A program made the translations under genes and the position numbers. The notes below the pieces were generated by a model, which saw only the letters and a list, made by a program, of their open reading frames with translations, made no database searches and was not told the origin of the DNA. DNA of 64,000 nt from an uncultured virus (IMG/VR IMGVR_UViG_3300043427_002205) (Duplodnaviria; Heunggongvirae; Uroviricota; Caudoviricetes), in the IMG/VR virus record IMGVR_UViG_3300043427_002205; one strand, 5' to 3'. Numbering within the stretch: position 1 is the stretch's first letter; each line of letters begins with the position of its first letter. This document shows positions 1 to 64,000 of this stretch, piece by piece.

Positions 1-1
1 A

Positions 2-178
2 AAATGTTATTTTGTCTACTGGCTGGCCAAATATGGTTTTCCACTTTGAATTTTGCGTTGAATTAACAAATAAAGACGGCTTGTATGGCACTCGTCTAAG
101 AACTCTTTCGTTGTCTTCAATGCCACGATAAAGAATGTTGTCTCTGACTAGAAAAAAATTTGTATATTGCTTGTTCAT
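2..178 (-). CDS. gp43: DNA polymerase B (T4 gp43-like), N-terminal fragment running off the window edge
   Basis: Not in ORF track. Own translation from ATG at 178: MNKQYTNFFLVRDNILYRGIEDNERVLRRVPYKPSLFV..., matching the T4-like gp43 N-terminus (YTN...RG.E.G.R...PTLF). Position downstream of regA fits. Confidence 0.8.
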   Translation of the reverse strand, partial: MNKQYTNFFLVRDNILYRGIEDNERVLRRVPYKPSLFVNSTQNSKWKTIFGQPVDKITF

Positions 179-186
179 ATTGCAAG

Positions 187-215
187 ATCATAACATAGTC
201 AACTAATTACGTCAA
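187..215 (-). promoter_or_regulatory. Sigma70-like (early) promoter for gp43
   Basis: TTGACG-N17-TATGAT with extended -10 TG, ending 8 nt before the ATG at 178. Confidence 0.6.
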
Positions 216-292
216 CTGATATATTATGCAATGAGCTATTCGATTTTATCGAATACGTGCTATTTACCGCAGTCAACTAATTGCATCAACTG
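197..292. repeat. Two 22-bp direct repeats upstream of gp43
   Basis: agtcaactaattacgtcaactg (197-218) and agtcaactaattgcatcaactg (271-292), 2 mismatches. Confidence 0.85.
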
Positions 293-297
293 TTATA

Positions 298-594
298 CTA
301 TGCAAGGGTCTTTGGTATTATGATACCACTTCCGAATAAGGAATTATATTTGTTTAGTAGTTCTACTATTGGCTCATATGAGCAGACCATTGAAGACTTT
401 CTTATAGTAAATTTTTTGCTGTCTGCAAGAGGTGCAAACGGAGACAAATATATCGTAGTAGATTCAGGGTTATTTTGAGAGGGAGCTTGATGAACAACCA
501 CGACATTTTCAATTACAATAGTATCATCACACTCTGAAATTTTACCGCCCAATAACTCTTCACCTGTAATAAGCCTAATCACCAAAGCACTCAT
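298..594 (-). CDS. Conserved T4-like hypothetical protein (Sm-like fold likely)
   Basis: IRLITGEELLG...IENVV...LSPFAP...ELLNKYNSLFGSGIIIP, the small gene commonly found just upstream of gp43 in T4-like phages. Confidence 0.7.
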   Translation of the reverse strand: MSALVIRLITGEELLGGKISECDDTIVIENVVVVHQAPSQNNPESTTIYLSPFAPLADSKKFTIRKSSMVCSYEPIVELLNKYNSLFGSGIIIPKTLA

Positions 595-597
595 AAT

Positions 598-1035
598 TTA
601 CCTCAAAAATAATTCTTTTTCTGCTGTGCGCCGTCTAGTTAACCCAGGTAAAACTTTACCTTTTGCTTTATTCCATCTAGAAAATTCTTCAGCGGCACCC
701 AAAAAATCTTTTGCATTTATCTTTTTTAGTAGAGTGGACTTTTTAAAATTTTCAGCGCCCAAATTATAAACAAAAGATACTAAAGCATCAAACTGAGTTT
801 GAGTTAATTCAACTTTAACTAAAAAATTTATAGAATCCTCAAATCGTTTAAGGTCTTGTTCTAATAAAACATTAGCCTCGTCTACAGTAACTTTATGGCC
901 GCTATTCACTGGATTTCCATTAATTTTGGTTGTACCAAATCCTATTGTTAGAACTCCAGCGGGACACAAATATGGGAAAGCACTAAAGCCTTCGTACATT
1001 TTTATTAAGTTTTTTCCATCTTTTCCGGTTTTCAT
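598..1035 (-). CDS. Endolysin, GH24 phage lysozyme
   Basis: YEGF...YLCPAGVLTIGFGTT, QFDALVSFVYNLG, GLTRRRTAEKELF. Confidence 0.95.
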   Translation of the reverse strand: MKTGKDGKNLIKMYEGFSAFPYLCPAGVLTIGFGTTKINGNPVNSGHKVTVDEANVLLEQDLKRFEDSINFLVKVELTQTQFDALVSFVYNLGAENFKKSTLLKKINAKDFLGAAEEFSRWNKAKGKVLPGLTRRRTAEKELFLR

Positions 1036-1042
1036 ATAACAG

Positions 1043-1050
1043 TATTTATA
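1043..1050 (-). promoter_or_regulatory. T4-type late promoter (TATAAATA) for lysozyme
   Basis: Exact TATAAATA 7 nt upstream of the ATG at 1035. Confidence 0.75.
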
Positions 1051-1744
1051 ACGCCTCTTTATTTACCACTATGGTATGATATTTGCCCAAATTTAATAAG
1101 TTAAAACTAAACGCCGAATTTACTGGATTATAAGACTCGTCACATATTGATGCATTACAAAAATTTACATTCGGCAGCGCATCGCTAATATAATGCCCAT
1201 TTCCATCGTGTATGTGACCGAACACATGTAAAAATAGGTCTTTCAATTCACGCACTTTATTTAGTAAGTCAATACAACCCACATGATTATTATTAACCAT
1301 GTCACCTATTCCAAAAGGAGGCCCATGTGTTATTAAAACTTGAGTGTCTGCTGGTATATTATTCCAGACCGCTTGTATTTTTTCGCCTCGGTCTAAATTA
1401 AATGCCCAATTAAAAAATGTTGGCTGCCACGGAGATCCGTAAAATTTAATTCCCTCAAAAATAAATTCAGAGTCTTCTAAATACTCAACCTTATCATTAA
1501 ATGTAGATTTCAACACTTCGATGGCTAAAGTTTTTTGCTTCATTAAGCACCAGTCGTGATTTCCCGCAATTAGAAATGCTTTTTTAAATGCGCTTTCATA
1601 CTTTTTTAGCCACTTTACAAAATTTTCAAATTGCCAGATTTCTCCGCTAGAGCATACATCTCCAGATATTATTAATACATCGCATTCGGGTATAGTTAAT
1701 CTATTCTGTTTGCAGTGTGTATCTGAGATGCAAAGTATTTTCAT
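1046..1744 (-). CDS. Calcineurin-like metallophosphoesterase
   Basis: ISDTH, SGD, AGNHD, ITHGPP, FGHIH motifs. Confidence 0.92.
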   Translation of the reverse strand: MKILCISDTHCKQNRLTIPECDVLIISGDVCSSGEIWQFENFVKWLKKYESAFKKAFLIAGNHDWCLMKQKTLAIEVLKSTFNDKVEYLEDSEFIFEGIKFYGSPWQPTFFNWAFNLDRGEKIQAVWNNIPADTQVLITHGPPFGIGDMVNNNHVGCIDLLNKVRELKDLFLHVFGHIHDGNGHYISDALPNVNFCNASICDESYNPVNSAFSFNLLNLGKYHTIVVNKEAL

Positions 1745-2271
1745 GATTGAGTTCCGGTTGAGCCGAATCCACCAACTCGATTTGACTTTTGTGTTGGTTC
1801 AATGTCAGTTTCAATAAGAGTTGCTCTACTATCGACAACAAGTTCAGCCTGACATATTCTAGTTCCGTGTGTGAGTATTTGGTCAAAAGAACTGATGTTA
1901 TGAATTGGAACAAAAACCTCATCAAAGTAATCTTCGTCAATAACGCCCTCACAATTAACTAGTGTGAGTCCATTCTTAATTGAAATTCCACTTCTGGGGT
2001 GAAGTCTTATAGAACAATTTATTGGAATTCTAAATTTTAAACCAGTTGGCACCAGCACCCTAGCCATTGAAGGAATTGTAAGTCTACCGTTTTCTATAAA
2101 CAACTCTGAAACATCCTCAAATCTTTTATCTCCAAACTGTTTTGGCACAAACGCTTTTATTAGAGAGTCTGAGGTCAAGCAAGCCGATAGATCAAAACAA
2201 GCTGAGTATGTTGTTGCATACTTAGGAATAATCGCCTCTGGCTTAGACTTAAAAATGTATAATGTATTCAT
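1741..2271 (-). CDS. dut: Trimeric dUTPase
   Basis: SACFDL, PRSG, GVIDEDY, RICQ, RVGGFGSTG motifs. Confidence 0.95.
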   Translation of the reverse strand: MNTLYIFKSKPEAIIPKYATTYSACFDLSACLTSDSLIKAFVPKQFGDKRFEDVSELFIENGRLTIPSMARVLVPTGLKFRIPINCSIRLHPRSGISIKNGLTLVNCEGVIDEDYFDEVFVPIHNISSFDQILTHGTRICQAELVVDSRATLIETDIEPTQKSNRVGGFGSTGTQS

Positions 2272-2286
2272 AATATAATCACTTAA

Positions 2287-2709
2287 CTATTTTTTATTTC
2301 TACTATTGCCAATATTATATTTTGCTTCTAACTTCCAGTTAACTTTATCTTTAAACGGAACTATTTGTATAGAAGATATTGGGCAAATAGGAGACTCGCA
2401 CTTATGCTTATCAACAATCGATATTAATTTCCATTCACTTAGAACATTAACTATTGTATTTCTTCTAGCTATATCATCTTGAGTAAAATCTGTTGGTTTT
2501 CCGTCTAACTTAAACAGCTCTTTGAAATGAACTATGAAATATCTACTCTCTTTAGTATCTTTATCACGTTTATGTAGAATGTGGCAAGATTGAAATAGAA
2601 TTCTTTCTCTTTTAGATGATACGCCTATTCTAGTTAATGTTTCTTTAACTTTCAAAAAATCTTCTGGCGTAGCCAATTTAATTTCTACCAATGAATCAAT
2701 AGCGCTCAT
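2287..2709 (-). CDS. regA: Translational repressor RegA
   Basis: DFLKVKETLTRIG, LFQSCHILHK, YFIVHFKELF.LDG, ARRNTI. Confidence 0.97.
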   Translation of the reverse strand: MSAIDSLVEIKLATPEDFLKVKETLTRIGVSSKRERILFQSCHILHKRDKDTKESRYFIVHFKELFKLDGKPTDFTQDDIARRNTIVNVLSEWKLISIVDKHKCESPICPISSIQIVPFKDKVNWKLEAKYNIGNSRNKK

Positions 2710-2722
2710 ATATTACATAACT

Positions 2723-2926
2723 CTATTTTCGCCCCCCAAAAACATTAAATAAAAATGTAAGTATATTACTTTTTGGTTTGGGCAACACAATCTTATTGAT
2801 GTCTTTTAAAATAGAAATACAATCTTTTATATTTTGATTGTTATCTTCTATTAAAATTTCTATTTGCTTAAGAGTTCTTATCAACTCTTTAGCATATTCG
2901 TTATATTTATCTTCCATTTTTACCAC
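2723..2926 (-). CDS. Hypothetical protein
   Basis: Fills the gap between gp62 and regA in operon orientation. Confidence 0.55.
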   Translation of the reverse strand: MVKMEDKYNEYAKELIRTLKQIEILIEDNNQNIKDCISILKDINKIVLPKPKSNILTFLFNVFGGRK

Positions 2927-3305
2927 CTTTATTGAGTTTACTCTTCATATACTCAATATCACTCTCGGAAAACAATCTTAAAAGCTCTTTGGCTTTTTTA
3001 TCACTACAGCCATGATATTCAGCGATGACATCTATTAAGTCTTGCTTGGTATGTTTTATGTATTTAAAAAACCGCTTATTCTTCTTAATTGCATGAAAGT
3101 AGTAATCATATTGCATGTCTTTAGGAAGATGCGCATTGCAATTCATCTCTTGAGCATACATTATAGTGTCTATACTCATAGACAACCACCGATTTACCAT
3201 GTATGGATTATATTGAGATATGGCATCTTCGTTAATAGTGCCGGTTTTTGTATATGATATATCATTTAGTATATCAAATATTTTTAGGTCAGAATCTTTT
3301 GACAC
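2907..3305 (-). CDS. gp62: Clamp loader small subunit
   Basis: YNPYMVNRWLS, EMN, QYDYY, KRFFKY; synteny 45-44-62-regA. Confidence 0.9.
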   Translation of the reverse strand: MSKDSDLKIFDILNDISYTKTGTINEDAISQYNPYMVNRWLSMSIDTIMYAQEMNCNAHLPKDMQYDYYFHAIKKNKRFFKYIKHTKQDLIDVIAEYHGCSDKKAKELLRLFSESDIEYMKSKLNKGGKNGR

Positions 3306-4255
3306 TACTTAAACTCCGAGGTTAAGCCCAATTCTATTAAACATGCCATTAGATTTATTTCAGTATCAGCGACTAAAGTATTCATATACTTTGCGATAAT
3401 AAGAATTGCATTTGGTATTGAAGATGGAGTCAAATTATCTTTTAAATTATCATATAACTTTCTATATATAGTGGTGGGATCATTTTCTAAATTTTCAACC
3501 ACCCACTCTCTAACCTCTTGAAACTTCTTATCTTTCATGCTTCGATACAATTTGGTTATATTTACATCGCCAGCAAAAGATAATATACCCTCGTCTATTT
3601 TGCCATACTGTTGACTGAATGCCTGAAGTTCGTTTAATAGTCGCCTAAAGTCTGGAAAAAATTTAACTACAATAGAAGCAAGAGCCTTTCCGTCATACTC
3701 AACGCCCTCGGCCTGAAGTATAGCAACAACTCTCTTATAGCACTGAGCTATCAGCTCTTGCTTCTCATCTTTAGGTATTCTAAACTCTTTTATTGAACAC
3801 CTAGATTGAAGTGGCTCAATAATTTTATTTTTAAAATTGCAAGTGAGAATAAATGAGCAGTTTGCGGAGAATTCTTCCATAACACCACGAAGTGCTGGCT
3901 GAAAGCTCTGTGGATTTAAGTAGTCGGCCTCATCTAGTATAATTACCTTTCTTTTACCATTAAAAGAAAGGCCAGAGGCAAACTGCTTAACCGTAGTTCT
4001 CAGGGTATCAATGTTTCTATCGTCAGATGCATTGATTACGATATTTGAATATTCAAGCTCTTCACATAAGGCTTTTGCTACCGTGGTTTTACCTATACCC
4101 GCACTACCGCATAGCAGCATGTGTGGTAACTTTCCACCATTTACTATACCCAAAAAGGTGTCTTTTAAATTTTTGGGCAAAATGCACTCATCAACCTTAC
4201 GTGGACGATACTTTTCCATCCAGACAATATGTTTTCTATTTTCACTAATTTGCAT
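3305..4255 (-). CDS. gp44: Clamp loader large subunit (RFC-like AAA+)
   Basis: WMEKYRP, GSAGIGKTT, ILDEAD, PLQSRC. Start reassigned to ATG at 4255 (MQISEN); the track ORF starts at 4318. Confidence 0.95.
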   Translation of the reverse strand: MQISENRKHIVWMEKYRPRKVDECILPKNLKDTFLGIVNGGKLPHMLLCGSAGIGKTTVAKALCEELEYSNIVINASDDRNIDTLRTTVKQFASGLSFNGKRKVIILDEADYLNPQSFQPALRGVMEEFSANCSFILTCNFKNKIIEPLQSRCSIKEFRIPKDEKQELIAQCYKRVVAILQAEGVEYDGKALASIVVKFFPDFRRLLNELQAFSQQYGKIDEGILSFAGDVNITKLYRSMKDKKFQEVREWVVENLENDPTTIYRKLYDNLKDNLTPSSIPNAILIIAKYMNTLVADTEINLMACLIELGLTSEFK

Positions 4256-4292
4256 AATATAATTAATAAGATAAGCACTGTTAAGATTAATT

Positions 4293-4526
4293 CTACTGCG
4301 TTTTTGATGCCAAATCAAGCTCTTTTATAGCAACTTCAGTCAACTCTGCAATATGTTTGATATCAGTGTCATCTAGATTTTTTTCTGAATGTTTTTGAAG
4401 TAGAGATGCAAATATGACAGATTTTGACAATAGGTATATGTTATATTTTACCATATGACCTAGAACAAAATAGTCTTTATTTTTTTCACTATTTTTGAAT
4501 ATGGTCGCCAGCAATTTCTTCAACAT
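4293..4526 (-). CDS. Hypothetical protein
   Basis: ORF in operon orientation between gp45 and gp44. Confidence 0.5.
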   Translation of the reverse strand: MLKKLLATIFKNSEKNKDYFVLGHMVKYNIYLLSKSVIFASLLQKHSEKNLDDTDIKHIAELTEVAIKELDLASKTQ

Positions 4527-4689
4527 TAGTTTTACTTTCCATTAATTCAATAAACTTTTTCCACTCTTTTATTTTAGAGTTTAGTTTTATCTTTTTATAA
4601 GAACTTTTAGCATTAACGAGCTGAGACTCTAATGCGTCAACAGCTCGTTTTGCATATGATATTGGGTCTTTTAATAATTCGATAGACAT
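4489..4689 (-). CDS. Hypothetical protein
   Basis: ORF starting immediately after the gp45 stop. Confidence 0.55.
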   Translation of the reverse strand: MSIELLKDPISYAKRAVDALESQLVNAKSSYKKIKLNSKIKEWKKFIELMESKTNVEEIAGDHIQK

Positions 4690-4690
4690 A

Positions 4691-5383
4691 TTATGCTTCC
4701 ATTACGACCCAATATTGAACACCCGTGTTCTTGCCGATAAAATGTGCTACCGATGGTGAAAGTTCAACATCATATGTGTCTGAGATTATTTTCAGATTTT
4801 CAAACAGCATATTAAATGTCTGATCAAATTCTCCTCTAGTCTTGCTAGATAAAGTTACCGTGTACTTGTTCTGAGTAGACTTTGATGCCAAATCACGAAC
4901 TACAATCTTAATTGAATCTTGACTGCCAATAAAACTAATGTGAGTTAGAGATAGTAAAGATGCACTGAGGCGTATCGACTTAAGATCTGATTCAGTTACG
5001 GTAAACCTATGCACTATTGAATCTTCATGAAATACTGTAGGAATCTTATTTCTAGTTGGCATAGCATCTTGAACATTAGTTGGGTCTGAATAAAAATAAT
5101 CTAATGTTGAACTTGATGCCTCATTTGAAAATACAACCTTATCATCTTCAAAAATAAGAGATGAGTTCTGTTGTGCGCTATTGACCGCTAAAAATTCTCC
5201 GAGGTTGTATATTGCAAAATCTTTCTCAAACGGAACATCTAGCTCGGCATCTGCAACAATTCTAAGTTGAGGATCAACAGTAACTAATGATGAGTGCTTT
5301 CTAATAAAAATTGAGTTGTTGATTTCAGAAAAATTCTTTAGTATTTTTAGTGTGGTATCAGATAGTTTCATTGTATTCTCCAT
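4691..5383 (-). CDS. gp45: Sliding clamp
   Basis: MKLSDTTLKILKNFSEINNSI, FAIYNLGEFL, ENLKII...YDV, QYWVVME. Confidence 0.93.
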   Translation of the reverse strand: MENTMKLSDTTLKILKNFSEINNSIFIRKHSSLVTVDPQLRIVADAELDVPFEKDFAIYNLGEFLAVNSAQQNSSLIFEDDKVVFSNEASSSTLDYFYSDPTNVQDAMPTRNKIPTVFHEDSIVHRFTVTESDLKSIRLSASLLSLTHISFIGSQDSIKIVVRDLASKSTQNKYTVTLSSKTRGEFDQTFNMLFENLKIISDTYDVELSPSVAHFIGKNTGVQYWVVMEA

Positions 5384-5392
5384 AATAAAATG

Positions 5393-5416
5393 TGCGTCCC
5401 CAATATTGGGGACGCA
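5393..5416 (-). terminator. Intrinsic terminator-like hairpin
   Basis: Perfect palindrome tgcgtccccaatattggggacgca followed on the minus strand by CATTTTATT. Confidence 0.7.
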
Positions 5417-5429
5417 AGCGTGTTCTTAT

Positions 5430-5696
5430 TTATACATACCAATAGGTATCTGTAGTAAGATTCTTTGGTAGAGAAGTAGAAACCAAAGTATATGCGGTAA
5501 CTGAGCGACCACGATTTGCCCCTCCACGAACTACATACTTTTGCGTAGAAATGTCAAATCCAGCCTCTCGGAGATCATAAATTCTAGCAGCAAGCCTACG
5601 AATTCCATATCTCGACTTTGCCTCGGCCTTAGTTATGTGCTTTCCGGTTCTAAGCCTACGAAACAACTTTTGATTTTGACTCAACTTATTCATCAT
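5430..5696 (-). CDS. Winged helix-turn-helix DNA-binding protein
   Basis: SQNQKL...GKHITKAEA...YGIRRLAARIYDLREAG. Start probably ATG at 5696/5693 rather than 5747. Confidence 0.75.
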   Translation of the reverse strand: MMNKLSQNQKLFRRLRTGKHITKAEAKSRYGIRRLAARIYDLREAGFDISTQKYVVRGGANRGRSVTAYTLVSTSLPKNLTTDTYWYV

Positions 5697-5756
5697 TAAC
5701 ACCTTAATTTTATACATTATTAAAAGATAGCATAAAAGAATTTTCATGCTATCTCA

Positions 5757-5785
5757 GCTATACTACTTTTACTACTTATTGTCAA
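5757..5785 (-). promoter_or_regulatory. Sigma70-like promoter for the HTH gene
   Basis: TTGACA-N17-TATAGC, followed by an inverted repeat (agatagcat...atgctatct, about 5723-5754) in the leader. Confidence 0.65.
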
Positions 5786-5789
5786 TACG

Positions 5790-7007
5790 CTACTTTAGAA
5801 TTTCATACAAAGATGATTCTGTTGACGAATTGGCACTTTCATTTACGTTATTAGGCAACTCAGAATCAACAAAAACTTTTTTGTATTCATCAATGGCATC
5901 GTAAAAATCCATAAATGATGTTTTTGTATATGAATCAAACCTAGATATACAAAGTTCTATGGCTTGTCGTCTAATACCATAAATTCTATTTTTATGCTCT
6001 GCCGGAGATTCAGCGTCATCGGTTGACGGATGACCCAATATAGCATAGGCATTGGCTATGTGAACTAAACGCCTAGTGCTTATTAAGTCATTTATTCCTC
6101 CGCTTTCATACGTTTTTCTTGTACCATTTGCCCAAGATACAAGTTTCATTATAAAATCTGAAGTGTGTTCGCCTCCAAGACTGTTGTTTGTAAATACATT
6201 TGCCAATATATTTCTCTCAATGCCTTCTGTCGGATAACCCTGCTCTATAGTTGCACAAAATCTCTCAAGAAATGCCTCATTAAGAATGTTTGTGCCAATG
6301 AATTTGCCACTTTCAGAGCCTTGACCTTTGGTGTTAGCAGTTGCGATTATATTGAATCCTGAATTGGGCTCAACAAATTGATTAATCTTCTTCAAGAAGA
6401 TTCCCTTGCCCTCAAGAACTGGCTGTAAGCAAAGAAGTTTATTACTACCCAAGTCAACCTCATCTAATAGAAGAACGCTACCAGTCTTCATAGCTCTAAT
6501 AACTGGACCATCAAACCACTTAGTGCAGTCATTAACTAATCTAAAGCCACCAAGAAGATCATCCTCATCGGTCTCTATTGTAATATTGACTCGATATAAA
6601 GACCGATTATTTCTGGCGCAAGCCTGTTCTACTGAAAATGTTTTGCCATTACCGGACAAACCTGTTATGAATATAGGATAAAACTTTTTTGATTTGATTA
6701 TTGAAGATAGTAAATTGAAATCGCCATATTTGACAAAATTTTCGTCTACTTTTGGTATCAAATTAGACTGCTCTTCAGGCTTTGCCATATTCATTTCAGC
6801 TACACTAGATGTAGGGCCAGTTGAATTTTTTGCGAGGCTATATTGTCCGTGTGATACTTTATATCTAGGATCAGAGATAAACCAACCAACATTACTATAG
6901 CCATTTTGAACATTAAATTCATTAAGTTCACATCTTTTAAATGTGGCGTTTGAAAATCTTTTAGCTAACTCTTGTAGATACTGCTCACGGTTATTATTAG
7001 TATTCAT
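5790..7007 (-). CDS. cobS: CobS/MoxR-like AAA+ ATPase
   Basis: FITGLSGNGKT, TDEDDLLGG, LLLDEVD, ATANTKGQG, LNEAFLERF, ISTRRLVHI. Confidence 0.92.
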   Translation of the reverse strand: MNTNNNREQYLQELAKRFSNATFKRCELNEFNVQNGYSNVGWFISDPRYKVSHGQYSLAKNSTGPTSSVAEMNMAKPEEQSNLIPKVDENFVKYGDFNLLSSIIKSKKFYPIFITGLSGNGKTFSVEQACARNNRSLYRVNITIETDEDDLLGGFRLVNDCTKWFDGPVIRAMKTGSVLLLDEVDLGSNKLLCLQPVLEGKGIFLKKINQFVEPNSGFNIIATANTKGQGSESGKFIGTNILNEAFLERFCATIEQGYPTEGIERNILANVFTNNSLGGEHTSDFIMKLVSWANGTRKTYESGGINDLISTRRLVHIANAYAILGHPSTDDAESPAEHKNRIYGIRRQAIELCISRFDSYTKTSFMDFYDAIDEYKKVFVDSELPNNVNESANSSTESSLYEILK

Positions 7008-7048
7008 TTATATCACCCAATGCATAATGTTTAACAACTTATAATGAA

Positions 7049-7077
7049 AGCATATCACAAAAAAATTATTATTGCAA
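7049..7077 (-). promoter_or_regulatory. Sigma70-like promoter for cobS
   Basis: TTGCAA-N17-TATGCT, with TGTGATATGCT identical to the motif at 12156-12166. Confidence 0.6.
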
Positions 7078-7090
7078 TATATTTTTTATA

Positions 7091-8026
7091 CTATTCACTA
7101 TAATTTGTTATGAGGCGCATTCCAAAATTATTTGGTTCGGCGGGCAATAACACAGTTGGTTTCAATTTAAGTTTATTCTTTTTAAATGGTCTATAATCTA
7201 CGTAATGATGCCAGCGATCATATCGCCATACCACCTTGCACACATCTGGATATATATCTGCCAACATTTTAGATTTGGCTAATGTACCAACACTATTGTA
7301 CCTATGACCCTCAGTATCTACTCTGGTGTCAGACTTTATAGCTTCTCCAGTCTGTGGATTAATTCCAACTTCATAATGATAAAACTCGTCGGTGCAGCCA
7401 CCTTTAACCGTTTGTGTTGCACACTTGCCCTGCATAAATGCATTAAATTGAATTGTGCAGTCGCCATCACTTAGAACATCTAAACTCAATATAGTATCTT
7501 CATTGTACCTGCCACGCCATCTATGCTTGCAGTCATTTCGTATCAGCAGACATGAGTATATGCGAGTATTCATGAAGAATGGCGGATAAGGTAGATTTGG
7601 ATTCAAAAAGAATCTGTACTGCAAGCCCGATACCGGCACATTCTCATATCTTTCTACGAATTCTTCACATATATAAAATATTACCCCGCTTTCGACTCGT
7701 ATTCTCTGATTTTCATGCAAGCGATAAAAATCAGCTATATTATCATCCATAACCCAATGATATGTTGCGCCAATTGAGATTGAGTGGTCCCACGCAAAAT
7801 TTCTAGCTCTGCCAGGACCATCTCCATGATTTGAGAATGGCGCAACAATTAATGATGCATATGGTGCAAGTTTAAATTTTTCAATGGCTTTTTGATATGG
7901 ATCATAATCTTGAGGCTCAACTACAATAGAATGAGGCACTTTCATGCGACTCAAACTTCGTGAAGTGATCATACTATTTGATCTGCCTTTAGATACAATA
8001 TATACCGGATGTTTAGGATTTGTCAT
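7091..8026 (-). CDS. GT-A fold glycosyltransferase, TET-associated/GREB1-like (TAGT) family
   Basis: PVYIVSKGR, VVEPQD, GPGRARNFAWDHS, HWVMDDNI, NTRIYSCLLI, RWRGRYNEDT.LSL, KGG.T, RWHHYVDY. Confidence 0.8.
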   Translation of the reverse strand: MTNPKHPVYIVSKGRSNSMITSRSLSRMKVPHSIVVEPQDYDPYQKAIEKFKLAPYASLIVAPFSNHGDGPGRARNFAWDHSISIGATYHWVMDDNIADFYRLHENQRIRVESGVIFYICEEFVERYENVPVSGLQYRFFLNPNLPYPPFFMNTRIYSCLLIRNDCKHRWRGRYNEDTILSLDVLSDGDCTIQFNAFMQGKCATQTVKGGCTDEFYHYEVGINPQTGEAIKSDTRVDTEGHRYNSVGTLAKSKMLADIYPDVCKVVWRYDRWHHYVDYRPFKKNKLKLKPTVLLPAEPNNFGMRLITNYSE

Positions 8027-8038
8027 ATCAATACTAAA

Positions 8039-8887
8039 TTATAAAGAACCGAAGTTTGCAAAACTTAACTTACTGCCGGTAGCTCGTTTCCAGTCAATTT
8101 TACAATTTGGACTATTTCTATATCCTTGAACGATAGTACCATCATTATTGTATCTAATCTTAAAAACTCCAGGAAACAGACTTTCTATGAATTTAAAATC
8201 TTCAACAGACTGTTGCATTGACTGATCGTCCCAGCAAAATGATGATATTTTTTTCTCAACGCTTATGTTTCTATCTAACACATATTCTTCAGTAACTCGG
8301 TTTTTTAAACCAAAACCAAGAACATAAAGAGTAAATACAACATCTTCGGCAACACTAGTCTCGCCCAATTTCATTTGGTTTAAAAAAGGATAAATATCAT
8401 TTCCGTTTATAAAGAATATTCCAAAAGACACGGCTGATGACTCTTTATATAGCCTCTTGCCAGGAGGAAAGTTTGACATTGCACAACTGCACAAAGACAC
8501 ATCATCTAACCACTTATCAAACATAGAAAACATATCAAAAAAGTCTTCGTGAGTTAAAACTCTTTTTGACTTTTCCATGTTTGATGTGTGCTGATATGCA
8601 GAGAAATATTTTGAATTTCGTCTGGCAATAACAAGATCATCATCTAGCATTGCATATTTTATTTTTCCGGCAGAATTATATATAAATTCTCGTGTTTTTG
8701 CAAGATACTTAGTTTTTCTTTCTTTTGTGTTGGGTAAAATCAAATATTCACAATCATATTGATATTGAGGTCTTTCCCATTCTTGAACTACAAATACTAC
8801 CCTCTTCTTCAACTCTTCAGGAAGAGAGTTATATGTAATTTGATTGTTAACTCGATTAACTGTAGGTATGTAAATTTTTTCTATCAT
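8039..8887 (-). CDS. Second, divergent TAGT/GREB1-like GT-A glycosyltransferase
   Basis: IYIPTVNR, VVQEWE, AKTREFI, YAMLDDDL (DxD), AEDV. Confidence 0.7.
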   Translation of the reverse strand: MIEKIYIPTVNRVNNQITYNSLPEELKKRVVFVVQEWERPQYQYDCEYLILPNTKERKTKYLAKTREFIYNSAGKIKYAMLDDDLVIARRNSKYFSAYQHTSNMEKSKRVLTHEDFFDMFSMFDKWLDDVSLCSCAMSNFPPGKRLYKESSAVSFGIFFINGNDIYPFLNQMKLGETSVAEDVVFTLYVLGFGLKNRVTEEYVLDRNISVEKKISSFCWDDQSMQQSVEDFKFIESLFPGVFKIRYNNDGTIVQGYRNSPNCKIDWKRATGSKLSFANFGSL

Positions 8888-9603
8888 GTCATAATATCCT
8901 GAAATGAAGTTGGAATAACATCATATATTCCATTTGACAGCATGTATTTTCTCTTATCAAAATTTATTTTTCTCAACGGACCGCCTAGATGATCTATATA
9001 TAAACCCTTTCTATACCACGCCCCCCACTTCTCATCAAGCTCATTATATTTTCCGTCAAAATGCTCAACTATTAGTTTGTTCATCATGGTTTGATCATGC
9101 TCATGATTATCAAACTTATAGAGATAGCTTCTCCAAGAATCTCTGGTTTTATCAAGAAACTCTTTGCTTATCAACATTACTCCGGCACAAAATGGCCTAT
9201 AATCACTAGAGGCGTCTAATAGCTTTATGTCATCGCTTCGCCTCTGCTGTATTTTTACGTCTAATTTATCCCAACGATTATTTCTAACTGCACTTAAATG
9301 ATGTCCTTTAAATAATGAGAATATATCAGGACAAGTTGGAAAAATTATGGCATCCATGTCAAGATATAAAATTTGATCGTAGTTTAACTCATACATTTTA
9401 AATCTTTGAAATGTAGGATGCTTATCAGGAAGATAATTGCAATCAGTTATTTGCAGATAGTCTGCGTTCCATTTGTTTGCAAATCGTTTAGCTTGAAGTT
9501 CGCTAATGTAATACAAATCATCGATGACCTTAAAAGACCTACCAACCGAAAATTTCTGCGTTGATTTCAGTTTAACATTGGTTTGTAATATTAAGCGACT
9601 CAT
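8884..9603 (-). CDS. GT-A glycosyltransferase (GT8/GT34-like)
   Basis: YDQILYLDMDAII (DxD), FCAGVML, HDQTMMN, LDEKW, IDH. Confidence 0.75.
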   Translation of the reverse strand: MSRLILQTNVKLKSTQKFSVGRSFKVIDDLYYISELQAKRFANKWNADYLQITDCNYLPDKHPTFQRFKMYELNYDQILYLDMDAIIFPTCPDIFSLFKGHHLSAVRNNRWDKLDVKIQQRRSDDIKLLDASSDYRPFCAGVMLISKEFLDKTRDSWRSYLYKFDNHEHDQTMMNKLIVEHFDGKYNELDEKWGAWYRKGLYIDHLGGPLRKINFDKRKYMLSNGIYDVIPTSFQDIMT

Positions 9604-9965
9604 TCACCCTCTACCCATCTAAGAAGATAGTTAAAGGTCTTCTCAACCTGTGGATGCCATATAACTTTCGTTTTTTCTGTAAGAGGCTGGTCTATTAACT
9701 TGGCAAAGTTATCGTAATCTTCTTTAGTCTTAAAGTTTATCTGCAAAGTTTTATATGGTTTTTGAAGTGGTTGATCGTATTCGGGCATACCTTTCCAATG
9801 CTTTTGCCACTCAAAATCTTCTTCTTCTAATTTTAACTTTTGCTTTTCTTCATCATCAAACTGCATCAAATCGGCTAGAGATTTTGATTTTGATTTTACA
9901 GTTTTAACTCCGAGCAAAGACTCATACTCTACTTCTACATTTTCTTGTTTTTTACTCATAGACAC
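9600..9965 (-). CDS. Small acidic protein typically accompanying TAGT glycosyltransferases
   Basis: EWQKHWKGMPEYDQ...INFKTKEDYDNFAKLIDQPLTEKTKVIWHP; overlaps the GT start (translational coupling). Confidence 0.6.
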   Translation of the reverse strand: MSMSKKQENVEVEYESLLGVKTVKSKSKSLADLMQFDDEEKQKLKLEEEDFEWQKHWKGMPEYDQPLQKPYKTLQINFKTKEDYDNFAKLIDQPLTEKTKVIWHPQVEKTFNYLLRWVEGE

Positions 9966-9971
9966 TCACCA

Positions 9972-12122
9972 TTATGCTATCTGTTCAATAAACTTATTTA
10001 GGAACATTTTATTCTTAATGCTAGTTGTCATTTGCTTATCGAAAGATTTTACTATTTTTTTAATATTTTGTTTGACTTTTTTATGGTCTGTATAATCAAA
10101 ATCATCTGTGGCATCAATGATTGGTTGCTCAAAGCCAGAATCTAAAGATAGACAATTTGACTTTATAAAATAAAAAGAATCATATCCTAAGTGATTTGAT
10201 ATTTGATAAAAGTTATTTGATTTGTAAGATTTGACCACAGAATCTATATTAATATTTTTTGGCAGCAAATATGATTTTGTGTCTATGGGCTTACTTAGTA
10301 AGTAAAATGATATGATATTTGCGCCCGTCTCATCTTTAACAATTTTAAATAAATTTTGCGTAGTATCATACATTCTACCATCATGAGAATTCTTAATGAC
10401 ATATTCTTTATTAGTAACGTCACTTTTTATCACAATTTTCACATTTGATAAGAGCCCTATATTTTCACGAGCCGAATCGGCTAATATTCCGTGAGTATCA
10501 TCACCATCAGTTAAATATACGGCATTTACAATGTCTAAATTATATTCTCTTTTAAATTTCATTATGACATTCTTAGAATATAATACACAAGGCAATAGAG
10601 GCGTAGCGTTTAAACTTTCTTCAATTGGTGCTCCGTGATAAAAAATATCTTGATAAGATTGAGCTAAATTTAAAATATTTGAAAATGCGCTTTCATATTC
10701 AGCATTGGTCATCTTGCTGCTTAGATAATGTCTAAGTTTGAAATCATTTTTAATTTTTAGTTCTCCTGAACAACTATGATAGCACTCATCTTTAAGCTGC
10801 GAAGCGTAGTCGGAAAACCCATATACATCAAAAGGTATGTTTATTTTTTTACAAAACATACACAACACCAAAATTTGCTCTAAGCATGATGATATTGTCT
10901 CTTTCATACTTCCGCTCATATCAAAGAACATAACCATTCCGTGAGATTTTCCATTTGGAGTGGTGGTTATTTTCTTAAAAATATTATCATTATATCGGTA
11001 AGAGTGAATTTTATTCATATCAAGTTGACCAGTTTTATCCACTTTAGTTCTACAGTAGAGACTGGCTTTCTTTTTCATTTCAAAAATATTTGACATTGAA
11101 TTAACACTCATTGAAACTGAGTGTTTAAATTTATTAACTTTATCTTGGCCTGCACACTTAAAATTTTGTCTCTTATAATACTGCGACAGGTTTTGATGAA
11201 TGTACTTATAATTAACTATAATATCATCTAAAGCTATTTTTGGAATTTTAAGATTATAATAAGATTTGCAACTATCAATTAGAGTATTTGATATGTTAGA
11301 CTCAAAACTTGTCTGAGTTTCAGAATTGAGTTGATTGTTAGTTGGTCCGTCACCATTAAGTTGTTCCCCCAATTCATCCTGAACATTTTCATTTTGCGTC
11401 TGAGCGCTTTTAGAACTTTGAGGAAATTCTTCTGCGTTTTGCTCAGACTGCTCAGTTTTCTCAGTTTGAAAATCTTCATAGTTAGAAGGTTCTGAACTGG
11501 GTTCTTCAAGACCGGTTGTCTGCACTTTAGTTTGTTGTGTATCTTCAGATTTAGGTTCTTGCTCAGACATATAGTCATACAACTGCTTAGATACAGAAAC
11601 AACATCAGAAAAAGTTTTACAATTATCTATTTTTTCTATCCATTGGCATTCGTCAAGTGAAAAAGGAATAGTATAATAACCAAATCCACCAACTTTAAAA
11701 TGTATATTCAATCTGTCTAACAAGTTATATGAGTCGGCAGTTCTGTCTTTAGTGCCAAAGAAATTTTTATTAAAGAGTTGCATATAGCCCCTCTTAAACT
11801 GATACTTAATTCCTGGATATTTTTGCTGTATTAATTTTTCAATTCTAGCATCTTCGATAACATTAATTATCTGCTTCAAATGTGGCAATTCTTGTAAAAT
11901 ATTAAGAAGCTCAGACTTGGTTGTATATAGTGCATGACCAACTTCATGAGATATCAGCAATGTATATACAGACTTGTCTGTATCTTTCCAAATGGGCAAA
12001 ACTAAAACTCTATTATTAACATCAAATGATGCCGTCTTAGCCGTAGTCGAATGATTAACGCTAATGTTCTCATTAGCCATCAACTTTGCAACCACTTCTC
12101 GGCAAAAATCGTCATTATTCAT
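9972..12122 (-). CDS. CobT-like protein: N-terminal zincin-like (HExxH) domain, acidic linker and VWA domain
   Basis: HEVGHALYT, NVIEDARIEK, MIDAS DMSGSM ... TP ... LTDG. Confidence 0.88.
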   Translation of the reverse strand: MNNDDFCREVVAKLMANENISVNHSTTAKTASFDVNNRVLVLPIWKDTDKSVYTLLISHEVGHALYTTKSELLNILQELPHLKQIINVIEDARIEKLIQQKYPGIKYQFKRGYMQLFNKNFFGTKDRTADSYNLLDRLNIHFKVGGFGYYTIPFSLDECQWIEKIDNCKTFSDVVSVSKQLYDYMSEQEPKSEDTQQTKVQTTGLEEPSSEPSNYEDFQTEKTEQSEQNAEEFPQSSKSAQTQNENVQDELGEQLNGDGPTNNQLNSETQTSFESNISNTLIDSCKSYYNLKIPKIALDDIIVNYKYIHQNLSQYYKRQNFKCAGQDKVNKFKHSVSMSVNSMSNIFEMKKKASLYCRTKVDKTGQLDMNKIHSYRYNDNIFKKITTTPNGKSHGMVMFFDMSGSMKETISSCLEQILVLCMFCKKINIPFDVYGFSDYASQLKDECYHSCSGELKIKNDFKLRHYLSSKMTNAEYESAFSNILNLAQSYQDIFYHGAPIEESLNATPLLPCVLYSKNVIMKFKREYNLDIVNAVYLTDGDDTHGILADSARENIGLLSNVKIVIKSDVTNKEYVIKNSHDGRMYDTTQNLFKIVKDETGANIISFYLLSKPIDTKSYLLPKNINIDSVVKSYKSNNFYQISNHLGYDSFYFIKSNCLSLDSGFEQPIIDATDDFDYTDHKKVKQNIKKIVKSFDKQMTTSIKNKMFLNKFIEQIA

Positions 12123-12155
12123 AATATTAACCCTAATAGTTTAAGTTATGATAAG

Positions 12156-12184
12156 AGCATATCACACCAAACTTAGTTAGTCAA
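12156..12184 (-). promoter_or_regulatory. Sigma70-like promoter for the cobT-like/GT operon
   Basis: TTGACT-N17-TATGCT. Confidence 0.65.
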
Positions 12185-12191
12185 TATTATT

Positions 12192-12809
12192 TTATTTTGC
12201 CGCTTTTACCTTATTTGGTTTTGCTCGTGCAACATCAGGTGGCGATTGAGGATTACTTATTACATTTACATTAAATGATACATCTATAACTGGTATGCCA
12301 ATATGATCTGCTAAACCGTGTAAAATTGCGCTTTCTGGTTCAAGATATATGTTGGCGTGTTTTCGCTCGCCCATTAATTTTTGAAAATAGTCTTTTTTCT
12401 TGTTGCAGCTCTGATTTAATATACTATACATTTTATTGTTCACACGGTCAGCTTCAAATACATCAGCCTTTAGCTCTTCAATTTTTCCAAACGACATAGA
12501 TGCCGCATCATGTATCATTACCGTAGAGTATGGACCAACAAACCTAAACCCTGGCGATCCGCAAGCTAATAGAACGCCGCCGCAACTCATGGCTTTACCC
12601 AAAGCAATAGTTGACACGGGTTTAGTTGCTGTAGATATTATATCTAAAACAGCAAATAGCGAGTATACTTCGCCACCATAACTGTCTATGAATATTGGTA
12701 TTATTGGTATATTGCTATGATTTAAATCATCAAAGTCGGCCCTAAATTCTTTCACTGCCTGCTCATTAAAAGAATTTATTATTATAGAACTTTTTTTATC
12801 ATCGGCCAT
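12192..12809 (-). CDS. clpP: ClpP-like protease subunit
   Basis: FIDSYGGEV, GKAMSCG (catalytic Ser), VMIHD (His), GLADHI. Confidence 0.88.
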   Translation of the reverse strand: MADDKKSSIIINSFNEQAVKEFRADFDDLNHSNIPIIPIFIDSYGGEVYSLFAVLDIISTATKPVSTIALGKAMSCGGVLLACGSPGFRFVGPYSTVMIHDAASMSFGKIEELKADVFEADRVNNKMYSILNQSCNKKKDYFQKLMGERKHANIYLEPESAILHGLADHIGIPVIDVSFNVNVISNPQSPPDVARAKPNKVKAAK

Positions 12810-12816
12810 ATTTATC

Positions 12817-14529
12817 CTATGATGCTGTGCTAAAGTTTTTAGTTTTAGTGAATTGTATTACACCATTAAATTTATCTGATATTGTTTCTTTATGTGAAAT
12901 GACAAATATATTAGTATTCTTAAACACATCTGAGGTCAGAAGTTGTAAAACGTTTTCGGTTGCCGCATTATCAAGATAGCTATCTAAAACTTCATCCATT
13001 ATTAGTAAATTGGTGTTTATGCTATTCTTTAATTTAGCTATGGTTCTCCAGGTTAGAAGTAGAGCCAAATCAATTCTCTGCTTTTCACCCTCTGAAAAAT
13101 TTTCGTATGAAAATATGTCTCTTCCACGAGACTTTATACATTCATTAAACTCTTCGTCCATATTGAATGATACAAAAAAATTCATTGAGTTTAGGTACAA
13201 GTTTGTGTGTTTGTTTATCAGGGGCAAATATTGTTTTATTATTTTAGCCTTAACACCATCATCTTTGAGTAATGATATTGCGGTTTCAGACAAATCTTTA
13301 TCGTATAGAAGTGCTTGTTTTTCAGACTCTAAAGCCACTATTGCACCTTCAATGTCTCGCAGAGCATTTACATATTTCTGTTGGTCATCTTTAGTATTCT
13401 TTAACTTCTCATTTTCAGAAATGATTCTAGAGATGAATTGCACTATTGCATGTATTGTATTTTCATTTTTAGAAATTCTATGTTCTATATCAAATTTAGA
13501 GTTCTCTAAGTCTCTAATGGCTTGAAGCTGCTGATTAAACTTTTTTAGATTATCTTGAGAGCTTATAGCAGCATCTTCAAACTCTTTAATTTTCTTAGTT
13601 AGTGAATCAACCTCTTTACATTTTATATCATCTGAAATCTGCTGCTTACACGTTGAACAGGTCTGATTCTTTTCATAGAAAGAAATTTCCGTCTTGCACT
13701 TCAATATGCTGTCAGACAGCCGGTCGCCGATTCTTTTTAGCTTATCTATATTTTTTATAAGCTCATTTTTCTTAGCTTCATCTATACCTAGAGCTTCAAT
13801 ATCAGACAAAAGTTTTAAGTTTTCGACTTTCAACTCGTCTATCTGTGCATTATTTTTTAAAATAGTATCTTCGTTATCTTTAACTTTATCGCTTTTCATC
13901 TTGGCGATATCTTTTAAGTGCTCTTCTTGTATTTGTTTCTTACTGTGCTCAAATGCTATTTTTCGTTCTAGGTCTTGCAAATTAGATTTTGCTGTAGTTA
14001 GTTCTTGCTTTAATACAAGATTCATTACAGAAAATATTTCTATGTCTAAAAGACTTTCAATAATGATTCGCCTATCGTTTGGCTTTAGTTGCATAAACGG
14101 CACAAAGTTACTTGCACCCAAAACAACTATTTGAGAAAAGGTCTTAAAATTAAACTTCAATATCGATTTTTCTAAAACTTCTTGATAATCTTTAGTATGT
14201 GAGTCTTGATTAACTAGAGTGCCATCTACATATATTTCAAATACATTTGGCTTTATGCCACGCCTAACAAGATACTTTTTAGAGCCTATAATAAACTCAA
14301 TCTCAACCAAACACTCTTTTTGATTTATAGAGTTAACTAGTTGATTTTTATTGATATTTCTAAACGGCTTATTATACAGTGCAAATGAAATTGCATCTAA
14401 TAATGTACTTTTGCCACTACCAGATTTGCCAACTAGAATTGTGCTTCTAACTTCATTTAATGATATCTCGGTGAATGTGTTTCCGGTAGATAAGAAGTTT
14501 TTCCATTTCACCTTAGTAAAGACTATCAT
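12817..14529 (-). CDS. gp46: Recombination endonuclease subunit (Rad50/SbcC-like)
   Basis: WKNFLSTGN, GKSGSGKST, CSTC zinc hook, FSEGEKQRID, MDEVLD. Confidence 0.96.
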   Translation of the reverse strand: MIVFTKVKWKNFLSTGNTFTEISLNEVRSTILVGKSGSGKSTLLDAISFALYNKPFRNINKNQLVNSINQKECLVEIEFIIGSKKYLVRRGIKPNVFEIYVDGTLVNQDSHTKDYQEVLEKSILKFNFKTFSQIVVLGASNFVPFMQLKPNDRRIIIESLLDIEIFSVMNLVLKQELTTAKSNLQDLERKIAFEHSKKQIQEEHLKDIAKMKSDKVKDNEDTILKNNAQIDELKVENLKLLSDIEALGIDEAKKNELIKNIDKLKRIGDRLSDSILKCKTEISFYEKNQTCSTCKQQISDDIKCKEVDSLTKKIKEFEDAAISSQDNLKKFNQQLQAIRDLENSKFDIEHRISKNENTIHAIVQFISRIISENEKLKNTKDDQQKYVNALRDIEGAIVALESEKQALLYDKDLSETAISLLKDDGVKAKIIKQYLPLINKHTNLYLNSMNFFVSFNMDEEFNECIKSRGRDIFSYENFSEGEKQRIDLALLLTWRTIAKLKNSINTNLLIMDEVLDSYLDNAATENVLQLLTSDVFKNTNIFVISHKETISDKFNGVIQFTKTKNFSTAS

Positions 14530-15644
14530 TATGATTTACTTTGAATGTGTTCGTTATGATTTAGGGCTTCTATATATGCAACTCTAAGTTTATCTTTTAA
14601 GTCATTTCTATACTTCTCAACTCTACTTATATCATTAGATTCAGACGTTGGCAAATTAATTAAATCGGCACATTCATTTAAGATAGATAGTGTATCTTTA
14701 GTTTGGTCAACCTCTAATGAATTTAATTGAGCACCATCTATATAAGATTCTATTAAAGACAGGTCTGCCGGATTACATGCCTGAATTGCCTCTAATACCT
14801 TCTCAAACAAATACGGGTCAGTTTTATGTTCAACTATTAATTTAACGAATTTATTTGTTAAATTTGAGAAATCTTGAGAAAGTGCATGTTGTGTATAGTT
14901 AACATCTGAGTCATTGTAATATAACTTATAGAACATCTCTAAATTATTTTGTATAAAGGTCATATCGAGAGTTTCTGTGTCTAGTATATGAAACCCTCTT
15001 GGACAATTATAATCTCCCCACATCATAGGGTATGGTGCACCCAAATAATGTATGCCACCCCTAGAGCTTTTTTGGTGGTAGTGTCCAGATAAAGTCATGT
15101 AGAACTTATCGAAGGTTGATGCGCTCATGCCACCTTCAGATAATCTTCCGGCATACATTTCAAATCCACCAATCTCTAAGTGGCCCATGCAAACTTTTGC
15201 ATCTGTGCTTTCTATCATAGAAAGAGAATGAGCTTCGTTTTCATCACATATCCAGGGTAAATATAAAATTTTTAGCTTGTCTACTAAAACTTCTGCCGCA
15301 TTCTCGTATATGTGAAACTTGTTATAGCCAGACAACAGTTCTACGACACTATTAACAGAGTTTGTTTCTTTGTAGTATGTATCGTGATTTCCTATAAGTA
15401 TGTCAACTCTATCGCAAATATCATTCAACTTTGAGAATACTCTAGTGCGCCATGAACTGAGTGTACTGAAATTGACATACTTTCGCCTATCAAAAGTATC
15501 GCCCAAGTGTATAACTGTTTTTATATTGTTATCTATCAAGTATGGAAATAACTGAGTCTCATAGAATGAGATAAAATACTCATTTAGAAACTTATTGTCG
15601 TTTCCTGAGCCGCAGTGAGTATCTGTTACAATGGCGATTTTCAT
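14529..15644 (-). CDS. gp47: Recombination endonuclease subunit (Mre11/SbcD-like)
   Basis: TDTH, HLGDTFDRRK, GNHD, GHLE, SGHYH. Confidence 0.96.
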   Translation of the reverse strand: MKIAIVTDTHCGSGNDNKFLNEYFISFYETQLFPYLIDNNIKTVIHLGDTFDRRKYVNFSTLSSWRTRVFSKLNDICDRVDILIGNHDTYYKETNSVNSVVELLSGYNKFHIYENAAEVLVDKLKILYLPWICDENEAHSLSMIESTDAKVCMGHLEIGGFEMYAGRLSEGGMSASTFDKFYMTLSGHYHQKSSRGGIHYLGAPYPMMWGDYNCPRGFHILDTETLDMTFIQNNLEMFYKLYYNDSDVNYTQHALSQDFSNLTNKFVKLIVEHKTDPYLFEKVLEAIQACNPADLSLIESYIDGAQLNSLEVDQTKDTLSILNECADLINLPTSESNDISRVEKYRNDLKDKLRVAYIEALNHNEHIQSKS

Positions 15645-15655
15645 TATTTTTTGTT

Positions 15656-15880
15656 TTATAACTCTTCAATTTTTCTTCGCAAAATGGTTCTAATTGCATC
15701 GCCCCTAGATACAAATTCTCCTTTCTTGACCGATTTATCTAGCAATTCCATAACATCATCATCAAGATCAAGCTCAACACTTACAGTGTCATTAGAGATC
15801 TTCTCGTAGGTGTGGCCATTCAAAGTGATATAATCTGGTGCATATGTTTTTTTAATTTTGGTCTTGCTCTTCGCCATCAC
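15656..15880 (-). CDS. Ribbon-helix-helix (CopG/Arc/MetJ) protein
   Basis: VSVELDLDDDVMELLDKSVKKGEFVSRGDAIRTILR. Confidence 0.7.
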   Translation of the reverse strand: MMAKSKTKIKKTYAPDYITLNGHTYEKISNDTVSVELDLDDDVMELLDKSVKKGEFVSRGDAIRTILRRKIEEL

Positions 15881-16430
15881 ATTCCTCCATTATTCGCCTA
15901 AATATTTCTTCAAAATTATGTTTTCTACTAACTTTAGCGTATTTCTTAATTCTTTCTTTTTTATCTTCTTGTGCCGCCTCAAACTTTATAATGAAATCGT
16001 GCATATTAGAGTCTGAATACTCTGAACCATATTTTGTAACATTTAAATTTTCAACATCGTGAAAATCATGAACAATTCTTTGATTTATTAACTTATACTT
16101 AGTATATAACTGAGTCTTTTCTCTTTGTATTCTTCTCACAAAAGCATTATGTATTATTTGAGTGAAGTATGCAAATGGATTTGAACTTTTACTAGGATCA
16201 AAGTTGTTTATGTACCTTAAAGAATTTTCAATGCCATCGGCTATCATCTCTTCTTTAAAAGGATAATTTATAAAATTTGGTCTATTAGCCAATTTAGTAG
16301 CTATACTTTGAATACACTCACCAATATAATCTGATACTTGTGTTTTATTATGAACCTTATACTTTTCTAAGTATTCTTTAAGAGATTCAAGCAATCTTGA
16401 ATTGTTAACATAATTTTGTTTTTTTCTCAT
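15852..16430 (-). CDS. gp55: Late transcription sigma factor
   Basis: YVNN, YIGEC, RPNFINY, MIADGIEN, NFDPSKSSNPFAYFTQI. Confidence 0.96.
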   Translation of the reverse strand: MRKKQNYVNNSRLLESLKEYLEKYKVHNKTQVSDYIGECIQSIATKLANRPNFINYPFKEEMIADGIENSLRYINNFDPSKSSNPFAYFTQIIHNAFVRRIQREKTQLYTKYKLINQRIVHDFHDVENLNVTKYGSEYSDSNMHDFIIKFEAAQEDKKERIKKYAKVSRKHNFEEIFRRIMEECDGEEQDQN

Positions 16431-16475
16431 ACTAATCTTATTTTATATCCGGTTAGAAAGTGCACGTGTAGAGAG

Positions 16476-16515
16476 CTATACTATATAGTATAGATTAAAT
16501 GATGTATATTGTAAA
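16476..16515 (-). promoter_or_regulatory. Sigma70-like promoter of gp55 overlapped by an 18-bp palindrome
   Basis: TTTACA-N17-TATACT; perfect palindrome ctatactatatagtatag at 16476-16493. Confidence 0.65.
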
Positions 16516-16523
16516 GAGAATTT

Positions 16524-16579
16524 TTAGAAGATCTTAATTAGAAGATCTTAATTAGAAGATCTTAATTAGAAGATCTTAA
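16524..16579. repeat. 4 x 14-bp perfect tandem repeat (TTAGAAGATCTTAA)
   Basis: Units at 16524, 16538, 16552, 16566, each with the palindrome AAGATCTT. Confidence 0.97.
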
Positions 16580-16745
16580 ATAGTTATTATATAATTATTT
16601 CAATGGAGTACACATGTATATATACTTTAAAAATTGAAAATAAGTGAAAAAATAAAATTGACATGAAGATAATTTTCACTTAGGTGTTAAGTGATTGAAA
16701 ATTATAGAAAACAATTTTCAAAAAAATACTTAACTATGTTTGATT

Positions 16746-18230
16746 TTAAGGTTTTATAAGAATTCGATGAATTTTATATTCAAACTTCTGGTCATCATAC
16801 ATCTTAACTCTTTCTAAGAAGTGCTTAACAGCAAAGTTTTTATGTTTCTTATGACAAAGATCATCCACAATATCATATAGCTTGGCCGTGTCGGAATTAT
16901 CTCCAATTCTCAGAGTGCGTCCTATTGATTGCAAAGTTCTTATTCGAGACTTAGTTGGTGAAGCGAAAATTATATTTTCTAAGTTGCGAATATTTATTCC
17001 TGTGCTGAATGTGCCACTAGATGCAACTATAATAGCATTTTTTTCTTTCTCAACGATTTGTCTAACTTGCTCTCTAATTTTGGCATCAACTTCACCAGAT
17101 ACAAAAAATACCTTTCTATCTAGTCCGTCTTGTTTTATTTTATCTTGTATGAGCTTAAATAAAACTTTTCCGTGAAGCTCAACTAGCTGAAATAGCACCA
17201 GACAATTTGTCTTTGTGGTCAGAGCCAAGTTTCTTATAAAAGCATTTCTCTTGGGATTTTGTATTAGAAATTTTATTTCATCATGATATGGTATTGATTT
17301 TACCGATTTGCACAGCTCATCATCATATTTTAAAATTATGCAATCTATACTAAGTTTGGCCAAGTGTTTATTGTCCATTAATTCTTTAGTAGTAGTCACA
17401 GAGAAGGTGTTTCCAAAAAGACCCTCTAAAGTTAATTTATTGGTTTGGCTTTCATCTAATGTTCCGGTAGTGCCAATTCTATATGGTGCTTTTGTTAACT
17501 TTTCCATTATAGAAGTTAAAGACTTTGCTTTAAATAAATGACACTCATCTCCTATTACAACCTCAAATTGCTCAAACCAAGTTTTAGGCAATTTAAAAAT
17601 TGATTGCCAAGTTGATATTACATATTTGTTATTGGTTATTTTGTCTTGGCCACTAAAAATGCAATGGTAATCAGAGTCAAAATCTATAGATGTATCATTT
17701 ACCGCATAAGATTTAAAATCGGCCAACATCTGATGAACTAATGATACTGTAGGAACTACAATTAAAGTTTTTTTATTGTGAAATCTAGTTAGGGCATATA
17801 TGATAAAACTCTTCCCTGAGCCCGTTGGAGAGAGCAAGACGGCTCTATTTTGACGTATGGCATGGGTGATGGCGGCTAACTGGTAATCTCGCTCTTTTAG
17901 GGGCAATTTGAGCGTTTTAAGAAACTCTGCACAGTCGGCCTCAGTGAATGTTTCTAAACTTGATGTTGTGAAAGAGTTATCAAATTCTAAAGTGTAGTCT
18001 CTAGTATCGCAAAACTCTTTAAGATGACTTATCAACCCGACATAAAGGGTTTGATTGGCCATGTTGAAAAGACGCACTTTTCCGTCCCACATGCGCATTT
18101 TATACGCTGGCATAAATCGATAGCCAGGAACAAGAAAGCTAAATGCGTCTGAAAGTTCTCGTGCAATAGACGCTTCGCATCTAATTTTTATAAAGACTTC
18201 GTTTAATTTTGAAACGTTCAGGTCACTCAT
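16746..18230 (-). CDS. uvsW: UvsW SF2 DNA helicase
   Basis: WDGKVRLF, SPTGSGKS, GDECHLFKAKSL, GTTGTLD, TFSTGINI, LQSIGR. Confidence 0.96.
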   Translation of the reverse strand: MSDLNVSKLNEVFIKIRCEASIARELSDAFSFLVPGYRFMPAYKMRMWDGKVRLFNMANQTLYVGLISHLKEFCDTRDYTLEFDNSFTTSSLETFTEADCAEFLKTLKLPLKERDYQLAAITHAIRQNRAVLLSPTGSGKSFIIYALTRFHNKKTLIVVPTVSLVHQMLADFKSYAVNDTSIDFDSDYHCIFSGQDKITNNKYVISTWQSIFKLPKTWFEQFEVVIGDECHLFKAKSLTSIMEKLTKAPYRIGTTGTLDESQTNKLTLEGLFGNTFSVTTTKELMDNKHLAKLSIDCIILKYDDELCKSVKSIPYHDEIKFLIQNPKRNAFIRNLALTTKTNCLVLFQLVELHGKVLFKLIQDKIKQDGLDRKVFFVSGEVDAKIREQVRQIVEKEKNAIIVASSGTFSTGINIRNLENIIFASPTKSRIRTLQSIGRTLRIGDNSDTAKLYDIVDDLCHKKHKNFAVKHFLERVKMYDDQKFEYKIHRILIKP

Positions 18231-18248
18231 AATAATATCACCGAATGA

Positions 18249-18256
18249 TATTTATG
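18249..18256 (-). promoter_or_regulatory. Late promoter (CATAAATA) for uvsW
   Basis: Motif 19 nt upstream of the ATG, with a GGTGA SD in between. Confidence 0.55.
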
Positions 18257-18268
18257 AGCGAAAATATA

Positions 18269-18700
18269 TTAGTTTCCGTTAGAGAATTTTATGAAATCTA
18301 TGGCGTTCTTTATTAAGAATCCTCTATTATTAATAGTTTTTATGATACTTTCTAAAAAGTCTACTTTTTCACGCTGAACTTGAAGTTTTAACAATTTAGT
18401 TATTAAGTCTTTGTCAGAATTTAAATATATAGAAAGGTCGCCCTTTAAGATAAATTGAAAAGGTTCCCAGCCATATTGGGCTAAATCTTCTTGAGATAAT
18501 TTTCCGGTGTAATATTCGTGTTTTATCTTATAAAACTGATCGTACTCACCCTCTTCAGCTTTAAGTTGAATTTTCTCTCTAAGGTAAATTTTATAGTATT
18601 TACTATGCAATAGCGGTATTTTTAGGCTTTCTTGCTCTAATGAGGTTCTGTCTATGAAGCAATCTTGCTGCCATAAAGATTCAATGTCTTCGAGTTTCAT
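18269..18700 (-). CDS. uvsY: Recombination mediator UvsY
   Basis: W.QD..ID, ESLKIPLLHSKY, YYTGK, RGFLIKNAIDF. Confidence 0.93.
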   Translation of the reverse strand: MKLEDIESLWQQDCFIDRTSLEQESLKIPLLHSKYYKIYLREKIQLKAEEGEYDQFYKIKHEYYTGKLSQEDLAQYGWEPFQFILKGDLSIYLNSDKDLITKLLKLQVQREKVDFLESIIKTINNRGFLIKNAIDFIKFSNGN

Positions 18701-18707
18701 AATATAA

Positions 18708-18998
18708 TTACATTATTTGAAATGCTTTCCAACTATTGTCAGATTCTTGATTTATATAGTAATTATCATACAGCAATTCTTCTATTTTTTCAATACCGTT
18801 TACAGAATAACACACAGTTAAAATCGCTAAGTATTCTGAAGACTTTGGCATAAAGTTGCTAATAACTCGTGAATATATAACTTGATTTCTTCTAGGAAAA
18901 TATAAAATTAGAGTATTTCCCGCTACAAGCTCTTTAATCCAACACGGAATGTCGGAATAAGTTTTTAACTGACCCATACTATTCTTTCTTACACGCAA
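18708..18998 (-). CDS. Hypothetical protein
   Basis: ORF in operon orientation; start may be ATG at 18977. Confidence 0.55.
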   Translation of the reverse strand: MRVRKNSMGQLKTYSDIPCWIKELVAGNTLILYFPRRNQVIYSRVISNFMPKSSEYLAILTVCYSVNGIEKIEELLYDNYYINQESDNSWKAFQIM

Positions 18999-19329
18999 GC
19001 AATAACCACTTCAGTAAATCTGGATTGTCTAAAAGAAGAGTGTGTATACCATTAGCCATCTTGGTGACTAAAGACTCCTCTTTTTTGGTATTGTCAAATT
19101 CGATATCAAAAACGTATACTAAAGCGTGTAATATTTCATGTATTATTGTGTTTACTATTTCGGGCGAGCTTTGTTCTTTGCAATATTCAATCAGAGATTG
19201 CTCAACCTTACACATTCCTACGGCTTTATTTCTATCTTTCCAAGCAGAATCTTTTGAATCTATGTCAAAAGTTAAGTAACCAATTTTTACTTTTTTAGGA
19301 ACTTTTAATGCTTTCTTTTTCGTTGGCAT
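18979..19329 (-). CDS. Small HExxH zincin-like phage protein
   Basis: P.KVKIGY, NTIIHEILHA, EESLV. Confidence 0.7.
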   Translation of the reverse strand: MPTKKKALKVPKKVKIGYLTFDIDSKDSAWKDRNKAVGMCKVEQSLIEYCKEQSSPEIVNTIIHEILHALVYVFDIEFDNTKKEESLVTKMANGIHTLLLDNPDLLKWLLLACKKE

Positions 19330-19345
19330 TATGTGTCCTTAGTTT

Positions 19346-19903
19346 TTATTTTATCTTTTCTACTGTGAAATAATCATATGCAAATGCTACAGATGATGTT
19401 AAAAAGTCGCCATCAGTAGACTTTGAATCTAATACAACGCCACTAAGAGATACCGGATGTATATCTATAAAATTTACTATAAGATATGGATTATTGTGGC
19501 TAGTATTAACAGTTAAGCTGGCTTGGCCATATAAGTCACCAACATCTCTCATAGTCTGCCTATTTAAAGGCGTACCGTTTAAATCTTTTAGATTTCCAGT
19601 TCTTAAATCTCCGAATTGTTTTTGATTTTCTGGTAATCCCATAGATTGAAGCCAAGAAAAAATCTCATACCAATTATACATGCCTTCAGACACTTTAAAT
19701 GAAACTACCAAATCGGTAAATCGAATTTTATTTCCTGGTATTTTTAGTGTTGCAAATGTGGTTCCAGACTCTATAAACGGCAAAGATATGTCGGGCAAGT
19801 TTACGGTTTGAACATAAAAATCAAAATCTTTAAGTCTATCAACAGTAAAGTTAAACTTTACTGGAGACTGAAAGTTTCTATTTTCAACATTAGTAAAAGC
19901 CAT
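19346..19903 (-). CDS. gp3: Tail tube terminator / tail completion protein
   Basis: NFQSPVKFNF, FYVQTVNLP, PGNKIRF, NWYEIFSWL, HPVSLSG, FAYDYF. Confidence 0.85.
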   Translation of the reverse strand: MAFTNVENRNFQSPVKFNFTVDRLKDFDFYVQTVNLPDISLPFIESGTTFATLKIPGNKIRFTDLVVSFKVSEGMYNWYEIFSWLQSMGLPENQKQFGDLRTGNLKDLNGTPLNRQTMRDVGDLYGQASLTVNTSHNNPYLIVNFIDIHPVSLSGVVLDSKSTDGDFLTSSVAFAYDYFTVEKIK

Positions 19904-19930
19904 TATGCCTCCGAACTAGAATTACAGTAG

Positions 19931-19938
19931 TATTTAGC
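19931..19938 (-). promoter_or_regulatory. Late promoter variant (GCTAAATA) for gp3
   Basis: CTAAATA followed by GGAGG SD and ATG at 19903. Confidence 0.6.
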
Positions 19939-19961
19939 CAAAGGCATAATGGTAAATGCTA

Positions 19962-20189
19962 TTATTTCGCTTTAGAAATAAAGTCATTTAATATTGAAGC
20001 CTTTCTTAAAATATCCAACTCAGTTGGATAAGCTGGCATTTCAGGAAAAGACGGGGTATTAGAGTTATTCTTGGTTTCTCGCCAATATTCAAGAGAAATC
20101 TCTTTTTTTGTGTAATATTCATCCATTAGCAAATCTTTGGCCATTTGCAAAAGCTCAAGGCGAATTTTAAAGGGACTTGTATCTGACAT
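19962..20189 (-). CDS. Conserved small T4-like phage hypothetical protein
   Basis: SPFKIRLELLQMAKDLL...YPTELDILRKASILNDFIS. Confidence 0.75.
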   Translation of the reverse strand: MSDTSPFKIRLELLQMAKDLLMDEYYTKKEISLEYWRETKNNSNTPSFPEMPAYPTELDILRKASILNDFISKAK

Positions 20190-20251
20190 AATATAATTTT
20201 TCTTTGTGTGTTTGTGTGTATTAAAACGTTGCCGAATTGCAACAGCTATAT

Positions 20252-21559
20252 TTATGCCTTCCAGATGTAAAGTTTATTGCCGCAATCATATATTCTATAA
20301 TATTCGTTAAGTTTCATATTCTCTTCTTCGGTTAAATTTGGGTCATAAAATTTTAATTTTTTATCAAGAAGTTTCTTTTGCCAATTCAATCGGTTAGACC
20401 TATTTTTACCAATAATATAGTAGTAGTTGGGTGGCGTATTGTGCGAAAACGTAAAGCCCAGTTTGCCATAAACATTTCCATTAGATATTCTTCTATCGGC
20501 ATATGAATGTACTTCTTTGGGCGAATAAGTCGAGATAAAGTTTGAAAAGAGTTTAGAAGCGCCACCAACAACTCTAAGATTGTTCTTTGTGCAATACCTT
20601 ATTATTTCCCAAGCCGAGCTATTTTTAGAGAATCTATTTTTTCTAAAGGTCATTACGCTGACTAAAAACTCATCGTAAAACAGACCAAAGTGTGCAGTGG
20701 CTACGGCATTTCCTTGAAGGTGGTATTGATTAGTAAAACTTAAAGATTCTGAACTAGATATCTCCCTAACTTGACACTTTCTAGCATATATTTGCTCAGA
20801 GAGCCCCAAGTTTGCTGATATGATACTCTTGCACAAATCAAATTTTTCAAGTAGCTCATCTTCAAAAAAGTGTAGCAATTTAATACCTTTAACCTCACAA
20901 TCTTGAGTTTTCTGTAAGTGATATTTCTTATCTATTCCTCGGCTTGAATTTGTTGAGTGCCAAAATAGACCATTAACTTCTATGGCCACCTTTTTGCTAG
21001 GAATGTAAATGTCAAGCTCTTTTGGTGATATTACAGTTCTGGCTGCTGTTAGGTAATCAATATTAAGCAGTTTAAGATATTCACAAATCTTAATTTCTAA
21101 TGAAGATTTATTTGCAAATTTATAAGGTTCGTCTTTTAAAGCCTCATTTATATATTGTTGACCTATGTTAAGTTTCTTTTGAAGTTCATATCTGGTCAGT
21201 GATCCATATAACTCTTTTGCTTGAGCAACTCGCTCTTCTCTATTTCTATTATTCTTTTGTATAATATTATTTTTAACTTCTATGCCATATTTTTTAAACA
21301 TATGCTTAATTGAGCGATATGTTCTACTGTATTTTTTAGAGATTTCTTTTAGTGTTAAGTTATTAGTATGATTCTCATCTATCAATATATCTTTAGATAT
21401 TGGCGGGTTTTTTCTTCTGTTGGTTATCGGAATATCGTAGTGCTTAAAGAGATTTCTTACATATTCTCTACACACTGAAAATTTCTCAGCAATTTCTCTC
21501 TGACTCATGTTCTTAGAAACACATTCAAGTAGTTCTGCCTTTTGAATTTTTATAATCAT
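20252..21559 (-). CDS. Free-standing Hef-like homing endonuclease: HTH repeats, PD-(D/E)XK/Vsr-like domain and C-terminal GNAT-like domain
   Basis: SSLEIKI, ELDIYIPSKKVAIEVNGLFWHS, YHLQKT..C...GIKLLHFFEDE, then IYARKC...YHLQG...VGGASKL...SYADRR...GF...RIYDCG. Start set at ATG 21559 (track: 21601). Confidence 0.8.
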   Translation of the reverse strand: MIIKIQKAELLECVSKNMSQREIAEKFSVCREYVRNLFKHYDIPITNRRKNPPISKDILIDENHTNNLTLKEISKKYSRTYRSIKHMFKKYGIEVKNNIIQKNNRNREERVAQAKELYGSLTRYELQKKLNIGQQYINEALKDEPYKFANKSSLEIKICEYLKLLNIDYLTAARTVISPKELDIYIPSKKVAIEVNGLFWHSTNSSRGIDKKYHLQKTQDCEVKGIKLLHFFEDELLEKFDLCKSIISANLGLSEQIYARKCQVREISSSESLSFTNQYHLQGNAVATAHFGLFYDEFLVSVMTFRKNRFSKNSSAWEIIRYCTKNNLRVVGGASKLFSNFISTYSPKEVHSYADRRISNGNVYGKLGFTFSHNTPPNYYYIIGKNRSNRLNWQKKLLDKKLKFYDPNLTEEENMKLNEYYRIYDCGNKLYIWKA

Positions 21560-21604
21560 AATTAAGTATTCCAATAAGTACCAAATCACATTTAGTATCA
21601 TGAT

Positions 21605-21636
21605 ACAAAGAAAGGGGCAATTGCCCCTTTCTTTGT
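21605..21636 (-). terminator. Intrinsic terminator downstream of gp23
   Basis: Perfect 32-bp palindrome acaaagaaaggggcaattgcccctttctttgt (GGGGC stem plus T-rich tail; could act on either strand). Confidence 0.85.
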
Positions 21637-21658
21637 TGGTTACAAATCAACTCTAAAA

Positions 21659-23002
21659 TTAGAGGAGGTTTGTTACTTTCACTTTGCGATAATATACGTT
21701 GTTACCAGCATTAATTGAAGTAGCAACGTTAAATGGTGTAGTTGCCGAAACCGCACCGAATGGATTAGAAACAAGCCCGTAACGAGTCTTGAAACCAATC
21801 TTAGGCTGAAACGAACCAGGGTCAATTGCCCTAACCATTTGGAGGGGTACATAAGGACAATAGAACAGACCAGCATCATACTGATTTGCGCCCTTAAACC
21901 CAACTACAAAGAAGTTTGGCTGATTAGCCGAACCAACAGGAGCATAAGGATCAATATAAACCTTAAAGCGACCATTGAGAACGCCAACAAAGGTGTTTCC
22001 AGTATCGTCAACTGTTAGAGAATCCTTAAGAGCCGAACCGCAATCAAGAAGACCAGCTACGCTAAGAGCACTAGCAGTATCGCTATCGCAGATAATCATG
22101 TTACCACGACCACGACGAGTTTCCTTAGCAATTGCATTAGCCTCACGCTCAATCTGAACCATGAGACCCTTGTACTTCTCAACCGACCAACGACCATTAG
22201 AATCAACATCTAGGTCAAATGTGCCAGCAGTAGCAACGCCATAAGTAGCACCAGGCTTTGCGCTTCTATATACAGTGCGAACTACCTCACGGTTGATTTC
22301 AGCAAGAATCTCAGCCGAGAGAATATTAGCAAGCTCACTTTCAGCATCAAGACCGTGAACAGCCTTAAGATCCTGAGCAAGCTCTAGTGAGTACTCAGCC
22401 TTAAGCGCACGAGTCTTGGCCTCTACGCTAACCTTCTCAATCGAGAAAGCCATCTGAGCAATGTCTGGGCTTCCGCCGCCTGTACCAAGAGCTTCACCAT
22501 CACGAGTGAGGAAGCCAGTACCGCCAGTAAGATTACCAGCAGCAGTTCCGCCAGAGAATGGGTCAGTTGTGCCAGGTACCCATGAAGCATGAGGGCCGCC
22601 AGTTCCAGAGAAATCTGTGTCAGCCTCGTTAAATAGAGCCTCTGCGCCATCCTGTGCTGTGTAGCGAGAACGCATAGCAAAGATAAGGCCAGTTGGTGCC
22701 TTCATTGGCTGTACGCCGCAGATATCAAATGCGATAAGATTAGGAAGCGCACGACGAAGCAGACCAATCAGAACTGGGTCATAGCCCTGCATCTGAGTAT
22801 TTGCCGAGCCGCTATAGCTAGGATTAGTTAGTCCAGAGTTAGCTGGAGCTGCTTCTGAAAGCATTTCCTTACGAGACTCGTTGATCTGGTTCTCAAGAAG
22901 AACGGTCATAACCGCCCTCTTGTGAGCATCACGAACCTCTGGCAACTCAGGATGATCGATTACTTTCGACCACTTCTTTTCAAGTTCTTCGGTGAGATAC
23001 AT
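21659..23002 (-). CDS. gp23: Major capsid protein
   Basis: LLENQ, DPVLIGLLRR, GVQPM..PTGLIFAMR, RALKAEYSLELAQDLKAVHGLDAE, FYCPYVPL, GFKTRYG. Confidence 0.99.
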   Translation of the reverse strand: MYLTEELEKKWSKVIDHPELPEVRDAHKRAVMTVLLENQINESRKEMLSEAAPANSGLTNPSYSGSANTQMQGYDPVLIGLLRRALPNLIAFDICGVQPMKAPTGLIFAMRSRYTAQDGAEALFNEADTDFSGTGGPHASWVPGTTDPFSGGTAAGNLTGGTGFLTRDGEALGTGGGSPDIAQMAFSIEKVSVEAKTRALKAEYSLELAQDLKAVHGLDAESELANILSAEILAEINREVVRTVYRSAKPGATYGVATAGTFDLDVDSNGRWSVEKYKGLMVQIEREANAIAKETRRGRGNMIICDSDTASALSVAGLLDCGSALKDSLTVDDTGNTFVGVLNGRFKVYIDPYAPVGSANQPNFFVVGFKGANQYDAGLFYCPYVPLQMVRAIDPGSFQPKIGFKTRYGLVSNPFGAVSATTPFNVATSINAGNNVYYRKVKVTNLL

Positions 23003-23045
23003 TTTTATTCTCCTTTAATTAATAAAATATGAAACTTTATTATAT

Positions 23046-23053
23046 TATTTATA
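23046..23053 (-). promoter_or_regulatory. Late promoter TATAAATA for gp23
   Basis: Exact motif upstream of AGGAG SD and ATG. Confidence 0.8.
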
Positions 23054-23064
23054 AAAATTATTAT

Positions 23065-24240
23065 TTACTTTCTTCCGCTTTTTGCACTTACCATTTTGGA
23101 AATTGCGGCGGCGAAAGCGTCGACTTCAGTTTTTGTTTCGGCACTCTCTTGTGGAAAGATACCACCCTCAACTAAAAGATTATCACTAATATCTTTTGAC
23201 TCTATTTTATTATTTGGAAAATAACTTTCCTTTATAACTTGTAGCTTTTTCTCAAAAGATTTTTCGTCAGCAAAAGAGACTCCCTCGCACAACTCTGAGA
23301 ACTTAATGGCTTCGTTTTTACTCATACCATCAGACATAGAATTGACTATGATGCTCTTTTTTAAGCCGTTGTGCTGATTTTTTAACTCAACATTACGCTT
23401 AATCTCTTCATTAAGTTCATTCTCTAGAGCCTTAATCTTATTTTCTTGCTCTGAGAGAACATCTACCTTACTCTCAGGAATATCAATAAAACTAGATTCA
23501 AAAAGACCCTTTAATCCCATAATGAAATTTTCAGTTAGCTCAGAGCGAACCTCAGAAACGATTGCGACCTCGTTATCCTTCATCCACTCTTCAACAACAT
23601 AATTTAAATAGTTGTCTAACTTGTTAACTAAAGTCTCGCAAATCTCTTGCTCAGACTCTTTTAGCTTCTCTTCGTAAATTGTTGCCAGCTTTTCCTTTTC
23701 TGCCAGGATCTTCTTCTTGCTAGTTCTCTTTACCGAAGCCTCGAATATTGCAGAAACTTTCTCTTTGAATGACTCAGAAAGCTCTTCACCATCAGTAAGA
23801 GCCTTTGTTGCCTCTTCAACGTCTTTCTTCTCATCATCAGACATCTCAGCAGACTCTTCCATCTCTTCTGGCTCTTTTTCAGCCTCTTCTTTCTTTATTG
23901 AGCCCATGTTTAAATCTGTCCAGCCCTCTTCTACAGAATCAGACTTCTCATCCTCATCCTCATCTTCGTCATCAGACTCTTCTTTCTCTTCGCTCATTTC
24001 CTCTTTATCGTCGGTCTCGTCTGAATTTTCCTTTAGGTGATCTGGAATTTGAGCCGCTGCATCCGATGCATGAACTGGAAGATCTGAAGCTGAAGACTCT
24101 TCTACAGTCTCTTTCTCATCTTCCATCTTATTCTCCTTAACTTCTTTCTTATCAGAAGATTCAGCAGCATGTTGCTCTTCATCTTTCTTATGCATATTCA
24201 TTTCAAGAATATCGTCCAAAAATTTTTTCGTTATGCTCAT
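23065..24240 (-). CDS. gp22: Prohead core scaffold protein
   Basis: Acidic N-terminus, LSESFKEKVSAIFEA, DNYLNYVVEEW, IKESYF; between gp21 and gp23. Confidence 0.92.
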   Translation of the reverse strand: MSITKKFLDDILEMNMHKKDEEQHAAESSDKKEVKENKMEDEKETVEESSASDLPVHASDAAAQIPDHLKENSDETDDKEEMSEEKEESDDEDEDEDEKSDSVEEGWTDLNMGSIKKEEAEKEPEEMEESAEMSDDEKKDVEEATKALTDGEELSESFKEKVSAIFEASVKRTSKKKILAEKEKLATIYEEKLKESEQEICETLVNKLDNYLNYVVEEWMKDNEVAIVSEVRSELTENFIMGLKGLFESSFIDIPESKVDVLSEQENKIKALENELNEEIKRNVELKNQHNGLKKSIIVNSMSDGMSKNEAIKFSELCEGVSFADEKSFEKKLQVIKESYFPNNKIESKDISDNLLVEGGIFPQESAETKTEVDAFAAAISKMVSAKSGRK

Positions 24241-24279
24241 TTTATGCTCCGAATTTTATTATATGCTTTATAGCTTATT

Positions 24280-24287
24280 TATTTATA
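24280..24287 (-). promoter_or_regulatory. Late promoter TATAAATA for gp22
   Basis: Exact motif in the intergenic region. Confidence 0.75.
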
Positions 24288-24292
24288 CATTT

Positions 24293-24646
24293 TTAATTTT
24301 CTCTAACTCTTACTAATATTTCTCTTTCCAACTTAGATGCGTTGTCAAAAGTCACTAATATCGTTACTTTATAATCATAATTATGCTCTCCTCCGGTTAG
24401 TTGAATTCTAACTGCGGTTTTGCTAGGAGACAGTATAGTAGGAGTTGTAGAAACTAAAAATGAGTTTGCCGCTTCTTTAACATCTGGCACTTTTCTTTTC
24501 CATCTAACTGCGCTAGCTGAAGCAAGGGTTATTTCAGTTGCTCCCCTTGGTAAAACATGAAGTTTTCCAAATGAAATGTCCATCGTTAGCACTTCATTAG
24601 GTTGCTTAACTTCAGCTAAAATTAGATTTTCAGTGTTGATATACAT
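24293..24646 (-). CDS. Putative small virion adaptor/decoration protein
   Basis: KQPNEVLTMDISF...IQLTGG...YKVTILVT...EREILVRVRE; beta-rich. Confidence 0.55.
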   Translation of the reverse strand: MYINTENLILAEVKQPNEVLTMDISFGKLHVLPRGATEITLASASAVRWKRKVPDVKEAANSFLVSTTPTILSPSKTAVRIQLTGGEHNYDYKVTILVTFDNASKLEREILVRVREN

Positions 24647-24649
24647 TAA

Positions 24650-25096
24650 TTATAGCTTAAATATTAATTTCTTATTATTATTTTGGTCCGGAGCCCACTC
24701 TATAGTTGCAGTAGATTGTGTTACAGGAAGTCCGGTTGTTATGCCAGTGGCAGTATCAATAAATGCAACTAGATAGCTAGTGGCTTCTGTGTCACCAGCA
24801 TTTTGTTTTATTATCGCAATATAACGTATTGTTAATCCAGATGTGGTTGATAAGCCACTAAATGATGCCGGATTAGCCGAAGCCACGCCATTGGTTACGT
24901 CTTTTCCAGCAAGAGCGGCAGAAATGCCAATTCGAGCTGCACTAGGAATATCGCTTAAAGCAACATGATTTACCGAAGGTGTGTATGCATTACTAATTAA
25001 TACTGCCTTAAATGTATCACCCAAACCACCAGTTCCCCAATTTAGCTGCCCGCTAAGAAACTTTTCTTTTGCTTTATTATATACAAAATTTGACAT
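24650..25096 (-). CDS. Putative virion structural protein
   Basis: MSNFVYNKAKEKFLSGQLNW...DTFKAVLI..AYTP...LVAFIDTATG..LPV...IFKL, a recurring phage structural protein pattern. Confidence 0.6.
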   Translation of the reverse strand: MSNFVYNKAKEKFLSGQLNWGTGGLGDTFKAVLISNAYTPSVNHVALSDIPSAARIGISAALAGKDVTNGVASANPASFSGLSTTSGLTIRYIAIIKQNAGDTEATSYLVAFIDTATGITTGLPVTQSTATIEWAPDQNNNKKLIFKL

Positions 25097-25107
25097 TTTA
25101 TAAGTTC

Positions 25108-25767
25108 CTACTTAGACTCAAGAAATTTTATGAATTTAGTAAATGCGGCCACACTAGCCTCTTCTAAATTGCGCTTGGCGCTTTTCTGAATGTCACGTTT
25201 AATATTGGCTAGGTGTTTTTCTTTTAATAGTCCATTATCCCACACCCACTCTTTACCTTCCATAATGCCATTAACAAATGCATCTGGAGCCGAAGGATCA
25301 GCAACAATATCTGCGGCAGTGGCTAAATAAAAATCGTCTTGAACAATCTGAATATCTCTACCTTCAGTTCTAAGAGAGCCCATGCCCCTAGATGAAACGC
25401 CAAGTCTAGCGCCCTCGTCTATTAAAGACTTAACGATATTTCCCATTGGCGTTGACATTATCTTGGCTTTTCCGTAAAAGTTATTTCCGTCAACTTTCAT
25501 TTCGGTGATCATGTGCGATACACGGTCTAGGTTTATAGTTGGGCCATCTGGATGGCCAAGTTCTCCGAATGCTCTATTTTTATTAACATATTCACGAGTA
25601 TACCTAAGTATTTCTTTTTCAAGAAGTTCTCTAGGATACATTCTACCATTTCTGTTTTTAAGTTCGGCCTGAAGAAATATTCCCTCTATAAAATAATTTT
25701 TTGGAGATTTTTCAGCTCCCTCTTTTATTATTTTAATTTCTTCGGTAACTTCGCAAATTAATTTCAT
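25108..25767 (-). CDS. gp21: Prohead protease
   Basis: IEGIFLQAE..NRNGRMYP, GELGHP, GVSSRGMGS, DIVADPSAPDAFV. Confidence 0.98.
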   Translation of the reverse strand: MKLICEVTEEIKIIKEGAEKSPKNYFIEGIFLQAELKNRNGRMYPRELLEKEILRYTREYVNKNRAFGELGHPDGPTINLDRVSHMITEMKVDGNNFYGKAKIMSTPMGNIVKSLIDEGARLGVSSRGMGSLRTEGRDIQIVQDDFYLATAADIVADPSAPDAFVNGIMEGKEWVWDNGLLKEKHLANIKRDIQKSAKRNLEEASVAAFTKFIKFLESK

Positions 25768-25934
25768 ACCTTGAGCTTCCTAAATAGTTTTTTTGATAGT
25801 TCTTTCTTTTTATTTTTAATTGCCTTTCTAATTTTTATCAGCAAAGCATGAGTAACGTGCTTTTTTAATCCAGCAGCATCATCAGTTCTCAATGAAGAAA
25901 TTGCATCATTTAGTATTTTTTTAGTATCACTCAT
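25764..25934 (-). CDS. Small prohead core protein (gp67-like by position), 56 aa
   Basis: Not in ORF track. Own translation MSDTKKILNDAISSLRTDDAAGLKKHVTHALLIKIRKAIKNKKKELSKKLFRKLKV; GGTGA SD; its stop overlaps the gp21 ATG (ATGA). Confidence 0.65.
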   Translation of the reverse strand: MSDTKKILNDAISSLRTDDAAGLKKHVTHALLIKIRKAIKNKKKELSKKLFRKLKV

Positions 25935-25952
25935 AATATCACCGTGTTATAT

Positions 25953-27509
25953 TTATATTTTACTTTTAATGCCTTCTGGCGGAGGCTCTCCTTCTACACC
26001 AGGCAAGCCTAAATCGGCAGTCATCTTTCTTTCAACACCTATTTCATTCTCAATTCTCAATCGCTCATCGTTTGTTTGATGAAGAACGTTTCTCTTAACC
26101 CATTCTTTAGAAAAATACGTTGATGTATATGGTTCAATTTGCTGCAATAATTCTAATCTGGCCTTTAATACTTCACCCTCTTTTAATTCTGCGTAGTGAT
26201 TATCAGTATTGAAATCGTATTTAATTTCTTCTTTTATTGACGGCCACTCGTCTAGTTTTATTATGTTTTTGCTAACAAGTTGCTTCTTTAACAAATCATC
26301 AAACAAATGAGAAAACCTAAGTCTAATTCTATGAATAAACTTAGCAAATTTAACCTCATCTCTTTGTATTTCTGCGGCTCTGCCTATCTGAAACCCCTCG
26401 CCACGCTCTAGTCTAGAAAGGGGCACATTTAAAGCTCTATAAACTTTGCGCTGAAAGTATTCTACGTCAGCAAGCTCACCAAGGTTTTCGCCTCCGGGTA
26501 AAGTATCAATAGAAGTTCCTTGAGAACCTTCTCTTCGAGGTAGCCAATAATCTTCTAACATTGACATGAAGCGGCGGTCTTCACGCATCTCTCCGGTCTC
26601 TACATTATACTGCAACTTATTGCGGTATCTTTGCATTACAGTTCTGAGATATTCATCTGCTTTAGATTTTGGCAAATTGCCGACATCGACATAAAATATT
26701 CTTCGCTCTGGTGCTCTAGCAATACGATATATAACTAAAGCGTCTTCCATCATTTTTAACTGATTGATGGGCTTTATGGCTTTATGAATGTTTGATAAAA
26801 TTGCAGACGAATATTTGTCAACTATACCAGAATGAACATAGCAAATTGAGTCTGGACGTATCTTTACTCCAGCCATAGTTGCTATGGTTGTATATGAGTT
26901 CGGAGCATTGAAATTTATGCCCCTACTGGCATATGAGTAATACTCATCTTTGACTTTTAGCAATTCAATTCCGCTTACAGGATCAATTGTTTTCTCAACC
27001 TCACGAATTTTCCTAATTTGTCTTGGGTCTACATATCTTAATTGAAGTATACCTTTATTGCCATCATCTAAAATGACGTGATAATAAATTCTGCCGTCTA
27101 TATACCAACGACGAGCAATTTCATATGCCTGGTTGTTCCAGTCTAATAGAGTTAAAACGTTATCAAACTCTTCTTCTATTATTCTTTTTAATGGCTTGTT
27201 TAATTTTACGCTGTCTAAGTTTATTTTTACCGCATCTGTGGTGCCGTCCATTATCAGCATTTCATTGATGATGTCGTCTATGGCATAATCAACGTCTGGC
27301 AACAGTGCTAATTCTCTATATCTTGTGATAAGCTCAAATTCATTTTTTATAGTTCCATCAAAATCTATGTATGCGCCATATGCACCAGCTACGCCAGCAA
27401 CATTTACTGCACCATCATAATTTTCCGGAAGAACAAATGACTTTGCATCTTCTTTTTTAATTTCTTCTTTAGTTTTTTTAAAATTCCAACCAAATAGATT
27501 AAATGCCAT
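25953..27509 (-). CDS. gp20: Portal protein
   Basis: RWYIDGRIYYH, NQLKMMEDALVIYRIARAPERRIFYVDVGNLPK, EDYWLPRREG, TLPGGENLGE. Confidence 0.99.
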   Translation of the reverse strand: MAFNLFGWNFKKTKEEIKKEDAKSFVLPENYDGAVNVAGVAGAYGAYIDFDGTIKNEFELITRYRELALLPDVDYAIDDIINEMLIMDGTTDAVKINLDSVKLNKPLKRIIEEEFDNVLTLLDWNNQAYEIARRWYIDGRIYYHVILDDGNKGILQLRYVDPRQIRKIREVEKTIDPVSGIELLKVKDEYYSYASRGINFNAPNSYTTIATMAGVKIRPDSICYVHSGIVDKYSSAILSNIHKAIKPINQLKMMEDALVIYRIARAPERRIFYVDVGNLPKSKADEYLRTVMQRYRNKLQYNVETGEMREDRRFMSMLEDYWLPRREGSQGTSIDTLPGGENLGELADVEYFQRKVYRALNVPLSRLERGEGFQIGRAAEIQRDEVKFAKFIHRIRLRFSHLFDDLLKKQLVSKNIIKLDEWPSIKEEIKYDFNTDNHYAELKEGEVLKARLELLQQIEPYTSTYFSKEWVKRNVLHQTNDERLRIENEIGVERKMTADLGLPGVEGEPPPEGIKSKI

Positions 27510-27540
27510 AATTATTAGTTCCTAATATGCTCAGTATTAC

Positions 27541-27548
27541 TATTTAGT
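27541..27548 (-). promoter_or_regulatory. Late promoter variant (ACTAAATA) for gp20
   Basis: Motif in the short intergenic region before the gp20 SD. Confidence 0.55.
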
Positions 27549-27554
27549 TCTATA

Positions 27555-28277
27555 TTATGAGTTTGGTCCTATAACCCAATAGTCATATTTAAATGTTACT
27601 GAAAATTCTTCTATTTTTTCATCTTCCCAACTAAGTTCTATCGAACCTACGGATATAGGAAACATGTTTACAAATTTATAAGTTCTTATTGGAATTGGCT
27701 CAACTTCAGTCAATTTAGAAGTTGCAGAGTTTCTAGAAAATCTTCTATCTATAAATCTATCTGGATTTGCAGGATCATAAACATCACTTTCAAGAACGGT
27801 GCTTTCGTATTTAACTGGCTGCTTTATTGAATTTCTTTCTACGTATGGTGGTCCAAGAGAAGTTTGTGAAAATTGCTTAATAACTCCATCAACTTGATAT
27901 GAACTTGGAGAAGAATTTACTCCACTATTTTTAATATTGCTGCTATGTCCATTCATAGCACCAACCCAAAACTCAAAAGTTTTTCTTATATAAAAATCTT
28001 CATCATTGATTACCGTTATCGTAAACGGGTCAAAAACTTTAGTTCCTGCCGTATATACCTCTCTTCCTTGATATGGAACCGTGACTGCATCTATTGATGT
28101 TGATGGCAAAAATGCACTTTTACACAGAAATTTTAACTTTCTAGAAAATTGATTTAATTCAACATTTTCATCTGATATGTTTAATCCTGGGGGATAACCC
28201 ATTTGAACTTCAAATAAGTTAGTTCTGGCTCCACCATACAGCAAATTAGATTTGAAGTTCTTGATGTTAAATGACAT
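27555..28277 (-). CDS. Tail tube protein paralog (gp19-like) with an insertion
   Basis: GGARTNLFEV, FLCKSAFLP, TITVINDEDFYIRK.FE.W, FPISVGSIELSW, F.YDYW. Confidence 0.85.
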   Translation of the reverse strand: MSFNIKNFKSNLLYGGARTNLFEVQMGYPPGLNISDENVELNQFSRKLKFLCKSAFLPSTSIDAVTVPYQGREVYTAGTKVFDPFTITVINDEDFYIRKTFEFWVGAMNGHSSNIKNSGVNSSPSSYQVDGVIKQFSQTSLGPPYVERNSIKQPVKYESTVLESDVYDPANPDRFIDRRFSRNSATSKLTEVEPIPIRTYKFVNMFPISVGSIELSWEDEKIEEFSVTFKYDYWVIGPNS

Positions 28278-28299
28278 ACTCTCTCAAAATATAGTAAAA

Positions 28300-28317
28300 C
28301 GCCTTCGTGAGAAGGCG
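28300..28317 (-). terminator. Intrinsic terminator between the two tube genes
   Basis: cgccttc-N4-gaaggcg stem followed by TTTTACT on the minus strand. Confidence 0.65.
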
Positions 28318-28365
28318 AATTACCCGTAACAAAACTCAACAACGCATTATATAAATGTGTTGTTA

Positions 28366-28968
28366 TTAGAGAACGCCAAGATCGTTGTTGTTTTCAATTA
28401 CCCAATAATCATAGGCAAAAGTAACATCAAAAGTTTCAAGCTCATCGGTTCTATTCCAATCTAGTTCAATAGCGCCAACTTCAGTAGGAAACAAGTTGAT
28501 GAACTTGTATGCTCTAATTGCCAACTCTTCTGGACCCTTGCTGAACTGACGAACTATTGCAGTGGCCTGATAATCTGCCGGTCTAGATGTAGCACCAGAG
28601 TTCTTAATGTTTGTCTCGTGGCCATTTATTGAAGCCAACCACTTCTCCATCGACTTTCTAATAATGAAATCTTCATCATTAATTACTGTTATTTTCCAGG
28701 GCTCAAATGTTCTTGCTCCGGCAACCTTAACCTTACGACCAAAGTACCCAACATCAATCGCATCAACCTTACTTGCTGGAAGACTTGTTGCGTTTGCTAA
28801 AAATGCAACCTTTCTCTCAACCACGGGGGCTGGAATTGCTGTTGCATCAGTAATACCATTGTTTACTGGATCAGCCAAAGCTGGAAGGCTTAACTGAACC
28901 TGAAACAGAGAGGGGCGAGCCCCTCCGAAGGTCAGTTGGTTCTTAAATTGATTTACGTTAAATGTCAT
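28366..28968 (-). CDS. gp19: Tail tube protein
   Basis: GGARPSLFQV, GRKVKVAGARTFEPWKITVINDEDF, FPTEVGAIELDW, FAYDYW. Confidence 0.95.
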   Translation of the reverse strand: MTFNVNQFKNQLTFGGARPSLFQVQLSLPALADPVNNGITDATAIPAPVVERKVAFLANATSLPASKVDAIDVGYFGRKVKVAGARTFEPWKITVINDEDFIIRKSMEKWLASINGHETNIKNSGATSRPADYQATAIVRQFSKGPEELAIRAYKFINLFPTEVGAIELDWNRTDELETFDVTFAYDYWVIENNNDLGVL

Positions 28969-29004
28969 TGTTAAATCTCCTTAAAATATCGGTATATGTA
29001 TTTA

Positions 29005-30960
29005 TTAAGCCTTTCCAACTATTTCAGAGAAATCAACACCAGTTCTAACAGCGATGAAGTTGAGTTGGATAAAATTGATCGCCCTAGCTGGTTTTATGTA
29101 AATGTCACCAACAAACTCGTTTCTATCTATAACTTCTGCGGTATTATTTGACCTATCGCAAACAACCTTGAAGTCATATATACCACGACGACCCTGAACA
29201 TCTCTCAAGAACGGCTCAACGAGATTTCTGAACTGCTGACGAGTAAACTCATCATTGAACTCGAACAACATATACTTAGCCGCCCTTGCAATTGCCTTTT
29301 CAAGAACAATGAACAATCTGCGAACATTGATTCTATCAAATGCGCTTGGCTTTGACTGGAGAGTCTTGTCGCCGAACAATAGTGTGCCCTGACCAGGAGT
29401 AGAAATTACAGGATTTATACTGTTCAAGTATAAATCATCCCTCTCAGCCTTGTATGGGCTATATGCCAACTTCACTACATTCTTGATTAAACCACGATTG
29501 TAGCCAGCAGGAGACCACCAAGGATCTTGATTAACATCTGTACGAACGCAGATACCGGCAATATCACCGTTTAATGGAATCCATCTGAATGTATCATTGT
29601 ACTTATCGTACTGATATTTCCAGTTGTTGTCCATTACTGCGTAAGAAGTTGAAAGGTTCAAGCTATTCTTGAAAGCTATTGTATCAACAACCTCATTTCC
29701 TGAGTTATTTACGACATCTGCTCTCTCTGGCGAAAAGAATGCAACGCAATCAAGACGCTCTTCGCAAATGTTACCAACTACGTAGTTAACTGTGGCCGCA
29801 TTTGCCTCACCCAAAAGAACTAGAGCAACGTCAACTTCTTCGGCATTCTTAAACAAGTCGTATCCAAGAAGACGCTTAGACAAAAATTCAGTTGTGGTAG
29901 TAGTGTTACCATCAACTCCACCACTAAGGCTATTGGTGGTTGGAAGTTGTGTTGCACTTGCTGCCAATGGCAAAAAGTCAACCGCACCAACAGGGCTTCC
30001 CCAGGTAGTTGTTTCTTGGTGGTCTAGCCAACGAATATACTGAGAGCTTCTATTTACTGCATCTACGTAATATATTGATGTTCCATCGGCAGACTTGGCG
30101 TTAGACGCCTTAGAGAGAAATGCATATCGCTCAAGAACTGTGCCCTTGATACCGCTTATGATGCCATCTTCGTCAACCACAACAACGTGAAGTTCATCAC
30201 GAGTACCACCGGCTGCTGCAACTACATCAGACGTGCCTGGAGCAATACCAAATACATCAGCATATTCCCATCTTGCAGTTAAAGTTCCTGTAGTTATTGC
30301 TGTATTAAGAGCAACATCTATGGTTATAGTGTCGGTTGAAGGATTAATTGCAACAACTGTTCTTTCTTGATTAGAGGCTGCATGTTTGATTATAGAGCCA
30401 ACTACAACCTCATTTTCGGGCGCAGCTCCGGTTCCGGTTAATGTAGTAGAGCCCAGTGTTCCGGAGTAAGTGCCGGTCAGGGTCTTGTTAAAGGCTTGTG
30501 CACTTGGACAAATTGAAACTTTTAGAGTATTTCCCAAAACTCCTGGGTATTTTGCCGCCCAATTTCCAGCTTTTCCTTCTCCTGAAGAGTAACTCGTTTC
30601 ATAATGAGCATCGTTTTTTATTAGTAGTCCGAAAGTTCTATTTTCTGGCAAAGGGGCAGAATCTTCATTTACTGCGGCTGTTGCATTCTTTGCAATAGTC
30701 TCCTCAGCAACACGAACCAAGCGAAGTTTATCGCCATATGCCAAAAAGTTTGCTGCGGTGAAAAATGAAGTTGCCGTATTGTTATCTGGCTTGCCGAATC
30801 TCTTAACAAGAAGGTTTTCGTCTCCTACTAAAACTATTTCATTTAGTGGTCCCCATGTAAAGGCTCCTACGAAAGCACCATCTGTTGTAGATACAGAAGG
30901 AACAATAGTGGTAAGATCCTTCTCGGTTACTACTACTCCTGGCGATACTTGAAATCCCAT
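29005..30960 (-). CDS. gp18: Tail sheath protein
   Basis: QVSPGVVVTEKDLT, WWSPAGYNRG, GDKT, FDRINVRRLF, IKPARAINFI. Confidence 0.98.
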   Translation of the reverse strand: MGFQVSPGVVVTEKDLTTIVPSVSTTDGAFVGAFTWGPLNEIVLVGDENLLVKRFGKPDNNTATSFFTAANFLAYGDKLRLVRVAEETIAKNATAAVNEDSAPLPENRTFGLLIKNDAHYETSYSSGEGKAGNWAAKYPGVLGNTLKVSICPSAQAFNKTLTGTYSGTLGSTTLTGTGAAPENEVVVGSIIKHAASNQERTVVAINPSTDTITIDVALNTAITTGTLTARWEYADVFGIAPGTSDVVAAAGGTRDELHVVVVDEDGIISGIKGTVLERYAFLSKASNAKSADGTSIYYVDAVNRSSQYIRWLDHQETTTWGSPVGAVDFLPLAASATQLPTTNSLSGGVDGNTTTTTEFLSKRLLGYDLFKNAEEVDVALVLLGEANAATVNYVVGNICEERLDCVAFFSPERADVVNNSGNEVVDTIAFKNSLNLSTSYAVMDNNWKYQYDKYNDTFRWIPLNGDIAGICVRTDVNQDPWWSPAGYNRGLIKNVVKLAYSPYKAERDDLYLNSINPVISTPGQGTLLFGDKTLQSKPSAFDRINVRRLFIVLEKAIARAAKYMLFEFNDEFTRQQFRNLVEPFLRDVQGRRGIYDFKVVCDRSNNTAEVIDRNEFVGDIYIKPARAINFIQLNFIAVRTGVDFSEIVGKA

Positions 30961-31018
30961 GTCTATCTCCTATTATAATTAAGAATACCGTTTATATTGG
31001 TAGTTTTCTTTTGCTTTA

Positions 31019-31026
31019 TATTTATA
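31019..31026 (-). promoter_or_regulatory. Late promoter TATAAATA for gp18
   Basis: Exact motif upstream of AGGAG SD. Confidence 0.75.
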
Positions 31027-31074
31027 AAAAAATGTTTCTTATGAAATGTCAGAACTATACGTGTTCTGTATTTA

Positions 31075-33969
31075 TCACTTATATTTTTGCCAGAAATATT
31101 TATCTAAGTTATAGTAATCTGTAGTTTCGTCGGAAACTTCTTCCCAAACATTTCCTTCAGAATCTACGGTACGTTCGGGCTCATATGAATCATTTATGTA
31201 TCCGAAGGGCAAAACTTCTTCCTGCATGTTTTCAATTTTTTCTTCGGCTATCTTGGCCCTAACATTTATATTGGTAATTTCTTTAAACGGTGCTTGTGTA
31301 GTTAACCACGAAAACATAACTAGGGTCATGACCAAATCGTCATGACATCCTGGCTCGGCAGAATATGTCGTATAATTTGAGACAAATGAGGTTAGCTCAG
31401 TTATAATATTATAATCTTGAACTAATAGCTTATTAGTTTCTATAAGCTCTTTTAAATTTGCACACCCAATTGATTTTATTTGAGTGGTCATTTTTATGCC
31501 TAATTTTGCATTTTTTCTAAACCCAGCCGAAATTCTTTGTCCACCTCGACCCATATTGGTTGTTGCAAATACATTTTCATATTCTAAATCTTTATGTAAA
31601 AGATCTACTACTTGAGAGCCGATGCTATTACTCTCAATTAAACAATGCGCAGAATTATATCTCAATGCAGTATTAAATATAACTGATGGAAAAACCATCG
31701 GAGATATTTTATTATTGTAGTATTTCGCAACAATTTTATACGGCACTTCAGATACATCAACAACAGTAAATGCTGAGTAGTCTAAATTTTGACCCTCTGA
31801 CGTATCAACTGAGATAACATATATATGATTTGGCTTAGGGTCTTCATACACATCTAAGCTGTCTGCTATTTTTTTAATTGGGTCAATCCAAGTTAAAGTT
31901 TTTAACTTTGTTCCTGAAATTAAAGTGTTGGTCGATCCCAAGAATTCTGTGTTAAACTCTTGGTCAAACTTTTCTTTACCTAGCTGCTTTATTTGATCTT
32001 CAGCCCATCGCTGGTCTCTGCCAGGAACAACCGACCAATGTGCCTCTATGGGTTTATATAAGTTTCTGTTATTGATAGCATCTGTCCAGAATCTATAAAA
32101 TAAATTCATTCCATTTGGAGTAGACACCATTATAACTTTAGTCGTATTACCCGAAGAAATTGTTGGATATACTGAAGTGATGAATTCTTCGGCGATGTTT
32201 TGTGGCACGAAGGCAAATTCATCTAAAAATATGCACTGGTGAACTAAAAAGTTATTACAATAATAACTATGAGTATCTTCAACTTCTAATAGATCATACA
32301 CATCAATTTTTTTATGGCATTCTATGTTGGTGACTTCATAAAAATAACCATCAAAATTTAATATGCTTCTACCCAAACAATCTTTAGCTTCAATATAACC
32401 AATGTCAGTAAATAGCATGTGCTCTGAGGTGCACACAATTTCGCCAGCATCACTAGTTAATTTTATCGTGTTTTGTTTTTTGGTTTTCTTTATTCCGCAA
32501 AAGTCTTTGTATCCTTTTTCTGTGAGAACTTCGATTTTTTTAAATTCTCTTTGTGGTCTTCTGTTAAAGGTTTGCCAAGTTTTGCCTGACGCATTTTTTC
32601 TAGAACTTCTTGAGAGTATATTCCTTTCTTCCCTTTGTTCCAAGGAACACGACCCTTTGCAGCGTCGCTCATTCTTGTTCTCGACTCTTCTGAGCGTTTC
32701 ATGCCACGATGCGTCTCTGCCATTTTTCGTATCTTTTCCGGATTCTTGTTGATTTTTGCAACATGTTCTGGAGATTTCTTTAGTCCAGTTAAGCCCCTCG
32801 ATATATTCTCTCGATGCCTCTGTGTCTTGGGAATTCCTCTGAGTCTTCCCAAGTTGGCCTTGGATATTTTTTCCTTTGCTGTTTGAGATAGAGTTTTTCC
32901 TAATTGAATTTCTCTTAAACAATCTCGCAAACGAGCAGATTCTCGACTGCTTACCCTGTGGTATTGTCTCGTATGAGTCATCATGGCATAGGCCCACATC
33001 ATACTTGTTTTGTACTCTTCGGTTACAAATTTTGTTAAAAGTCTGTGACAAATAATGTGATGTCTTGTTGGCAAAGCAACTAAATTTTCTAAAGAATCTG
33101 AGCCGCCCATGCTTCTTGGAATCATATGATGCTTCTCTAATCTCACATTCAGATGCGAGTAGTCTTTTGTCACTATTTTCATGTATAAGTTTTTGTATTT
33201 GTTCTCTATGAACATATTGAACCTCATTACCATAATCTCGTCTTTCATATTTAGACGAATTGGCAATTACTTTATACAATTCTTTTAGAGAAATTTCAAA
33301 CTCTTCACCATCGATTTTAATCTTGGTGATGGAGTCTCCTGATACACAATTAAATGTATTACCACGAGCAGAAGATGATGCGGTGGCTGCCGCAATAACT
33401 TTGGAACCATTTTCTAATTCAATGGAACCTTTGTTCCAAATTTGAACACCTTGCTGCATCCACATAGGTATGTGCTCATATGCAAGCCTGAGCTTTGACA
33501 ATATATCTCTGGCTGTTGATGCCTTATTTGCCAATATTGCTATGTTTTGCATCGGGCCGAACAATACTGTCCAGAGAATGTATGCTATGGTTACGGTTGA
33601 GTTGTGGCTTAAAATATTGTTGGTATAGAATCTATGGTCATTTGATTCTACCGTAAGATCAAACATATTTGATGACGAGTCTAGTTTTTTCACAGACTTA
33701 ATGACTTCTGCGCCATCTTTAGTCTGTATTTTTGTTAGTCCGGCAATGCAATCTTTTAGATATATTTCATCTAAGTTAGAATCAAATAATATGTGAGTAT
33801 CGGCTGCAATTAAAGATTTGCCACTATCGGTTACAACTTCCCACTTATCATACTCTATTGTTTTATGAATGTGGGTAAGAGGTTGCCATCCAGAATCAGT
33901 TAGAATCTCGAAATCACCAGTCAATTCTATCGTATCAATAAATTTTCTTTCTACTTGTTCAGAAAGCAT
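31075..33969 (-). CDS. gp17: Terminase large subunit, C-terminal precursor: IntC of split intein 1, 84-aa extein, contiguous intein 2, 386-aa extein
   Basis: Exteins STVT..., ILANKASTAR, WNKGSIELENGS, IFLDEFAF (Walker B), STPNG.N, nuclease VDTSEG..DYS and HDDLVM. Start ATG 33969 or GTG 33975. Confidence 0.95.
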   Translation of the reverse strand: MLSEQVERKFIDTIELTGDFEILTDSGWQPLTHIHKTIEYDKWEVVTDSGKSLIAADTHILFDSNLDEIYLKDCIAGLTKIQTKDGAEVIKSVKKLDSSSNMFDLTVESNDHRFYTNNILSHNSTVTIAYILWTVLFGPMQNIAILANKASTARDILSKLRLAYEHIPMWMQQGVQIWNKGSIELENGSKVIAAATASSSARGNTFNCVSGDSITKIKIDGEEFEISLKELYKVIANSSKYERRDYGNEVQYVHREQIQKLIHENSDKRLLASECEIREASYDSKKHGRLRFFRKFSCFANKTSHYLSQTFNKICNRRVQNKYDVGLCHDDSYETIPQGKQSRICSFARLFKRNSIRKNSISNSKGKNIQGQLGKTQRNSQDTEASREYIEGLNWTKEISRTCCKNQQESGKDTKNGRDASWHETLRRVENKNERRCKGSCSLEQREERNILSRSSRKNASGKTWQTFNRRPQREFKKIEVLTEKGYKDFCGIKKTKKQNTIKLTSDAGEIVCTSEHMLFTDIGYIEAKDCLGRSILNFDGYFYEVTNIECHKKIDVYDLLEVEDTHSYYCNNFLVHQCIFLDEFAFVPQNIAEEFITSVYPTISSGNTTKVIMVSTPNGMNLFYRFWTDAINNRNLYKPIEAHWSVVPGRDQRWAEDQIKQLGKEKFDQEFNTEFLGSTNTLISGTKLKTLTWIDPIKKIADSLDVYEDPKPNHIYVISVDTSEGQNLDYSAFTVVDVSEVPYKIVAKYYNNKISPMVFPSVIFNTALRYNSAHCLIESNSIGSQVVDLLHKDLEYENVFATTNMGRGGQRISAGFRKNAKLGIKMTTQIKSIGCANLKELIETNKLLVQDYNIITELTSFVSNYTTYSAEPGCHDDLVMTLVMFSWLTTQAPFKEITNINVRAKIAEEKIENMQEEVLPFGYINDSYEPERTVDSEGNVWEEVSDETTDYYNLDKYFWQKYK
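32490..33215 (-). CDS. HNH homing endonuclease with NUMOD3 repeats, nested in the +1 frame inside intein 2
   Basis: MFIENKY start; EKHHMIPRSMGGSDSLENLVALPTRHHIICHRLL (HNH); NUMOD3-like repeats GKTLSQTAKEKISKA, GMKRSEESRTRMS, GKPLTEDHKENLK; SD GAGGT 5 nt before ATG 33215. Confidence 0.88.
   Translation of the reverse strand: MFIENKYKNLYMKIVTKDYSHLNVRLEKHHMIPRSMGGSDSLENLVALPTRHHIICHRLLTKFVTEEYKTSMMWAYAMMTHTRQYHRVSSRESARLRDCLREIQLGKTLSQTAKEKISKANLGRLRGIPKTQRHRENISRGLTGLKKSPEHVAKINKNPEKIRKMAETHRGMKRSEESRTRMSDAAKGRVPWNKGKKGIYSQEVLEKMRQAKLGKPLTEDHKENLKKSKFSQKKDTKTFAE
33248..33255 (-). promoter_or_regulatory. Late promoter variant (TCTAAATA) inside intein 2, upstream of the nested HNH gene
   Basis: CTAAATA 33 nt before ATG 33215; the same variant precedes gp3 and gp20. 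Confidence 0.55.
33601..33969 (-). mobile_element. C-terminal fragment (IntC, about 123 aa) of atypically split intein 1
   Basis: FEILTDSGW, AADTH (block B), MFDLTV (block F), LSHN|STVT (block G). Confidence 0.92.
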
Positions 33970-34988
33970 AAACACTCATCTATAACTTTTTTTGGATTTT
34001 GTTTGTATTCAGATTCCCAAATTATTAAATAATCATATCCATTATCCATCGCAAACTTTTGTTTGATTAAATCAATATTCCATTTATCTTTAGCCGACAT
34101 ATTTAATCTGGCGTGAAAATAGTTGGCATCATATTTTGATGGATTGCAATGCCAGTAATCACCATGATATTCAATTATCTTATTTTTACACATCATGTCA
34201 TATATCCAACTAGAGCCAACTATCGATTGTTGAGTTTTTAAATCGAAATGTTTAGCTAGTATATCTGAAAGTTCTCTTTCAGCTTTAGAGATGCATATGT
34301 CAGGATTCATTTTTTTCTGATTGATTAAAGTTTTTTCTTCTGGACTTTTTGCATCTAACGTGGCTAACCACTTTTCTTGTCTAGCTTTCCAGATTTCAGT
34401 TCCCTTTTCTTGACCAAATTTTTTGACACATTTTTCAAGAGAAAAGGTTGACTGGCGTTTAGACAGCTCTTTTTGTGCATCTTCGTGAGAAAATCCACGC
34501 TTAATATAAAATTCCGTCGTGGTGTTTGTGTTGTGCGACTCCTTACGCTTTTTTGATATTCTCTCATGAATTTTTGCATCTTTACCGTGAATAAATTTTT
34601 CTGAAAATGGTGAATATTTTCCTCCATGCTGATACGCTGGATTCTTATCACCTTTAATTCTTTCAGATTGCTCTTTTAGGTAAGATTCACTTCTTATTGC
34701 AGAATTTGGAAATTTTTCTTTGTACTCATCAATAGTGCAGTGCATCCGCGTGATATGAGATGTCAAGTCATTCGATTTCATTTCACAAAGCTCACACTTA
34801 ACCGCATGGATTAAATTTTTATTTTTTTCGAGTTTGGCAACTCTCATTCTTTCAAGTTGTGCTTGATATAGTTGCTCTGTTCGTTTTTTCCTACATTCAT
34901 CAGAGCAGCAAGCGCTTTTCGTGCTCTTCACAAACTGCTTTGCACAAACTAAGCAATTCTTCAAATTTTGAATCTTTGCAGATTTCAT
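33951..34988 (-). CDS. Free-standing Vsr/PD-(D/E)XK-like homing endonuclease between the split intein halves
   Basis: N-terminal Cys/His zinc motifs (CLVC..CCSDEC, CELC..HITRMH); C-terminal YD...IIEYHGDYWHCNP...D..K...A...GY..LIIWESE; overlaps both intein halves. Confidence 0.88.
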   Translation of the reverse strand: MKSAKIQNLKNCLVCAKQFVKSTKSACCSDECRKKRTEQLYQAQLERMRVAKLEKNKNLIHAVKCELCEMKSNDLTSHITRMHCTIDEYKEKFPNSAIRSESYLKEQSERIKGDKNPAYQHGGKYSPFSEKFIHGKDAKIHERISKKRKESHNTNTTTEFYIKRGFSHEDAQKELSKRQSTFSLEKCVKKFGQEKGTEIWKARQEKWLATLDAKSPEEKTLINQKKMNPDICISKAERELSDILAKHFDLKTQQSIVGSSWIYDMMCKNKIIEYHGDYWHCNPSKYDANYFHARLNMSAKDKWNIDLIKQKFAMDNGYDYLIIWESEYKQNPKKVIDECLCFLNK

Positions 34989-35064
34989 AAAGTTTTCCTA
35001 TTTCTAAAGTTATAATATAAGTTTTTTTGTATCTTATCACAACTTTAGTATTTATGTCAACACA
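34900..35064 (-). mobile_element. N-terminal fragment (IntN, 54 aa) of atypically split intein 1, at Walker A
   Basis: LPRQVGK|CVDINTKVVIR...IGKLYE; matches short TerL-type IntN fragments. Confidence 0.9.
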
Positions 35065-35337
35065 TTTTCCAACCTGGCGCGGAAGTTTCGCTATGGTAAA
35101 TCTATGATCAATATACGACTTCAATAACTCTTTTTGAAAATCATACAAATCAAATGGCACCAAACCTTTATCGACATGAACAATTTTCATGTACTTTTGA
35201 ATGAAGTAGAGTGGATCTTGAGTGCATCTAATTCTCTCTTCTATCTGCTCTCTGGTAAAAACGTACTCAACACCAGGAGCCTTTAAAGTAGGATTGCCTT
35301 TGTATATTCTTATTTGATTTGTTGGTATTGCATTCAT
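34900..35337 (-). CDS. gp17: Terminase large subunit, N-terminal precursor (91-aa extein plus IntN)
   Basis: YKGNPTLK, DPLYFIQKYMKIV, FDLYDFQ, LPRQVGK. Confidence 0.95.
   Translation of the reverse strand: MNAIPTNQIRIYKGNPTLKAPGVEYVFTREQIEERIRCTQDPLYFIQKYMKIVHVDKGLVPFDLYDFQKELLKSYIDHRFTIAKLPRQVGKCVDINTKVVIRYKKTYIITLEIGKLYEICKDSKFEELLSLCKAVCEEHEKRLLL
35049..35056 (-). promoter_or_regulatory. Late promoter (CATAAATA) inside IntN, upstream of the endonuclease
   Basis: Motif about 60 nt upstream of ATG 34988, which has an AGGA SD. Confidence 0.55.
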
Positions 35338-35345
35338 ATTAAAAC

Positions 35346-35855
35346 CTACTCGCCCAACTTCTTCTTAGTCATATTTGCAATGATCTCATCTAATTGTGCG
35401 GTGTTTCCAATGAAAAGATTGTTATTAACAATTTCGCTAGATTCAGATTTTCCCGAATCGCTTTCAATTTTGTTCTTATCTTTATGTATCGTCATTAAGT
35501 CTTTTTGAGCACTAGCGATAGTATTCACCATTAATGAAATTACTTCATATGCTCTCGGATGCTGACTTTGTTGCGCAATATCAACTAGGCTATTAAGAGC
35601 GTCGATTGACCTTTCAGTTATTGTATATAAGTTATTTCTTATATAATTATAATCAGTTTCTAAATGATTTGAGTTTGAATCTATTACAACTAAATCTGCT
35701 TTATGCTTATCTTCAGGTGTTTTTTTAGGCTCTACTTTTATATGCGAGTCTTCACCTTCAACCTCAAGAGTATTTTCAAGAATTTTTTTTAAATCATCTT
35801 CAGTAGCAATAAAATCATTGTCTAAAAATTCATATTTTTTCACCTTATCACTCAT
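35346..35855 (-). CDS. gp16: Terminase small subunit
   Basis: DYNYIRNNLY, AQQSQHPRAYEV, VNNNLFIGNTAQL. Confidence 0.93.
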   Translation of the reverse strand: MSDKVKKYEFLDNDFIATEDDLKKILENTLEVEGEDSHIKVEPKKTPEDKHKADLVVIDSNSNHLETDYNYIRNNLYTITERSIDALNSLVDIAQQSQHPRAYEVISLMVNTIASAQKDLMTIHKDKNKIESDSGKSESSEIVNNNLFIGNTAQLDEIIANMTKKKLGE

Positions 35856-35870
35856 TCATAACCTCATATT

Positions 35871-36761
35871 TTATTTTATGGTGGGTTTATATACTATTAG
35901 GTCACTCTCAATAACACCGGTTGCAATTTTATGTGTAATTTGAACATCTACTCCGGTTGCCGGATCTCTAACCTTGTCGTCATTAAATGTTTCTACTGTT
36001 TCAATATATCCAAAGGTCTCGTCAAATTTTGCATCTGCCGGATCTATATCTGTAGTAACTCTAAACACTCTAGGTATAGTTTGCCTAACCATTGGATCAT
36101 CTAGGTCAGCCGAAATTCTAGCTGCATATGTGTCTACTATAGTTTTAGTTATCAATTCTCTGCTCATTACTGGACCATAGAATATGGCTTTAACTGTAAA
36201 GTTAAGGTTCCACATCACTTGTCTTCTACTAGACCAATCTTGAGAATATGAGTCGTCTAAAGATACATTATTTAAAATTACCGGAACATCATCTTTATGA
36301 TTTAATTCTGGTATTGTATTTACCGTTACAGTAAACCCCGGAGTAAACCAAGGTATAATTTGTTCAAAAATTTGATTTGCCTCGTCTATATATTTTGATA
36401 TTATTGTTAAAGTTATGCCAATATCATAGGGCACACCATTATATTGGTGATTAACTGTACCGCTAGAATCAGTTTTCGATATCTGCTTCTTTATAGTATT
36501 TAACTTTCTATCACTATCATAACTAATTGAAACTATTTCAAATGCCATTCTGGGCAATTTTATTGAATATGTGCGGTCTAGATTAGGATCTGAATTTAAT
36601 CTAGCTAAAAACTTTTCTGTTGGTCCATATGATAACGGCACTCTAAGACGCTCAACCTCATTTTCACCAAGCCGTCGAACAACAATAATATTGGAAAATA
36701 TTAACCCAAAGCTGGCTATTATTTTTCTTAATGTTTGGTGATAAAATGGCTTTCCAAACAT
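35871..36761 (-). CDS. gp15: Tail sheath stabiliser/terminator
   Basis: FYHQTLRKII.SFG..F, VPLSYGP.EKFL, LPRMAFE, QIFEQIIPWFTP. Confidence 0.93.
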   Translation of the reverse strand: MFGKPFYHQTLRKIIASFGLIFSNIIVVRRLGENEVERLRVPLSYGPTEKFLARLNSDPNLDRTYSIKLPRMAFEIVSISYDSDRKLNTIKKQISKTDSSGTVNHQYNGVPYDIGITLTIISKYIDEANQIFEQIIPWFTPGFTVTVNTIPELNHKDDVPVILNNVSLDDSYSQDWSSRRQVMWNLNFTVKAIFYGPVMSRELITKTIVDTYAARISADLDDPMVRQTIPRVFRVTTDIDPADAKFDETFGYIETVETFNDDKVRDPATGVDVQITHKIATGVIESDLIVYKPTIK

Positions 36762-36766
36762 AAACT

Positions 36767-37645
36767 CTACTCTTCAGAAAACGGATTAGACTCAGTAAAA
36801 TCAATAAATTCAATATCATTAAAGGCTTTATTCTGACTAGAGTAATCATCTTTAATGTCAGATGTATCTATATTTTCAGATAATGTTGCCTGAGCATTAC
36901 TAATTGAGCCTTTTATATTGCCATTAATTGAAACAAAATCTCCGTAGACATCTTTTATTTTCATTTCTGTAGCAGATGCATACTCAATAAATCTTGCTCT
37001 GGATGTTGCACTTAAAATGCTATCGCCCTGAAATATTAATTCATTTTCAGTAAATGTTCCTGTAGAATTTTGTATCTTTAACACAAATACTTCAGAACCA
37101 TCGGCAATATTTTCATCCAAATCTGCGATGCCAGTAGATATATTTTCATCTTGAAATGCATATTGTTCACAGCGCAAGTCGAACGTGTAAAATTCTCCAA
37201 GATTATAGAATGTGCTTGCCTCATTAACAAACATAATTTCATATAAACCAACTGCTGTACTTAATGGCAAATATATTAAATCTCCTTCTCTCGGTCGAGT
37301 CATCTCCGAGCCAAATACTTTAGAAAATGATCGCCTAGATATTGAAAAAGTTATCTGATTTCTTATCTCTAAACCAAATTTGCTTAATACGTTACCGTCA
37401 CCTTGAAATCCATCAAAATCTCTTACGTATACTTCTATGTGGTGGTAATCATTAAAATTAGCTAAGGGGTCTTCTCTTAAAATAGGATCGACTTTTTCCA
37501 AATTTCTAGGAATATAGATAACATCTATCGCATGAATTTTTATTGATTCTTCAACCAAATCTTGCAATAGATTTTGTTCGGTTTTTTGGCGGTATAAATT
37601 GAAGTATTTATTGCTAGGCACAGATAAATCCCCTAAATTAACCAA
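36767..37645 (-). CDS. gp14: Neck protein
   Basis: EQNLLQDLVEESIKI, YIPR, SKFGLEI, RPREGDLIYLP. Confidence 0.93.
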   Translation of the reverse strand: MVNLGDLSVPSNKYFNLYRQKTEQNLLQDLVEESIKIHAIDVIYIPRNLEKVDPILREDPLANFNDYHHIEVYVRDFDGFQGDGNVLSKFGLEIRNQITFSISRRSFSKVFGSEMTRPREGDLIYLPLSTAVGLYEIMFVNEASTFYNLGEFYTFDLRCEQYAFQDENISTGIADLDENIADGSEVFVLKIQNSTGTFTENELIFQGDSILSATSRARFIEYASATEMKIKDVYGDFVSINGNIKGSISNAQATLSENIDTSDIKDDYSSQNKAFNDIEFIDFTESNPFSEE

Positions 37646-38867
37646 CTAAAAATTCTGGTGGAAATTCAAACTCTTTCCTAACTCGGTCTCTAAGTATTCT
37701 TATTTCTTCAACGCCCTCATCATATATCTGTTGTCCGTTTAAAGTCACACCTCCGGGCAAAGATATTCCTGAATATTTTTTTAAATTCGCACCCCACTGC
37801 ATTTTTAATAGCCCATATGCATATTCTCGAACAAATTCATCAGTATATATTTCAGTGTATACTGATGGATTTAATGCTATCCAAGCCTCAAAGATAACCC
37901 ACTTGTCTATCATTGATGGACGCAAATCTACATACACACGATCAGTTTTTCTGTTAAATCTTATGCCTTGAACTCCCCTAAACATAAATTCCCACATACT
38001 TATATATCTTTTATATATATCGTAAGTGACCAAATCGGTGGAGGCCAAATTAAACATATTATTGAGAGCAAATTGATACTGAAAATCAAACATACCACCA
38101 AGATTTCCACCAATAGTTGATGATTGTTGTGGAATTATATTGGTGATGCTAATTGCCTTTGTTCCTATATGAATATATTTTGTATCTATGTTGCCTAAAG
38201 TTATTGCTAAATCTGTATTTTGTATTGTTACCGGATTAGCCACACTTTCTATAGTAACTTGTTCGCCCGGAATAAAACATTTATCATTGTTTGTATAAAA
38301 CCTAATTATGCTACCATCCGTATTTTTGTCGTAAAAAGTTGCTATAGTGCCGCTTAGTGCCCCAACCATAGCTGCACCAACTTCAGGCGAATCTAATAAA
38401 GCAGTTTGCAACTTCATAGTTGAAGCTGTAATTTGATGATGTAAGTATGACCTTTGAATTCCGTCAAAATGATAGTCTCTAAAATAAAGTAGCGCCTCAT
38501 CAATGCGGTCTTCAATTTGTTGGTCATCTAAGTTTATATCTAATACCGGAGCACCTAATCTCCTTAAACACCAATGAATTAAGTTTTTTCTTCCGGCAAT
38601 TGAATTTGGTGTAGCTGCCTCGTCTGCTGGAGGAACATACACTTCGATCATGTAATTTGCCAATACAATATCAGAAGAGTCAACATCAAAATTGAATGTT
38701 ATGATGTTATCTTCTATTGTATAATCACTTAAGCTACTAGAATTTTGCAATAATCCATTTAAAAATATTGACTGAGTTCCTTGTATCGGAAATTTAGATA
38801 ATGTATATGTTCTTGCTCCTAACTTTTGTGGCGTTTCATTAGTAACAAAATATTGCTGAATAGACAT
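37638..38867 (-). CDS. gp13: Neck protein with N-terminal extra domain and internal insertion
   Basis: CLRRLGAPVLDIN..DQIEDRIDEAL...YHFDG, KMQWGANLKKYSGISLPGGVTLNG, PPEFLVG. Confidence 0.92.
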   Translation of the reverse strand: MSIQQYFVTNETPQKLGARTYTLSKFPIQGTQSIFLNGLLQNSSSLSDYTIEDNIITFNFDVDSSDIVLANYMIEVYVPPADEAATPNSIAGRKNLIHWCLRRLGAPVLDINLDDQQIEDRIDEALLYFRDYHFDGIQRSYLHHQITASTMKLQTALLDSPEVGAAMVGALSGTIATFYDKNTDGSIIRFYTNNDKCFIPGEQVTIESVANPVTIQNTDLAITLGNIDTKYIHIGTKAISITNIIPQQSSTIGGNLGGMFDFQYQFALNNMFNLASTDLVTYDIYKRYISMWEFMFRGVQGIRFNRKTDRVYVDLRPSMIDKWVIFEAWIALNPSVYTEIYTDEFVREYAYGLLKMQWGANLKKYSGISLPGGVTLNGQQIYDEGVEEIRILRDRVRKEFEFPPEFLVG

Positions 38868-38896
38868 ATATTAATCCGATGTTAAAAATATAATAG

Positions 38897-38904
38897 TATT
38901 TATC
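38897..38904 (-). promoter_or_regulatory. Late promoter (GATAAATA) for gp13
   Basis: Motif in the intergenic region. Confidence 0.55.
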
Positions 38905-38908
38905 TGCA

Positions 38909-39862
38909 CTAAGCCGATACCGCAACCGCCAACTTAGCAGCATCAACAGCTTTTTGAGTTGTACTTTCTTTAGCTGGATCAGATGGTAAGTTATCAGTCT
39001 TGGTTTTAATGGCAGAAATACTTATATTATCTGGTGCGACATATCCTGAAATTGGCAATCTAGTAGTTATGTTAGCATCAATTCTAGCAAGTTCAGTAGA
39101 CAATTCAGTTCTAACTTGAGTTGCTATTTGAGTTGTTGTTGGAATATCACCTGTCGCAGCGGGACTTGACGGTAAGTTATCGGTTTTTAATTTTATGGCT
39201 GCAATACTTGTATTATCTGGCGATATGTATGAAGAAATTGGCAATCTTGTACTAACCGCAACATCTAATTTTGTACTATTAGTATCAATTTCTTGTCTAA
39301 TTTGAGAACTGGTAGGTGGGGTTACATATGTTGTTGTTGCAAGTCTTGTGCTAATCGGCACATCAATTCTATCTAATTCTGTGGTTAATGAATTTCTAAC
39401 AGCGGTGGCAATAGAGTTTGTTCCGCCACTAGAAAGTGTTCTAGTAGAATAGCTCCAAATATCTGCTGCCGAGGCACCGCCTCCACCACCACTGGTTGTA
39501 ACTACTGTGGCGTTAGCAGACTGAATTAGGAGGGCTTGAACTCCGGCTGAGTATGCGATTGGGTCTCCGCTTGGACCTCCGATGAGGTTGCCTCCTGCGA
39601 CACGGGCGATATAGTTCCCCGCCGCAAAACCAAGCTGCCACGTCCCCAATAATTCGACCGTAAGTCCGACTTGGACTCCTGGGCCGAGTTGGTCAAGTCC
39701 TGTTCCTTTTGCGATTCTGTCATATATAATTCCTTCCTCCGACATTTGGGCTAATTTTACAGCATCATATAATACGGAACAATCAACATCTGTGACTCCA
39801 GAGTCTATCTGTATCAAAGATGTGTCAAAATTAAATGTAAATGGTTCTATGTAATATGGCAT
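38909..39862 (-). CDS. Putative virion protein with three internal repeats
   Basis: Repeats of R..L.TEL.RID..ISTRL....Y..P(DN.SI.AIK.KTDNLP). Confidence 0.65.
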   Translation of the reverse strand: MPYYIEPFTFNFDTSLIQIDSGVTDVDCSVLYDAVKLAQMSEEGIIYDRIAKGTGLDQLGPGVQVGLTVELLGTWQLGFAAGNYIARVAGGNLIGGPSGDPIAYSAGVQALLIQSANATVVTTSGGGGGASAADIWSYSTRTLSSGGTNSIATAVRNSLTTELDRIDVPISTRLATTTYVTPPTSSQIRQEIDTNSTKLDVAVSTRLPISSYISPDNTSIAAIKLKTDNLPSSPAATGDIPTTTQIATQVRTELSTELARIDANITTRLPISGYVAPDNISISAIKTKTDNLPSDPAKESTTQKAVDAAKLAVAVSA

Positions 39863-39865
39863 AAA

Positions 39866-41308
39866 CTATACGTCACTATTTCTTGATGCGTTTACTGAAG
39901 CTCCTGTTGAAGATACTGTTACCGTAGTTGCAAACGGTATAATAGGACTCACCCCAGAGCCATTTCTAACATCCACTCTAGCAGTAAATACTGTGTTAAA
40001 AGTAAAACTTGAAGCCAAATTAGTTGTGGTTGCTTGAGTGTCTATATATGGAACAAAAACATCGTCAGTCGTCACAATATTTTCTAATAAAGTTGGTGAC
40101 AATCCATTAAAAGTTTTGGTTGCTGTTGTGTAGCTAGTGTATGTATATCGTTTATTTTTGATGCGAATAACACCACTTGTTGGAGTATCAGAAGGAATAC
40201 TTTCAACTATAGTTAATGCAGTTGCACCCGAACTTGCCGTAACCGGAGTAAATTGGTCTTTAATAATATTTCCAGAACCATCTGCTCTAGTAACCAAAAC
40301 TCGATCTCCACTTACCAAGTTTCCAATATTTATTGTTGCTAATATTGGGGGTGATTGCGTTGTTCCATCATGAGCTATTAACTGATACTTTGTAGATTCT
40401 GCTGGCAAAACTCCGGTTAAGAACCAACCTTGAGCTACGAAAAAAGTTCCTCCGGCAAAGGTCCCAAACGGTGCTGAAGCAATCTCAGGGTACGCCACAT
40501 TTAATTTTCTATATCTCCAGCCAGGAATACTATTTATGGTATCGGTGCTATCTTCTCTGGTTATATATTGAAGATATTGATATGCTTCTTGTAGAGTGCA
40601 AGAGTTGGATAGAGTTATAGTTCCCTTATATAATTTAGGTCCGTTTCCGTTTCCTAAATCTTGAGTCGTGTCACCCGCAGTTATGGTAACTTTGCTACTT
40701 AATGCGGCAGCCTGAGCTTCAGTCAAAACTATAGCAGAATCTAAAGTTGTGCTTAAAGCTGCTGGAGACTCACCTCCAGCCGCAAGGTTGGTGTCGAAGT
40801 GAGAGTATGTTTGTCCCCACTTGCGAGAAAATGCAGTTACGTTTCCAGAATCAATAAAGGCATTTGCGGTTTTGACTTTAATCAAAATGCGAATGTGACC
40901 ATCATCCCAAAACTTTGTAAGTTTAGCGTTATTCTGAACCACATACATCGGCGAGTTTTCAACAATACCACCGATAGTTTGCAAACCCGAATATTGTACT
41001 GCTGTTCCGTTTTGCTTGATTGATCCGAAATTAATGTATTGAGCCGCAGTATCATCAATATTAAATGATATTGCGCCAGATCCTAGTAAATTTAATCGAG
41101 ACGCCACGTCCGGATCTCTAGGACCGTCTAATTTAGATGGATTTGGAGATAAAATATCAAGATTATCATTGTCTGAAAAAATCTCATTATCAGCCAAATC
41201 TTGAAGCCACTTATGCAATTCCAATACAGTATATACCTGCGTTCCCGAAATGTGCCTAATGTCACCAGTTGCGCTAATACTAAACTCTGTTGGGTTAATA
41301 TCTGGCAT
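39866..41308 (-). CDS. Putative virion/tail-associated structural protein
   Basis: Long T/S/G-rich ORF in the tail cluster with an AGGAG SD. Confidence 0.65.
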   Translation of the reverse strand: MPDINPTEFSISATGDIRHISGTQVYTVLELHKWLQDLADNEIFSDNDNLDILSPNPSKLDGPRDPDVASRLNLLGSGAISFNIDDTAAQYINFGSIKQNGTAVQYSGLQTIGGIVENSPMYVVQNNAKLTKFWDDGHIRILIKVKTANAFIDSGNVTAFSRKWGQTYSHFDTNLAAGGESPAALSTTLDSAIVLTEAQAAALSSKVTITAGDTTQDLGNGNGPKLYKGTITLSNSCTLQEAYQYLQYITREDSTDTINSIPGWRYRKLNVAYPEIASAPFGTFAGGTFFVAQGWFLTGVLPAESTKYQLIAHDGTTQSPPILATINIGNLVSGDRVLVTRADGSGNIIKDQFTPVTASSGATALTIVESIPSDTPTSGVIRIKNKRYTYTSYTTATKTFNGLSPTLLENIVTTDDVFVPYIDTQATTTNLASSFTFNTVFTARVDVRNGSGVSPIIPFATTVTVSSTGASVNASRNSDV

Positions 41309-41317
41309 AAAATCTCC

Positions 41318-44300
41318 TTATTCGTCCAAAATCTGATTGGCGGTCTGTGTATTATTAGAATTGCTTAAAATTGTTGAGGTTTTCCACTCTTGATAATATG
41401 GGCTTGCTGTTCCTTTACGCACAACTATCTCAATCGGAATGTCTACGGTGTGCGTGTAGGTGTAAGCGAAGCTACCAGTAGTAACAGTCTGATTGGCAAT
41501 CACGGCAAGCGTGTCGGTACGACGGATCAAGATGCGTGAATCGGTTACGATGTTACTGACCGTCAAGGTGTAGGAGGCTGCTGGAGAATAGTAGGTTCCG
41601 TCATCAGCTTGCATACGAGCGAACCCAGGCACTTCGTTGCCAGAGCCGTCTACTACTCGCACACCCTTTAGTGTCGCTCCTGCTGAGCCGTATAGAACTC
41701 CACGAGCGGTTTCGTAGCCAGTACCTACAGGAATTACCATCACTGGCAGAGCCGTATTATGGAACCCGCTAAGTAGGTTGTAGTCGTCTTGTGCAGTCTG
41801 CCACGAAAGATACTGAGCAATAGTTGCTGCACTAGAGCCGTCTGTGACTGTTACCGTGATTGACCATTGCTTGCTATTCCATGTGACCGGAGACGCTCCG
41901 TGATTGGTAATCGTAATAGCCTTAGCGCCTGGGTTGGTGTCAGGGATTGCATTGTCGAGCTGCGAAACTGGAATAGAAGCAACCCGTTCAGTGAGTGTAA
42001 ATCCAAGGTCGATTGCGTCATACCCTGGTTTACGCACTCTCAACATTACGCTTGTGTTTGCATACCAATCGGGAATGAGCGTAACTGAAGCACTACCAGT
42101 TCTAGTTTCTAAACGCTTACCATCGGACACTCTAAAGATTGAATAAACGGAACTCGAAAGCCCATTTATTACTGTGACCGGAGGATTGTTGTATGGATAC
42201 GGATTAGCCGCACAAGCGACTGCGCTGGTTACACCGTATATGTGAATTCTTGTAAGTGTATTAGTTGCGTTTGAAGTGTTTACAAGCGCACGAACTCTTA
42301 GCCGTACACCAGTGGGTGATATGCCAGTTTCTGCGGAAAGGTTTGCTGCTGTAAGAGCTTTGAACGTACCACTAAATCCAGAGCCTTTATCCAGGTCATA
42401 TGTCAAAGTGAAGTTAGCAATGTTTGTGCCGCTTATAGCAGGAGTAGTGTTGGCAAACGAGGTCAACCCAAGGATAGCATAGCTCCACGTCCATGTGATT
42501 TGATTACCTGCTGTTGGCATTGCTAAAGCACCGTTACGAATCAGCGGACCACCGGAATCCTCTGTGTAAGCGTTTGCATCAAGCACCGAACCACTAAACT
42601 TTTCGCTTCCTGTGTTGATATAAAGACTTAAAGTTGTCGCTGACGTAAGTACATCAAGAAACATTGGTACACGGAGACCGCCACCAGCACCAGGCGTCCC
42701 CGCTGCTCCGATTACTCGCTGACCAATGCCCGAACAATACGTAGTGGCATAGGGAGCGGCTGCATACGATAACGGATTGCCGCTTTCAGAAACGTAAAAG
42801 TCATTACCTGAGCCATTGGCCGAACCAACGGGAATGCTAGTGCTATAGCCAGCTCCAGGTACAACATAGACTTTGGACATATGACAATCAGAAATACCAC
42901 CAACCGAGATGAAAGCTCTAGCTGATGCTACTGTTGGGCCTTGTGCAGTAAACGGTGCGCTTGGTGTTCCAATATCTCTAAAGTGTACACGAGTACAGTT
43001 GTTGTTCATGGTGAAAAAATCAAAGAGCGGCCAATAAGGATAGCCTGGAACGTAATCCATGCCGATAAACACACCATCTGAACATGCTGTCAAATTTATC
43101 GCAGAGCCGTTACCGGCACTTAAACTAGGTAAAGTTGGGTGCAATCTCGATGAAATTTTTGTGTTTGTGTAAGTAAAATTAGAGCAAGCTGTAAGACTCA
43201 AAGAAAAGGCATTTGTAGCACTTCCTATCAACATCTCATTGTTAGCAGTGATATTTGAACAATAATTCAGTGCTACACTTGGAGCGTTTGCAGCATATAC
43301 ATAAAGATTATTTGATAATGTTATGTTTTTACAGTTGTTAATGCTTAATGCAGCACTTCTAGTGCCTCTGTAAAAAGTACAGTTTGAAATACTGACGCTA
43401 CTTGATTCTCGAATAAAAACACCAGGGCTGGTAGTGCTAAAAACACCAATGCCGCAATTCGACAATATAAGTTGTTCTGTTATCGTAGCAGCATTTTCGG
43501 CATTACTAACGCCATCTAAAATTGCACTGTTAATGTAAGTTGCATAAAAAGCTTGTTTTTCTGGACGACCTGCGTGTCCCGCAAAAATAGCCTTGTTCAT
43601 TGTAAACGGACCGCCACCTCTAAAGTGTGGTCTTTCTCGTGGTGCTACTGCTGTCGTTAATTGCGAGGCATTACTATATGCACTTCGCATACAGATGTTA
43701 GGCACTTGTATTTTTGCGCCAGATGGAGGCAGTTTGCCCCATGTTGAGCCGCCGAAGGTAATTAGCCCCGTACTTCCGCAGGTAAATATCCTGTGCCCCG
43801 TGTCCATGTTTGTAGTGCTATCAACAGCACAATACCACTCATACACTCCGCTGCCTGACGCTGTTTCAATTTGTACTGCTGGGCAGTAGTCACCTGCATA
43901 ATGCTGTAGTGTCATTCCAGCAACACCAGTAGCCGTGCCTAATTCAAACCAATCTCCATTAAAGTTTACAACCCCTTGGTATGTAGTTTGAATTCCGTTT
44001 TCAGCCTGGAAGTTTCCGTTTGACGCCATGTGGAACTCAAGCCAACCACGCTGGCCACCTGTAGCTGAATTGACTGTCGCCGTTGCTCCACCTGCAAACG
44101 TCAGGACGTCGTTGTCGTTAATTGTGCCTGTTTTTCTGCGTAGCTTTACAAATCCGGTAGCTGGCATCGCAGTGCCAGGGGTGACTCTGACAGTGCCGAG
44201 CGCAGTATATACGCCGAGAAACTCTCCTACGTTCCCTCCGCTTACCGTTACGTCATCAGTGCCTTGAGTTCCTAATGCTGGAACATTTCCAGAAGACGCA

Positions 44301-44737
44301 TCAAAGGGAATCCACCATACAGTAGTGCCATCAAAGTTAAGTGTTCCGTTGCTGACGCTGTAGTAATAGGGATACGCCGCTTGTTGCGAATAAAGATTGT
44401 CTGAATTAACGGTAAGAGTGGCACCATTAGTAATGGTGTAAATTTCTTGATTATTAAGCGCTAAATTGAGATATGCAAAACCGTTAGTTGCACCAGACAC
44501 CGTAGCAAGAGCATTAGCTGTGAGAGTTAGTTGTGTGGTGCTTTGTATAGAAAGGACGTTTCCAAGGTATGTGGTGCCAGAGTAAATGGGACATCCAATA
44601 GGAGTATTTGTTGCATTAAACGCAGTTCCTACGCCGGTAATAATGGCACTTGAAGTAGATGAGGTGATAGAGCCAGCAAGCGCAGTAGCAAATGCGTCGT
44701 CAAAGTTTCTACTGGTTGTTGCTGTTACGTTAGCCAT
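41318..44737 (-). CDS. Tail spike/fibre-like protein with a central parallel beta-helix region
   Basis: Repeated xxNC/ACSN.T beta-helix-like motifs (SISNCTF, INNCKNITL, NYCSNITA, TACSNFTY). Confidence 0.7.
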   Translation of the reverse strand: MANVTATTSRNFDDAFATALAGSITSSTSSAIITGVGTAFNATNTPIGCPIYSGTTYLGNVLSIQSTTQLTLTANALATVSGATNGFAYLNLALNNQEIYTITNGATLTVNSDNLYSQQAAYPYYYSVSNGTLNFDGTTVWWIPFDASSGNVPALGTQGTDDVTVSGGNVGEFLGVYTALGTVRVTPGTAMPATGFVKLRRKTGTINDNDVLTFAGGATATVNSATGGQRGWLEFHMASNGNFQAENGIQTTYQGVVNFNGDWFELGTATGVAGMTLQHYAGDYCPAVQIETASGSGVYEWYCAVDSTTNMDTGHRIFTCGSTGLITFGGSTWGKLPPSGAKIQVPNICMRSAYSNASQLTTAVAPRERPHFRGGGPFTMNKAIFAGHAGRPEKQAFYATYINSAILDGVSNAENAATITEQLILSNCGIGVFSTTSPGVFIRESSSVSISNCTFYRGTRSAALSINNCKNITLSNNLYVYAANAPSVALNYCSNITANNEMLIGSATNAFSLSLTACSNFTYTNTKISSRLHPTLPSLSAGNGSAINLTACSDGVFIGMDYVPGYPYWPLFDFFTMNNNCTRVHFRDIGTPSAPFTAQGPTVASARAFISVGGISDCHMSKVYVVPGAGYSTSIPVGSANGSGNDFYVSESGNPLSYAAAPYATTYCSGIGQRVIGAAGTPGAGGGLRVPMFLDVLTSATTLSLYINTGSEKFSGSVLDANAYTEDSGGPLIRNGALAMPTAGNQITWTWSYAILGLTSFANTTPAISGTNIANFTLTYDLDKGSGFSGTFKALTAANLSAETGISPTGVRLRVRALVNTSNATNTLTRIHIYGVTSAVACAANPYPYNNPPVTVINGLSSSVYSIFRVSDGKRLETRTGSASVTLIPDWYANTSVMLRVRKPGYDAIDLGFTLTERVASIPVSQLDNAIPDTNPGAKAITITNHGASPVTWNSKQWSITVTVTDGSSAATIAQYLSWQTAQDDYNLLSGFHNTALPVMVIPVGTGYETARGVLYGSAGATLKGVRVVDGSGNEVPGFARMQADDGTYYSPAASYTLTVSNIVTDSRILIRRTDTLAVIANQTVTTGSFAYTYTHTVDIPIEIVVRKGTASPYYQEWKTSTILSNSNNTQTANQILDE

Positions 44738-44740
44738 AAA

Positions 44741-45805
44741 TTATACTTGTGTTTGTGTAATATTAGCCAAAGACCCATCTGGATTATAATTAAACACTTT
44801 AGTTATCGTTACTGTAGATTTATAATACTTTAATTCTGTTAAATTTCCTTCTGTATATGCAAATGTTTTGTAGTCACCGTTACTATAATCCAATCTAGTT
44901 AAAATTCCTGCCGTATATGTAAACACTGGACTTCTGCCAGGCAAATCTAAATTTATATCATCAACCACAGATTTTTCTGCTTTGTTATCTTGCAAAGTTT
45001 TACCTTGATTTGCAGATAGAGCATCTGTGGCGCTTGTGCTAGTTAAATTATCAATTACTGATGGTATTACAGGTTTATTTAGTATTTGGGCATCACCAAT
45101 ATTTGCGTTCCAATCAGCATTTACGTTTACTTCCGCACCAGCTTGAACGCCATCAAGTTTAACTTTATCATCGAAACTCATGAATCCGGAAATGGTCTGA
45201 GTTGCTATAGGATGCGTATGATTTGCTTCAGCCGCACCAACATCTGATGCAGTCAAAATCACCACACCAGTTTTTGCGTTTACGCTGGTTACGGGAGCAG
45301 CCGGAGGAGAAACATTTTTCCATAGATTTGCGGCTGAGTCGTATGTTAATACTTGTCCGTTTAAATTGCCACTGACTGCAACATCTGTGAGTTGGTCTAA
45401 TGATAGCAAATCAATTCTTAAATTGGTTGTATTGTCGGCTGAAATTCGTTGATTCTGCTCAGTGTTTATATTTTGTTGTAGAGTATTTTCTGCCTGAGTT
45501 GCACGAATAATTTCATCGCTTAAATCTTCGGCAACTTCTTGTATATCAGAGTCTAAATTTGCAATTAGACTATCAACATACGATTTATTGGTAGCATCGT
45601 TACTGTTGGTTGGTGTCAATAAATTTATCAGTTTATTATTTCCGGCATCTATATCGCCAGTAAATGCGATTGAGCCATTACGCTTAATAAGCTCTAGTCC
45701 TTCAGCCAACTTACTTAACTGAATGGCAGCATTTGCAGCCACCTCAGAGTCGGTAATTGTAAGCGGTTTAATCTGTGTATTACCACGGATCTTGGTTATT
45801 GGCAT
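44741..45805 (-). CDS. Tail fibre-like protein
   Basis: DATNKSYVD, coiled coil, LDQLTDV, VTSVNAKTGVV, HTH..AT...GFMS..DK.KLDG, ALSANQGK.L. Confidence 0.72.
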   Translation of the reverse strand: MPITKIRGNTQIKPLTITDSEVAANAAIQLSKLAEGLELIKRNGSIAFTGDIDAGNNKLINLLTPTNSNDATNKSYVDSLIANLDSDIQEVAEDLSDEIIRATQAENTLQQNINTEQNQRISADNTTNLRIDLLSLDQLTDVAVSGNLNGQVLTYDSAANLWKNVSPPAAPVTSVNAKTGVVILTASDVGAAEANHTHPIATQTISGFMSFDDKVKLDGVQAGAEVNVNADWNANIGDAQILNKPVIPSVIDNLTSTSATDALSANQGKTLQDNKAEKSVVDDINLDLPGRSPVFTYTAGILTRLDYSNGDYKTFAYTEGNLTELKYYKSTVTITKVFNYNPDGSLANITQTQV

Positions 45806-45843
45806 GGCAATTTAAGCTCTGTTGATAAACTATTGTTCTTTAG

Positions 45844-45851
45844 TATTTATA
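45844..45851 (-). promoter_or_regulatory. Late promoter TATAAATA
   Basis: Exact motif upstream of the 45805 start. Confidence 0.7.
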
Positions 45852-46391
45852 TTACAAAGGAACCATAAATATAGAATTTCCAGAAGATGCCAGTATAGAC
45901 CCAGAATTATTTTTTACATAAAATCCAGATTGAAAAAATGATACTGGAATATTGTCAAACTCTAATTTTTTAGGCGATAGTGTGGTGGAAACTGACAAAG
46001 AATAATAATTTGTACCATTATCTATTTTTATAGTTGGTGTTAATGCAGTTGGCTGATATTCACCTAAAATTATTATCACTTTACATACATCTGAGGTTCC
46101 AAAATTTAATCCAGAAATTGTCGAAGATTGCGAATTATCCGCTATAGAGTTTAATATAGTCTCACTTATCAAATATTGCTGAAATTCTGCAAAATTGTTT
46201 ATGGTTTGAAGTGCATTAAATATTTTATTCGATGTAGAAGACCCAAAATTATTAACTGATAAAATAGTACTTCTAGTATTGCTAGATAAGTAACTTAGTA
46301 GAGTTGTCTCTTCTAAGGTATAACTCAAATCTGTCGATGCTGAACCGTCAGGAGAAATAATTTCAACAGAAGTTCCTATAGGAAAAAGCAT
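45852..46391 (-). CDS. Hypothetical protein
   Basis: 179-aa ORF downstream of the holin. Confidence 0.6.
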   Translation of the reverse strand: MLFPIGTSVEIISPDGSASTDLSYTLEETTLLSYLSSNTRSTILSVNNFGSSTSNKIFNALQTINNFAEFQQYLISETILNSIADNSQSSTISGLNFGTSDVCKVIIILGEYQPTALTPTIKIDNGTNYYSLSVSTTLSPKKLEFDNIPVSFFQSGFYVKNNSGSILASSGNSIFMVPL

Positions 46392-46415
46392 ATCTAACTA
46401 TAAATCAAATATAAA

Positions 46416-46898
46416 TCAATCTTGTTTATCATGCCTAGTTGGTTTAACTGGCATCCTTTTCTCTCTTTCATTTGACAGCAAAATTATTAAGTCTTTTATA
46501 ACCCGATGAGAACTTATGCGATTTAAGTTTTCTAGAATTGATTTGGTTTCTGTTATTGCTATAAATCCAGAAACTATTGCTTCGATGGGCAAATCAAAAT
46601 CTGCCAATAAATACTTATGAACTATAAATGAAACTATTATAGTAGTAGAATATATTAAAATCTTGCTGATACTTCTAGACATCTTAGAACTTGTTATGGT
46701 TTGCTTTTCCTTTAATGATGCCCAGACGCCAGTTATAAAATCTATCGATATTAAAAAATAAACAGCAAAAATGGCAGATTTTATTGGTGCTAAAAGAGAC
46801 ACCGCAATAATTAGCCAGCTTTTTATAGCCGCAGCAAAATTACTTAAGTCAAAATAACTAAACACGCTTTTTAAATAAAATTTAATATGTTGAAGCAT
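46416..46898 (-). CDS. Holin (toxin secretion/phage lysis holin-like)
   Basis: Three hydrophobic segments, IDFITGV.AS, ITSS.M, E.KSILENL, basic C-tail. Start set at ATG 46898 (GGAG SD). Confidence 0.78.
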   Translation of the reverse strand: MLQHIKFYLKSVFSYFDLSNFAAAIKSWLIIAVSLLAPIKSAIFAVYFLISIDFITGVWASLKEKQTITSSKMSRSISKILIYSTTIIVSFIVHKYLLADFDLPIEAIVSGFIAITETKSILENLNRISSHRVIKDLIILLSNEREKRMPVKPTRHDKQD

Positions 46899-46972
46899 TA
46901 TTATAGTTACTCCACTAAATGTCATATAAATGTATATTGAATAACCACACCGGTTGTGATAAAATGCATAAT

Positions 46973-46980
46973 TATTTATA
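46973..46980 (-). promoter_or_regulatory. Late promoter TATAAATA for the holin
   Basis: Exact motif upstream of the holin. Confidence 0.7.
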
Positions 46981-47004
46981 TTATAATTTTATAAAAGGTA
47001 AAGA

Positions 47005-47166
47005 ATGTCAGACCCTACAAACACAATAAAGATTGAATTGACTATGCAAGAAGCTGAGTTTATTCTGAATTTAATAAGCCAGCTATCAATTAGTCCGGTA
47101 TCAAAAGATGCTGCGCAAATTGTTCAATTGGTTCAAACTTTGGTGGCCAAATTTAAGCCACAATAA
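47005..47166 (+). CDS. 53-aa small protein; the only credible plus-strand gene
   Basis: Not in ORF track. MSDPTNTIKIELTMQEAEFILNLISQLSISPVSKDAAQIVQLVQTLVAKFKPQ; AAGGT SD; exactly fills an otherwise empty gap. Confidence 0.7.
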   Translation: MSDPTNTIKIELTMQEAEFILNLISQLSISPVSKDAAQIVQLVQTLVAKFKPQ

Positions 47167-47178
47167 TAAGTTGTACGT

Positions 47179-47757
47179 TTAATGTAAGTCAACCCAAGCT
47201 GTGCCATTATAAACACGCAACTTGTTTGTTGTACTATTGTAATATACATCACCGGCTTCTTCTCCGGACGGATCTGCCGACAACGGAACAAATCGAACTT
47301 GTCCGGTAGGCTTAACTATAGCACGTTCAATAAAAGAATTTAGAGAACTTCCGCTAGGACCTGCTGGAGTGGTTTTTAGTATAACTGAGCCGCCATTGGC
47401 GTTTCCTGTACTTTGTCCACCGCCAATAGTCATATCATTTCCGGCAGAATTTGTTCCACTTCCTGAAAATGCCAAAATGCTATTGCCGATAGATGCAGAA
47501 GACATTTCTCTTCCTAAATAGAGTATAAACAACGAGCTTCCGGTTGTCGGAGCAGAAGTAAAAACAATTTGTGTGCCTCCATTAGACAAAGAATATTGAA
47601 TATTTGGCTGTTGTATTGCACCAGCAAGAACTACCAATATAGAGGCGGCTGTTGATACTTTATAGGTCAAATTAAATGTAGTTAGCACACTATTAGGCGT
47701 TAAAACCTGAGTGTCAAACTGACCATACGGCACATCTCTGCCAATATAATTGCCCAT
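47179..47757 (-). CDS. Tail fibre-associated virion protein
   Basis: YIGR start, TTFNL...ILVVLAGAIQQP...IVFTSAP module, C-terminal GDVYYNSTTNKLRVYNGTAW. Confidence 0.7.
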   Translation of the reverse strand: MGNYIGRDVPYGQFDTQVLTPNSVLTTFNLTYKVSTAASILVVLAGAIQQPNIQYSLSNGGTQIVFTSAPTTGSSLFILYLGREMSSASIGNSILAFSGSGTNSAGNDMTIGGGQSTGNANGGSVILKTTPAGPSGSSLNSFIERAIVKPTGQVRFVPLSADPSGEEAGDVYYNSTTNKLRVYNGTAWVDLH

Positions 47758-47758
47758 A

Positions 47759-50284
47759 TTATGAAGCCCTTATTATGTAATTTATGACTGTGTATGGCAC
47801 GTTTATTGCGGTGCCTGAAGTTAGAACTGAAGAATTTTCTGTCATGTTTGTGCTAGGTGTGCCGCTAGTCATTGCTGCATTACCATCTACGCCGCCAGTG
47901 ACTAGACCAATAGCACCAGAGAATGCCCCCGATAAGTGAGTATGTGAGCCGCCAGTATCTTGTCTATTTGTTCCAGCATCTAATGCGTTTATGGTTAAAG
48001 TGTGGCTGTGAGCTGCTATTGTATGATTGTGGGTAGGATCACTTACAGTTATTCCAGGAGCTTCAGCATAAATTACGTGAGCATGATTTATATTGGCTGA
48101 AGCTGTTGTAAATGTGTGAGTGTGTATACCATCGTCATCAATATCACTTCTATCAGTTATGCCCGTTGACGCAGAACTTTTTAAAGAAAGTACAGTTCCA
48201 GATCCCGCAGCACCCTCTACCCTAAGTGCATGATCGTGACTTCCTGCTTGATTCGTTGTTCCTGTGTGAGAGTGTGCAGGATCGGCAGCAGCAGTTGCTC
48301 CTCCGTGACTATGGGCTCCCTGAGACGCTGTTATTCCAGTTCCATTAGAGCTTGTTGATAGCTGACCCGAATCGGTGAGAGTGTGTGTATGAGTATGGTT
48401 TCCTATATCAATAGTTGTCGTATGAGAGCCACTACTAGTAATGTTTAGTGTTGCGCCAGCTCCCATACCGTGAAAGTGTGCGGGTAAAGAGTGCGTGTGA
48501 TTCGACATGCCATGAGCATGTGCCGGAACCGTATGTGTATGTGTTAAACTTCTAGAAGATTCTAGTATGCCATCTGTATTTCCAATTGGAGTTCCACTGC
48601 CGCTTCCTATAGGAACACGGCGTCTCATATCTGGAAGATTAAAATTGGCACCAGATCCTCCGTATGCATACCCAATAGCTGCGTGTAAAGCTGGATACGC
48701 TGTCACAAAGTATGATGAACCGTCACACAAAACCCAGTTAGAATTTGGCACACCTCCTGCTGGCCATATCATCATTGTGCCAATAGGAACTAAATTATTC
48801 ACTAGAGTTTGCAAATTACTGACTGTTGTGTTCAAAGCAGATACATCAACTCCATCTACGGTGCCGCCAACTGTAATATTGCCGGTAACATTTGCGGTTG
48901 CTGAATTTAATTGTCCAGATAAATGAACATCAGTAAACTTCTTTGTGCTTGACCCAAGAGCTATTGTTGATGTTGTCTCTGGTGCTATCTGAGTAGAACT
49001 TATATTTACTGTAGTGGTTCCAGCTATTGCAAGCTGTGCTGTAGTTGGAGTATTTAAAACAAGCTGGTCTGAACTATTAAGAGTCAATGGCGAAAATATT
49101 GTTGTTCCATTAGATCTATAGCTTCTAAGAGATGTATTATTATTAAGTAATATTTTATCTGCGGTTACTGAATCTGCCGCAAGTTTAATGTTAGTTACTG
49201 CGCCAGATGCAATTTTGCTATCTATTACCGCCGATGTTGCCAATTCTGCTGTGCCAATACTACCTGCCGCAACAGGACCAGATTGCCCCGGAGATAACAC
49301 AGCCCGTCTACTTACTGTGGAGAAGCCGAGGTGCAGAACTCTTATTTTAGCTCCGCTTGCAGGAGCAACCCTAAACTTTATTCTGTTTGGCACTAAATCT
49401 GTTCTTAATGCATAATCAGAATCGGCTGTCACTGAAGTTCCGTTCCACTCTTCACCTTCTTGAACTGAGCCATTTACCGAAACTAAAATTGCTTTGCTAT
49501 TAACTGCATCTTGAGTTAACACAAATTCAGTGTTTGTTCCATTAACCACATTTGCTGGTGTGGTGGCCGGAGATTCAGAGCCCACTATTTGCTTTGTGAA
49601 ATCTCTTAAGTTTTGACTCAATTGATTTGGACCAACCGAGTTATCAGATGGTACCAAATTATATGTTGCATCGCCCTTGTGCACCACGTAAATTTTATCA
49701 TCCAACTTTGGTATTTTGGAAAATGTAATTTGTTTATTTAAATTTGCGCCGGTGCCGCCAATAGTATAGTCGACATCTGGCTCTAACACTTCCCAGAAAC
49801 CAGAATATCCTCTCGATACTGTAAGTGAATCGCCACTAACCGCATTTACGCCCTGTGATCCTGGTCGGGCTAACGTTATAGTAATAGTAGAGCCATCATA
49901 CGTGCAACCAAGTATTTTGAATGTGCCATTATTAACAGTATTAGGAGAAGTAAACCCAGAAAGAGTTAGTGACTGATCTACATCGGCATATAATTTAATG
50001 CCCTCTTTTATATCAGATAGTGCGGCAGCAACAGATGCATTAGATGATTGAATTGTCCAGGTTGAACCCGATGCTCCTCCTGGAGTAGTTATTGCGCCAG
50101 ATATGCTATTAGTTATCAGTCTCTCGGTTATATATGACTGTTTAAAAACATACACATTGCCTTCATAACCACCAGGAACTTCTTGACTTAGTGTAAATGT
50201 GGTTGTGCTATTGTCTGGAACAATGTCATCTCTAACATTAGAGCCCAAAACTAAAAGTGTTCTGCCGTTACCAATATATGCCAT
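47759..50284 (-). CDS. Tail fibre (gp12/gp37-like) with tail-collar domain and His-x-His needle
   Basis: VPIGTMMIW...WVLCDG...YPALHAAIG..YG...FNLPDMR (collar), many HxH motifs, PYTVINYIIRA end. Confidence 0.85.
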   Translation of the reverse strand: MAYIGNGRTLLVLGSNVRDDIVPDNSTTTFTLSQEVPGGYEGNVYVFKQSYITERLITNSISGAITTPGGASGSTWTIQSSNASVAAALSDIKEGIKLYADVDQSLTLSGFTSPNTVNNGTFKILGCTYDGSTITITLARPGSQGVNAVSGDSLTVSRGYSGFWEVLEPDVDYTIGGTGANLNKQITFSKIPKLDDKIYVVHKGDATYNLVPSDNSVGPNQLSQNLRDFTKQIVGSESPATTPANVVNGTNTEFVLTQDAVNSKAILVSVNGSVQEGEEWNGTSVTADSDYALRTDLVPNRIKFRVAPASGAKIRVLHLGFSTVSRRAVLSPGQSGPVAAGSIGTAELATSAVIDSKIASGAVTNIKLAADSVTADKILLNNNTSLRSYRSNGTTIFSPLTLNSSDQLVLNTPTTAQLAIAGTTTVNISSTQIAPETTSTIALGSSTKKFTDVHLSGQLNSATANVTGNITVGGTVDGVDVSALNTTVSNLQTLVNNLVPIGTMMIWPAGGVPNSNWVLCDGSSYFVTAYPALHAAIGYAYGGSGANFNLPDMRRRVPIGSGSGTPIGNTDGILESSRSLTHTHTVPAHAHGMSNHTHSLPAHFHGMGAGATLNITSSGSHTTTIDIGNHTHTHTLTDSGQLSTSSNGTGITASQGAHSHGGATAAADPAHSHTGTTNQAGSHDHALRVEGAAGSGTVLSLKSSASTGITDRSDIDDDGIHTHTFTTASANINHAHVIYAEAPGITVSDPTHNHTIAAHSHTLTINALDAGTNRQDTGGSHTHLSGAFSGAIGLVTGGVDGNAAMTSGTPSTNMTENSSVLTSGTAINVPYTVINYIIRAS

Positions 50285-50302
50285 AGCACAATTCTTTTAA
50301 AT

Positions 50303-50641
50303 TTATACGTCTTCTATCAATGAAACCACAACATCAACAGTTGAGCCTGCCGTATCGCAAATAAGCTCTAGTGCATCTAGCGACTCTAAAACTATTTTTT
50401 GACCATCTATTACTTGAATAGAGGAACCTACAGGAACTGGAGCATTTTTTACCAAGAATGCATAAGTTGATGTGCTGTTGTCTTTGACTCGTATGGAAAT
50501 CTGAACCCCGCTGTTTGCAATATTAGCAACATCACATTGTATCAGATATGATGTCTTTGTTGCCGGTGAAGCATACACTTGTGTCCAAGTGTTATTAACG
50601 CCAGTTTTAATTGCATTTTTGAAAATTCCGGTTGCTGCCAT
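50303..50641 (-). CDS. Small virion protein
   Basis: FKNA...VYASPA...VANI...KIVLE..D.L; a recurring tail-cluster protein pattern. Confidence 0.65.
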   Translation of the reverse strand: MAATGIFKNAIKTGVNNTWTQVYASPATKTSYLIQCDVANIANSGVQISIRVKDNSTSTYAFLVKNAPVPVGSSIQVIDGQKIVLESLDALELICDTAGSTVDVVVSLIEDV

Positions 50642-50644
50642 AAG

Positions 50645-51097
50645 TTAACTCATTGCTATTGCTCTAATTAAAATTCTTCTAGACTCATCATCGTAAATTG
50701 TATTTATAGCATTTACTAAACTGATTGATTTGAGATTTTCATATGCTAAGTTAGAAAAAGTTGCTGGTATTTTAGTCTCAATTCTTAATGAAGTATCTGA
50801 ATATATTGCAGCAACACGACTTTCTATAGCTGTAGTATTTATAGTTATTTTAATTATATCACCAACTTCAACACCAGATTGAAAGAATGTGCCAGAGCCG
50901 GTTATTGTATATGAATTTATATTTCCGGAAACTGTTCCTACTCTTGCTGTAGCTGAAGTTAATTGTGATAAAAGGGTTGAGCTTAAATCATTTAAATCAC
51001 CTTCTTCTCTAGCCGCAATATTTGTCTTTTGAACCCAAACATTGAAGTTATCTTCATATTGTGTATATTTTTCTATGTTGGTTTTAGGATCTGCCAT
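50645..51097 (-). CDS. Baseplate/fibre connector-like virion protein
   Basis: DNFNVWVQKTN...GDL..L, SLVNAIN, AIAMS end; contains an inserted beta module. Confidence 0.6.
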   Translation of the reverse strand: MADPKTNIEKYTQYEDNFNVWVQKTNIAAREEGDLNDLSSTLLSQLTSATARVGTVSGNINSYTITGSGTFFQSGVEVGDIIKITINTTAIESRVAAIYSDTSLRIETKIPATFSNLAYENLKSISLVNAINTIYDDESRRILIRAIAMS

Positions 51098-51329
51098 TTG
51101 TTAATATATCCAATATTTTATTCATAGAAGTTTCTAGAGCTGTCATTTTTTGTTCAATGTTATTTATTCTATTTTCTACATCAAGTTCGGCTTCTCTCTT
51201 TCTTTTAGCCAATTCTTTATTCTTTTTATGTAAAGAATATGCAGTATTGTCAATGTTTATTACGCCATTGCTATTGGCATCTCTAACGATTGAATTTGTA
51301 TCTTCAAATTTTAAATATCTATTACTCAT
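51084..51329 (-). CDS. Conserved hypothetical protein following the VrlC-like gene
   Basis: [15 protein letters not shown] plus a coiled-coil C-terminus. Confidence 0.7.
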
Positions 51330-54300
51330 CTAACGCAATCATTCTAAAATTCATAACTCTTGGTGCTCTAGCCGGATTACCACCACGCATAACCAGTTTT
51401 GCCTGAACCGCCACAAATGATGGAAGGTCACTCAATATCGAAGAATACTCTGAAAAATCACCAGAGAATAAATTCGGTGCTGGAGTAGCTGGCGAAATAG
51501 TTCCATTTATATCAATATTAAATTCGGCTTTTGTCCAGTTAATGGTGTCCATTGCCTGAATTGAATTTTCCGGCTTTAATTTATAATATAACTCAAATTC
51601 ACAAGTTGGGTCTCTTGAACCATCAAACATAATTTTTAGTGCATTTGATGGTCTGCTTAGAGATAATGTTTTAGTTACATATTTAGAACTGCAACTTCCA
51701 TTAGTTGGAGATATTTCATCAATATATCTGTCTAATTGAATTATTGTTACTGCGCTTACATTTTCACTTCTATAGTAGCCACCACCAGATACAGAAACCA
51801 ATGGCGCAGCAGTTAGATTTAAAGATATGTCTGATGCTCTACTAGCTACAGTTCCTATCAACTGACCAGAAGAATTGTATAGCTGAAGCCCAACAAAAGC
51901 TGTGGTGAATGTGGTGCCAACTCCAGTTACGGTAAATGGACTAGTTGCAGTTGTTGTAATTGTACCAGCTTCTAAATTGGCCGCAGGATTATATAAAGTC
52001 TTAAAATCAATTTCAACTTCAATATATTTTGGAGACCCTAAATCAGAATCTACAACTGTATTATTTGGCGTATAACTAACTTTTAAAACTCTAGCTTTAT
52101 CGGCTTCAGTTATATTTCTAGTTAATGCTCCATTAGATTTTGCACCAGAAATTTTTATATATTTTCCTACATCTAAATTGCTTAAATGCTTCGCAACAGA
52201 TGCATTACCCGATTTTATTATTGTATTTCTAGGATTTATATATAATTTAGTTCCTGGAGTAGCACTAAGTGAAATATCAACTAAAAATTCAGTATCACTA
52301 ATTACACTAGTAACTCGTCTGGTGTCATTCTGATCTGTTTTAACAATATCTCCGACACGAAGTTCAGATAAGAATTTAGTACCTGTTCCGGTTATTCTAG
52401 TGCTTTTAGCGGTGCCAGAAATATCTCCGGTTGCGGTTGGACTAGAATAAGAAAAGTGTATTGAGCCTGTAGTGGCCGCAGGAGCAATAGATGTCGGTAC
52501 AACCTGATAGTCATCATATGCCGCATTTATTATAGATGCGTCAAGTAAAGGATCGCCAATTCCTTTAGGATTATCTAGTCGATGAGATGCCAAATATGCG
52601 GTCATTCTAGACTCATCAATAACTGGCGATACATCTGAATTAGAACTCTTCAACACCGCTCTGATATTAAGAGATTTTCTATCTCCAATTTCAATCTCAG
52701 AAATTACGGTTGATGGACCACTAATAGCTTGATTTGTCGGATCAGTTGTACTTCCAGAAGGTGGAAGTTCATTAATATAAGACCCAATGAGCATTGGATC
52801 ATTAAATATTAATCTCTCATTCGGCAAAAATTCTACAGGATTTGTATATACATATTTTCCGTTAATCTCAACTTTACTAGGAAATTTTATATATGTAGAT
52901 GTTGTAGAATCATGAACGCCGCAACCGCTGGTTGTTTGCGCATACCAAGTTATAGAAGTATCTTGCACTTCTAGCGGAGTTGTGATCAACGTCATTTCCT
53001 CAAATCGCTTATTTTCGGTAGCTAAAATTCTGCTACCACCATATTTTCCTGAAACGATTGATGAGTTGTTGAAGCTGGCACTTCTTTGCTTTAAATCAAT
53101 AATATAATAATCTAATTCAGTTCTCTTAATGTCATAGCCACGATAATCATAGAACAACTCAGCATCTATAACGCCACCAAAATTTGCGCCAGTTGGAACG
53201 CCATACGTTGTACCTAAAAACCCAGAAAGCCCAGTAAAATCTGTATTAAATTTAGATGCAATAGTCAAAGAAGTTGAGCCTGGTGTGCCAACGACTCTTT
53301 TTTGTTCTCCGGTTATTGGATGTCTAATAAAACTATTTTCAACCAACCCAGCAAAAGTTCCTCCAGTTATAGTCACAGAAGTTAGATTTGCGCTAACCAA
53401 GCCAGAAATTGTCAAATCATACACTGGAGAAAATACAACTTTACTCGATAGACCAATCGCAGGACTAACTCTAGCCGTCGTGTGTCCGTGATTTGGATGT
53501 AAAATTCTAACTTCTGATGATCCATTAACAAATTCAACTGGATCTGAAGTTAACAATTTAAAATCCAACTCATCATTTACATAATCTATTTCTGCACTGA
53601 TAGAAGTGTCAAATTGAGCTTTCCAGATCTTGAACTTAATCGTGTCATTTTCCAATTCAATCCAGTTAAATCCGTTTTGAGATTTAAAAAATGCTCCTTC
53701 TATAAACTTTTCAGTTATAGTTTTGTCAGTGGTGCCAATTTCAACGCTGGCCTCTCGATCTTCTTCTTTTTTAGTTAAGTCAGGACCAAATTTAGAATAC
53801 CAAACATAATATTCATCGCTGTCTGATGTTAACACAAAGCAATAATACTTTTCTCCTCGCAAATATAGTGGCGATTCAAAAGTAAATCTTGTGGGCACCA
53901 TTTGAGATGTGGCTTCTCCTAAATGTTCAAACTCTGACCCATTTGAGCGAGCTGATGTCGAGCTATAAATATTTACCGGTGAAGCTGCACTAAGTGTTGC
54001 CGGAGCATTAGATTTCAGTGTGATCTGAGTCGGACTATCAACAACATCAACAATTCCTATAAATCTGTCGTTCACATACAAAGAAGAACCAGGAGGAGTT
54101 GCTGTTACACTAAAGCTAGTTCCGGTGCCAGTAATGATCTTAGATGATATGCTTGAGCTTATTGTTCCGGATAATAGAGTTTTACCCACAGCAACGCCAT
54201 TTATCCAAGGTCCGGTTGTTGCTGGCACTGCTGGTATTGTTGAGTCTTGACCCAAATTTCCGGTTATTGTCATTTTAGCCGGACCAACGCTATTTACCAC

Positions 54301-57300
54301 AACTTCTGGCATTTCTTTTAGAACCACGCTCATTGGCAAGATTCTAACTGATGGTAAACCTTGGTCTCCCATCTCTCTAACCTCTAGAGAAACTGGAGGT
54401 TGAAAATCACCAGTTGGTTTTTTGCTAAAAAATACATCGACCGAGGTAATAAAACATCCGGCCTTCTCATACACATAAAAACTTTGTGCCAAAGGATCTC
54501 TAGGACAAGGATCGGTGTATGATAAAACATTTGATGTTACAATAGAAATATCTTTGGCGCTTTCTACTTTATTCTGCGCAATCGTAAATAGTCTAGTTGA
54601 GTAGGTTGTTTCTTGCTTAGTGTCAATCCAGCCTCTAGCTGTGTATTTAACTTGACCAGCAGATTCTGGAGATGGATCTAAAATATTACCTGAGCTTGTG
54701 GTCAATCTAAAAAATCTATCTCCGGTTTTAAATCGTATTGTGCTATTATTTGGTATTGTAAATATACCTTCAATCCTACCACGACCGTCACAAATTAAAG
54801 GATCATTATTTTGGCCATAAACGCCAGTAGTTAAATTTTTTGGTCTACAATATGCAGAAACATCTACGCCATCAAAAAACGGATAAACCCTAGTTCCTGG
54901 TTTAAATGTTTTTCCTTTGAATTCAATATCTCTAGAGCGAATGTACTCAATTAATGATGTATCTATGACCCTACTTCCCATTGATATTGGAGCAGAAAAG
55001 CCCAAATCTTGAAATGTGGATGTGAATGATGTCGTTATTTCTTGACCACTCATTGTTGTGGTTGTTCTTAGTTCATCTGCAATAAATGTTTTTGTGCCAA
55101 CTCGAACTTCAGCGCCAGAATTAACATAACCAGCAGGAGCAGGCAATGTCGCTTCATTTTGCTTCATTTTTTTCCATTGCTGGTTGCTCTTTCCGTACAT
55201 GTCTTTAAATTCAGACCTGCCGAGCTGCACTATTTTTTGTCTACCTGTAGGTTCAGTAGTTGTAGAACTAGAAATCCAGTTATTGAATGTTGTTTGGTAA
55301 TCTACTTTTGTGCCACTAACGCCGTAGGTATTTCTAGTGGCGTTCCAGAGAGATGAATCTTGAACGTTTAATGGTTCTGCATATTTTACCTCTCGCCACT
55401 CATCTGTCCAGGGGGTTATCGATACATTTCCAAGATAAACTGGAACATTTGATGGATTAACACTTATTGAATTGCTCGCCTTTGTCTGCGATTTCATTTC
55501 AACATTAGAATATGGCAAAGTATATAATTGTCCAGTTTTTTGATAGTTGTTATTTGCCCTATAATTATCAATTGCGTTATCTCCGGTCTGTAAAAGTGCC
55601 TTTTCAGATAAGTGAACGGCATCTTCATATATAATCGGACGCATAACGCCTAAAGTTCTGTCTAAGCTACACAGATAATCAGATGAACCAAGATCGCTAG
55701 ATGTAAAAGATTTAAAGTTATCAACTAAAAATCCATTTTTAAATCTATCGAATCCGGCAGCATCTTGAATTTTTAATGCACTAGTGTCTTTCTCTAATAG
55801 CGAAAGTGTTGTGTAATACTCAAGATTTTTTATTCTCGCCTCTAATTTTCCAATATCACGCATTGTGTAGCGCTTATTATCTCGCATTCTTGGAAAAATA
55901 TTTTTAGGCGATCCTGTATATGGCTGCAACTCTAGCTCATATAAAGTCATTCCGTTATCTGGATCATCTGGAAAAAATGCCTCTTCATTAGGACTTCCAG
56001 ATTTAATTGAAAATTCTCCTAGATAATTCAAAATTAGTTTATCTTTTCTAGGCAAATAGAAGTGATAATCACAGGTGAAATTTGTTTTTGGTATGCCCAA
56101 TGAAGTTGCAAATGTAGAATTGATTCCTCCTGCGCCAACAATCGGCCTAAAATCAAGACAGTCTGAGAGTGAATAAGATGTGCCATCTGATGCAACATAC
56201 TCAGGAATTTCTGAGTAGTCCATAGATGGAGTAGCACCGGAAAAAGGATAAGAATTTACTGAAAAGTAGTCTCCGGTTGTTGTGTTATGTGTAAAATAGT
56301 CAAACTCAACTCGCACCTGCCCTCTTGGTCTTTCTACACCAGGTCGCAGAGTAACCTTTGCTATGTCGTAGTAATAGTCACGCTGGCCATTATCTAATAT
56401 ATAAAGTCCAGTTATATCTTTATGTCCCGACGGAAGAGTCTCAAGAGTACTTGGGGCAGTAGAGTAAGATGGACTTTCAACTATTCGTGTAAGTCTAAGA
56501 ACATCTGGCTTACCCAAGCTAATTTCATTCACGTCAGCGCCAGAACTTACCGCAAATCCATCGCCCTGATATGTTCCTCCACTAAATGAGCCCTTTATTA
56601 GAGTTTTAATTCTCTCTTTAGATGCTGCTCCACTCGGAGTTGACTCCAACCCACCACTCTTTCGTATGATAGAATGAATTTGAAATGTTCCAGTAGTTCC
56701 TGACGGAAGAGTTATCTGCAAACTTGATGGTTGAGCATTAACAAAACAAGTTCCGGCGGCAGGACTACCCCCAGAAGCGGGCAATACCTGAAGCCACTGA
56801 GAAGTGCTTTCATTTATTACAGCATAATTAGAAATAGAAAAATTTTCAAACTCTGTTCCAGTTTCAGGGCTCAGTGATAATACATTGCTAGTCGGAGAAA
56901 TGCCAAAGTCTGTTTTCCGTACAGTATACTTAGCATCTATCATTGTACCATCAGGTGAACCGTCTGATGTAGCTCCCCTTAATGTAGATACAAATTCATC
57001 TGGCAATTTATACAATAGACCCGCATTTGCAGAATTTGTTCTTAGTGTTGCATATAGATAATCTATATTTGAACCATCTGGCCAAGAAGATCCTCCAACC
57101 GATGATGACAATTTCAATATTGTATCGGCGCTAGGATTTTCGGCAACCTTATAAATCGCAGATGTTGCTTGTCCAGAATTTATTTCTACATAATCCCCGG
57201 CAGATAAAATTTCTTGAGGGTCATTTCTCCACACCGTTCCAGCGCCAACGATAATTGTATTATCTGATCCCTGCGCAAGACTAAATGTCAATGTTGTGGC

Positions 57301-59364
57301 ACTTGAGGTTGTTGTTGCATTTGCACTAAGAGTTATTTGAGTTAAACTTCCAGAAGTAATAGAAAGAATTGTTGCAAATGGAGAAGTTTCCCCCTGTGCA
57401 GTAACCGACATTCCCACCCTAAGATTTGAGTAGGTGGTGGTGCCTGTGATTGTGGTAGACGCCGCAGAAGATGACGTTGAGAGGTTGTATGTGCCGGTTC
57501 CTCCTGTTCCTGTGCCCAATGATGTTATAGTAGTTCCGGTAGTAACATTTGCGCCACTAATAGCTGTGCCCACTGCCAAAAACCCAGAAGTGACTGCACT
57601 TACGGTCAATACTGTTCCAGATATAGATCCTGTAACAACCGCAGTTGTTATTCCAGCCGATATATTTCCAGAAACTATATTTACGGTTGCACTTCCCGAT
57701 GTGGTTGAACAGGTTCTAGTTGTAGAAGTTACTGACCGAGAAACAGACCCAGTGAGCCTATAGCGGTCAAGACGAACATCACATGTAAATGTCGGAGCAT
57801 TTGAATATACTGATTTAACTTTTTCAAACTTGGTGTCACCAATCATTTCTATATTAAATAAAAATAATTGATAAACTCGATTATCTACAGTTGTGCCGCT
57901 TTCTTTGAAACCACTATAAAAATCTACGGCAAGAACTCTTGCAGTTCCTATTTTTGTTCCAGATTGAGTTCCCGGAATTGATATTGGTTGGTCATACAAA
58001 TCTACCGTGTCATAAGTTTCTGGCCTAAGTGCACCATACATATTTTGCACAAATATGTACGTGCCCAACGGAGTATCTGTTGTCTTATTGTTTCTATACT
58101 TTGTCGTTCTTGCTTTCTTAAAATCAACTATTGCGGTAGATGCCTTTTCAATTCTATAGCCTTTGACGTATGCTCTGCCAGGATCAACTATTATGCTAAG
58201 ACGCTCTCTACACAGTCTAAAAAATTCATCTGAGGTGTTTCCCGGAACCCACCCACCAGCATATGTTGCTGCCGCAGGAACCTCTAGCCCAAAAATTTCA
58301 GTTGATGCAAGCTCGGCTTCTGCTTGAGTTGAATATATAAATTCAGATATGTTGTGACCACCATTTGCGCCACCTTCACTGAGAAAATTTTTAATCTGAA
58401 TTTGAAATGGTATTACAGTATAGTCTCCAGACTCATCATATGTTCTGGTAGCCAAAGTCTTATCTAATTCACTGTATCGTGTTTCAGGAACACGAAGCCT
58501 AACGTTACCATCAATTATTTTGACAAGCTCTACAAAATTTTCTTCTTCAGCATTCAAGTCTAGCTGCATGGCCTGAGCATCAATGTGAAGTCGATCTGCT
58601 CCGGGTCCACCAATATTGGGTGTTCCGGTAGCATTGTCTAAAAGAGAATTATCATCTGTCCAAGAAATGACACTTTCAATAAACTTTAAGCCAATTTTAG
58701 CTGTTGGTCTAACATTCCATGCCGATGGAGTGGCAATATCAGATTCAATTGGAGTTATAAAAACTGTTTGCTCATCAACTAAAACGAATCTTCCTCTGTA
58801 AAAATAAACTCCAGACTCAATTTTTACCGACTGTACGGCTCCTACAGAAAATTGTGCTGTTGATATATTGGCATTTAAAACTAATGCCGGATTTGTTTCA
58901 ACCGTTGAAACAACCTGACCTTCAGAAAACCTCTGTTGAAGCCCTGTGGTATCTGCTATTGTGTATGTTAAGAATAATCTGACTAACCCGGCAGAATTTA
59001 TTGGCTTATATCCAATAACAACAGCAGAAATTCCATTTACGCTTTTAATGGTTTTTCCGATCCAGTAAGTCTCAATTTCAGCATTTGAAGATGTTTTAGC
59101 TGCGCCAGAGCTTTCAACTAAAATAAAGCCAGCGGCATTATTAATCTTTACTGCTTCTCCTTTCTGGGAAAAATTTAATACCAAAGATCCATCTTGAAAA
59201 ATATGTTTTCCAAAACGATTAATTTGATTTTGAAGTTGCGTCTGAATCTGATTTAGCTCTCTAGCCTGTACCGCTCTTCCAGGACGAAAAAGTATTTGAT
59301 AGAATTTTTTATTCTCAGAAAAATCATCGAAGTACGGAGATTGATTCAGATTTACAGTTGTCAT
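51322..59364 (-). CDS. Giant baseplate/virion structural protein (VrlC/DUF4815-like), 2680 aa
   Basis: NQSPYFDDF...[79 protein letters not shown]. Confidence 0.9.
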
Positions 59365-59381
59365 ATTTGTATAACTTTATG

Positions 59382-61040
59382 TTAAAATTCTACGATGGCT
59401 TTAATGTCTTCAATTTGATTTTGCGACCTAATAATTGCTCGCCTATTCTCTATATATATTATATTTCCTGCGCCCTTTTTAATTTCTTCATTAACAACAC
59501 CATTAGTTGAAGCTATTTGAGCACTAAATGTAGATTGAGTTATTGTCGAGCCATTTGTAAATGTGCCATATCCTGTCGTAGGATTTTGTATAAAAGTCAA
59601 TGTGCCCGTTTCGGGCGAGACTCCTTCAGCACTAGTTTTTGTATATTGCAATGCAACGCCCTGTATAGATGGTGATATCTGAAAAATCTGGTCATATACC
59701 AATGCATTTGCATTAGTAACACCAGTTAAATTTAATTTTTTGGTTGAAATTCTAGTGGTATCGGTGGCTAAAGTGCCATCATAATTTCTTACATCTCTAA
59801 TAATTCCCAATTGGCGGTAATCATTGTCTGTTGGAAAATCTCCCTCACCTTCAGCATATTGAAGTTTTGCGTTCATCATTATAAAAATTGAGTTTAAGTC
59901 TTTCTCAACATCTTTACCCAAGCCATCTAAGTCTGATAAAATTGGCCTAACTATGGCTCCGGTGCCTCCTAAAGAATTTTCAACCGATACACTTATAAAA
60001 GTTGAATTTGAACCTCTAGTAATTGGTAATATTTTGGTTATGGCGCCAGATAAATTCACCACCGGACGCAACTTAACGTCTGTGCCATTAGTAACAACAT
60101 TTAACTTAGGAAGAATCTGGCAGGTGTTTCCTGTGGTTACATTTCCACTCCAGGCGGCAGTTAGAATTATTTGCTTAGTGCCACCAATATAATCTTCTAT
60201 TGTGTATATTTCATTTATACCAGAACCAGAGGTTATGTGTATTTGACCATTGTTATAAAAATCATCTGCTTCCGATGGTGATCCGGTGCTAAGAATTGCG
60301 GTGCCCTTTCCTTGACCATTAGTGCCTATTGTTGTAACTGTGCCCGTATATGTTCTTGTATACCCAGACCCGCCATTTTCAACAACCACAGACATAACTT
60401 CGCCCGGAACTGCTGCGGCCTGAACTGTCCATTGAGAGCTGCCATCATTAGCGCTTAAGGTTTTAACAGGAACCCAGCTATCTGTTAAAAATTTTGATGC
60501 ATTAGCAGATGATACCGAGGCCACATATTTCCAAACATATCCGTCTTGAGCATAATATATTAAATTAGTGGCAGGATTTTGCTTTTCGGGCTTTACTGTA
60601 CTTGCCGCATTATTGCCATTCTCTAAACATACAAATATATCAAGAGTATCTGTTATGACATAAAAATTTCCAGCAGGTGTAGGAGATAATGCAGTAACCC
60701 TCGCTTGCGTGGGTTGGTTATGCAAATCAGCATCTCGGTCATCGTATATTGCATATACAGTGCCCTCTGTCCAATCTGAACGTCTAATAACCAATGATGT
60801 TGTTGCCGAATCTATCTTTTTTAGACCAAGCATCTCATCCCAAATTCTGGCTTCAGACTCATAAGTATCTAACGGCGCAGGAGGAGACAACTCAGCGCTT
60901 ATAGAGCCGGTTCCCCAAACTGTGGGTTTTCCGATAAATAGATAATGATTTCTACTGGTTGTGTGTGCCGAAGAGTTAAAATTATCTAAAAAATCTCTGG
61001 CGTTTTGAAGTCTGAATTTATTTTTTATAATAGCGGTCAT
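59382..61040 (-). CDS. gp8: Baseplate wedge protein
   Basis: MTAII..KFR, YLFIGKP..W, FYVIT, DGYVWKY, NDYRQLGIIRD, IIYIENR..I.RS..Q.EDIK..VEF. Confidence 0.9.
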   Translation of the reverse strand: MTAIIKNKFRLQNARDFLDNFNSSAHTTSRNHYLFIGKPTVWGTGSISAELSPPAPLDTYESEARIWDEMLGLKKIDSATTSLVIRRSDWTEGTVYAIYDDRDADLHNQPTQARVTALSPTPAGNFYVITDTLDIFVCLENGNNAASTVKPEKQNPATNLIYYAQDGYVWKYVASVSSANASKFLTDSWVPVKTLSANDGSSQWTVQAAAVPGEVMSVVVENGGSGYTRTYTGTVTTIGTNGQGKGTAILSTGSPSEADDFYNNGQIHITSGSGINEIYTIEDYIGGTKQIILTAAWSGNVTTGNTCQILPKLNVVTNGTDVKLRPVVNLSGAITKILPITRGSNSTFISVSVENSLGGTGAIVRPILSDLDGLGKDVEKDLNSIFIMMNAKLQYAEGEGDFPTDNDYRQLGIIRDVRNYDGTLATDTTRISTKKLNLTGVTNANALVYDQIFQISPSIQGVALQYTKTSAEGVSPETGTLTFIQNPTTGYGTFTNGSTITQSTFSAQIASTNGVVNEEIKKGAGNIIYIENRRAIIRSQNQIEDIKAIVEF

Positions 61041-61071
61041 TGACTATATACCTTAGAATTTCATTTATAAG

Positions 61072-61079
61072 TATTTATA
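61072..61079 (-). promoter_or_regulatory. Late promoter TATAAATA for gp8
   Basis: Exact motif upstream of the 61040 start. Confidence 0.7.
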
Positions 61080-61127
61080 TCAAAACATTTAATCATTTTT
61101 AATATTTAAGAGTTATTAAACAATTAT

Positions 61128-62657
61128 TTACGTACTAGTACTAGTAATAATAACCGCATCTGGCATAATATTAGTTTTTGCCGTTGGCGAAGTCACTAGG
61201 TCAAAAAGTCTTATTCCTAATTCGTCAATAGAACTTATGGTAGTTAATGGCTTTTGTTGAGCCAAATTACCATATTCACCAAAATAATTAGGAATAGCCA
61301 AGATTTCCTGATTTGCATCATATTTAGCTACTGGCTTGTAGTTAAATTTATTGTTATTTAATGAATTGCTATTTGCACCAAGCGGATTAGAAACTTCTGT
61401 AGTTTTTAGAGTAACTGTAGATGCAATTGACTTTACTGCTGCACTTACCGCAACGCCATCATCAACTAATGTGACGCTTGTATTTGAGCTTTCAGTTGCA
61501 ATATGAATTTTAGCATCAAGCAACTTCTGAGTTCTAAAGCCTCCGTATAATTTTAAACCGGCAGGATGCAAAAGTTTTTTTACAGCAGATTCGTACGTAG
61601 AATACGACTCATCTACATATATTACATACGAAAACGCTTGATAATATTCACCATCTTGCAAATATTTTAAGGTTGATATTTGACCGTCTTCATTTAAATA
61701 AAATCCAGGATAAGATATTAGTGCATCATATTCAATATCTATTACAGCACCCTTATCTGATAAAAGATAGTTTTGTAGTGGAAAATAACTTTTATAGCCA
61801 ATGCCATAATTTACTATTTTTAATGAAGTTATGCCCCCCGAACTTGATACTGACTGCACTTCTAGTTTTGCGCCATTTCCGACAACATTTATATTAAATG
61901 TTTCTCCGACCGAATAATTACCCCCCGCAGATTTTATGGTTATAGCAGACGGAACCGCCGACACTACAACTTGAATTGAACCATCATCTGAAATCAATGT
62001 CTCTTGAGGCAAAAAATTTCCGGTAATGCTTGAGCGATTTAACGATAACTCAACCCCAAAATAGCCACCTTCATTTACCGAGAAAACCTTTTCAACATAT
62101 GCGGTAGAATTGCTATCAACTCCTCTAATTCGCTTTGTGCGCAATGCTAATGCATCGCCGACAGATGAAAATACTCGCAAACTTTGTTGCTGAATCCATT
62201 TTCCATCAGAAACTTTAAGTATATCAACTCTAGGATAATAAAATTCAGGATTTAGCCCATAAGCCGCACGAAAAAATAACTCAAATGATTTTTCAGTACC
62301 CTTAGCCCTATAAAAATCTCTAACATTTTTTAGAAGAGTGCCAACATCAGTCTCTAGCGTTCTAGGAAAATGTATCAGAAATTCTTTATAAAATTGCTCA
62401 GTATATGGCTCTTTAGTAAAATCTATGTCTTGATAGCTTTTTAGTCTTTTTGAATCGTTTAAAACATTATTTTCGCTTTCCATCCACTCATAGTATGCTT
62501 TCATGAAAGTTATAAATCTTTCATGATCTTCTCTAACAAATTGTGGAAATTGATTCTGAAGATAAGGACTAACACCAGCCAACGGAGAAGACAAAAACAC
62601 CAAGGGTAGGTAATCTTGAAGTGGTGAGTCTATTGGTGATGCTAAAACGATTAACAT
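61128..62657 (-). CDS. gp7: Baseplate wedge initiator
   Basis: QFPQFVRED...FMKAYYEW, FYRAKGTEKSF..FFR, SDGKW, QDGEYYQAFSY, LLHPAG. Confidence 0.85.
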   Translation of the reverse strand: MLIVLASPIDSPLQDYLPLVFLSSPLAGVSPYLQNQFPQFVREDHERFITFMKAYYEWMESENNVLNDSKRLKSYQDIDFTKEPYTEQFYKEFLIHFPRTLETDVGTLLKNVRDFYRAKGTEKSFELFFRAAYGLNPEFYYPRVDILKVSDGKWIQQQSLRVFSSVGDALALRTKRIRGVDSNSTAYVEKVFSVNEGGYFGVELSLNRSSITGNFLPQETLISDDGSIQVVVSAVPSAITIKSAGGNYSVGETFNINVVGNGAKLEVQSVSSSGGITSLKIVNYGIGYKSYFPLQNYLLSDKGAVIDIEYDALISYPGFYLNEDGQISTLKYLQDGEYYQAFSYVIYVDESYSTYESAVKKLLHPAGLKLYGGFRTQKLLDAKIHIATESSNTSVTLVDDGVAVSAAVKSIASTVTLKTTEVSNPLGANSNSLNNNKFNYKPVAKYDANQEILAIPNYFGEYGNLAQQKPLTTISSIDELGIRLFDLVTSPTAKTNIMPDAVIITSTST

Positions 62658-62664
62658 AAATTTA

Positions 62665-63999
62665 TTATGATATCTTTAGTCTTGAAACATCTATAAGAGT
62701 TAGATTTACATCTTCATCTTCAAGCAAAAGCATTTGCTCTTTTAATGCAACAACATCTAAAACCTTGGGCTTAACTATAAAATCAATGTAGTTATTACCA
62801 TCTTCAATTGAACTTACTAATAGATTTGAAATTGTTATTGTGCCAGTTTCATAATCTACGGTTCCAATTTTGCCATCAAGTATAATTTTAGTGTTATCTG
62901 TCGTGAAATAATAGACAAACATGTTTCCTTGACCATCATCAGATATGTAGACTTTGACATTATTAATGTAGAATGGACTGGTTGTTATAGACGATATATC
63001 ATTATTATAGTCGCCGGTGTCTATTGAATTGTTTAATTGTATGGTAAAACTGTTTCTTAAATTTAAACTAGGAATAACTCTATATTTTATTTTAACTGAG
63101 GTGTTATTACTAACTATAGATGGGTCTGCCGAATCTATGTAAGAGCAAAACTTTGAAAATCTAAAATCTGAATCAAATCCGATAAGTTGTTCAGACTTAT
63201 AAGTTTCAATTGCCGCTAATACTTTTGTGGTTAATATCTCAGAAGTTTCTGCTGTTTTTGCGGAATTAAAATTTATGGTAGAGTCAACCATCAATCGTAT
63301 ATAATCAGGATCTACTATTACAACATCTACTGTAACTAAACTTCTCGGAAGAATAAATGAATTTACTAAGCGAACTTTATCTTCGTAATTTAATGTTGTG
63401 CCTGTTTTTGGCTTTATAGAACAAAAAACTTTTCCGTATTCGGGCGGCACGTTATCTTCGCCACCCCAAACTCTAACATGTTCAACCAATGAAATGTCTT
63501 TTTTAATTAAAGTTTCATAATCATATTTTGTAACGGCCCTATTTTGGGAATCATAAGTTCTTGGTGCAAGAAGTTTTATTGAATCTATAGATTCTTGCTC
63601 AGAGTATCCGGTTGCGATGCTTTTTGTAGTTAAAGTAAAAGACTGATTTTCACCAATATTAGCGGAAGCCAACCTTTCAGCTCTAAACACACTTGCATTA
63701 GTTGCTCCATCTCCGGTCGACACAACATAATCAAGTTTTATTATGTTTCCGTTGCTTGGACGTTTACCTAATATATTATCGCCAAATATAATTTCAAAAA
63801 GATTGCTTTCATATGCTTGCAAAAAATATTTGGCATCGGTTTCTTTAGTTTCAGTTATGTCGGTATTTAAAGAATAGTATTCTATATTTGTGCTAGCAGA
63901 ATTTTCTTGAACTACAACATTAAGAGTACTGGTGTCGACATTTTCATTTGGTATTATATATCTCTGCTTTATTGGTGAATTATTGTCTACTGTATATGA
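62665..63999 (-). CDS. gp6: Baseplate wedge subunit (5' end outside window)
   Basis: Frame open to the window edge (SYTVDNNSPIKQRYIIPNENVDTSTL...); FGDNILGKRP, ESIDSIK..AP, QNRAVTKYDY, WGGEDNVPPEYGKV. Confidence 0.92.
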   Translation of the reverse strand, partial: SYTVDNNSPIKQRYIIPNENVDTSTLNVVVQENSASTNIEYYSLNTDITETKETDAKYFLQAYESNLFEIIFGDNILGKRPSNGNIIKLDYVVSTGDGATNASVFRAERLASANIGENQSFTLTTKSIATGYSEQESIDSIKLLAPRTYDSQNRAVTKYDYETLIKKDISLVEHVRVWGGEDNVPPEYGKVFCSIKPKTGTTLNYEDKVRLVNSFILPRSLVTVDVVIVDPDYIRLMVDSTINFNSAKTAETSEILTTKVLAAIETYKSEQLIGFDSDFRFSKFCSYIDSADPSIVSNNTSVKIKYRVIPSLNLRNSFTIQLNNSIDTGDYNNDISSITTSPFYINNVKVYISDDGQGNMFVYYFTTDNTKIILDGKIGTVDYETGTITISNLLVSSIEDGNNYIDFIVKPKVLDVVALKEQMLLLEDEDVNLTLIDVSRLKIS

Positions 64000-64000
64000 A

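Follow-up and report, generated by a model that had tools for sequence, protein, structure and literature searches.

The window, a 64,000-nucleotide stretch of DNA from an uncultured virus (IMG/VR IMGVR_UViG_3300043427_002205), carries a terminase large subunit (terL) reading frame of 966 aa (31075–33975; this and all features below are on the minus strand). The C-terminal part (IntC) of a split intein, intein 1, comes first in this frame and is followed by an extein segment, a second intein and the C-extein. Pfam recognizes Terminase_6N at residues 582–692 and Terminase_6C at residues 721–887. The C-extein contains Walker B (IFLDE) as well as the nuclease domain and shares about 50% identity with cyanophage terL and with the terL of a Pelagibacter myophage. 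Intein 2 occupies 32236–33348 (371 codons, 1113 nt), with junctions GNTFN/C...VHQ/CIFLDE, and is supported by invariant alignment columns and by the Hint fold. Its Cys1 lies at 33348–33346 and its C-terminal His-Gln at 32241–32236; the +1 Cys of the C-extein, which is Val in alleles without the intein, lies at 32233–32235.

Blocks A, B, F and G of intein 2 are all present in the terminase frame, as an earlier note made from the sequence had reported. Block A and a β-hairpin with a conserved ANSSKY...YVH stretch fold as the N-terminal part of the Hint domain (33199–33348, intein residues 1–50; pLDDT 85–93 over model residues 11–50), which is included in the structural alignments to other inteins. 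Block B (TxxH) is CTSEH at 32430–32419, and blocks F and G, at 32304–32236, complete the C-terminal part (IEVLTEKG...VHQ, 32236–32547; pLDDT 89–96). The layout thus stands, with one refinement: the insert lies between blocks A and B, not between B and F. The filler that separates the two Hint parts in the terminase frame (about 217 residues, 32548–33198) is hydrophilic and only 24–33% identical between lineages, and a Pfam search of the terminase-frame insert at E ≤ 0.01 returned no family, in keeping with the earlier statement that it holds no recognizable endonuclease motif. Also as stated before, no Met could restart IntC: between ORF residues 254 and 500 there is no in-frame ATG, only TTG or GTG codons at 309, 327, 352 and 445.

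In the AlphaFold model, residues 4–55 and 273–378 came together as one Hint fold (pLDDT 85–96). The linker had pLDDT <50 at model residues 56–265 and 267–272, which is not in itself proof of disorder. Structurally, the model came closest to the TvoVMA intein (4o1s_B; 152 residues aligned at rmsd 1.9, Z 19.9), and all 30 chains at Z ≥ 8 were inteins or Hint folds. By sequence, the IntC matched 6dsl_B, the ‘Consensus engineered intein CatC’ (E = 1.2e-5). Residues C6, T312 and H315 (model numbering; blocks A and B) were invariant in 20 of 20 aligned sequences, as were the penultimate His and the +1 Cys. One feature counts against splicing: an intein canonically ends in Asn, but the last residue here is Gln, as it is in 16 of the 19 relatives aligned with the window (P0017–P0019 have Asn). 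Inteins that end in Gln can also splice. From the conservation of the blocks and the position of the junction at the essential Walker B, we infer that intein 2 is removed by protein splicing.

Nested in this intein, in the +1 frame, is a complete gene for an HNH endonuclease with a NUMOD3 domain (32490–33215; 241 aa and a stop), as the earlier note had described. The ORF runs from an ATG at 33215, and an upstream TTG at 33266 is open as well. Both domains exceed their Pfam cut-offs (HNH, 22.8 bits against 21.4; NUMOD3, 32.1 bits against 20.4), and NUMOD3 does so also in the related loci L002, L004, L007 and L077. The protein matches phrog_655, ‘homing endonuclease’ (8.8e-24), and its homologues are labeled homing endonucleases in 737 phage records. 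Residues H29, H30, N44, H53 and H57 are invariant in six of six sequences, and the model places strands at 26–30 and 45–49 and a helix at 50–63 (pLDDT 87–92). In the PDB, Foldseek found nothing like this model at E ≤ 0.001 (its lowest value was 0.09, and HNH domains headed the weak matches), and phmmer found Cas8-HNH alone (5.6e-4).

A Shine-Dalgarno-like GAGGT, noted before, is indeed found at 33221–33225, with 5 bases between its end and the HNH ATG. L004 likewise has GAGG, L002 and L003 have a G-run, and L007 has neither. Farther upstream, 39 bases from the ATG, lies TCTAAATA (33248–33255), a putative late-promoter-like motif. Its CTAAATA recurs at −39 to −45 in four of five lineages and at −34 to −38 of three other ORFs in the window, and NTAAATA occurs within 80 bases upstream of 18 of the 53 window ORFs. 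The earlier claim that CTAAATA is a late promoter did not hold up beyond the motif: within the window TCTAAATA is not enriched (3 matches vs. 6.5 expected), and its conservation is inseparable from that of the NSSKY codons of the terminase frame. HNH is predicted to be expressed separately.

Over the whole HNH gene the terminase frame has 0 stops, and the third frame has 29. As a null we used 20,000 synonymous shuffles of the HNH ORF, the check that the earlier note had proposed; these gave 17.3 ± 2.7 terminase-frame stops, with a minimum of 7. The frame is free of stops because T-ending HNH codons are excluded before AA, AG or GA codons, where they occur at 0 of 61 sites, compared with 58 of 119 elsewhere (Fisher 6e-14); the earlier note had noticed this codon rule in part of the gene. 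Seven other genes of the window, read in the same relative frame, contained 32–62 stops and had no such codon bias (p 0.25–1.0). At intein 1, the internal control of the earlier note, a recount again gave 7 stops in the 37 codons after IntN, and 42 up to IntC.

The same pattern was found outside the window. Six sequences (L002, L008, L003, L004, L009 and L007) each had 0 stops, compared with 10.7–15.9 expected, and T-ending codons at 0 of 44–55 risk sites. We left L001 and L005 out of this test as equal to the window, L011 because its HNH protein is that of L002, L006 because its HNH is cut at the 5′ end, and L010 because its locus starts inside IntC. With the window, five lineages in all, four of them further DNA lineages, show the stop-avoidance bias. 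Between lineages, the third position of HNH codons was the most changed in 10 of 10 pairs (e.g. 71/53/116), and identity was 0.42–0.93 in the HNH frame vs. 0.24–0.88 in the terminase frame; at divergence levels of 42–57%, HNH-frame identity was about twice terminase-frame identity. The concentration of changes at HNH position 3 marks HNH as the protein under selection; the terminase frame is simply held open. These results confirm that the overlapping layout is real and maintained by selection. The earlier note proposed in essence that ribosomes making the terminase pass through a filler in an alternative frame, which is then spliced out, and that the endonuclease is a gene of its own. This fits every test, and we infer it from stop avoidance in five lineages, wobble-type substitution, a Hint fold built from the flanks and the lack of a restart codon.

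Relatives of the locus occur in several allelic states. Of 20 metagenome proteins found, 17 read through the insert and cover 100% of the 371-residue intein, at 29–94% identity, and an unbroken match spans the intein in at least nine of the 150 cluster representatives listed. In P0043 the same terL lacks intein 2 and has Val at +1 (N piece, 207/207 identical; C piece, 386 residues with 5 mismatches), and the junction is GNTFN-V-IFLDE in P0043, P0047, P0059 and P0060; likewise, a contig from run X1 skips 32233–33353, with 8 other letters between. The body of HNH has been lost in frame in P0015 (vs. P0008), P0016 (vs. P0014) and P0021 (vs. P0009), all three of which retain the HNH start region, an IntC identical or nearly identical to that of the partner and a terL that looks intact. 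In L013, L014 and L077 the intein is truly split at the same site, with the endonuclease fused in frame to IntN, and the IntC ORF begins M-IEVLT, exactly where the Hint C-part starts. Thus, empty, nested, HNH-deleted, split and fused alleles coexist at one terL site, and the nested ORF is intact in five of five lineages and at a second site of L077. Most deep forks stay open in our quick tree (187 rows, 107 columns, SH-aLRT support), so we make no claim as to whether split forms gave rise to read-through forms or the reverse.

Among phage records, megablast of the locus gave no match, and 0 of 2704 records covered ≥80% of the query. An apparent IntC in the Prochlorococcus phages P-HM1, P-HM2 and MED4-213 (query from residue 293) was rejected as alignment run-on, because their gp17 is an ordinary 560-aa gene. 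In family and domain order, the nested gene resembles the free-standing HNH/NUMOD3 homing endonucleases of T4-like phages (phrog_655), but those lie between genes, and the HNH of the window is wholly inside a coding region and tied to its frame. Its intein resembles the atypically split terminase inteins (gp17; Cat, PDB 6DSL; AceL-TerL) in host gene, in its homologous IntC and in a break or insertion point after motif N1 and before block B: the insert is bounded by model residues 56 and 272, with block B following at 312–315. The 122-residue C part of the gp17 split intein holds all N motifs but N1 (Dassa et al., 2009, PMC2677866). Those inteins are made as two polypeptides, with a stop and a restart, whereas the window, with a single open frame in which neither a stop nor an ATG occurs, is related to the split class but stands outside it as a contiguous form.

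A nested, out-of-frame endonuclease is not in itself new, although the earlier note had taken the architecture to be undescribed. The terL intein of a brucellaphage harbors an HNH that is out of frame, as PMC4422536 reports, and NC_019446 annotates it, in the +1 frame ((1671 − 848) mod 3 = 1) and with the host frame open. Brucellaphages Tb and Pr (Perisivirus) thus share with the window a terL intein in which a complete, same-strand +1 HNH ORF is nested. However, the Tb gene overlaps terL residues 275–504, after block B (TGNH) in the canonical endonuclease region; its HNH is Cys-rich and different (BLASTP against the window HNH, E = 0.06, not significant), and it belongs to a small podovirus, whereas the window phage is T4-like. 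Out-of-frame and antisense endonucleases have also been described in actinophage inteins (Gosselin, Arsenault, Gogarten, bioRxiv 10.1101/2025.01.02.630785, 2025); that preprint reports an endonuclease VII-like gene in frame 3 and antisense LAGLIDADG or VSR-like genes. These differ from the window gene in nuclease family and frame and lie, in the preprint's words, ‘within the HEN region’, whereas the window gene lies upstream of block B; in the sections covered, the actinophage account contains no codon-level test of stop avoidance of the kind given here. Inteins of the window type belong to uncultured T4-like aquatic phages (the window phage being from freshwater), unlike those of actinophages. 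A hidden HNH in another frame, with the host frame stop-free across the insert, is likewise known from the ShiLan-type insertion in a mycobacteriophage DNA methylase, which according to PMC11855218 has, unlike the window gene, a GTG start and no detectable ribosome-binding site; because it has no splicing domain, its filler stays in the host protein. What is new in the window is therefore the position, upstream of block B.

We consider it quite probable that the locus is a mobile element of composite make-up, in which an HNH/NUMOD3 gene has colonized a class-1-type intein of the terminase ATPase, and which is dual-coded and homes. The intein sits just before Walker B of the essential ATPase, and a free-standing-type HNH/NUMOD3 gene would have invaded it, on the same strand and in the +1 frame, in the loop after block A and the short hairpin, upstream of block B. 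The terminase precursor would then carry a hydrophilic, probably disordered filler of about 217 residues, around which the two Hint segments would fold, and the whole 371-residue intein would be excised and GNTFN joined to CIFLDE. HNH would be translated alone from the ATG at 33215, with GAGGT upstream and possibly from an internal late promoter, and would cut intein-less alleles (GNTFN-V-IFLDE) in mixed infections, whereupon repair would copy intein and nuclease together. A frameshift in HNH would disable the terminase as well, so HNH can be lost only by in-frame deletion, and such deletions are indeed seen.

Several other readings would also place an HNH ORF inside an open terminase frame. 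The ORF could be a dead passenger, the undecayed remnant of an endonuclease in a mini-intein that tolerates a long filler; the in-frame deletions in P0015, P0016 and P0021, with their intact-looking terL, speak for this, as does the fact that selection on the terminase would purge HNH frameshifts as a side effect and slow decay. Such side-effect selection leaves nonsense and missense changes in HNH, however, and the ORF is intact in all five lineages and at the second site of L077, with invariant catalytic residues, changes clustered at position 3 and an HNH-frame identity about twice that of the terminase frame, so that we regard a dead passenger as unlikely. Nor do we put much trust in a split at the level of expression, in which the N-fragment ends early (by ribosome drop-off, or by a frameshift into the HNH frame that yields a TerL(N)-IntN-HNH fusion), IntC-terL starts internally and the halves trans-splice. 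The truly split relatives L013, L014 and L077, with their IntN-fused endonucleases, and the homology of IntC to the CatC fragment show where this idea draws its appeal. Yet an open terminase frame over about 240 codons would then be needless, and it is nevertheless enforced by strong codon bias in every lineage; it contains neither a stop nor an ATG, the 35 codons next to IntC hold no start codon at all, and this makes an expression-level split very improbable.

That the insert is instead a group I or II intron, spliced from the RNA and encoding the HNH, is highly improbable, although T4-like phages do carry group I introns with endonuclease genes. The nested HNH of NC_019446 is even noted as ‘intron-encoded’, but no intron model fits the window, because Rfam returned no family at E ≤ 1 over 31000–35500; moreover, intein blocks A, B, F and G and the Hint fold are present, and an intron would need neither a length that is a multiple of three nor an open host frame. 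That two compensating indels, from sequencing or assembly, flank what is really an in-frame HNH domain can be dismissed almost entirely. In-frame HNH inteins are known (10.1101/2025.01.02.630785), and the window itself may derive from two runs that contain identical contigs. Against this, a contig from another study spans 32015–33600 with 84 substitutions and 0 gaps, 17 proteins of other assemblies read through in the same frame, further lineages have the same layout, and an indel is unable to create codon bias; the artefact that the earlier note had named as a danger to its reading is thus refuted.

Beyond the composite element itself, we raise tentatively, and with somewhat more doubt than belief, the idea that the atypically split terminase inteins, from whose lineage engineered Cat derives, have their living counterpart, in contiguous form, in this family. 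Free-standing endonuclease genes would enter a mini-intein at a non-canonical loop, and the earliest state able to survive would be obligate dual coding, in which codon choice holds the host frame open. From it, the locus could pass on to a true split, to an endonuclease fused in frame or to in-frame deletions. Bound to the frame of an essential gene, the nuclease would moreover be protected from indel decay, and its homing cycle would be longer. The atypically split inteins of protein engineering would gain a contiguous natural relative, and the empty, nested, deleted and split alleles of this single site form a series on which models of split-intein origin can draw. Endonuclease domains in inteins are all inserted at one conserved site, according to the abstract of PMC6801210; the window locus indicates, in contrast, that an endonuclease gene can occupy a second. 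The locus also shows, cleanly and with strong statistics, a selfish gene and an essential one that are obligately dual-coded in nature under a simple codon rule. Because gene callers report the long ORF alone, nested nucleases of this kind are invisible in annotations.

The filler has a hydrophobic fraction of 0.23, compared with 0.41 in the exteins. Extra selection for a hydrophilic filler was considered and rejected: the observed values (0.23–0.25) are barely below those of the synonymous shuffles (0.25–0.27), and a fraction of 0.04–0.20 of the shuffles was as low. We therefore treat the hydrophilicity of the filler as a by-product of the frame relation.

The T4-type structural and packaging block of the window (gp15, gp16, terL and tail sheath) lies on the minus strand, with terL in several pieces. 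A 145-aa terL N-fragment (35337-34900, minus) has a short IntN at its end, following the P-loop (LPRQVGK↓C). Next is a 345-aa gene (34988-33951, minus), and then a 966-aa terL ORF (33975-31075, minus), which opens with a long IntC (...LSHN↓STVT) and contains intein 2. This contiguous intein of 371 codons (33348-32236, minus) sits between GNTFN and CIFLDE; two frames overlap in it, of which one is under selection as a nuclease gene and the other is kept open. The nested +1-frame ORF runs from an ATG at 33215 (or a TTG at 33266) to a stop at 32490 (minus) and matches Pfam HNH and NUMOD3.

A terminase-frame stop forms when a T-ending HNH codon directly precedes a codon starting AA, AG or GA. The HNH ORF has 92 such risk sites, and a T-ending codon is possible at 61, yet T-ending codons occur at 0/61 of these vs. 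58/119 elsewhere (Fisher 6e-14). In 20000 synonymous shuffles within the ORF, the terminase frame acquired 17.3 ± 2.7 stops (minimum 7) vs. 0 observed, which places the open frame described in the earlier note well beyond chance. The third frame has 29 stops, and seven other window genes gave 32-62 stops in the same test, with T-ending codons as frequent at risk sites as elsewhere (p 0.25-1.0). For the internal control of that note, the stretch following the IntN of intein 1, we recovered the same count of 7 stops in 37 codons in the same relative frame, and 42 in all. Leaving out twins of the window, a duplicate and two loci that were cut, we tested six related DNA loci (L002, L008, L003, L004, L009 and L007). 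The +1 HNH ORF is intact in all six, and none has a terminase-frame stop (10.7-15.9 expected) or a T-ending codon at any of its 44-55 risk sites.

The +1-frame protein belongs to phrog_655 'homing endonuclease' (PHROGs, 8.8e-24), and its relatives annotated as homing endonucleases come from 737 phage records, every one below 60% identity (tblastn). The terminase-frame translation across the nested gene, here called the filler, matched no Pfam family; the earlier note had seen no recognisable endonuclease motif there. Among five lineages, nucleotide differences are commonest at HNH codon position 3 in 10/10 pairs (71, 53 and 116 at positions 1, 2 and 3 for the window vs. L002); amino-acid identity of divergent pairs is 0.42-0.57 in the HNH frame vs. 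0.24-0.33 in the terminase frame; and H29, H30, N44, H53 and H57 of the HNH do not vary across six sequences. Together these comparisons indicate that the HNH gene is the frame under purifying selection and that the only constraint on the filler is an open frame. The hydrophilic composition of the filler (hydrophobic fraction 0.23 vs. 0.41 in exteins) is close to what the frame relation alone yields. In the HNH model, residues 1-80 form a strand-strand-helix (pLDDT 82-92), although Foldseek matched the model only weakly, to HNH domains. GAGGT precedes the HNH ATG in the window and L004 and is absent from some lineages, and CTAAATA lies 39-45 bases upstream of the ATG in 4/5 lineages, a spacing resembling that of three other window genes. 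The candidate late-promoter 8-mer containing CTAAATA is not enriched in the window and coincides with conserved terminase-frame codons.

AlphaFold, run on a 381-residue query with a 20-row alignment, was confident at residues 4-55 and 273-378 (pLDDT 85-96) and fell below 50 at 56-265. Both confident segments build one Hint domain, so that the flanks of the insert are predicted to supply the fold. The best structural match is the TvoVMA mini-intein (Z 19.9, 152 residues aligned), and all 30 chains matching at Z>=8 are inteins or Hint domains. The alignment shows no variation at C1, T..H, the penultimate His or the +1 Cys. Intein 2 closes with His-Gln (32236-32241) instead of His-Asn, like 16/19 aligned relatives; His-Asn is found in three distant ones and Lys-Asn in L007. 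Since block B lies downstream of the insert, the nested gene is upstream of block B, outside the usual endonuclease region (blocks B-F). By sequence, the best solved relative of the C-part is a consensus atypically split intein C-fragment (6dsl_B, E 1.2e-5); a gp17 terminase split intein is described as broken after motif N1, with a C part of 122 residues (Dassa et al., 2009, PMC2677866).

The layout is neither an artefact nor unique to the window. One viral contig, identical over 6300 bases, may be the same material and is therefore not independent support. Over 32015-33600, a 5-kb contig of another study differs from the window by 84 substitutions and aligns without a gap. The intein region, used as query in a word-indexed search, returned 20 proteins, 17 of which span all 371 residues including the filler (29-94% identity), and a degenerate block F pattern collected 6 viral and 4 metagenome loci. 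Scanning 1.84 billion cluster representatives without a profile, we obtained 337 matches at E<=1e-3; among the 150 of these listed, 9 cover the query without a break from position 1 to 367 or beyond. Intein 2 was found in 0/2704 cultured phage records.

Relatives occupy this Walker B site of terL in four states: empty, nested HNH (the window), in-frame HNH deletion and true split. In empty alleles the site reads GNTFN-V-IFLDE. Among these, P0043 is identical to the window terL over 207/207 residues of the N piece, with 5 mismatches in 386 in the C piece, and a contig of sequencing run X1 omits 32233-33353, with 8 other letters in place. Deleted forms have lost the HNH body in frame and kept its start region (P0015 vs. 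P0008, P0016 vs. P0014, P0021 vs. P0009), and the IntC of each matches that of its partner exactly or almost exactly. Eight split proteins (P0031, P0033-P0035, P0039-P0042) start with Met at IEVLT and continue ...HN↓C(I/L)(F/Y)LDEFAFV. The population holds alleles of all four kinds. DNA is available for three split loci (L013 1843-3501, L014 1008-2612, L077 619-3501); in each, the upstream ORF continues in frame from TerL(N)-IntN into a GIY-YIG/NUMOD3 endonuclease and ends at a stop that overlaps the IntC ATG. NUMOD3 passes the Pfam cut-off at all three loci, SegE_GIY-YIG only in L013, with L014 and L077 scoring below it. Because no stop intervenes, split relatives may make their N-fragment as a terminase-IntN-endonuclease fusion. 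Within the same L077 ORF, whose Walker B intein is split with the GIY-YIG fusion, a contiguous P-loop intein carries a second nested +1 HNH/NUMOD3 gene (1016-1873, plus), with 0 host-frame stops vs. 15.0 expected and T-ending codons at 0/73 risk vs. 60/128 other sites. A quick tree, built from 187 IntC-like segments and not resolved at its deeper forks, puts the window in a supported 19-row set (SH-aLRT 98): 15 rows are read-through forms, 2 count as deleted, and the others are P0021, a deleted form that is cut, and P0136.

The observation at intein 2 is real and strongly supported, and its best reading is most likely the mechanism first proposed: terL would be translated by read-through across the nested gene, the filler would be excised together with the intein, and the HNH, translated separately from its own ATG, would home into empty alleles. 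No intron model matched at the locus. The terminase frame of the 966-aa ORF has no ATG across residues 254-500, in agreement with the claim that no Met could restart an IntC.

The earlier note took the architecture to be undescribed, but similar designs are in print (PMC4422536; 10.1101/2025.01.02.630785), so an out-of-frame endonuclease in an intein is already known. A brucellaphage terL intein has an out-of-frame HNH (Tevdoradze et al., PMC4422536); the phage Tb record annotates it, and we found it in the +1 frame of Tb terL. There, however, the nested HNH follows block B and is unrelated to that of the window, which lies upstream. Actinophage inteins use frame 3 'within the HEN region' for an endonuclease VII-like gene, or carry antisense LAGLIDADG or VSR-like genes, and free-standing endonuclease genes are proposed to invade inteins (Gosselin, Arsenault and Gogarten, 2025, 10.1101/2025.01.02.630785). 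A methylase with an out-of-frame HNH involves no intein (Arsenault et al., 2025, PMC11855218). Our full-text literature search for inteins with out-of-frame or overlapping genes found no paper on a nested gene at an atypical split site or in T4-like phages. The novelty lies in the position of the HNH/NUMOD3 gene, nested within a T4-like terL intein at the non-canonical 'atypical split' point, and in a full allelic series that connects contiguous with atypically split forms.

Intein 1 (33951-35337, minus) occupies the P-loop site LPRQVGK↓C...SHN↓S and is a true, atypical split, with an IntN of ~28 and an IntC of ~125 residues. The 345-aa gene separating its halves overlaps both neighbours, has ATAAATA upstream at -67, and matches only phrog_22677 (unknown function, 5.2e-12), with no Pfam family above the cut-off. 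Contig depth over 33364-33485 (extein, IELENGSK...) climbs in runs X1 and X3 from about 20 to 300-356, with many loose ends; this conserved segment is probably common to many related phages of the same samples. Four relatives (P0003, P0007, P0010, P0011) have a third terL insertion site after QEF(G/E/N)C↓V... (alignment columns about 795-1000), after which comes a segment bearing GIY-YIG (PF01541, precomputed, in P0003 and P0007), so that in some relatives a single terminase gene contains three mobile inserts.
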